Assembly (NCBI RefSeq): GCF_006345805.1
Contig: NW_021823798.1
Coordinates: forward strand, 1 to 23,264
Direction of reading: 5' to 3'
Source of the DNA: Octopus sinensis
Lineage: Eukaryota
Length of the DNA: 23,264 nucleotides
Within the stretch, counting starts at the first letter, position 1. The number at the start of each line of letters is the position of its first letter. A program made the translations under genes and the position numbers. The notes beneath the pieces are model-generated. The model was not told the DNA's origin. It saw only the letters and a list, made by a program, of their open reading frames with translations, and ran no database searches. This document shows positions 1 to 23,264 of this stretch, piece after piece.

Positions 1-32
1 CACACAAAACACACACATACACACACACACAA

Positions 33-403
33 GTCCTGGGGGTCGACTTGCCAAAACTCTCCAGTTCCCTCCGTGTTTTGCCGCATGCATACTACCAACC
101 AAGTTCTGACCCCAGTCCATTGTTTGCTGTTATCAGTTCACAAACGTCTCTAACAGCCTCTTTCTCTTTTCCCCTCCACTCTTCCTGTCAGGATGATCTT
201 GGACAATGATTCGTGAGGCATTGTTTGTCCAAATTACAATAGATTTGTGAACTTGATTCTCTACAATAGATATCTTTGGTCTTTCAGCTTTTCTAGCACT
301 GCAGCATTTGTCACCTTATTTTCCCAGTTTATTCTGCCCAATCTGCGCCAAATCCTAATTTCAAAGGCAGCTATCTTTTTGCCTCGTTTTTCAGTACATT
401 GCC
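33..403 (-). mobile_element. Decayed RTE-clade LINE, 3' end of the RT ORF (pseudogenised)
   Basis: Manual minus-strand translation gives KIAAFEIRIWRRLGRINWENKVTNAAVLEKL...FGQTMPHESLSKIILTGRVEGKRERG..RR..TDNSKQWTG with several in-frame stops. This matches the C-terminal RTE/BovB-type pattern (AFE..WRR...I.W...VTN..VL; G..EGKR.RG). It ends in a (TG)n tract (1-31 on + is CA-rich). Confidence 0.85.
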
Positions 404-405
404 TC

Positions 406-608
406 TTAACCCTTTTATTACCATATTTCTGCTGAGATGCTCTGTGTTTCTTTCAATTAATTTTAAATATAACAAAGAATTTAGTAAAATAACTTAGCTA
501 TCATTAAGCTAGTGTTAGGAACATAAATTGTGACTAAAGTTTGGTAGAAGATTTAAATTCAAAACTTATGAAAACAAGACAGAGCCTGAGGCGGTTTCAG
601 CCGGGTTC
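406..608 (+). mobile_element. piggyBac-like MITE remnant (left end TTAA|CCCTTT..., right TIR lost), interrupting the RTE fragment
   Basis: TTAA at 406-409 is followed by CCCTTTTATTACC and an AT-rich body. The reverse complement of the same terminal motif (GGTAACGAAAGGGTT) occurs at 16544-16559. It resembles an abundant cephalopod MITE from memory. Confidence 0.55.
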
Positions 609-910
609 TCTTTCGCGTGTAACAGTCGGTTGAACGCTTTGTCACATACTGTGTGATATGTCAACTGAGAATTATGTGACAAGTGTTTCATTGAATACTC
701 AGTCGCTTGTTATAATGCAAAATGGATTCTCCATGCAATTCGAAGAGCCAGCCTTCTCACACTTAATGTCACGCTGTTTTGTCAGAGGATTATATGAAAG
801 TTTAAAGTTTCTGTGGAACAGCCATAGACGTAAGCAGAGAAGCCTCCGGTTATGTTTACTATATACGTAATTACTGTGGCTTTATCAATATTTGCTTTCT
901 TACAACTCAC

Positions 911-926
911 CTCGTATTGGATTTAT
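911..926 (-). other. Candidate 16-nt microexon of an unidentified minus-strand transcript
   Basis: Minus strand reads ttcatttttttttttcttccacAG|ATAAATCCAATACGAG|GTGAGT: a long polypyrimidine tract with a CAG acceptor, and a consensus GAG|GTGAGT donor. Confidence 0.5.
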
Positions 927-1188
927 CTGTGGAAGAAAAAAAAAAATGAAAGATATAATACGATATGTTTAAGAAACGGGTACAGACTGAACATCTGAAA
1001 TATCCTATCAAAATATAATTCCCAACGGTAGACACATCTTTAGCAATTTAACTCGCTCGTGTATTGATACATGAACAAACAGCTCTGAACTATATCCCGC
1101 TTTTCTCTCTATCTTTCACACAAATATCTACTTTTCACTTCACTCTCCGTTCTCTCTATATTTATCTATCATAAATTAATATATATAT

Positions 1189-1219
<31 letters not shown>

Positions 1220-1555
1220 TATATATATAGCATGAAAGTATATAGACTGTTGCAGACCACTCCCGCGAGAAACGAAAACAATAAGCTGTGAGGTTTTATA
1301 AAATATTGCTTATCAATCAATAACCTTTACCGAATCAATATGTCTGCATATTTTTCAATCAATTGCCGCGTATGTTATGGCTTTTCTGCTTTTCTGTTTT
1401 CTTGTTCTCTTTTGGCAATATATCATTAAATATATATTAAACACACATATATATACACATATATATGCGTGTACACGCACACACATATATATACCTGTTT
1501 ATATGCATATATAATACACAAGTATTATATGCATGTACATGTATATACATATGCA

Positions 1556-1599
<44 letters not shown>

Positions 1600-2036
1600 G
1601 TATGTGTATTGGTACAGTACTAATATAGCGTGGTTATGAATAAATATTTATACGGAAATCATGCAATCGATGTGTTTAATAAACATATATTCAGTCTGGT
1701 TTTGAAAATACACTTTATGGATAGAATGTAGAAGTTTCGGCCTCTGGCAGTGGCAATTAAACCGACTAATTTTGTCTTTCATAAAACTCATCAGGTATCT
1801 CTTACTTCGTTTTCTAGCTGCCAAAGTATAGAAGCAATAGATGATTCAATGCAGATCCGTTAAGTTTTACTGATTGAAAAGAAATCCAGTTTAGAAATCA
1901 CATGTTTTTTTTTTAGACGTTCTTCGCTCTTTAAGTCATTACAGATCTGCATTGAACTCTGTTTTACTGTCATGCTTATATCGATAGATTGAATATATAC
2001 ATTTCTTCTTCCTGTCGTAAGTTAGAGTTTTACCGT

Positions 2037-2218
2037 ATCAGGACAATTACCCCACGAGGACAATTATACCCCACCCTAGGACAGTTCCTCCTGACGAAAA
2101 CTACTCCCGACAATTCATATATCAAGAAGTTTTAAATCATCATCTGTTGCCCTCAGGGGTGCTTGTTCTTGGTGGGGTTATTGTCCATGAGGTGAGGCGG
2201 GTGGTAAATGTCCTAGAC
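2037..2218. repeat. Small foldback/MITE-like element with reiterated subterminal motifs
   Basis: Left arm carries repeated GGACAATTA(C/T)-CCC-type motifs (2041, 2058, 2079). Right arm carries their inverse (GGGGTTATTGTCC ~2174-2187, GGTAAATGTCCT ~2203-2214). Confidence 0.6.
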
Positions 2219-2378
2219 TCAGTTTTACCAGTATATTGAAATATGTACTTCGTGTAGTAGTACGGAAAATGACTTGATAAGTTGCTTTTTAGTAGAAATG
2301 TTCTGAGGCCTGAGATGTCATTCTCGTTACACACACACAACACAACCACAACACACACACACATATATATATATTATT

Positions 2379-2420
<42 letters not shown>

Positions 2421-2974
2421 TACATATATGTAATAAACCTTGTATAAACTTAATGTACGTATATCTCTGAAGGAAACGTTAGTCAAGTACAGAGCGGTAA
2501 AAAGAAAAGGTTGACTAAAGAATAAGCGATTATCTTATGTACTTCATCAGCTTACAGCTGTTTCCACTATATATATGAGGTATGCATTATATATATATAT
2601 TATATAACGATATATATATCTTATTATATATATATATAATATATATATATATAATATGATATATATATATATATAATATATTATAATATATATATATATA
2701 ATATATCTAATATATATATATTATATATATCTATATATATATATATATATATATATATAGATATATATATATATACATTGTTACGTCATGAGAATTTAGT
2801 ACTTCGAAGATGTGAAATAATTCATTATTAACGATGGAATGCAGAGTAGAAAAAAAGCGATGAATAAAGCGTGTAAATATTGGGGTAAAGACCCTTGGAT
2901 GGAAAATGTGTGTACATGCACACGTGTTTGTGAGTGCGTGTGTATATTTGTATATTTGTACAGACACAATAAGC

Positions 2975-3121
2975 TCTTCTACACAATTATGTCTACCTAG
3001 TTCCACTCACAAAGAATCGATCAACCCATGAGAGAAAAACATTTGCGCAAGATGCCGCAGAGTGAGATCGAAACGAGAAGGATGTAGCGACAAAACGAAA
3101 TTCATAACCACACGGCCATGC
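2975..3121 (-). mobile_element. Old, diverged 5' half of SINE family B (tRNA head + CORE-like)
   Basis: Aligns by eye to 12385-12533: TCCACTCACAAAG, CATTTGCGCAAGATGCCGCAGAGTGAGATCGAA, ACCACACGGCCATGC. Confidence 0.65.
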
Positions 3122-3244
3122 TAGCACCCACTATAGAGAAAATTCACTTGAAGGTAGCACTGCTTTAAGTGATGCATAAAGAAATTTGTAAAGACTTTAT
3201 CAGAATGATAAAATCCTCTTTTATCTATTTTAGGCTTAAAACCT

Positions 3245-3780
3245 ACGACTAACGTGAAGTACATTAGATAAATAGTTTTCTGGGTTGTTATGTTAACCCG
3301 GTGACTCTACTTTAATAAGCTATGTAACTACCGTTTATTACACGAGATAGACATTGTTTTGAATAGCCATGTTATCTCGGCTTCTGACTTACCATTACAT
3401 TAACCTACTGTTTATTGTATAAAACAGACGTTCTCTTGGATAGACCTGTTAGCCCGTTGGCGTTAGTTAAATAAACTAATTGACGACTATTTATTTCATG
3501 AAATACATATTCTTCTCTTAGTCGTGTTACCAAGATAACCTTATATTTAGAATCAATTAAATTTTTGTGTAGTACATTAAAGAAATATTCTTCCTGGTAA
3601 ACATGTCTATCCAGAAGAATATCTATTGAGTAATACATGTCCTCTCGATGGCATTAGATTTACAATCCTTCTGACTATTTTTTACTACATAATATAGACA
3701 TTCTTGGTAGTCACGTTACCTAATGACGCTAGATTTACAGTCGGTCTTACTACCATTTGCTTCATAAGATTGGCATTCTG
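3245..3780. repeat. Degenerate ~78-bp tandem array (~7 units)
   Basis: Recurring TGTTA/CGTTA at 3292, 3371, 3448, 3526, (3605), 3715 and ACTA..TTTATT....A.AT.GACATT at ~3327, 3405, 3484, 3673, 3749. Spacing is 77-79 bp. Confidence 0.65.
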
Positions 3781-3849
3781 TAGGATGGGTTCCACTTTAA
3801 GAATAAAAAATGCATTAAAGGCTAATTGAAATATAAATTAAGGAGTTTC

Positions 3850-4030
3850 CCACTCTGTCGCTCGACCTACAAGAATAAAAAGTCGAAACGTCCTTCAAAG
3901 TAAAGCTTACGGCCTTAGAAAGGAATGGCGGATATGATAATGTGCTAATGCATTATTGAATCTGGAAAAGTGCCGAGTCACGGTCAAAATGTCTTTACCT
4001 AGAACTAAGCAAAAACAACAACAACAACAG
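3850..4030 (+). mobile_element. Old interspersed repeat family D with (CAA)n tail
   Basis: GTCGCTCGACCT..AGAATA...; ends CCTAGAACTAAGCAAAAACAACAAC. Diverged homology to 5700-5899, 6040-6200, 18050-18230 and the minus-strand copies at 22350-23264. Confidence 0.5.
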
Positions 4031-4082
4031 CATCAATAATAATAATAACAATAATAATAATAATAATGATGATGATGATAAT

Positions 4083-4454
4083 TTTGTCTCAAGGGCAGCC
4101 ATTTTGGGGAAGGGGATGAGTCGATTACATTGAACCAGTGTCTCACTGGTACTAAATCTATCGACCCCGAAAGGATGAAAGGCAAATTTGACCTCGGCGG
4201 AATTTGAACTCAGAACGTAAAGACAGACGATATACCTATTTCTTTACTACCCACAAGGGGCTAAACACAGAGAGGACAAACAGATTAAGTCGATTATATC
4301 GACCCCAGTGCGTAACGGTGCTTATTTAATCGGCCCCGAAAGGATGAAAGGCAAAGTCGACCTCGGCGGAATTTGAACTCAGAACGAAGCGGCAGACGAA
4401 ATACCGTTAAGCATTTCGCCCGGCGTGCTAACGTTTCTGCCAACTTACCGCCTT
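4083..4454 (-). mobile_element. SINE family A dimer: full copy (4237-4454) joined to a headless copy with a different tail (4083-4236)
   Basis: tRNA-like head (TGGCAGAAACGTTAGC A-box-like; GAGTTCAAATTCC B box) and central GCCTTTCATCCTTTCGGGG.CGAT domain. The B box and central domain are present twice. Flanked by (TAA)n on both sides. Confidence 0.9.
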
Positions 4455-4456
4455 AG

Positions 4457-4457
<1 letters not shown>

Positions 4458-4521
<64 letters not shown>
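4458..4521. repeat. (TAA)n microsatellite
   Basis: Perfect trinucleotide run abutting the SINE A head. Confidence 0.95.
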
Positions 4522-5115
4522 CTTTCTTTTTCCGTAGAGCTTTCTGATGAAGGTGATATAAGTACAGTTTACGATTTTCGTGCCGATTTACGTAAGGAAT
4601 GTGAGGGGGAAAGGAAAGAATGGGGAGAGGGGGTAAAAATGTATCTAAATGTACATAGTATACAAAACATGTAAATACATGGATGATGCAGTCCTCCTGA
4701 TACAAGACAGCCTCCAACTAGGGCTAATCAAAGAACCCCTACAGACCCAGCGTCACTCTGAACACGAAGGACACGAACCCTCGCCAAGCTGTTATTCTCC
4801 ATTCTGCTTATTCCAAGCAGAACTTGAAGAAGCCGATGAGGACTTGACTGAAAACGATATCTGTCCTCAACAATTTCAACCTCGTTCATCACACAACTTT
4901 TTTTTCTGCTTGGTTACGAGACGAAATAACATTGCCTGCAACACATTAAAGGCAGGCGGTTGGGCGAACCTACAATGGACTCGGAAAGCATAAAGTTTCG
5001 TACTACATCTGATAACAGCTGTTCCACATAACTCCTCGAGTCATCAATACTCGGACACTACATGAGTGTGTGCCGTACGACTTTGTTGCTCTATGCACAT
5101 TTCAGACAGTCTCAC

Positions 5116-5352
5116 CTATTTTTTTACCACCCACAAGTGGCCAAACACAGAAGGGACAAACAAGAACAGACAAACGGATTAAGTCGATTACATCGACCCC
5201 AGTGCGTAACTGGTACTTAATTTAATCGATCCCGAAAGGATGAAAGGTAAAGTCGACCTCGGCGGAATTTGAACTCAGAACGTAACAGCAGACGAAATAC
5301 GGTTACGTATTTCGCCCGGCGTGCTAACGTTTCTGCCAGCTCGCCGCCTTCC
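5116..5352 (-). mobile_element. SINE family A, full-length, with 14-bp target-site duplication
   Basis: Complete head-body-tail. TSD TCAGACAGTCTCAC at 5102-5115 and 5353-5366. Confidence 0.95.
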
Positions 5353-5699
5353 TCAGACAGTCTCACTTGGCGGCACTTCCATGCCTGTAGATTTCACCTT
5401 ATACCAATGAACACTTTTCACTACCAGACCCCGAGTTTCTAAAAGTTATTTCTAGAAATCGCCGGCCCAAAAGCCCCACGCAACAGACAAACCAGTTCGG
5501 CCGGTTCCATTGAGGACAGTGAGGTGTTTTGAGATTGGTATTTGGATGTTAAATATCATGGAAAGAGACCCTGTGAGACCCTTGTCAGTAGGCTGTTGGC
5601 CGCTCCTACAAAACCAGCCGGAGCAAGTAAAATCAAGAGCTCTGGAAAGTGAAATGAAAATGAGAATAACAACAACACTGAACCACTGAAAAAGCATCT

Positions 5700-6200
5700 A
5701 CCTTCTGACTTGTCCTACTCTATATAATTTCCAAATCTATTTCCTCTAATATCTTACCATCTTAATATAACAAAGACATACAGAATTATATAGCCTTAGG
5801 TACACAATGCATAAAAAAGACAAGACAATCCAAGTTAAAATTCTCTTTGATCATAGATCTACTCAATTAGTGCTGACCTGGGGTTAAGCAACAACAACTA
5901 TAATATCGACCGCTATTGTAGTCTTGTTTCTTTTTATTTTTCAGTAACTCGTTAACCTGACGTTCTTTAGTATAACCAATTTTGAATATCGATATTGACA
6001 GCGACAACAACAACAGCAATCACTAGTCAACTTAGAAACCTCAATTTGGTTGCTCGACATGCTATATATATAGAAGCTAGATTTTCCTCAGATTGCACCC
6101 TGTTGTCTTAGGAATGAAACGGTGACATTCGATAATGTTGTCCTACGTAGCTCTAAAATGAGATTGTCACTTGTTCAATATCTTCATTTTGATCGTAGGT
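5700..6200 (+). mobile_element. Two diverged family D repeat copies (about 5700-5899 and 6040-6200)
   Basis: 3' motif TTTGATCATAG.TCT.CTC.AT.AG.GCTGACCTGGGG.TAAGCAACAAC at 5846-5899; TGCTCGAC.TGCTA...GATTGCACCCTGTTGTCTTA...TTTGATCGTAGG at 6051-6200. Confidence 0.5.
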
Positions 6201-6202
6201 TT

Positions 6203-6240
<38 letters not shown>

Positions 6241-6643
6241 AGTTGTTCTAGGATTAAATCACGACAATAACAACCAGAAAAAACCGGACGTGGACATACA
6301 TAGATGTAGTTAGAGACTGTAAAATAGAAGTCTGACAAAACTGTCTAAGTATTGTTTTTATGTGGACAATATTAATTGTGTCAGGAAATTGGGAAAGATA
6401 TAAAAGAAGGCAGAGATTAGTGAAGGAAGTTTGATAAAAATTGATGATAATGGTGGAACGATAGATAAAGCTAAGATCGCCATATTTGCTAATGCAATTG
6501 TTTGCGCCTGAAGACGGTTTCCGTAGTTTTTCTTTACTTTATTTTATTTTATTCGTATTTTTCGTTTTGTATAAGAAATGAGTGAAAGGATTATATTTTT
6601 ATTCATTTCTTCTCCTTCTAAGGTTTCTTTTGAAATGTCGAAA

Positions 6644-6689
<46 letters not shown>

Positions 6690-6808
6690 AAGTAAGGTAA
6701 CAAGCATAGAGGAAAAGGAAAAAGAAGAAGGTGAAAGGGAGAGAGAAGAAAGAGAGAGAGAATTTTAAAAAGATTATAAGTCTTAGTTAGATAAGCAAGA
6801 GAAATTGA

Positions 6809-7006
6809 AAATAAAGCTAGAAGAAAAAAATAAAGCTAGAAGAATGAATAACAAAGAATGGTATGTATGTATGTATGTATGTATGTATGTATGTATGTAT
6901 GTATGTATGTATCTATATAAACAAACAAATAAAGCTAGAAGAATGAATAACAAAGAATGGTATATATGTATGTATGTATGTATGTATATATCTATATAAA
7001 CAAACA
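6809..7006 (+). repeat. Local tandem duplication (~99-bp unit) containing (GTAT)n
   Basis: AAATAAAGCTAGAAGAATGAATAACAAAGAATGGTAT at 6828 and 6927, each followed by (GTAT)n and ATCTATATAAACAAACA. A partial third copy starts at 6809. Confidence 0.9.
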
Positions 7007-7441
7007 CACATGAGTATGTGTGTGTAGGTGTGCGCACGTGTGTATGTATGTATTTTATATATATATATATTCTCATTTAATTAAAATTATTCTTTTTGCC
7101 TGTGCTATTTTCCGGTTAACATTTTTCTATCTGATGTCGCTTCCTTCTCGATTCTACTAGTCTATGACGTCACTTTCGCCCACATTGATCACACCGATTC
7201 CCCTATCATTAACATAACCACAACACCATAATCAACATCATCCTCTTGATCTTTTATCTTCGTAAAGAGAAGAAATACATCGGCAAACGTAGTCCCCGAT
7301 ATAGATGCATTACTATGAAAACATTTTAAGGTGGGATCGTCACGACTGGAATGCAATGATTGGATAATCTCAATCAGAGTTATCTTGGGGATAAACAACA
7401 AGAGCAACATCACACGCATACATGTACACACATGGCCTAGT

Positions 7442-7747
7442 GGAGGCACATGGCGTAGTGGTTAGAGCAGCGGACTTGCGGTCGAGGGATCGCGGGTCTG
7501 AATCTCAGACCGGGCGATGTGTGTGTTTATGAGCGAAACACCTAAACTCCACGCGGCTCTGGCAGAAGGTAATGGCGAACTTCTGCTGACAATTTCGCCA
7601 CAACTTTCTCTCACTCTTTCCTCCTGCATTTTGCAGTTCACCTGCGACGGATCAGCATCCCGTCCAGGTGGGGGAACCTATACTCCAAGGAAACCAGGAA
7701 ACCGGCCCTTATCAGCTAGGCATGGCTCGAGAAGGAAGGAACAAACT
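7442..7747 (+). mobile_element. tRNA-derived SINE family C with V-domain-like 3' part
   Basis: Head GGAGGCACATGGCGTAGTGGTTAGAGCAGCGGAC...GGGTCTGAATCTC (A/B boxes). 3' CCTGCGACGGATCAGCATCCCGTCCAGG...GGAAACCGGCCC is shared with 14616-14865. Confidence 0.8.
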
Positions 7748-7753
7748 TATTCA

Positions 7754-7837
7754 TAAAATAAGTACCAGTCCAGCACTGAGACCGATGTAAACGACTCGTT
7801 CCTTCTTCCTCAAATTTCAGGCCGTGTACCTATAGCA
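7754..7837 (+). mobile_element. 3' fragment of SINE family A (tail type 2)
   Basis: ATAAAATAAGTACCAGT...CGATGTAAACGACT...AAATTTCAGGCCGTGTACCTATAG matches 9680-9770 and 9960-10049. Confidence 0.75.
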
Positions 7838-7844
7838 TGCCATC

Positions 7845-8371
7845 GAAATGACACTGCGGTACAAATATACGAAGCCCAATATATACCCATCATAACTACC
7901 CGTCTGATAAGGGCACACTAGGCACATGCATCACATTCGTATGTGCGCGACATGGTGAACTCATGTAAAGATAAACAGTGCATGACCTTGCAGGTGGGGC
8001 CCAGTTTAAATTTTCTCCTGGTCGAGTAGCCCATTGAACTCAAAAAAGTCCCCAAATAAGGGTTGTTTAAGGATGTTGAACGAAATATACAGGTTTCCAG
8101 AGGCGAATTATTCTCACTCCAAAGAGTTCCTCTCAACACACGGCTATGATACTCCCCCACTACTTCTGCTCGTAACCAGAGATGCACATATCGCCAGCCA
8201 CAAAAGGACGTGCTCAACTAGTTAAGGTCAAGCAAATGACAGGCAAATCTTTGGTATTGAGCAGAATATTTGCTGTAGCCCATCTTTTATACCAAGATGA
8301 AACATATACATGATAACACTGACAATCAGTTAAGATCAGAAGCCATGAGAGCCAGTGCCTAGTGCTGCATC
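7845..8371. repeat. Probable interspersed repeat of unclear class
   Basis: GC-richer, non-coding block between SINE and LINE remnants. It resembles a high-copy octopus repeat from memory; there is no second copy in this window. Confidence 0.4.
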
Positions 8372-9555
8372 TATTATTGTCTTTGCACAGCATCTAACGC
8401 TGGAGATGTACTACGGTGTCAGCTGTTCACTACCAGTGAACTAAAGTAACACCCGTTATTTTTCGAGCACCATCTGGAGTATTCGAGTGATTCCAAGTAG
8501 TGTTGTTTTCTGCAAGTGCTCCACCCTTATTGCAGTCCCTATTTGTCCCATGTACTTCTCAAGATTTTTACTCACTATTCCCAGGGCTCCGACAATTATT
8601 GTTCCACCTTTTGTTTTTTCGACCACAACTGCTTAACCTCCCATGTAACCTGTCATATCTATCGACTTTTCTTTCTTCCTTATCGCATACCTTGTTGTCA
8701 GCTGGGCATGCTATATCTATGGTCCAGCATCGTTTGCTTTCTTTCTCAATTAACACTATGTCTGGTTTCCTATTCTCTATGTCATGGTCGCACTGAACCG
8801 TAAAATCCCATAGGATCTTTGAATTATCATTTCCGATGATGCCTTCGTGTTATGTTCGTACCACTTTCTTGCTCTGTCAAGTCCATACTTGTTGCAAAGT
8901 ATCCAATGGACAATCCTTGCTATATTGTCATGACGTCTCTTATATTCTTTCTGGGCTACTGGCGTACATTGACTGGTATTATGCCATTAAGTTTCACCAT
9001 TTTGTCCACAAATTCTTGTCACTTTCTGATGTGTTGTCTATTCTGTATTTGATGTAATTCGTTCTTAATGCCTCCGGTTTTAAATCACTTTTATTCATCC
9101 ATAGCCTTTTTTTTTCTCTGTCTGTCTTATCTTCCACATCCCTATTAAATTGTTCATGTATTCGTTTCTTTATCCACCTATTTTCAGTTTCATTCATTCT
9201 CAAGTCCTTGTACAGTGCTTTGATTTTTGCAATCTCCCATCCTACACGATCCTGCACTTCTTACTTCCAATAATAACGGTTCTGTTACATCTTTTACATA
9301 CCATATTATGCTGTTTTCTTCTACTCTAATGCTGTGTTCGCATCCAATAAGTCCTCTTCCCCCTCACGTTACTTTTTCTTGGTACATAGTCTGTCTGCGT
9401 CACTTTTTGGTTGGAGTATTCCATATCTAGTCGGCAACTCCCTTATCTGTCTACGCTCTTTAGTTCATCTACTGTCCATGCGATTACCCCTGTTCCATAT
9501 CTAAGTAGTGAAACCGCTCAGGTGTTGATAGCTTCAATCTTATTCCATCCGTTTA
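8372..9555 (-). mobile_element. 5'-truncated R4/Dong-like non-LTR retrotransposon (RT thumb, zinc-knuckle region, RLE endonuclease, 3' UTR), frameshifted
   Basis: Minus-strand peptides NGWNKIEAINT*AVSLLRYGTGVIAWTVDELKSVDR; YIKYRIDNTSESD; RRHDNIARIVHWILCNKYG; KILWDFTVQCDHDIENRKPDIVLIEKESKRCWTIDIACPADNKVCDKEERKVDRY (PD..D RLE motif); LQKTTLLGITRILQMVLEK* (stop 8456-8458). The short 3' UTR ends in AATAATA. Confidence 0.9.
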
Positions 9556-9770
9556 AGGCTGAGAGCTGGCCAAATCGTTAGCACGCCGGACGAAGTGCTT
9601 AGCGATATTTCGTCCGTCACTGAGTTCTAAGTTCAAATTCCACCGAGGTCGACTTTACCTTTCATCCTTTCAGGGTCGATAAATTAAGTACGAGTTTTCG
9701 TACCGGGGGTCGATCAAATCGACTGGTCCCCTGCCCCTAGAAAATCTATATTGTGCCTATAGTAGAAAGG

Positions 9771-9821
<51 letters not shown>

Positions 9822-10049
9822 TTATATTATTATTAAGGCGGCAAGCTGGCAGAATCGTTAGCACGCCGGGCAGAATGCTTAGCGGTATTTCGTCTCCTGT
9901 TACGTTCTGAGTTCAAATTCCGCCGAGGTCGATTTTACCTTTCATCCTTTCGGGGTCTATAAATTAAGTAAGTACTGGTTGAGTATTGGGGTCGATTTCA
10001 GGCCTTGTGCCTATAGTCGATTTCAGGCCTTGTGCCTATAGTAGAAAGG

Positions 10050-10090
<41 letters not shown>

Positions 10091-10222
10091 GGTGGCGAGA
10101 TGGCAAGCAAAATGCTTAGTGTCATTTTCGTCCTTGTGTACGGTCTGAGTTCAAATTTCGCCGAAGTCGACTTCGCATTTCATCATTTCGTGGTTTGATA
10201 AAATAAGTACCAGTTGAACACC
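9555..10222 (+). mobile_element. Head-to-tail array of three SINE A copies (9555-9770, 9835-10049, 10091-10222) separated by (ATT)n
   Basis: Each copy starts AAGGC/GGTGGC..GCTGGC or similar and has the GTTCAAATT B box and the TTTCATCCTTT domain. Copies 1 and 2 end GTGCCTATAGTAGAAAGG(ATT)n. Copy 2 carries a 25-bp tandem duplication (9991-10040). Confidence 0.9.
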
Positions 10223-10937
10223 ACCGATGTTACCACCAAGCTACTTAAGTGTTTTTCTTGCTTTTAGTTCATAAAGTTTCTTAAAATACACAATTTCTCT
10301 GCAGATAAATTCAAGATATCATTGTCCAGAATGAATATAGACATTTATCTTAATATCACCCAGTATAAATTATTCAAACGTGTTACTAAACACTTGTACA
10401 TAGCAGTTTTTTTTTTACTATATTGCCACAAGCTCGTACATTCATTTTTACATATCGAAAACATACGGTTTATAGCACAACACAACTGGAATATTCAACC
10501 GTGCATTCAATAAAAAGTTGAGCATTTTAAATTGTTAGTTATTAATAGGTATTTACTACCAGCCAATTCATAAATATATTCTCATTTATATTTTTATCCG
10601 CCATTTCTTTCTGATTCTTAATAGATGAACGGCTTTTCGTTTTGTCTCTTCCTGCAGAATTTGCGGTAATCTAAATAACTATAAATATTGGATGAGTATT
10701 TTCCTTTCCTTTTTCTCTATTCCACCGACGAATATGAGGAGCTTCCTAAACATTATTAATGTCACGAGCAATTCTAATTAGATATTTATTTGAACATCTT
10801 ACAAGTATGTTTACGATGTTGTCGAGTATATTTAAATGAATAAGTGTATACACTAACATAATACATACATACATACGTACATATATGTATGTGTATGTAT
10901 ATATATATTATATATATATATATGTATATGTATGTAG

Positions 10938-10971
<34 letters not shown>

Positions 10972-10985
10972 ATATATATGTTGTA

Positions 10986-11023
10986 TCTTTCTGTTGAAGA
11001 GCGTAGGCTCGAAACGTTAAAGA
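10986..11023 (+). ncRNA. Minimal type I hammerhead-ribozyme-like motif (A6>U variant) in a Penelope-like cassette
   Basis: Stem I TCTTT/AAAGA; core CTGTTGA-A; stem II GAGC-GTAG-GCTC; GAAAC-GTT with palindromic ACGT stem III. It lies in a ~140-bp unique cassette flanked on both sides by (TA)n. Confidence 0.6.
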
Positions 11024-11158
11024 CTTGTTTTATTTATATTTCCTGAGCGCCATACTAATACAATTGTTCGTTTGTTTTCCACCTGCCTTCGTCTTTGTTT
11101 ATTTTCATAAAGCTTCCCGTTATATATATATATATATATAATATATATTATATATATA

Positions 11159-11200
<42 letters not shown>

Positions 11201-11407
11201 ATATATATATATATAGTATATATATTATATATATATATATAATAATATATATATATATAATATACACATATATACATATGCATATAATATATATATATAT
11301 ATATACATAGGTTAGAGAGAGTCCACCAATAATATTTCTATATTCATGTCATCGTTCGTATTTGAATACACAAAACTTTTATGTTTGTATGTCACTCATA
11401 ATAACCT

Positions 11408-11484
11408 TCCCTCTCTCTCTCCCTCTCTTTCTCTTTTTCTCTCTCTCTCTCCCCCCTCTCTCTCTCTCTTTCTCTCTCTCTTTC

Positions 11485-11524
<40 letters not shown>

Positions 11525-11641
11525 CTCTCTTTCTCCCCAATTGCATCTCATATCAACTTTCTTCTCTTCTGCCGAAATTTTCCTCTCTTTCTGATTCCAT
11601 ATCATTCTATATTTTGCAATCAATCAATACATCATTTCTGG

Positions 11642-11727
<86 letters not shown>

Positions 11728-11765
11728 CTCTCTCACCATCTCTCTCTCTCTCTCTCTCTTTCTTT
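11408..11765. repeat. (TC)n microsatellite cluster
   Basis: Imperfect (TC)n at 11408-11535 and a near-perfect run at 11648-11760. Confidence 0.95.
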
Positions 11766-12134
11766 CTTCCTTTCTACATTTCTTTATACGTTTCTTCTTT
11801 CCTTCCTTCCTTTCGTTCTTCTTATCTCCCTCCTCCCACCCTTCTCATCTCATCCATTCTCTCACTAAAAAGCTTCCCATCTTCTCCTTTCTTTCGATCT
11901 CAATAAATCCGTTATGGATGATCGAACGTTATAATTAACTTTCTACCTCAGTGGAAACATAATAAAAAAAACTAAAAAAAGATAATATGCACACAATATT
12001 GAAATTCGATATTTCTGTCGAAGCAAACTTCTTGCTTTGTCGAACAGTCAATGACTCGGTTTCAAATCCAATCTGAGAAGAAAAACTTATAATTCCCTCC
12101 CCTTATTTTGGTAAGATTCTTGTCTTGGATGCTA

Positions 12135-12533
12135 CTCTTTTACTTGTTTCAGTCATTTCACTATGGCCATGCTGGAGCAACGCCTTTAGTCGAGCAAATC
12201 GACTCCAAGACTTATTCTTTGGAAGCCTAGTACTTATTCTATCGGTCTATTCTGCCGAACCGGGGACGTAAACACACTAGCATCGGTTGGCAAATGATGT
12301 TGGGGGGGGACAAACATAGACACACAAACATACACACACACACGCACACACATACATATATATATATACATATATACGACGGGATTCTTTCAGTTTCCGT
12401 TTACCAAATCCACTCACAAGGCTTTGGTTGGCCCGAGGCTATAGTAGAAGACACTTGCCCAAGGTGCCACGTAGTGGGACTGTACCCGGAACCATTTGGT
12501 TGATAAGCAAGCTACTTACCACACAGCCACTCC
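12135..12533 (-). mobile_element. SINE family B, full-length (tRNA head, CORE-like domain, internal TG/TA microsatellite, GTAAAAGAG tail)
   Basis: Minus strand GGAGTGGCTGTGTGGTAAG...GGTTCCGGGTACAGTCCC then CACCTTGGGCAAGTGTCTT (CORE-like), ending GCTCCAGCATGGCC...GACTGAAACAAGTAAAAGAG. Confidence 0.9.
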
Positions 12534-12660
12534 CACAGTGGAAGAGACTGGCATATGAACGTTGCAAATCTCATTTCTAGAATTTGTCAAGAAATTTTGT
12601 GACTTATTTATCTTCCTTAATGTAAATATAATTTTAACAGCAATATATGTGTGTATATCT

Positions 12661-12870
12661 AAGGCGGCAAGATGGCAGAATCGTTAGCAACCCGGGTAAA
12701 ATACTTAACAGGATTTCGTGTTTTTACGTTCTGAATTCAAATTCCGCCGAAGCCGAGTTTGCTCTTCACTTTTTCGGGGATGATAAAATGAATGCCAGTT
12801 GACGCTGTAGTCGATTTAGTCAACTTACCCTTCCCATAAAACTGATGGCTTTGTCTCAAAATTTGAACTG
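12661..12870 (+). mobile_element. Older SINE family A copy (tail type 3)
   Basis: AAGGCGGCAAGATGGCAGAATCGTTAGC...GAATTCAAATTCCGCCG...TTTTCGGGGATGATAAAAT...CCCTTCCCATAAA..TGATGGCTTTGTCTCAAAATTTGAA. Confidence 0.8.
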
Positions 12871-13129
12871 AATATATGTCCGTATGTCTTAGCATCTGTA
12901 TGAGGGTTAAGTTGTATGTTCATTAAAACGTTCATCTTAAATTTCAAACTACTATTTCAAAAATACTGCACAATATATACATGTGTGATGGTTTGTAGGT
13001 ACACACACACACATATATAAAGAGAGATGCTTATATACATTTCATTTGTGTTTTCAGACAGCATTTTTAAATGTGCATACATATAAATAAATGAATAAAA
13101 TAGAAGCAACTCTCAAAATTCCACCCACT

Positions 13130-13249
13130 GAGCCTAATACTTATTCTATTGGTCTCTTTTACCGAACTGCTAAGTTACGGATTCCTAAACACACCAACAT
13201 CGGTTATCAAGCTATGGTGGTGGGGACAAACACAAACACACAAATACAT
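13130..13249 (-). mobile_element. SINE family B 3'-side fragment
   Basis: Matches 12224-12335 (GCCTA.TACTTATTCTAT.GGTCT...CATCGGTT...GGGGACAAACA). Confidence 0.8.
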
Positions 13250-13252
13250 CAT

Positions 13253-13305
<53 letters not shown>

Positions 13306-13944
13306 TATATATATATGTATATATGTAATACATTAACAGTCAGCTTGAATCTTGCTTGCTTGCAATGTTACCCAGCTAAACTGGCGCATAATGGGAAAAT
13401 ACAATGAATTAAATTACCCTGAAATGTTAATACGAACAGAATAAAACAAGTTTCACGTAAATCGGATAAGTTTTTAGATATTAGATGTTTTCGGGGTTCA
13501 GATACCCAAAACGGTGCATAATTGGGAAAATATTCTGAATCTTAATCCTGAAAGGGAAGAAACTCTTATCTTTCAATTAAACACAGTGACTTGATAACGA
13601 AAAAATAAGAGTTGTTTTTTCTTTTACAGTAAATGTTTCTATTTTCGCTTTTGTTAAACAGAATATTTTAATCATTTAGAAATATTTTTAAGTAAATGTG
13701 ATTTTCAAAATGTAAGTTGTTTATACAGTAAGTATTTACATTTTAGATTTCTTTAAACACACAATATTTTAATATATTTTATAATTATTTTCAAGTGAAT
13801 ACCATTACAAAACATTCATTTTTTTGGCATATTTCAAAAATATTTTAAAGTGAAAATTACTTTAAAAATACGGTAAATATTTCGTAAGAGATCCGTTCGT
13901 AACCTCAGTGAGAAATAGTCTTTTTCCATAGGTTTTTTTTTCGA

Positions 13945-14141
13945 GTGCATTCAACGTATCTCACGACCAACGATTTGTCTGCTATTTCTAACACGTCCTG
14001 CTACCAACTAATAGCTATTTGCGATAAAGGAGCCGAAATACCCGTTAAGTGGTAGCAGGGCGGGCAAGAAATAGCAGCCAGATCTTTCCTGGAGAAAGGA
14101 GTCGTTTAGTGTGATTTCGATGTCACATTCGTTGAAAGCAT
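13945..14141. repeat. Imperfect inverted repeat (MITE/foldback-like)
   Basis: Arms 13973-14006 and 14050-14083 match at 28/34 as reverse complements. Outer arms 13945-13964 and 14122-14141 match at 15/20. Confidence 0.75.
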
Positions 14142-14185
14142 GCGAAATAACGTGTAAAAGAAACAAAAACCCACGTAACAAAACT

Positions 14186-14345
14186 CCGGACTTCCTTCAG
14201 TTTCCGCCTACCAAATCCACTCATGAAGCTTTGGTCGGCCCGAGGCTATAGTAGAAGAAACTTGCCCAGGGTGCACACAGTGGGACTGAACCCGGAACCA
14301 TGTAGTTGGGAAGCAAGCTTCTTATCACACAGCCACTCCTGTGCC
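14186..14345 (-). mobile_element. SINE family B 5' half
   Basis: Highly similar to 12380-12533. Confidence 0.9.
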
Positions 14346-14615
14346 TATTTGTACGTATGTGTATGTATACGTTTTCTTGATTCTTCAGATTCTTCAGTAT
14401 TAAATGCTAGCTACACACACATTTATGAGTAAGTATAGAAATAAATCTGTAGCTCTCACGTTAAACGTATTGAGTACGCGTTGTCTCGCAAAAAAAAAAA
14501 GAAAAAAAAGGAAAAAACACCTTGTTCTTATATTTGTAGCTTATATGACTGAACAGTTGGAATTTAATTATGTTAGTGGAGGATTTACAGGACCCGGATC
14601 TAAATTCCACAAAAT

Positions 14616-14865
14616 AAATGCGCCCTTTTTAAAGCCTAGCCAGCCTCATGGGCCCGGTTTCCCAGTTTCTATGGCATATGTGTTCCCCAGCCGGACAGGA
14701 CGCCAGTCCATCGCAGCGTTACTCATTTTTGCCAGCTGAGTGGACTGGAGCATCGTGAAATGAAGTGTTTTGCTCAAGAACACAACGCGTCGCCCGGTCC
14801 AACAATCGAAACCACAAACTTACGATTATGATGCTGATACCCTAACCATTAAGCCACGCGCCCCC
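14616..14865 (-). mobile_element. tRNA-derived SINE, CORE-like centre plus V-like 3' region (related to family C)
   Basis: Minus strand GGGGGCGCGTGGCTTAATGGTTAGGG...GGTTTCGATT...TGTGTTCTTGAGCAAAACACTT...CTGCGATGGACTGGCGTCCTGTCC...GGAAACCGGGCCC. Confidence 0.85.
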
Positions 14866-15838
14866 ACTAAGTAGGTACTTTACCATCCTAAAATAGGTAC
14901 TGACAACGAAGTGCAAGTTCCACCGATTACGTTGGTTATTCTACTCAGCATTGAGGCAAAACAACAACGCTCTTTCCTACTCACAGCAAGATGAACTACA
15001 TTATTCTACAGTAGATATCAAGTGATACAACTATTTAGTTCTGACTAGATCTCAGAGACCGATAGATCTGGCACAGGCCCTACAGAGTAATGTAGTCGTG
15101 TTTCCAGTAGTGTTGCAATCGCAAGAATCTAAATTTGGCGCTTCAGTCCATCGCTTCGGCATTCAGAGAGCAGAGCACTTGAGCCCGCCTACACCAATTT
15201 ATATTGCCCTCAGCTAATACTGATGACCAATGATATATAGTTCGGTTTATTTCACTCAAAAACTCTTTAAGCGCAAATGATAAAATATAGCGGAAGAATC
15301 GATCGTTTCCACGAAATAATTCTACACAAAAATAGAAATAACACACACACACACACACACAACACACACACACACAACATAGGCTATAACACCAGAATTA
15401 GGGAAATAACGAGCTGTAACCAATACAACTTCTTCAGCTACACTAAATCATTCAAGCTCTACATTTACTACTATGTCAAACAAAAGAGTATATGGGAACA
15501 GTAATTCCTAGAATCGATAAACTTACAGGGTGTTATTTTTAGTAACACTTATCACAATGAATTAGAATATTAGTACGAAACCGTTTTTGAATTTCATCAT
15601 GTTAACAGCAATCCTCTCAACAATACTTGCCGGGAATATACAGTCTATCTATCCTTCTGTTATATCTATGTATTATTTTTTTTTCTCTCTGATAATATAT
15701 TTATTGATCTCTTTACATATGACTACCTGTATGTCATATATATATATGTACATATAAAATAACATACATACATATAAGTATATATATATATATATATATA
15801 TATAAGAATATATATATGTGCATAGATATATATATATA

Positions 15839-16232
15839 CTAGCAGTATCGCCCGGCGTTGCTCGGGTTTGTAAGGGAAATAACTATATAAGCATTTTTAG
15901 AGAGTTATAGCCAAAAAATAGCAAAAAAATGCATTAAAAATTGAAAAAAAATTAAGGTAAATTTTTTTTTAAATCGTTGACACATCGTAGATATTTTTAG
16001 AGAGTTACTTCCCTTATATAAAAGCGAAAAAAATGCATTCAAATGGAAAAATATGATGGTAAATTTTTTTAAAATCGTAGACTCATCGTAGACGCGCGCT
16101 AATACCCAGAAGGGCTCGATATGAATCACGACTATAAGATACTCGCTTTTGGTTAAACTGCACGGCAAAATGTGGGAGTAGTTACGAATCTAATCGAAGG
16201 GACAGACACACAACTTCACTCTTATTAAAAGA
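15839..16232 (-). mobile_element. Non-autonomous Helitron (394 bp)
   Basis: Minus strand A|TCTTTTAATAAGAGTGAAGTTGTGTGTCTGTC ... CCCGAGCAACGCCGGG hairpin, CGATACTG, CTAG|T. This gives a canonical 5' TC, a 3' hairpin + CTAG, and an A|T insertion site. Contains two ~100-bp internal direct repeats (15893-16093). Confidence 0.85.
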
Positions 16233-16559
16233 TGCTTATTTTTTTTCAGTCATAGAGTTAGATTTATGAAGGTCTTCAGTAGAAAATCCTTCGAATTCTG
16301 ACTCGCTGCTTGATATAATGAAATTCGTATCCATTTTTTGTCAGAATTACAAATTTTGAAAACACAATAGGAACAATTTCGGAAAAAAATCTCCCATAAT
16401 TCACGAATTAAAATTACACTTCGATTTTTGTACAAAACTGTATTTGAAGTGTTTACGAAGTATAATACGTGTTTTCACGAATGTACTAAAGAGATTTACT
16501 CTGATATTCTCATTTAAATATGAATAGGTAAATTCGGGCGGTTGGGTAACGAAAGGGTT

Positions 16560-17010
16560 TATATAAGTGTCGTCTGTTTATACATAAACACTGTTTATAC
16601 TTTCAGTTTAGTCTTGCTCAAATCACTCTGTCGCTAATTTACTCTCTTCCAAGAACATTTTCACTCACTGTTATCTGTTAGCTTCCCATACATTTTACTC
16701 ATGTATCTATCAGCGTGATAGACAGAACCAAATATTACATTTACTTTCATTTTATTCGTCGCACACTGTGTGTGTGCGTTTTGGTTTGGTGTAAACCAGA
16801 CTAAGAAAAGCATTTGACACACACACCAGAATGTGAGTTTTCTGTAAATTTTGCTTAATTGGAGTTTAAATTTTGAAAACTGACCTGGCATGACGCGATG
16901 CATTGTACTCTCAAAAATGCTAGGTAAATTGTAATTGAAGAAATCCTATATTGTAGATTTGTATAACTCCCAAAGGGAGGCAGATAAAATCTGCCTTTTA
17001 TAATAAGAGA
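16560..17010 (-). mobile_element. Helitron-like 5' portion without its own 3' end
   Basis: Minus strand A|TCTCTTATTATAAAAGGCAGATTTTATCTGCCTCCCTTTGGGAG...: TC start after A, Helitron-like TC..TATAAA opening, two adjacent small palindromes. The left boundary is uncertain. Confidence 0.5.
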
Positions 17011-17345
17011 TACACACACATAAATACATGCATGCATTATGAAAATACATTTACATATGTATAAATATACATATATGTATAGAGAGAGAGGGGGAGAGAG
17101 AGGTATCGAATGCGAGGGAAGGATAGATAGATAGATAACTTTCTTTATTGGCCACACAGGGCTGAACACAGAGGGGACAAATACAAATGCAGAGCTTTTC
17201 TTTTCGAAGATGGAAAAGAAAAAGGAAAATAAAGAATCAAATGTAAAATTCCGATCAAAAGGTATCAGGGGAAAAACACAAATAGAGAGAGAAATAATAT
17301 TATATATATATATATTAATATATATATATATATATATATATATAA

Positions 17346-17370
17346 TAGATAGATAGATAGATAGATAGAT

Positions 17371-17454
<84 letters not shown>
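17346..17454. repeat. (GATA)n microsatellite following (TA)n
   Basis: Near-perfect tetranucleotide run. Confidence 0.95.
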
Positions 17455-17455
<1 letters not shown>

Positions 17456-17479
17456 GTGTTATGTACACTCAGTTATTTG

Positions 17480-17537
17480 TTAAGCAACGGCGGTGCATCA
17501 GCATGGCCGCAGCTCTGAGCTGAAACTAGAAAGAAAA
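17480..17537 (+). mobile_element. Isolated 3' tail of SINE family B
   Basis: GGCGGTGCATCAGCATGGCCGCAG...CTGAAACTAGAAAG resembles the reverse complement of 12135-12190. Confidence 0.65.
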
Positions 17538-18049
17538 TGGTTGAACATTGTAGTTGGGAGTCAGATGAAATTAAACCCTAATTGCATGCATTGTATTGTT
17601 GCTTACAATGTGTATTTAGAACTACTGGATTTCGAACCCTTGCACTTATATTTTGTGTTTAACCGTCTCCATTTAATATCGATCACAATGATCAACGATG
17701 ATTTGTAGTCTTGTTTAAGTGAATGAGAAAGAAAACTCTCCTTGGCTAGGCCGCTGACCTCTAGCAGGTAGGGTTCTTTTTTTTTAGTCTCACAAGAAAT
17801 CGAACTCTATATCATAAGCCAACGAACGTCCGCTCGCCTATTCTATAGTGTCACTACTGCCAGCAGGAATAAATTACATGTCATCTTGGTAAACATTTGT
17901 AACTCAATGGACTTGGTTATTTTGTGTTAAGTGTTTTGGTCAAGCCTATGTTAAAGACTTGAGCTATGAACGTTATGTTGCAAGATCACTGCCCAGTACG
18001 ATTTCGGACTGGTCATTTAACTCTTCGTTCAATATGAAGCAGATTGAGC

Positions 18050-18230
18050 CACTGGTTACTCAAAGTTCTAGAAACAGAAGCCAAATCTCTTTAAAATCAC
18101 ATAATGTTATTTGCAAAAGGATGAGCGTATAAGATACACAGTCTGAATAAACGATAGATGAGGGTGTCATGAACAATTTTAATCATAGCTCAGTTGATTT
18201 ACAGCTGAATTGATACCTACCACAGTCAAC
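18050..18230 (+). mobile_element. Diverged family D repeat copy
   Basis: GGTTACTCAAAGTTCTAGAAACAGAAGCCAAATCTCTTTAAAATCACA...TTTAATCATAGCTCAGTTGAT. Confidence 0.55.
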
Positions 18231-18535
18231 ATGAGAGACCTCCGACTTGCCAGTTTCACACACGATGTTTGGGACACCCTGATGCTAAGGCGTAAGGCAC
18301 TTGCACATTTAGGCACAGGTATCGAACCAGGAACTTTAAGGTTGAATCCCTGACACTAAGATACATACATAACAATATAATATATTAATATATATATAAT
18401 ATATATATAATATATATATATATATATTATATATATATATATATATAATATAAGGATAAATAATTATTAATTTTTAAAAATCATACATTTCTGTATGGAA
18501 ATATAACCATTATCGGTAGGAACTTTTTAAAAAAA

Positions 18536-18586
<51 letters not shown>

Positions 18587-18770
18587 TATATATATTATAT
18601 ATATATATATAAGGGCAAGCAATAGGTTGCTTAGCCACATACCGAAAAATTAGAAATAGTAGTCAAAGAGAGCATATTTCTATTTTCTACAAATATAATC
18701 CCACATACAACATGTGACTCACATATGTCAAACAGAAGGAAAGAATAACGAAAACAAAGTCTTTTGGGTA

Positions 18771-18830
18771 GTTACGGACGCGTTTTTGGATTAGAATTAT
18801 AAATCAATTCATTTCCTTCTTCAGCGTAAC
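18771..18830 (-). ncRNA. Minimal type I hammerhead-ribozyme-like motif (G12>A variant) in a Penelope-like cassette
   Basis: Minus strand GTTACG-CTGAAGA-A-GGA(aatGAATTgatttatAATTCtaa)TCC-A-AAAAC-GC-GTC-CGTAAC. It has a perfect 6-bp stem I, a CUGAAGA core, stem II, a palindromic ACGCGT stem III and a GUC site. The cassette sits between (TA)n and (TACA)n. Confidence 0.65.
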
Positions 18831-18917
18831 AGTCTACTTAAATAGGTTTTGCAAATGCTATACATACCTCCAGCTTCCCGAAGTAGCGTCATCGGAGATA
18901 GTAGGAGATAGCCAGCA

Positions 18918-19012
18918 CATATATATACACATACAAACATATATATATATATATACATACATACATATATACATACATACATATATACATACATATATAG
19001 ATACATACTTAC

Positions 19013-19043
<31 letters not shown>

Positions 19044-19251
19044 CATATATGCATACATATATACATACATATATACATACATACATATATACATACATAC
19101 ATATATACATACATATATAGATACATACTTACATATATACATATATATGCATACATATATACATACATATATACATACATACATATATACATACATACAT
19201 ATATACATACACATACATATACATACATACATACATACATACATACATACA

Positions 19252-19285
<34 letters not shown>

Positions 19286-19290
19286 ATATA
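18918..19290. repeat. Compound (TACA)n/(TA)n microsatellite with ~120-bp higher-order duplication
   Basis: The variant ATATAGATACATACTTACATATATAC occurs at ~18995 and ~19115. Confidence 0.9.
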
Positions 19291-19657
19291 GGGTTCTGAT
19301 AGGGTAGGAAATCGGAAATGGATAGGTTGATAGATAAACAGGTAGAAAGAAAATCGACAATAAATTAATGTGCAATTGTTGTATGGATACATAAATGTCT
19401 GATATACGAATGGAGTAATAATAATAAGAAACAATTGGATGAGCAAACTATAAAAATCTATAAAATGTAATAAAACGTCAAACTGAAGTCTTGTTGTTCC
19501 TTGTATGATTTTTATTGCTTATTCCTAGAGCGCTTTCGTGTTATAACTTGTCCTCACATGGACTGATTTGAGTGGACAATGATAAATTGGAAGTCGGAAA
19601 TACGGGATCACACAACATTATTGCTCGTAGAGACTAAATATGTATTGCTGCTATACA

Positions 19658-19740
19658 TGTATGTGTGTGTGTATGTGTGCGTGAATGTGTGTGTGAGTGT
19701 GTGTGTGTGGTGTGTGTGTGTGTGTGTGTCTGTGTGTGTG
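19658..19740. repeat. (TG)n microsatellite
   Basis: Imperfect dinucleotide run. Confidence 0.95.
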
Positions 19741-20107
19741 GTATTAACTATGTAGTTTATCAGATAGCTATCCGAAAGCAAGAAAATATATAAAATATTC
19801 TAAAACTCCCAATGACTGCTGAAATTAGTTGCAACTCTGGGAGGTTTCGATGTAGGATGGCAGATAAAAATGTTATCAGATATTAGATGTATATTAGTTT
19901 AGTTATATATCTCTCTCTCATTCCTCTCTCTCTCTTTCTGGTTCTTTCTCTATGTCTCTCTTATATATATATATATATAAATTTGGTGTTATATTACTTG
20001 ATAAATGAAAAATCGGTTTTTCTCCCGTTTGTTTTTACATTCAGTATACGTTAGGTCATTTGTTTATACATTTTTTCTTATTATATATATATATCTATTA
20101 TATATAT

Positions 20108-20149
<42 letters not shown>

Positions 20150-20251
20150 TAGATAGATACAAGAATACGTATATAAACATAAATACATAACTATATATGT
20201 CCATATTACCGTCATGTTAGTCAAATCTATCATTGTTTATTCTAGTATACT

Positions 20252-20269
20252 ATCTTCTTCTTCTCTCTT

Positions 20270-20301
<32 letters not shown>

Positions 20302-20328
20302 ATTATTATTATTATTATTATTATTTTA

Positions 20329-20379
<51 letters not shown>

Positions 20380-20410
20380 CATCATCATTATCATTATTAT
20401 CATTATTATC
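20252..20410. repeat. Compound (TTC)n-(TTA)n-(TCA)n microsatellite
   Basis: Adjacent trinucleotide runs; source of the poly-S/Y/L ORFs. Confidence 0.95.
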
Positions 20411-20956
20411 AACAGTTGCGTCCGGAATCGTAACTCTAACTTTTTACGTTGCCCATTATTCAAATTGTTGATGTATGTGTGCAGTGTAGCAATATCTAAA
20501 AAGAAAAAAAATATTCGTAATCACATCGACGTATGGTTAGTCATCGAGACATGAATGGTTATTTAAAACTATTCCAAAATGCATCTGACATTCTTTTATC
20601 AAGTTGTCGTATGTAAGGTTGGTGATATGTTCATCCGTATACATGCAAGAACACGACATAGTTCCTTATCTTCTGCATAATCTGTAAACCACACGAAAGC
20701 AAAAATAGAGCTATGGTTAATGAATTATTAATGTTGGCGATTAATCAAATGCTTTTGATCTGTTTCTTTCGTCATGGGACAATCACTCAAGATATGGCAA
20801 ATACATTACGTAGGAAAACATCTATTTTAATTTGCTGGTAGTTGGAAATTTCTCTATGTAGATGCTTGTAAGAAATAACTCCCTGCCTAAAAGAGAATCA
20901 GCGAAAGATTGCACTTGTTTAACGTTGCTTAAACCATACATAACTTTTAAAGATTA

Positions 20957-21350
20957 CTAGCAGTATCGCCCGGCGTTGCTCGAGTTTGTTTCGACCCTTT
21001 AGAATTGGAATTTTTTAAAGGTAAACATTGTGCATTATGTAGCTTGTTATTCTCTTTAACTGAACATTTTTCTGGTTGAAATACACCGAAAAATGGTGAC
21101 ACAGCTGTCAAAAAATCCTAAAAAATAGGGATTTTCCTAGAAAAAAAAAGCATCATTTTGATGTAAATAATTTTTGGTGTTAACATGGTCCGATTTGAAT
21201 TTTATCTTCTTCGGAATGAAGAGCAAGCCTTCTTCTATCATGCTCTCAATTTTGGTGAACTTGCGCCGCAGGGTCCCGGAGGAGATAGTGTTAGTTGAAG
21301 GCTACCAAACCTGCCATACACAGACAACTTCAGCTTTATATATATATAGA
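20957..21350 (-). mobile_element. Non-autonomous Helitron (394 bp), same termini as 15839-16232 but different interior
   Basis: Minus strand A|TCTATATATATATAAAGCTGAAGTTGTCTGTGT ... CTCGAGCAACGCCGGGCGATACTGCTAG|T. Confidence 0.85.
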
Positions 21351-21846
21351 TAATGATAATTTGCTAACTCCAAAATTTAAATTTATAAATTGGGGGCAAA
21401 ATTGAAATAGGTAAGGTCAGTAAAATATTTTCGATTCTATCACATTTTTACATTTAGCTCGTCACTTTCTGTACATTACTGAATAATTGCTTATCATTAT
21501 CAAATAGCTCGGTAGTATATATAATGAGCAATTTTGAAAATTAAGAAAATGGGATATAGTAGAGTTGTATCCTTCAATTTCAACATCGAAAACAAAAATA
21601 TTAGAAATCTGTAGAGATATCATCCAATCAATAAATAATTAAGGCATTAACATTATTTTGCTTGTGAGGAATTCTTTGCTATTTTACAATAATTCTGTCT
21701 TAATTTGAAATATTTTGATGCAGTGATGGGATCGTATGATGGAAACGAGGCTTCTGAATTGATTGTTATTGTACAAACATGAACTATGTTAATATAAATT
21801 CTGACTACTCTCCAATAATCTTTAAAACTATGTTAGTAGAGAGATG

Positions 21847-22255
21847 AAGGCGACGAGCTGGCAGAAACGTTAGCACGCCGGGCGAAATGAGTAGCCGTAT
21901 TTCGTCTGCCGTTACGTTCTGAGTTCAAATTCCGCCGAGGTCAACTTTGCCCTTCATCCTTTCGAGGTCGATAAATTAAGTACCAGTTACGCACTGGGGG
22001 CGATGTAATCGACTTAATATCTTTGTCTGTCCTTGTTTGTCCACTCTATTTTTCGCCCCTTGTGGGTAGTAAAGAAATAGGTATTTCGTCCGCCGCTGCG
22101 TTCTGAGTTCAAATTCCGTCGAGGTCGACTTTGCCTTTCAACCTTTCAAGGTCGATAAATTAAGTACCAGTTACGCACTGGGGTCGATGTAATCCGTTTG
22201 TCTGTCCTTGTTTGTCCCCTCTATGTTTAACCCCTCGTGGGTAATAAAAGAAATA
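21847..22255 (+). mobile_element. SINE family A dimer: full copy (21847-22079) plus headless copy (22080-22255), both tail type 1
   Basis: B box, central domain and the TGTGGGTA.TAAA.GAAATA-type tail are each present twice. The junction reads AAAGAAATA|GGTATTTCGTC. Confidence 0.92.
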
Positions 22256-22349
22256 AGAAACTGGTTTGTTTACTGAGTAGTGGAGCAGAGTGCGACTTAG
22301 ATGTGGTTTATTTACAATGGTGGTGGTGGTGGTGGTGGTGGTAGGGGGT

Positions 22350-23264
22350 GTTATTGTAGTTATCGTTTAATCCTCGGATTCGCTCGGATCCAGGCGAACC
22401 ATGATTTAAAATGTTCCACTTATGACCATACTACCATATATTCAAATATAGTATATTCGTACAGTATTTTTTAAAATATCGATTTAGCTGCTATTTCCAG
22501 CTCTTCAAGCGACCACTTGAAAGCTCAGTTGTATTTGTTGCTTTGTTGTGTTTGTCGTTGTTGCTGCTGTTATTGTTGTTGTTGTTAAGCAAGAAGACGA
22601 GTAAGGGTGATTAAGTGATGGTCTAGGGCTTAGGGGCGGGAGAACCCAGACCTTGGAAAAAAATCTTTGGTTATCTTGTTGTAGTCGAGGGCTCTTCGTT
22701 GACGCCCGACACCACTGGGAGGTGGCCCTCGAAGTCGCTGGAAATGGAAATCTCCAGGTCCAAATTCTTGAACGGCTGCTGCTGTTATTGCTTCTGCTTG
22801 TGTTGTTGTCTTTGGTTTCTAGGTGTTACCGTTTAAGTAGATTTACAATGAAGGGGATTCTAAACATGACCATCCAGTCTTTTTAGGTGTGCGTATGATT
22901 ACATTAATCAGTATATCACTTCATTTACTAAGGTGGCAGTGACTAATTTGTAGGACATTTATCTGCTATTACCAGCTCATCGAGTGACCACATAAAGGCA
23001 CGTCTGTTAGCCTGTATTGTGTCATTTATGTGACAGACTGCTTATCGTAAAAATGAAGATGTTGTTATTGTTGTAGTTGTTGGTGCTGTTGTTGTTATTG
23101 TTTTTGTTGTATTGTTTTTGCTGTTTGGTAATGAGTGCCTTGATCGACCAATCTTCTAATCAAACGACGTAGAAGTCTTAATCACTGTGTTCGATATTTT
23201 CAGGCATAGTGTCCCTAGCGCAACATTATATAATATATCCTTTCTCTTTCAATACAATGGGATA
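22350..23264 (-). mobile_element. Cluster of three diverged family D copies (about 22350-22527, 22795-23005, 23110-23264), each with a (GTT)n tail on +
   Basis: GATTTAGCTGCTATTTCCAGCTC..CAAGCGACCAC (22481-22516) and ATTTATCTGCTATTACCAGCTCATCGAGTGACCAC (22957-22991); ATGACCAT in both; (GTT)n at the left of each copy. Confidence 0.6.

What the first reader, a model, noticed from the sequence alone, without database searches (positions are those of the whole stretch)
10981..11120. Second, unrelated hammerhead-like cassette cleanly embedded in (TA)n
Seen: a ~140-bp unique cassette is flanked on both sides by long (TA)n. It starts with TCTTT-CTGTTGA-A-GAGC(GTAG)GCTC-GAAAC-GTT-AAAGA (5-bp stem I, 4-bp stem II, ACGT palindrome) and continues into a T-rich tail. 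Only A6 of the core deviates. Its stems differ completely from the 18771 motif, so two independent families share the architecture. Inference: a short ribozyme-headed retroelement that targets TA microsatellites.
Basis: partly seen in the sequence, partly recalled or inferred. Interest (0 to 1): 0.7.

Follow-up and report, generated by a model that had tools for sequence, protein, structure and literature searches.

The report
Penelope element end, fixed A6U hammerhead
This 140-base insert between TA repeats is the cut-off tail of a 4.5-kb Penelope-type jumping gene, a known kind that carries a hammerhead (self-cutting RNA) motif; the unusual part is that one normally fixed core letter (A6) is U in about 22,000 related copies while the rest of the motif is kept, so it likely still cuts slowly, but cutting is untested.

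Summary
The motif is real and correctly parsed, but the cassette is neither unique nor a short stand-alone element. It is the last 139 bases of a ~4.5-kb Penelope-like retrotransposon (reverse transcriptase plus GIY-YIG endonuclease, Neptune-type zinc finger): fixed 3' end at (TA)n, variable 5' truncation, partial-tandem pLTRs. Minimal hammerheads in pLTRs and (TA)n targeting are published. The unusual point: A6U is not decay. About 22,000 motifs carry U6; in 65 copies sampled without using the motif, position 6 is U in 64 and A in none, and only N7 and N17, the free positions of a hammerhead, vary among 37 columns against 48 of 99 flanking columns. So the motif is under selection. Cleavage is not shown: CUGA mutants are weak in published assays, there is no stem covariation inside the lineage, only 21 copies end at the predicted cut (control site 8), and no raw RNA reads were available. 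I found no paper on a natural U6 core, but could not read Lunse 2016. This scan noted the same U6 lineage before, on other DNA (e1-9559914, e1-9500873).

The parts
10881..10979 (.). Left (TA)n-rich microsatellite: host target side of the 5' truncation junction
   Evidence: Tandem Repeats Finder; sequence
10982..11120 (+). 5'-truncated copy of a Penelope-like element: positions 4384-4521 of the 4,521-base unit read in L031 (3' end / pLTR)
   Evidence: blastn 95.7% to the L031 unit; 100% to seven other genomic copies over query 3-142
10986..11023 (+). Minimal type I hammerhead motif (stem I, CUGUUGA core, extra A, 4-bp stem II with GUAG loop, GAAAC, ACGU palindrome, GUU site)
   Evidence: fits the min-HHR consensus in the supplement of PMC4209133 except at position 6
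10994..10994 (+). U6 in place of the conserved A6; the state of the whole lineage
11018..11019 (+). Predicted cleavage site (GUU, then stem I); cleavage not shown
   Evidence: hammerhead numbering applied; weak genomic test
11024..11120 (+). T-rich 3' tail with blocks shared across subfamilies, ending at the fixed 3' boundary of the youngest subfamily
11121..11309 (.). Right (TA)n microsatellite: insertion target at the fixed 3' end

Best explanation
The cassette is the 5'-truncated 3' end of an abundant Neptune-type Penelope-like retrotransposon inserted in (TA)n, and its minimal hammerhead with a lineage-wide U6 is a motif kept by selection that likely still self-cleaves slowly, as a dimer or with help from the element's protein. 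Shown: the 4.5-kb unit with RT and GIY-YIG domains, the fixed 3' end at (TA)n, variable 5' ends, partial-tandem pLTRs, and U6 as the master state. Inferred from what is known of PLEs: the endonuclease nicks (TA)n, the nicked strand primes reverse transcription at the UAUAUA that follows the element's 3' end, and synthesis often stops early and rejoins the target at short AT microhomologies, which left this 139-base copy. Inferred and untested: U6 lets the core pair with the GAAAC-G strand so that the monomer is mostly off, and cutting is rare; most RNAs that get copied are intact across the site.
For: Element: L031 holds pLTR + unit; L082 has a 963-codon open frame with RVT_1 above the Pfam cut-off (31.7 bits against 29.6) and a weak GIY-YIG match (18.4 against 22.6), with DKG, YIDD, a CX4CxxC linker and CCHH residues; 16 of 20 full-ORF loci carry an upstream partial copy, 115 to 1,365 bases long (L073). 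Target: 75 of 93 against 151 of 2310. U6: 7,345 matches with N7=T, 99 of the first 100 with U6, 14,799 with U6 and N7=A/C/G against 66 for the reversed control; the 562 non-U6 copies with the same stem II are 67 C, 24 A, 9 G in the first 100 rows, a point-mutation spectrum (counted by eye). Selection: in 65 copies found by a tail anchor, 2 of 37 motif columns vary (N7, N17) against 48 of 99 flanking columns, Fisher p 8e-7; N17 was A or U in all 60 copies tallied; subfamily proteins have diverged to about 50-79% identity in the stretches seen. A related A6 family has stem I pair 4 swapped from C-G to G-C in 15 of 30 copies. Literature: natural A6C cleaves weakly (PMC3088659, PMC7151607); a PLE hammerhead is protein-assisted and uncut RNA is the main substrate (PMC11167929). 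21 copies end at the predicted cut against 8 at a control TA site.
Against: No cleavage data of any kind. Deep mutagenesis reports low activity for all single mutants of the CUGA region except the C3-G8 swap (PMC9901934). No compensatory change inside the U6 lineage, and the GUAG loop, free in catalysis, is as fixed as the core. The 21 cut-site copies are well under 1% of the youngest subfamily (roughly 3,900 by 16 of 30 times 7,345), the site has a TA microhomology, only one control site was counted, and another microhomology site took 3 of 93 sampled copies. None of 16 upstream pLTRs starts at the cut. The folding model favours inactive pairings over the active dimer (-13.7 against -20.4 kcal/mol for two monomers). 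Alignment columns and subfamilies are not independent, so the Fisher p value overstates the evidence.
Confidence: 0.52

Rival explanations
1. Same element, but the motif no longer cuts: the hammerhead-derived fold or sequence is kept because the element's protein (or a host factor) binds it, and A6U marks the loss of catalysis.
For: CUGA-region mutants are weak; HHR cleavage was dispensable for PLE insertion in vitro and no RNA reads ended at the site (PMC11167929); Naiads thrive without canonical HHRs (PMC8557442); loop 2 and both stems are fixed without covariation; templates were intact across the site; with U6 the model pairs G5 with C15.2 at probability 0.45-0.98, with A6 at most 0.10.
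Against: N7 takes all four bases although it would end that alternative helix; N17 is only A or U, as the NUH rule needs; the catalytic G8 and G12 are kept at 97-98%.
Confidence: 0.35
2. The block is conserved by chance or for a DNA-level or splicing reason (internal promoter, 3' splice site after the pyrimidine tract), and U6 was simply inherited from one successful master.
For: All U6 subfamilies can descend from one ancestor; a pyrimidine tract precedes the motif; PLE pLTRs hold promoters and introns.
Against: Only N7 and N17 vary in 37 columns while about half of the flanking columns do; the related A6 family keeps the same architecture with a swapped stem pair.
Confidence: 0.1
3. One reading: a short, independent, ribozyme-headed retroelement of about 140 bases with fixed ends.
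For: This copy and 3 of 30 others (L035, L041, L042) start within a few bases of each other just upstream of stem I.
Against: All 29 other top copies continue upstream, 8 of them past the 1,500 bases fetched; the sequence is the end of an ORF-bearing unit; truncation points are spread.
Confidence: 0.03

Closest known systems
Minimal type I hammerheads (min-HHR) in pLTRs of metazoan Penelope-like elements (Cervera and de la Pena 2014, PMC4209133)
   Same: [quoted passage not shown]
   Different: Position 6 is U across the lineage; the published consensus is CUGANGAH and every alignment row I saw in supplement part 2 has A6. Stem II is 4 bp with an invariant GUAG loop, shorter than the 7-8 bp of the schistosome families
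Neptune clade of Penelope-like elements (as described in Craig et al. 2021, PMC8557442)
   Same: RT followed by C-terminal GIY-YIG, DKG motif, long linker with CX2-5CxxC, CCHH finger, pLTR partial tandems, insertion bias to microsatellites
   Different: Clade placed by motifs and by eye against the paper's alignment, not by a tree; the hammerhead core is non-canonical; three motif strings of this lineage gave no hit in that paper's supplement
Natural A6C hammerhead of phage Bcep176 (Perreault 2011, PMC3088659; Naghdi 2020, PMC7151607)
   Same: A natural change at position 6 in an otherwise intact core; low but detectable activity, better with Mn2+
   Different: C rather than U, a single phage sequence rather than about 22,000 genomic copies over several subfamilies; activity was measured there and not here
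Poseidon element PAc of Anolis (Frangieh 2024, PMC11167929)
   Same: AT-rich target, pLTR-ORF tandem, hammerhead that is not needed for insertion in vitro; uncut RNA is the main template
   Different: Penelope/Poseidon clade, canonical core, hammerhead overlaps the ORF start, RT starts at a site not homologous to the target; here the 3' junction is TA on both template and target (priming by that match is inferred)
Non-LTR retrozymes (bioRxiv 10.64898/2026.07.22.740005)
   Same: Type I hammerhead, related to PLE pLTRs
   Different: Retrozymes are non-coding tandem repeats; this is a fragment of a coding element with no fixed 5' end

Membership tests
Penelope-like element (EN+) | Single ORF with RT and C-terminal GIY-YIG endonuclease | tested here: met
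   L082:1512-4400, 963 codons; RVT_1 above cut-off, GIY-YIG E 0.0028 below cut-off but motif residues present; 1,054 homologues at E<=1e-50 among 7,993 scored. The frame lacks its own start codon, so this copy is not shown intact
Penelope-like element (EN+) | Partial tandem forming pseudo-LTRs | tested here: met
   16 of 20 full-ORF loci have an upstream 3' copy joined head to tail; 1 more has a ~12-base remnant; 3 are truncated in the 5' region
Penelope-like element (EN+) | CCHH finger in the endonuclease | tested here: met
   CxxC at 871-877 between IIYCI and YIG, RFAEH at 892, RHF at 910
Penelope-like element (EN+) | Telomerase-sister RT by phylogeny | not tested
Neptune clade | Linker CX2-5CxxC zinc finger with a long spacer before GIY-YIG, RT N-terminal to EN | tested here: met
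   CSRPRCRTC at 830; spacing resembles the Neptune rows and not the Nematis rows of PMC8557442 Fig. S2, judged by eye; 97 of 101 homologues with a YIG motif keep the linker
Neptune clade | Branches with Neptune elements in an RT tree | not tested
   No reference set available as stored sequences
Minimal type I hammerhead (min-HHR) | Stems I and II, extra nucleotide after A9, G10.1-C11.1, palindromic 15.2-16.2, NUH | tested here: met
   against the consensus
Minimal type I hammerhead (min-HHR) | Core C3 U4 G5 A6 N7 G8 A9 ... G12 A13 A14 | tested here: not met
   Position 6 is U in 64 of 65 copies, A in 0; all other core positions 95-100%
Minimal type I hammerhead (min-HHR) | Covariation in stems | tested here: inconclusive
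   None inside the U6 lineage (60 copies); one C-G to G-C swap against the related A6 family, 15 of 30 copies
Minimal type I hammerhead (min-HHR) | Site-specific self-cleavage | not testable with these tools
   Needs an assay or raw reads; genomic proxy weak (21 against 8)
Non-LTR retrozyme or short non-autonomous element | Short non-coding unit with fixed ends, often tandem | tested here: not met
   5' ends vary from the tail to the full ORF

The most novel reading that the evidence does not exclude
A natural U6 hammerhead that works: the Penelope lineage fixed A6U so that the monomer locks itself into an off hairpin (core paired with the GAAAC-G strand) and cuts only when dimerised or opened by the element's own protein, a built-in switch kept through at least six subfamilies and about 22,000 copies, breaking the rule that A6 is required.
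Probability: 0.25. Interest if true: 0.68.

Novelty: new variant of a known kind. Interest (0 to 1): 0.42.

Why it matters
The element class, its pLTR hammerhead and its (TA)n targeting are known. What the hammerhead does for Penelope elements is still open (PMC8557442, PMC11167929). A lineage that changed a conserved core base yet kept every other constrained position gives a natural test: if it cuts, the core consensus used in ribozyme searches is too narrow and tens of thousands of motifs are being missed; if it does not, PLE hammerheads can be kept for a non-catalytic job. A related family in the same genome with canonical A6 and the same stem II is a ready control.

Tried and rejected
Rfam scan of the window: no hammerhead family among 71 weak matches. 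Single-strand folding of the 140-mer: no signal (z +0.76). Sequencing runs: no RNA holder listed on record, only assembled contigs; laying contigs of 4 + 4 runs showed no place where many molecules begin or end and no GT..AG joint, which contigs cannot be expected to show, so this says nothing on expression, cleavage, circles or splicing. Idea that full-length copies start at the upstream cut: 0 of 16. Idea of an A6 subfamily hidden among copies with the GUAG loop: rejected, C6 outnumbers A6 67 to 24. Idea that upstream pLTR lengths separate a circular from a linear template: lengths run from about 115 to 1,365 bases with none longer among 16 (two of them likely the same insertion on duplicate contigs); a hint for a linear template, too few to decide. 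My first window scans missed the 18771 motif as a full hit because that copy reads AAAAAC where relatives read AGAAAC. Search for an ORF upstream of the 18771 family in four loci found none in the 600 bases read. Lunse et al. 2016 (PMC5785218) is not held; file 1 of the PMC4209133 supplement could not be searched and I read only part 2 of 3 of file 2; either may bear on whether U6 cores are already in print. PMC11014351 passages gave nothing on A6U. Look-up of earlier findings by sequence gave nothing.

Full report
Observation. The window has (TA)n-rich runs at 10881-10979 and 11121-11309 around a 140-base insert. It is the only site in the window that passed a type I scan allowing one core mismatch. 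Rfam has no hammerhead hit here and the fold alone is unremarkable.

It is a repeat, and the end of something longer. A search of the own genome gave 590 candidates; the 40 scored are 97-100% identical. In the 30 fetched loci the right end is the same and is followed by TA, while all 29 other copies continue to the left, 8 of them past the 1,500 bases fetched. That sample was chosen by the query, so I also used samples in genome order: 5' ends are spread from inside the tail to beyond 1.5 kb. L031 shows a whole unit of 4,521 bases preceded by a partial copy of its own 3' end; the window insert is positions 4384-4521 of that unit.

The element is a Penelope-like retrotransposon. L082 has a 963-codon open frame with RVT_1 above the Pfam cut-off and a weak GIY-YIG match; it carries DKG, YIDD, a CX4CxxC linker and the CCHH residues. 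It has 1,054 homologues at E<=1e-50 among 7,993 scored, the best at 51-57% identity, the few named ones from a shark, snails, corals and a sea urchin. Of 20 loci with the full ORF, 16 have an upstream partial copy (15 joined by exactly TATATATT), 1 a remnant and 3 are truncated in the 5' region; upstream copies measure about 115 to 1,365 bases. Domain order and the long linker fit the Neptune clade as described in PMC8557442 (seen: passages, introduction, supplement part 54 of 59); this was judged by motif, without a tree.

Targeting. Using a tail motif that does not include the hammerhead (19,920 matches, control 8) I examined 93 copies from the first rows of chromosome C1. TATATA follows the 3' end in 75 of 93, against 151 of 2,310 background windows. 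(TA)n preference of linker-bearing PLEs is in print (PMC8557442). That the nicked target primes on the UAUAUA after the element's end is my inference.

The hammerhead architecture is the published one. PMC4209133 (seen: abstract, main text parts 1-2 of 4, supplement file 2 part 2 of 3) describes minimal hammerheads in pLTRs with a short stem I, an extra base after A9, G10.1-C11.1 and a palindrome in place of helix III, mostly as single motifs in truncated PLEs, weakly active as dimers. Its consensus is CUGANGAH; this motif fits except at position 6.

A6U is the lineage state. The pattern with N7=T and any base at 6 has 7,345 matches, 99 of the first 100 with U6 and 74 in all with A6. U6 with N7=A, C or G adds 14,799 (control 66). 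Copies with the same stem II and a non-U base at 6 number 562; the first 100 are 67 C, 24 A, 9 G by my count, as expected from point mutation. By eye the lineage holds at least six subfamilies with different tails, and their ORF fragments are about 50-79% identical to P0001 for the older ones. Of the 93 tail-anchored copies, 21 had no recognisable motif (mostly truncated 3' of it or inside it, three with internal deletions) and 7 truncated at its 5' side were dropped, leaving 65. In these, position 6 is T in 64 and a gap in 1; of 37 columns from stem I to stem I only N7 and N17 have a second base at 10% or more, against 48 of 99 flanking columns (Fisher p 8e-7; columns are not independent). 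Contigs of four runs under four organism labels list variants at N7 and N17 and none at position 6 at a 5% share. N7 and N17 are the positions a hammerhead leaves free (established knowledge; consensus quoted in PMC7151607).

Does it cut? For: the pattern above; N17 is A or U in 60 of 60; a natural A6C hammerhead cleaves weakly and better in Mn2+ (PMC3088659 passages; PMC7151607 part 1 of 4); a PLE hammerhead needs the element's protein (PMC11167929 parts 1-2 of 4); 21 copies of the youngest subfamily begin at the predicted cut against 8 at a control site with the same TA microhomology. Against: mutants of the CUGA region were all weak in deep mutagenesis (PMC9901934 passages); there is no covariation inside the lineage and the GUAG loop is as fixed as the core; cut-site copies are well under 1% and other microhomology sites are used as often or more (8 of 44 distinct loci at the cut by my count, about 5 at a site 14 bases on; 3 of 93 at one tail site); no upstream pLTR starts at the cut; the energy model prefers inactive pairings. 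With U6 the model pairs G5 with C15.2 (probability 0.45-0.98, at most 0.10 with A6), a possible off state, but the related A6 family also folds into an off state in another register. A fold kept for protein binding would leave much the same conservation pattern, so I put slow cleavage at about 0.5 and a non-catalytic role at about 0.35.

A natural control. The same genome has 7,990 matches (control 130) to a canonical-core pattern; most of the 30 fetched are a related family with the same stem II, a 3-base loop, homologous tail blocks, TA at the 3' end and stem I pair 4 swapped. Most of its copies are about 200 bases; one shows an endonuclease fragment at 42%.

The 18771 motif. It lies on the minus strand (18830-18771), in a 307-base insert of a different and older family (1,042 candidates, 79-92% identity over the full length) with a common TA-flanked 3' end and variable 5' end, and no similarity to this element over the insert.

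Novelty. Element, ribozyme class and target are known. A natural U6 core was not found in searches (0 papers; 37 papers, 25 listed, none on this by title or abstract) and 76, nor as motif strings in the PMC8557442 supplement. Lunse et al. 2016, on PLE hammerhead variants, I saw only as a reference title, so the claim is limited. The bioRxiv retrozyme preprint was read in part 1 of 5, PMC6765202 and PMC11014351 as passages. After I had formed this reading, the scan's own notes showed the same fixed A6U lineage from another piece of this genome and from another genome; they are not independent support. Verdict: new variant of a known kind, interest 0.42.

Noticed in passing
window 18612-18918, minus strand (motif 18830-18771): 3' end of a second, older (TA)n-flanked family with a type I hammerhead (6-bp stem I, long stem II with internal loop, ACGCGU palindrome, GUC site). 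Relatives have an extra A before GAAAC and mixed cores (CTGAAGA, CCGAAGA, TTGATGA, CTGAGAA); several show fold-back or tandem copies. No ORF found yet.
   Followed up: partly
L123-L152: Related family with canonical A6, the same stem II and a 3-base loop; most copies are about 200 bases and start at nearly the same place about 75-85 bases upstream of the core, either a strong truncation hotspot or a non-autonomous derivative.
   Followed up: partly
L263-L268, L073-L092: Upstream pLTRs do not exceed about 1,365 bases in 16 full-ORF loci; a possible limit set by the template's 5' end. L264 and L267 (and L078, L086) look like the same insertion on duplicate contigs.
   Followed up: partly
unit position 4312 (L012, L017, L020, L047, L054, L067): Recurrent 5' truncation point about 80 bases upstream of the core at an AT microhomology, at a similar distance to the common start of the A6 family.
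   Followed up: no
L011:964-1639 (oriented): Two 3' ends joined through about 260 bases of the 5' region with the ORF deleted: a short non-coding tandem that could seed a retrozyme-like derivative.
   Followed up: no
G000:C2:131812455, C1:200698061, C3:164116529: 5' junctions with short re-copied pieces of the element's tail, suggesting template jumps by the reverse transcriptase before joining the target.
   Followed up: no
L190, L212, L228: Copies with internal deletions that remove part or all of the hammerhead.
   Followed up: no

What the first reader, a model, noticed from the sequence alone, without database searches (positions are those of the whole stretch)
18771..18830. Hammerhead-ribozyme fold hidden between microsatellites (minus strand)
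Seen: GTTACG-CTGAAGA-AGGA...TCC-AAAAAC-GC-GTC-CGTAAC has a perfect 6-bp stem I, the CUGANGA core, stem II, a 2-bp stem III built from the palindrome ACGCGT and a canonical GUC cleavage triplet. Only the G of GAAA is changed to A. Established: minimal type I hammerheads with palindromic stem III, active as dimers, mark Penelope-like element termini and animal non-LTR retrozymes. Inference: this is a solo, probably inactivated terminal repeat of a Penelope-like or retrozyme family inserted in a (TA)n/(TACA)n tract.
Basis: partly seen in the sequence, partly recalled or inferred. Interest (0 to 1): 0.75.

Follow-up and report, generated by a model that had tools for sequence, protein, structure and literature searches.

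The report
Dead copy of hammerhead retrozyme family
This is one broken copy of an old, protein-less jumping element, present in a few hundred pieces in this genome, whose self-cutting-RNA (hammerhead) shape is conserved across copies and which is likely pasted into TA repeats by the enzyme of Penelope-like jumping genes; its kind is already known.

Summary
The hammerhead fold at 18771-18830 (minus strand) is there. Alone it is no more stable than shuffles, but it belongs to a dispersed non-coding family with a ~570-nt unit, where the fold is clearly conserved. G12 is present in 55 of 57 unselected copies, stems I and II covary, and C3-G8 switches to U3-A8. The window copy's G12A is nearly private and likely kills it. 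The copy spans 18445-18918, with the (TA)n(GA)n tract inside it. And the whole family lacks the canonical G10.1-C11.1 pair (A or C opposite A in 66 of 73), which a sister family keeps. Copies end at two fixed sites that run into (TA)n. Back-to-back arms pair the two sites (22 of 23), and 25 of 138 arms exceed one unit: Penelope-type footprints. No linked ORF was found; a young Neptune-type element with its own hammerhead is in the genome. Verdict: a new, old member of the known animal retrozymes, likely mobilised in trans. The scan has already noted similar families elsewhere in this genome. Cleavage and expression are untested.

The parts
18445..18918 (-). 5'-truncated copy (about 0.8 unit) of family A, a ~570-nt non-coding hammerhead element; starts about 135 nt upstream of the cleavage site and ends at end site b
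   Evidence: nearest copy L002 is 91% identical
18771..18830 (-). Type I hammerhead fold: stem I, core, stem II with a 3x3 internal loop and outer stem, palindromic helix III
18818..18824 (-). Core C3-A9 (CUGAAGA), C3-G8 form
   Evidence: family: C-G 51, U-A 13 of 73
18787..18817 (-). Stem II; its first position is an A10.1 / A11.1 mismatch (18817 and 18787), shared by the family
   Evidence: A.A 39, C.A 27 of 73; sister family G-C 18 of 23
18786..18786 (-). G12A change; likely inactivating, nearly private to this copy
   Evidence: G in 55 of 57 unselected copies; a contig of run X1 over 18710-18918 differs only at 18768; rate loss from PMC2553840 passages
18778..18783 (-). Palindrome ACGCGU (15.1 to 16.1); would form a 6-bp helix III only between two ribozymes
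   Evidence: sequence; dimer model from PMC4209133
18776..18777 (-). Predicted cleavage site, after C17 of GUC
   Evidence: cleavage not tested
18612..18669 (-). Conserved 3' module that ends at end site a; shared with related hammerhead families
   Evidence: a 21-mer from it has 241 exact matches, control 0; related families
18538..18611 (.). (TC)n(TA)n tract inside the element; likely an expansion of the family's short internal TA run
18445..18537 (-). Tail between end sites a and b
18375..18444 (.). (TA)n tract at the 3' junction; likely the target site
18919..19290 (.). (TA)n/(TACA)n tract at the truncated 5' junction

Best explanation
The window holds a 5'-truncated copy, likely dead through its G12A change, of a ~570-nt non-coding repeat whose hammerhead fold covaries across copies and which is likely copied from its own RNA into (TA)n tracts by the reverse transcriptase and endonuclease of a Penelope-like (probably Neptune-type) element. 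Shown: the family, the unit length, the covariation, the two fixed 3' ends, the back-to-back arms and the longer-than-unit copies. Inferred: the unit is transcribed; two ribozymes pair through the ACGCGU palindrome and cut at GUC; the monomer is ligated to a circle (or an uncut multimer is used); the borrowed enzyme nicks TA-rich DNA and starts copying at two internal sites about 190 and about 315 nt downstream of the cut site, one per strand in two-armed insertions, running back through the ribozyme. After insertion this copy decayed like neutral DNA and gained G12A.
For: Family: 40 of 1042 candidates were scored, the 39 other copies being 79-92% identical; 241 exact matches to a 21-mer. Unit period 576 in L018 and about 565 in L004; longest stop-free frame 75 codons. 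Core: G5 54, A6 56, A9 56, G12 55, A13 56, A14 55, A15.1 55, U16.1 53 of 57 unselected copies, while position 7 takes all four bases. Covariation in 73 copies: C3-G8 51 / U3-A8 13; 10.4-11.4 G-C 35 / A-U 34; 10.2-11.2 G-C 55 / A-U 7. The sister family, about 60% identical, keeps the core and replaces most stem pairs. Ends: 117 of 138 arms in 94 loci end at site a (71) or b (46); of 23 joined back-to-back pairs with both ends at a or b, 22 pair a with b (expected share 0.48). 25 of 138 arms exceed one unit, and only 1 of 138 starts within 5 nt of the cut site. A Penelope-like enzyme starts at two internal RNA sites and prefers AT-rich DNA (PMC11167929). A young RT + GIY-YIG element with an ORF up to 796 codons, its own hammerhead and a (TA)n 3' junction is in this genome.
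Against: No autonomous element sharing the family's 3' module was found: the young Neptune-type element has no nucleotide similarity beyond TA runs, and the PLE fragments near copies are not continuous with them. No head-to-tail array with two complete ribozymes was seen in family A; the two arms that cross two cut sites have only part of the first ribozyme. The 10.1-11.1 pair is absent in 66 of 73 copies, and U4C (8 of 57) and C3.A8 (5 of 73) are shared among copies, so the family may have spread with a weak or idle ribozyme. Covarying cells come from a few subfamily events, not from independent copies, and the shuffle control ignores relatedness. Monomer folds are not stable beyond shuffles (z +0.3 to -1.6, 6 sequences).
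Confidence: 0.8

Rival explanations
1. The unit is the pseudo-LTR / 3' end of an extinct coding Penelope-like element, and the copies are truncated insertions of that element.
For: Two 3' ends with a tail, inverted arms and TA targets are features of coding PLEs (PMC11167929; PMC8557442 passages); most hammerheads of PLEs occur as single motifs (PMC4209133). Only 40 candidates were scored per DNA search, so rare long copies could be missed.
Against: Upstream of one unit the sequence returns to the unit's own 3' part (25 of 138 arms longer than 576 nt, up to 830) and never to an ORF. tblastn with the Neptune-type protein on 142 loci hit L053 and five other loci (four places), none continuous with the element.
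Confidence: 0.1
2. In family A the hammerhead no longer cleaves usefully; the fold is kept as an RNA structure that the borrowed enzyme binds, or as a slowly decaying relic, and copying uses uncut read-through RNA.
For: Loss of the 10.1-11.1 pair in the whole family; shared U4C and C3.A8 states; no pile-up of 5' ends at the cut site; catalytic mutants did not impair insertion in vitro for an anole PLE (PMC11167929).
Against: C3-G8 to U3-A8 is a swap inside the catalytic core, seen in two parts of the tree (weak support), and G12, A13, A14, A9 stay fixed across two families 60% apart. An axolotl retrozyme with a U.U mismatch at the base of helix II cleaves, well as a dimer (PMC7229834 passage).
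Confidence: 0.25
3. The motif is a chance match in AT-rich repeat DNA.
For: Folding z = -1.15; no Rfam hammerhead hit.
Against: 24 genome matches to a full-core pattern against 0 for the reversed control; compensatory changes in 17 of 18 named pairs; the same fold in sister families.
Confidence: 0.01

Closest known systems
Animal non-LTR retrozymes (PMC7229834, passages; bioRxiv 10.64898/2026.07.22.740005, parts 1-2 of 5)
   Same: Non-coding, low GC, one type I hammerhead per unit, short palindromic helix III, dispersed monomers, proposed mobilisation by PLEs; 576 nt lies within the 51-972 bp range of the preprint.
   Different: Longer than the 150-450 bp classical repeats; old (79-92% between copies); no tandem array of two complete ribozymes seen in family A (one dimer, spacing 531, in sister family B); two-armed insertions with two fixed ends; circular RNA not shown.
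Axolotl HHR_Amex2 (PMC7229834, passage)
   Same: Type I retrozyme hammerhead with a 2-bp helix III and a mismatch at the base of helix II.
   Different: The mismatch there is U.U; here A.A or C.A. There cleavage was measured (22% in 1 h as a monomer, more as a dimer); here it is untested.
Hammerhead-bearing pseudo-LTRs of Penelope-like elements, Neptune clade (PMC4209133 parts 1-2 of 4; PMC11167929 parts 1-2 of 4; PMC8557442 passages)
   Same: Hammerhead near the 3' end, U3-A8 core variant, two 3' end points with a tail, tandem/inverted insertions, (TA)n targets.
   Different: No ORF; no extra base after A9; helix I of 6 bp and helix II of 4 positions with internal loops, unlike the minimal PLE form.
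Other hammerhead families noted by this scan in the same genome (e1-10332748, e1-8665878, e1-8829993, e1-8912631; unchecked notes)
   Same: Non-coding hammerhead units, TA targets, two-armed insertions pairing two end points.
   Different: A look-up by sequence found no look-alike of this family; several of those are described as young and in high copy, while this one is old with a few hundred pieces.

Membership tests
Type I hammerhead ribozyme | Intact core (C3-G8 or U3-A8, U4 G5 A6, A9, G12 A13 A14, A15.1-U16.1, H17) in the family | tested here: met
   34 of 57 unselected copies and 47 of all 73 are fully intact; each invariant position is kept in 48-56 of 57
Type I hammerhead ribozyme | Intact core in the window copy | tested here: not met
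   G12A at 18786
Type I hammerhead ribozyme | Three helices with compensatory changes | tested here: met
   relatedness of copies not controlled
Type I hammerhead ribozyme | Paired 10.1-11.1 closing stem II (a filter criterion in PMC3088659) | tested here: not met
   A.A 39, C.A 27, U-A 3, other 4 of 73 in family A; G-C 18 of 23 in family B
Type I hammerhead ribozyme | Site-specific self-cleavage | not testable with these tools
   needs an assay; only contigs were available
Animal non-LTR retrozyme | Non-coding unit with one hammerhead | tested here: met
   longest stop-free frame 75 codons; period 576
Animal non-LTR retrozyme | Head-to-tail repeats with two or more complete hammerheads | tested here: inconclusive
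   none in 94 family A loci, but 25 of 138 arms exceed one unit; one dimer in sister family B, L132; searches scored only the top 40 candidates
Animal non-LTR retrozyme | Expressed as linear and circular monomer RNA | not testable with these tools
   no run on record as RNA and no raw reads
Pseudo-LTR of a coding Penelope-like element | Flanks an RT + GIY-YIG ORF in sense | tested here: not met
   no continuous ORF in 142 + 10 loci
Insertion made by a Penelope-like enzyme | Two fixed 3' ends with a tail, inverted arms, AT-rich target | tested here: met
   117 of 138 arms end at two sites; 22 of 23 pairs join a with b

The most novel reading that the evidence does not exclude
A retrozyme lineage fixed an unpaired A/C.A at the G10.1-C11.1 position, passed through C3.A8, U3.G8 and U4C states, and swapped its 3-8 core pair more than once while still transposing. 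It would be a natural mutant series showing that these hammerheads work in the cell only as dimer- or protein-assisted ribozymes, with a conserved pair of AAU/UAA internal loops supplying the tertiary contact; standard searches would discard such hammerheads.
Probability: 0.25. Interest if true: 0.5.

Novelty: new member of a known kind. Interest (0 to 1): 0.3.

Why it matters
The copy itself is ordinary decayed repeat DNA. The family is useful in two modest ways. First, its subfamilies form a ready-made set of natural hammerhead variants (10.1-11.1 mismatch, U3-A8, U4C, GUU versus GUC) next to a canonical sister family, which allows a direct test of whether cleavage is needed for retrozyme spread, an open point for Penelope-like elements. 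Second, the strict pairing of two end sites in two-armed insertions supports the idea that both nicked strands prime at different internal RNA sites; the scan has noted this already for other families.

Tried and rejected
Rfam scan of the window: no hammerhead among 85 matches at E<=10. Single-sequence folding: not beyond shuffles. Expression: no RNA holder listed; contigs of runs guessed to be RNA (X1, X2, X7, X8) hold family pieces but cannot show strand, ends or transcription. The 'goes back 540' joint in X7 and X8 is only the unit's own continuation on a redundant reference, not proof of a circle. Excess of 5' ends at the cleavage site: not found (1 of 138 arms; 30 of 32 matches keep family sequence upstream of the site). 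Autonomous partner: the young Neptune-type family shares no sequence with family A; four PLE fragments beside copies were followed and none is continuous with the element. A second intact hammerhead in the window: none by my scanner. A GT..AG intron around the ribozyme was considered from the sequence; the joints do not show it, and contigs cannot exclude it. Literature searches: hammerhead + octopus + ribozyme and retrozyme + cephalopod listed no description of this family; hammerhead + G10.1 + C11.1 + mismatch gave 0 papers. Repeat databases could not be searched, and no supplements were read. Rows left out: five family A arms lacking the 5' half of the ribozyme and three family B rows (one truncated, two duplicates) before alignment A1; L020 from the tree; duplicate loci and loci of other families before the end counts.

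Full report
Observation. The minus strand of 18771-18830 reads stem I (GUUACG), CUGAAGA, A, GGA, a hairpin with a 3x3 internal loop, UCC, A, AAA, ACGCGU, C, stem I (CGUAAC). Taken alone the sequence is unremarkable: folding z = -1.15, and Rfam lists no hammerhead among 85 matches at E<=10. The case rests on the family.

The family. A search of the window's own genome (2.7 Gb) with 18612-18918 scored 40 of 1042 candidates; the 39 other copies are 79-92% identical. A 21-mer from the 3' part has 241 exact matches with 0 in the control, and a full-core pattern has 24 with 0 in the control, so the family has at least a few hundred pieces, many without the ribozyme. Copies extend on both sides of the query. 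The unit is circularly permuted, with a period of 576 nt in L018 and about 565 in L004, and it is non-coding (longest stop-free frame 75 codons). The window copy spans about 18445-18918. It starts about 135 nt upstream of the predicted cut, and the (TC)n(TA)n tract at 18538-18611 lies inside it, where other copies have a short or expanded TA run.

The ribozyme fold is conserved. In 57 copies found by BLAST alone, the invariant positions are kept in 53-56 copies (U4 in 48), position 7 takes all four bases, and 34 have a fully intact core. G12 is present in 55 of 57, so the window's G12A is nearly private. A contig of run X1 covering 18710-18918 differs from the window at one other place only, so G12A is unlikely to be an assembly error, although X1 may come from the same source. 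G12A slowed a full-length hammerhead about a million-fold (PMC2553840, passages). In 73 copies, C3-G8 (51) alternates with U3-A8 (13), 10.4-11.4 is G-C (35) or A-U (34), and 10.2-11.2 is G-C (55) or A-U (7). The U3-A8 swap is a known natural variant (PMC3088659 passages; PMC4209133). A sister family B, found through one pattern match and about 60% identical, keeps the core and the ACGCGU palindrome and changes most stem pairs. On all 96 rows, 88.6% of cells pair (shuffles 77.9%, slid registers 23-42%) and 17 of 18 pairs show a two-sided change; RNAalifold finds stem I, stem II and the outer stem II unaided. These counts reflect a handful of subfamily events, and I drew the structure from the same sequences, so they are not probabilities.

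A and B align without gaps through the core. Where B has G10.1-C11.1 (18 of 23), A has A.A (39) or C.A (27) of 73. Helix II therefore keeps its four-position length but opens with a mismatch. Both helices continue past 3x3 internal loops; a U follows helix I in 92 of 96 rows and an A precedes the return strand of helix II in 93 of 96, which fits the usual loop 1-loop 2 contact (recalled, not tested). This is canonical type I geometry, not the minimal PLE form of PMC4209133 (parts 1-2 of 4). One published search rejected hits mispaired at 10.1-11.1 (PMC3088659 passage), but an axolotl retrozyme with U.U at that place does cleave, best as a dimer (PMC7229834 passage). A tree from the 150 nt downstream of the ribozyme separates A from B (100/100) and places U3-A8 in a basal group and in a supported 25-row clade that also holds C3.A8 and U3.G8 rows and a nested C3-G8 subfamily (98/96). 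U4C rows cluster near the window copy. Only 15 of 92 inner branches are well supported and the bootstrap had not settled.

Insertion footprints. In 94 non-redundant loci there are 138 arms; 71 end at site a (about 190 nt past the cut), 46 at site b (about 315 nt) and 21 elsewhere, and the a and b ends mostly run into (TA)n. Of 30 joined back-to-back pairs, 22 join a with b, 1 joins a with a, and 7 have one other end; 22 of 23 is far above the 0.48 expected. I counted this after an earlier scan note described the pattern (e1-10332748). 5' ends are scattered, and only 1 of 138 lies within 5 nt of the cut. 25 arms exceed one unit (up to 830 nt), so the template was a circle or an uncut multimer. 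Two arms cross two cut sites but hold only part of the first ribozyme; family B has one true dimer with spacing 531 (L132). A purified Penelope-like enzyme starts at two internal RNA sites that define an optional tail, prefers AT-rich DNA, inserts RNA whose ribozyme is catalytically dead, and assists its hammerhead (PMC11167929, parts 1-2 of 4). Microsatellite bias and tandem/inverted insertions are described for PLEs (PMC8557442 passages).

The likely enzyme. The genome holds a young element with RT and GIY-YIG domains (weak Pfam hits below cut-off; I call it Neptune-type from a recalled CX4CxxC linker), at least 150 matches, 14 of them 100% identical in the searched part, and open frames up to 796 codons. 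Its 3' region carries its own hammerhead (U3-A8, ACCGGU palindrome) and ends in (TA)n. It shares no sequence with family A beyond TA runs, and no PLE ORF is continuous with any family A or B copy. Mobilisation in trans by this clade is therefore inferred, and the actual partner is unknown. Further related families share the 3' module and end site b (L155, L178-L182), so A is one of a clan.

Comparison and verdict. It works like the animal non-LTR retrozymes (PMC7229834 passages; bioRxiv 10.64898/2026.07.22.740005, parts 1-2 of 5), and meets the non-coding and one-ribozyme-per-unit tests; the tandem test is inconclusive and the circular-RNA test could not be run. It fails the test for a coding element's terminal repeat. 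Three literature searches listed no description of this family or of this mismatch; repeat databases and supplements were not seen. The scan has already noted many similar families in this genome, none matching this sequence. I rate it a new member of a known kind, interest 0.3. The one feature of note is the family-wide loss of the stem II closing pair beside a canonical sister family.

Noticed in passing
L053:7540-9695 (minus); L093-L122: Young Neptune-type Penelope-like family with open frames up to 796 codons and a 3' hammerhead (U3-A8 core, ACCGGU palindrome, U17), ending in (TA)n; at least 150 matches.
   Followed up: partly
L123-L142: Sister family B (~530-nt unit) with canonical G10.1-C11.1, stem I covariation, many two-armed insertions and one head-to-tail dimer in L132.
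   Followed up: partly
L155, L179; L178, L180-L182: At least two more families share the 3' module and end site b; L179 has a hammerhead with a long stem II and an 8-nt palindrome.
   Followed up: no
window 18636-18684: Contig depth in runs X3 and X4 is about ten times that of the rest of the element, in line with this module being shared by more abundant repeats; depth is not a copy number.
   Followed up: partly
window 8571-9260 (minus): Broken reading frames of a non-LTR retrotransposon with a restriction-like endonuclease motif (KPDIV...IDIACP; label recalled).
   Followed up: no
window 15838-16220 and 20958-21350: Two related TA-bounded elements with the same start and a TATAGAT-like end, resembling non-autonomous Helitron-type elements (label recalled).
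   Followed up: no
window 4135-4455, 5114-5354, 9552-9970, 12660-12830, 21843-22181: Several copies of an abundant SINE-like repeat in both orientations, often beside (ATT)n tracts.
   Followed up: no
window 13340-13620; L053:5990-6220: Another TA-bounded repeat shared between the window and L053; no hammerhead found in it by my scanner.
   Followed up: no
L005 and L009: Two near-identical loci 8 kb apart on C17 including flanks: a local duplication or an assembly repeat.
   Followed up: no

Follow-up and report, generated by a model that had tools for sequence, protein, structure and literature searches.

Recurrent insertion of an abundant octopus SINE at preferred positions within related copies, with pairing by its RNA end as the probable guide

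The window analysed here, a stretch of 23,264 nucleotides of Octopus sinensis DNA, contains two dimers of a short interspersed element (SINE), and it raises the question of why both dimers join the same tail to the same internal position of the tRNA-like head. The original prediction, which described this common junction in the dimers at 21847 (forward strand) and 4083 (reverse strand) and a different tail in the downstream half of the latter, is accurate on both counts: at the predicted coordinates, each dimer joins a type-1 tail to head position 50 (Table 1), and the 4083 dimer, located within (ATT)n, terminates in a type-3 tail, unlike type 1. The two halves of the dimer at 21847 diverge by 11%, similar to random copies, with 12 differences in one unit and 10 in the other, and its flanks, judged by eye, contain no clear target-site duplication. 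Its head carries, at positions 45/50, the type-1 variant that lacks the GGTA site, so that this part likely derives from the inserted copy. The monomer at 5116–5352 has the ending that had been described for it, AAATAG before GT, but the last G does not come from the target: it is missing in the upstream duplication copy and so arrived with the element.

Table 1 Coordinates of the SINE dimers, the monomer and the LINE end in the window
Feature	Position	Strand	Description
Dimer 1	21847..22255	+	Tail/head junction 22079|22080; type-1 tail joined to head position 50
SINE head positions 1–49 of dimer 1	21847..21895	+	A-box-like motif by inspection; putative host/insert mosaic
Dimer 1, first unit	21896..22079	+	Type-1 body (B-box-like motif) and T-variant tail; putative inserted copy
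Dimer 1, second unit	22080..22255	+	Head position 50 to type-1 tail, then AG-class flank; putative host remainder
Dimer 2, head and type-1 unit	4237..4454	-	Preceded by (TTA)n tract; junction 4237|4236
Dimer 2, type-3 host remainder	4083..4236	-	Head position 50 to end in (ATC/ATT)n
Type-1 monomer in unique DNA	5116..5352	-	14-nt target-site duplication; 3' G element-derived
Monomer target-site duplication, 3' copy	5102..5115	.	14 nt
Monomer target-site duplication, 5' copy	5353..5366	.	14 nt
L1/Tx1-type LINE 3' end	17140..17262	-	Last ~45 nt common to type-1 tail; 5' limit approximate

Microsatellites made up most of the signal when the window was compared with itself. Other repeats in the window include three consecutive type-2a-like copies at 9555–10215 (forward strand), each of which begins within the (ATT)n tail of the preceding copy; in the copy at 9835, a piece of the tail is duplicated. 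A second repeat family, unrelated to the SINE and presumably CORE-SINE-like, occupies 12181–12535 and about 13125–13235, and this family also receives type-1 copies, at a GGTA (locus L051). A dispersed repeat of ~37 nt, found at 22481–22518 and 22957–22999, is present in many contigs of runs X17–X20. Contigs of these runs compared with dimer 1 belonged largely to other copies and yielded no readable empty site or monomer allele. Run X20 also contained an 835-nt contig that matches the flank 21652–21848 at 92% and then diverges, possibly a site without the dimer.

The SINE unit is 233 nt long, and its copies are alike over positions 1 to about 165; four alternative tails define types 1, 2a, 2b and 3. 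Types 2a and 3 are older, with a body mismatch to type 1 of about 0.15, subfamily differences included. Position 21 is diagnostic, being T in 29 of 33 old (type 2a/3) monomers and A in 73 of 90 type-1 monomers. The element is short, non-coding, high-copy and interspersed, with target-site duplications of variable length, as befits a SINE. The A- and B-box-like motifs of its tRNA-like head were identified by inspection against the consensus; ARAGORN found 0 genes, Rfam gave no match, and folding of the tails revealed no clear hairpin common to them.

The self-junction is a real, large-scale feature of the genome, far beyond chance. In the 2.72 Gb searched, the exact junction 25-mer occurs 23,657 times and its reversed control 0 times; relative to 83,386 exact 14-mers of the type-1 tail, junction copies amount to 28% of tails. 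Tabulation of the sequence downstream of type-1 tails, as the original prediction had proposed, pointed to one head position: on contig C1, the first 100 tails of type 1 were taken irrespective of downstream sequence, and 53 of them continue near head position 50. The remainder are followed by TA-type DNA (21), unique GG flanks (13), AG flanks (4), an antisense copy (2), another head position (1) or other sequence (6). According to a study of crocodilian SINEs, a retroposon is target-specific if more than 20% of its flanks are of one kind (PMC4494074), a proportion well below the 53 of 100 found here.

In unique DNA, type-1 copies are flanked by target-site duplications of 10–22 bp that mostly start directly after the tail, usually right behind ...AAATA, so the target itself starts with GGTA. 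Analysed by tail variant, targets begin with GGTA (T-variant), AGAA (C-variant) or TATA, and most share a loose pattern with T/A as the third base and A as the fourth. In the family head, GGTA stands at position 50, and a second hotspot, at position 17, presents AGAA; both sites receive insertions, including in old type-2/3 copies and at junctions that had already formed. Either host state can follow position 17, paired with the corresponding host tails. Exact 25-mers place the T-variant tail at position 50 in 23,657 cases and at position 17 in 233, and the C-variant tail in 530 and 2,244 cases, respectively (odds ratio about 430). The coupling extends to flanks scored as non-SINE (34 GG versus 5 AG for the T-variant, 1 versus 19 for the C-variant; p = 5e-10), about 9 of these 59 being diverged or antisense family copies. 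Since the site depends on the tail variant carried, the single sequence-preferring LINE endonuclease that had been invoked at the outset is insufficient as the sole explanation.

In non-SINE flanks, the match to the expected extension of the tail fades beyond 4–7 bases. Several copies, including the window monomer, carry 1–3 bases matching this extension between the tail and the duplication; these bases are missing in the upstream duplication copy and hence came from the template. At eight distinct junctions, the tail end has been re-copied, a sign of priming there. By analogy with R2Ol, the likely guide to the site is a few read-through bases pairing with the nicked target, and at TATA sites priming can occur from the tail's own ATA. 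Within the same elements, the GGTA site on the sense strand is used ~60 times more than the antisense one, an excess that calls for more than four bases. Our guess is that longer pairing by read-through RNA explains the sense excess, to which duplication or composite copying may also contribute.

Insertion at the same base into existing relatives is directly visible at the DNA level. A host head that runs through the site and a short stretch into a second complete head was matched 82 times. For duplication scoring, 23 of 30 such loci were used, one per tandem run. In 12 of these 23 separate loci, a 13–18 nt duplication follows the new element, and in 11 it includes host-private bases, such as a deletion in L146; 10–11 nt duplications occur at two further loci, and at the other 9 of the 23, some of which are head-only duplications, no duplication of at least 10 nt was seen. 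Full-length insertions at already existing junctions gave 40 matches, with a duplication in 13 of the 20 places scored. The antisense GGTA site in family copies is also used (385 cases); the insertions there are ordinary copies, full-length or truncated, and in 6 of 12 a duplication could be seen. Nested copies whose duplications carry host-private bases thus bear out the central proposal of preferred-site insertion into pre-existing family members. Of the antisense insertions in family copies (L363–L374), some are stacked as alternating inverted structures. Head-only tandem repeats of 65–76 bp, running from the head through the site, were observed at L127–L133, L139–L141, L148 and G000:C3430:1374-2210, with up to nine or more repeats in series and, in some cases, without a downstream host half.

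Seamless junctions are ~300 times commoner than the nested form and have no duplication, so that direct proof of insertion spans about 1 in 300 junctions. We therefore analysed the heads of old-host arrays, in which the last unit is of an old type; one pattern located 74 such places genome-wide, of which 70 were fetched. Host states were scored in 57 of 69 distinct loci, leaving out 9 scored as type-1-like and 3 nested. The host state at position 21 is present in 28 of 47 scorable old-host array heads; among type-1 monomers the figure is 15 of 90, and among old monomers it is 29 of 33. At position 45, 11 of 51 array heads have the type-1-only state. Host sequence is kept in the would-be duplicated zone in 2 of 49 old-host seamless arrays.

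A mismatch gradient was computed from 48 of 63 loci. In the 26 heads with the host base at position 21, mismatch falls from the 5' end to the body through 0.154 (positions 3–20), 0.133, 0.118, 0.048 (positions 51–66) and 0.040 (body), the last-unit (host) bodies of the same arrays having a mismatch of 0.14. The slope is weaker in the 20 heads with the type-1 base (0.12, 0.078, 0.064, 0.031), and type-1 monomers with A at this position show 0.04–0.07 along their whole length. Heads with the host base are distinct from type-1 monomers (p = 0.0007) but not, when compared per locus, from the other array heads (p = 0.16). A 5' end that is host-like and grades into type-1-like sequence places the switch from host to insert somewhere within 65 nt of shared sequence, in agreement with the proposed seamless, homology-type 5' junction. 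Such mosaic heads fit a cDNA that annealed to host head sequence upstream, in the way described for R2 templates; a nested copy collapsed later by recombination predicts the same mosaic and would look the same.

The enzyme probably comes from an L1/Tx1-type LINE whose 3' end lies in the window; the final ~45 nt of this end align with the type-1 tail, and a tail shared with a LINE is a SINE property. The 3' end has 236 exact matches, and the frames upstream of them match Exo_endo_phos, RVT_1 and zf-RVT. With an APE endonuclease, a reverse transcriptase and a C-terminal zinc-binding domain, the LINE has the make-up of the L1 superfamily, and among solved structures its reverse transcriptase is closest to L1 ORF2 (E 4e-19 versus 1e-8 for R2); an Atlas search added only 'reverse transcriptase'. 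Copies of the LINE (L321–L362) land in (TCTA)n in 27 of 30 cases and have no poly(A). These two properties make it a putative member of the Tx1 clade. It comprises at least two 3' subtypes with different terminal bases, which begin with GTT in 12 of 14 copies of one and 0 of 14 of the other, and neither was found landing at GGTA or AGAA. A repeat survey of Octopus vulgaris describes recently active L1-Tx1 families (PMC13282606). At locus L007, upstream of the array, a truncated type-1 unit is abutted by an antisense 3' fragment of another LINE that ends in (AAG)n. This fragment, presumably R4/Dong-like, was considered as a partner and dropped, being antisense and, by eye, having a different end.

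We favour, with a probability of roughly 0.7, the reading that the SINE inserts into relatives at set positions of their heads, that the tail variant sets the site through pairing of the RNA 3' end, and that the 5' end is closed by annealing. Type-1 copies land at GGTA, AGAA or TATA targets according to their tail, and heads of their own family present the first of these at position 50 and the second at position 17. The tail-sharing LINE would supply the enzyme, and RNA extending beyond the tail would be the source of the pairing bases, longer pairing favouring the sense head. The cDNA would then pair with 65 nt of identical upstream host sequence, which would leave neither a second head nor a duplication and make the head a mosaic. 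The product would retain the A and B boxes and gain a tail followed by GGTATTT, and would thereby act as a further source whose preference is unchanged, closing a feedback loop. In long arrays, further units are added by local DNA duplication.

The coupling of tail and site could also reflect a choice between enzymes, with two LINE partners or endonucleases of different cut preference each recognizing one tail variant. Target choice in Tx1 elements is described as mainly set by the endonuclease (PMC4494074), and both the 3' subtypes of the candidate LINE, which differ in their terminal bases, and the loose pattern common to most targets would suit this explanation. However, the SINE tail variants are only one to two bases apart, both LINE subtypes land elsewhere than at GGTA or AGAA, and the extra extension-matching bases are not present in the target copy; we consider a choice between enzymes unlikely. 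It is less likely still that a few self-insertions made dimers and that these composite sources, retrotransposed whole, gave rise to most arrays. Whole arrays flanked by outer duplications do occur, L143 contains a trimer between host duplications, and units within type-1-only arrays are of similar age in one test (0.040 versus 0.042, n = 35, p = 0.47), the last unit being older in another (0.046 versus 0.028, n = 39, p = 0.007). Yet the 25 type-1 dimers comprise 25 different haplotype pairs, which agrees with the earlier view that no single dimeric master is involved, and their neighbouring units differ by 0.093, compared with 0.104 for random pairs. Moreover, the last units of arrays span types 1, 2a, 2b and 3, and both last units carry linked rare variants in 5 of 11,450 array pairs, with 2.4 expected, a test that very many sources would escape. 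Insertion of young copies into old ones, as originally proposed, holds for type-2/3 hosts and is not robust for type-1 hosts. Type-1-only arrays are the commonest, and self-insertion is extended to them by extrapolation from arrays with old hosts; template jumps or composite copying may have contributed to them.

Arrays might also arise in one insertion, if the reverse transcriptase jumped from one SINE RNA to another at the shared GGTA or went round a circular RNA. This would account for the absence of internal duplications and for the like ages of units in type-1-only arrays, and low-level template jumping is reported for R2 (PMC10499050). However, a young type-1 head is predicted, and old-host arrays begin with host-like sequence at their 5' end; a circle should yield neighbouring units that match, as 1 of 25 dimers has, and neighbours differ like random pairs; the head bases before the site are CG or CC rather than the AG of a splice acceptor; and nested copies with duplications represent DNA-level insertion at the same base. 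The concatemeric or circular RNA template, put forward earlier as an alternative, is therefore unsupported where testable, and we regard one-insertion arrays as very improbable. Least credible as a sole cause, and refuted as such, are SINE-derived minisatellites growing only by unequal crossover or slippage: a first junction is still required, the signature of local duplication is found in 1 of 25 dimers, and mixed-subfamily arrays and tail-variant coupling in unique DNA stay unexplained. As a second step, this process stands. Neighbours with rare variants in common are found in 4 of 8 arrays of at least 6 units, 4 of 14 arrays of 4–5 units and 5 of 27 trimers, and L008/L009 contains a duplication with breakpoints within units; long arrays thus also grow through local DNA duplication.

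Building on insertion guided by the tail variant, we tentatively suggest, at somewhat less than even odds, that the preference is inherited via sequence outside the element, the downstream flank of each copy guiding its offspring, and that a founder inserted in a head of its own family began a self-feeding homing loop; an L1-type enzyme of an animal would then carry out RNA-programmed, self-homing retrotransposition. If so, tens of thousands of scarless insertions would have overwritten part of their relatives' promoters, each becoming a new source with the same guide. If the favoured reading is right, a few RNA bases would steer one L1-type enzyme to different genomic sites, and homology-repaired 5' junctions, a step known chiefly through experiments on R2, would be available in the genome as tens of thousands of natural replicates. 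How much target choice owes to the endonuclease and how much to RNA pairing would become directly testable. A very abundant SINE could multiply in this way yet strike little new DNA, and a route would lead from dispersed SINEs to satellites. Annotation would also be prone to take such hybrids for dimeric subfamilies and to date them wrongly.

Octopus tRNA-derived SINEs, named OK, OR1 and OR2, were reportedly described by Ohshima and Okada in 1994; the present SINE would resemble them in size and in its A/B-box-like motifs. We found no description of a SINE targeting its own head or of variant-coupled sites in the literature searched. The crocodilian SINEU elements share with the octopus SINE a strong target preference, a tie to a Tx1-type LINE (Tx1-Mar) and tandem copies through sequential insertion, and co-transcription with the target is said there to be able to strengthen specific integration (PMC4494074). 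Their target, however, is another element, Mariner-N4_AMi, rather than the head of their own family, and in their tandems the full copies are still separated by a duplication, whereas octopus junctions are mostly seamless and the tail variants use different sites.

For R2, published work describes pairing of the R2Ol RNA 3' end with the target, priming being aided by four target-matching bases (PMC6530143), and annealing of the cDNA to upstream homology, which yields a seamless 5' junction (PMC11331408). R2 is autonomous, with a restriction-like endonuclease and protein-set specificity for 28S rDNA (PMC6530143, PMC11331408, PMC10499050); the octopus SINE is non-autonomous, has an APE-type candidate partner and is supplied with homology by being its own target. 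RTE-related SINEs, like the octopus SINE, show a correlation between the sequence at their 3' terminus and the bases with which the target starts; they are reported to have a microsatellite end and an animal microhomology of 1–2 bases (PMC6007223), as opposed to a 4-base, non-repetitive end that leads to sites within the family and a tail shared with an L1-like LINE. Squamate SINE-derived satellites likewise consist of a SINE portion repeated in tandem, the longer arrays being more uniform, and are attributed mainly to unequal recombination (PMC10702118), whereas octopus dimers consist of unrelated copies with an insertion-made first junction. Thus, target-preferring SINEs with Tx1 partners, the tail-target correlation, R2 pairing and annealing, and SINE-derived satellites were already known separately; the position-17 site and the tail variant deciding the site are new here.
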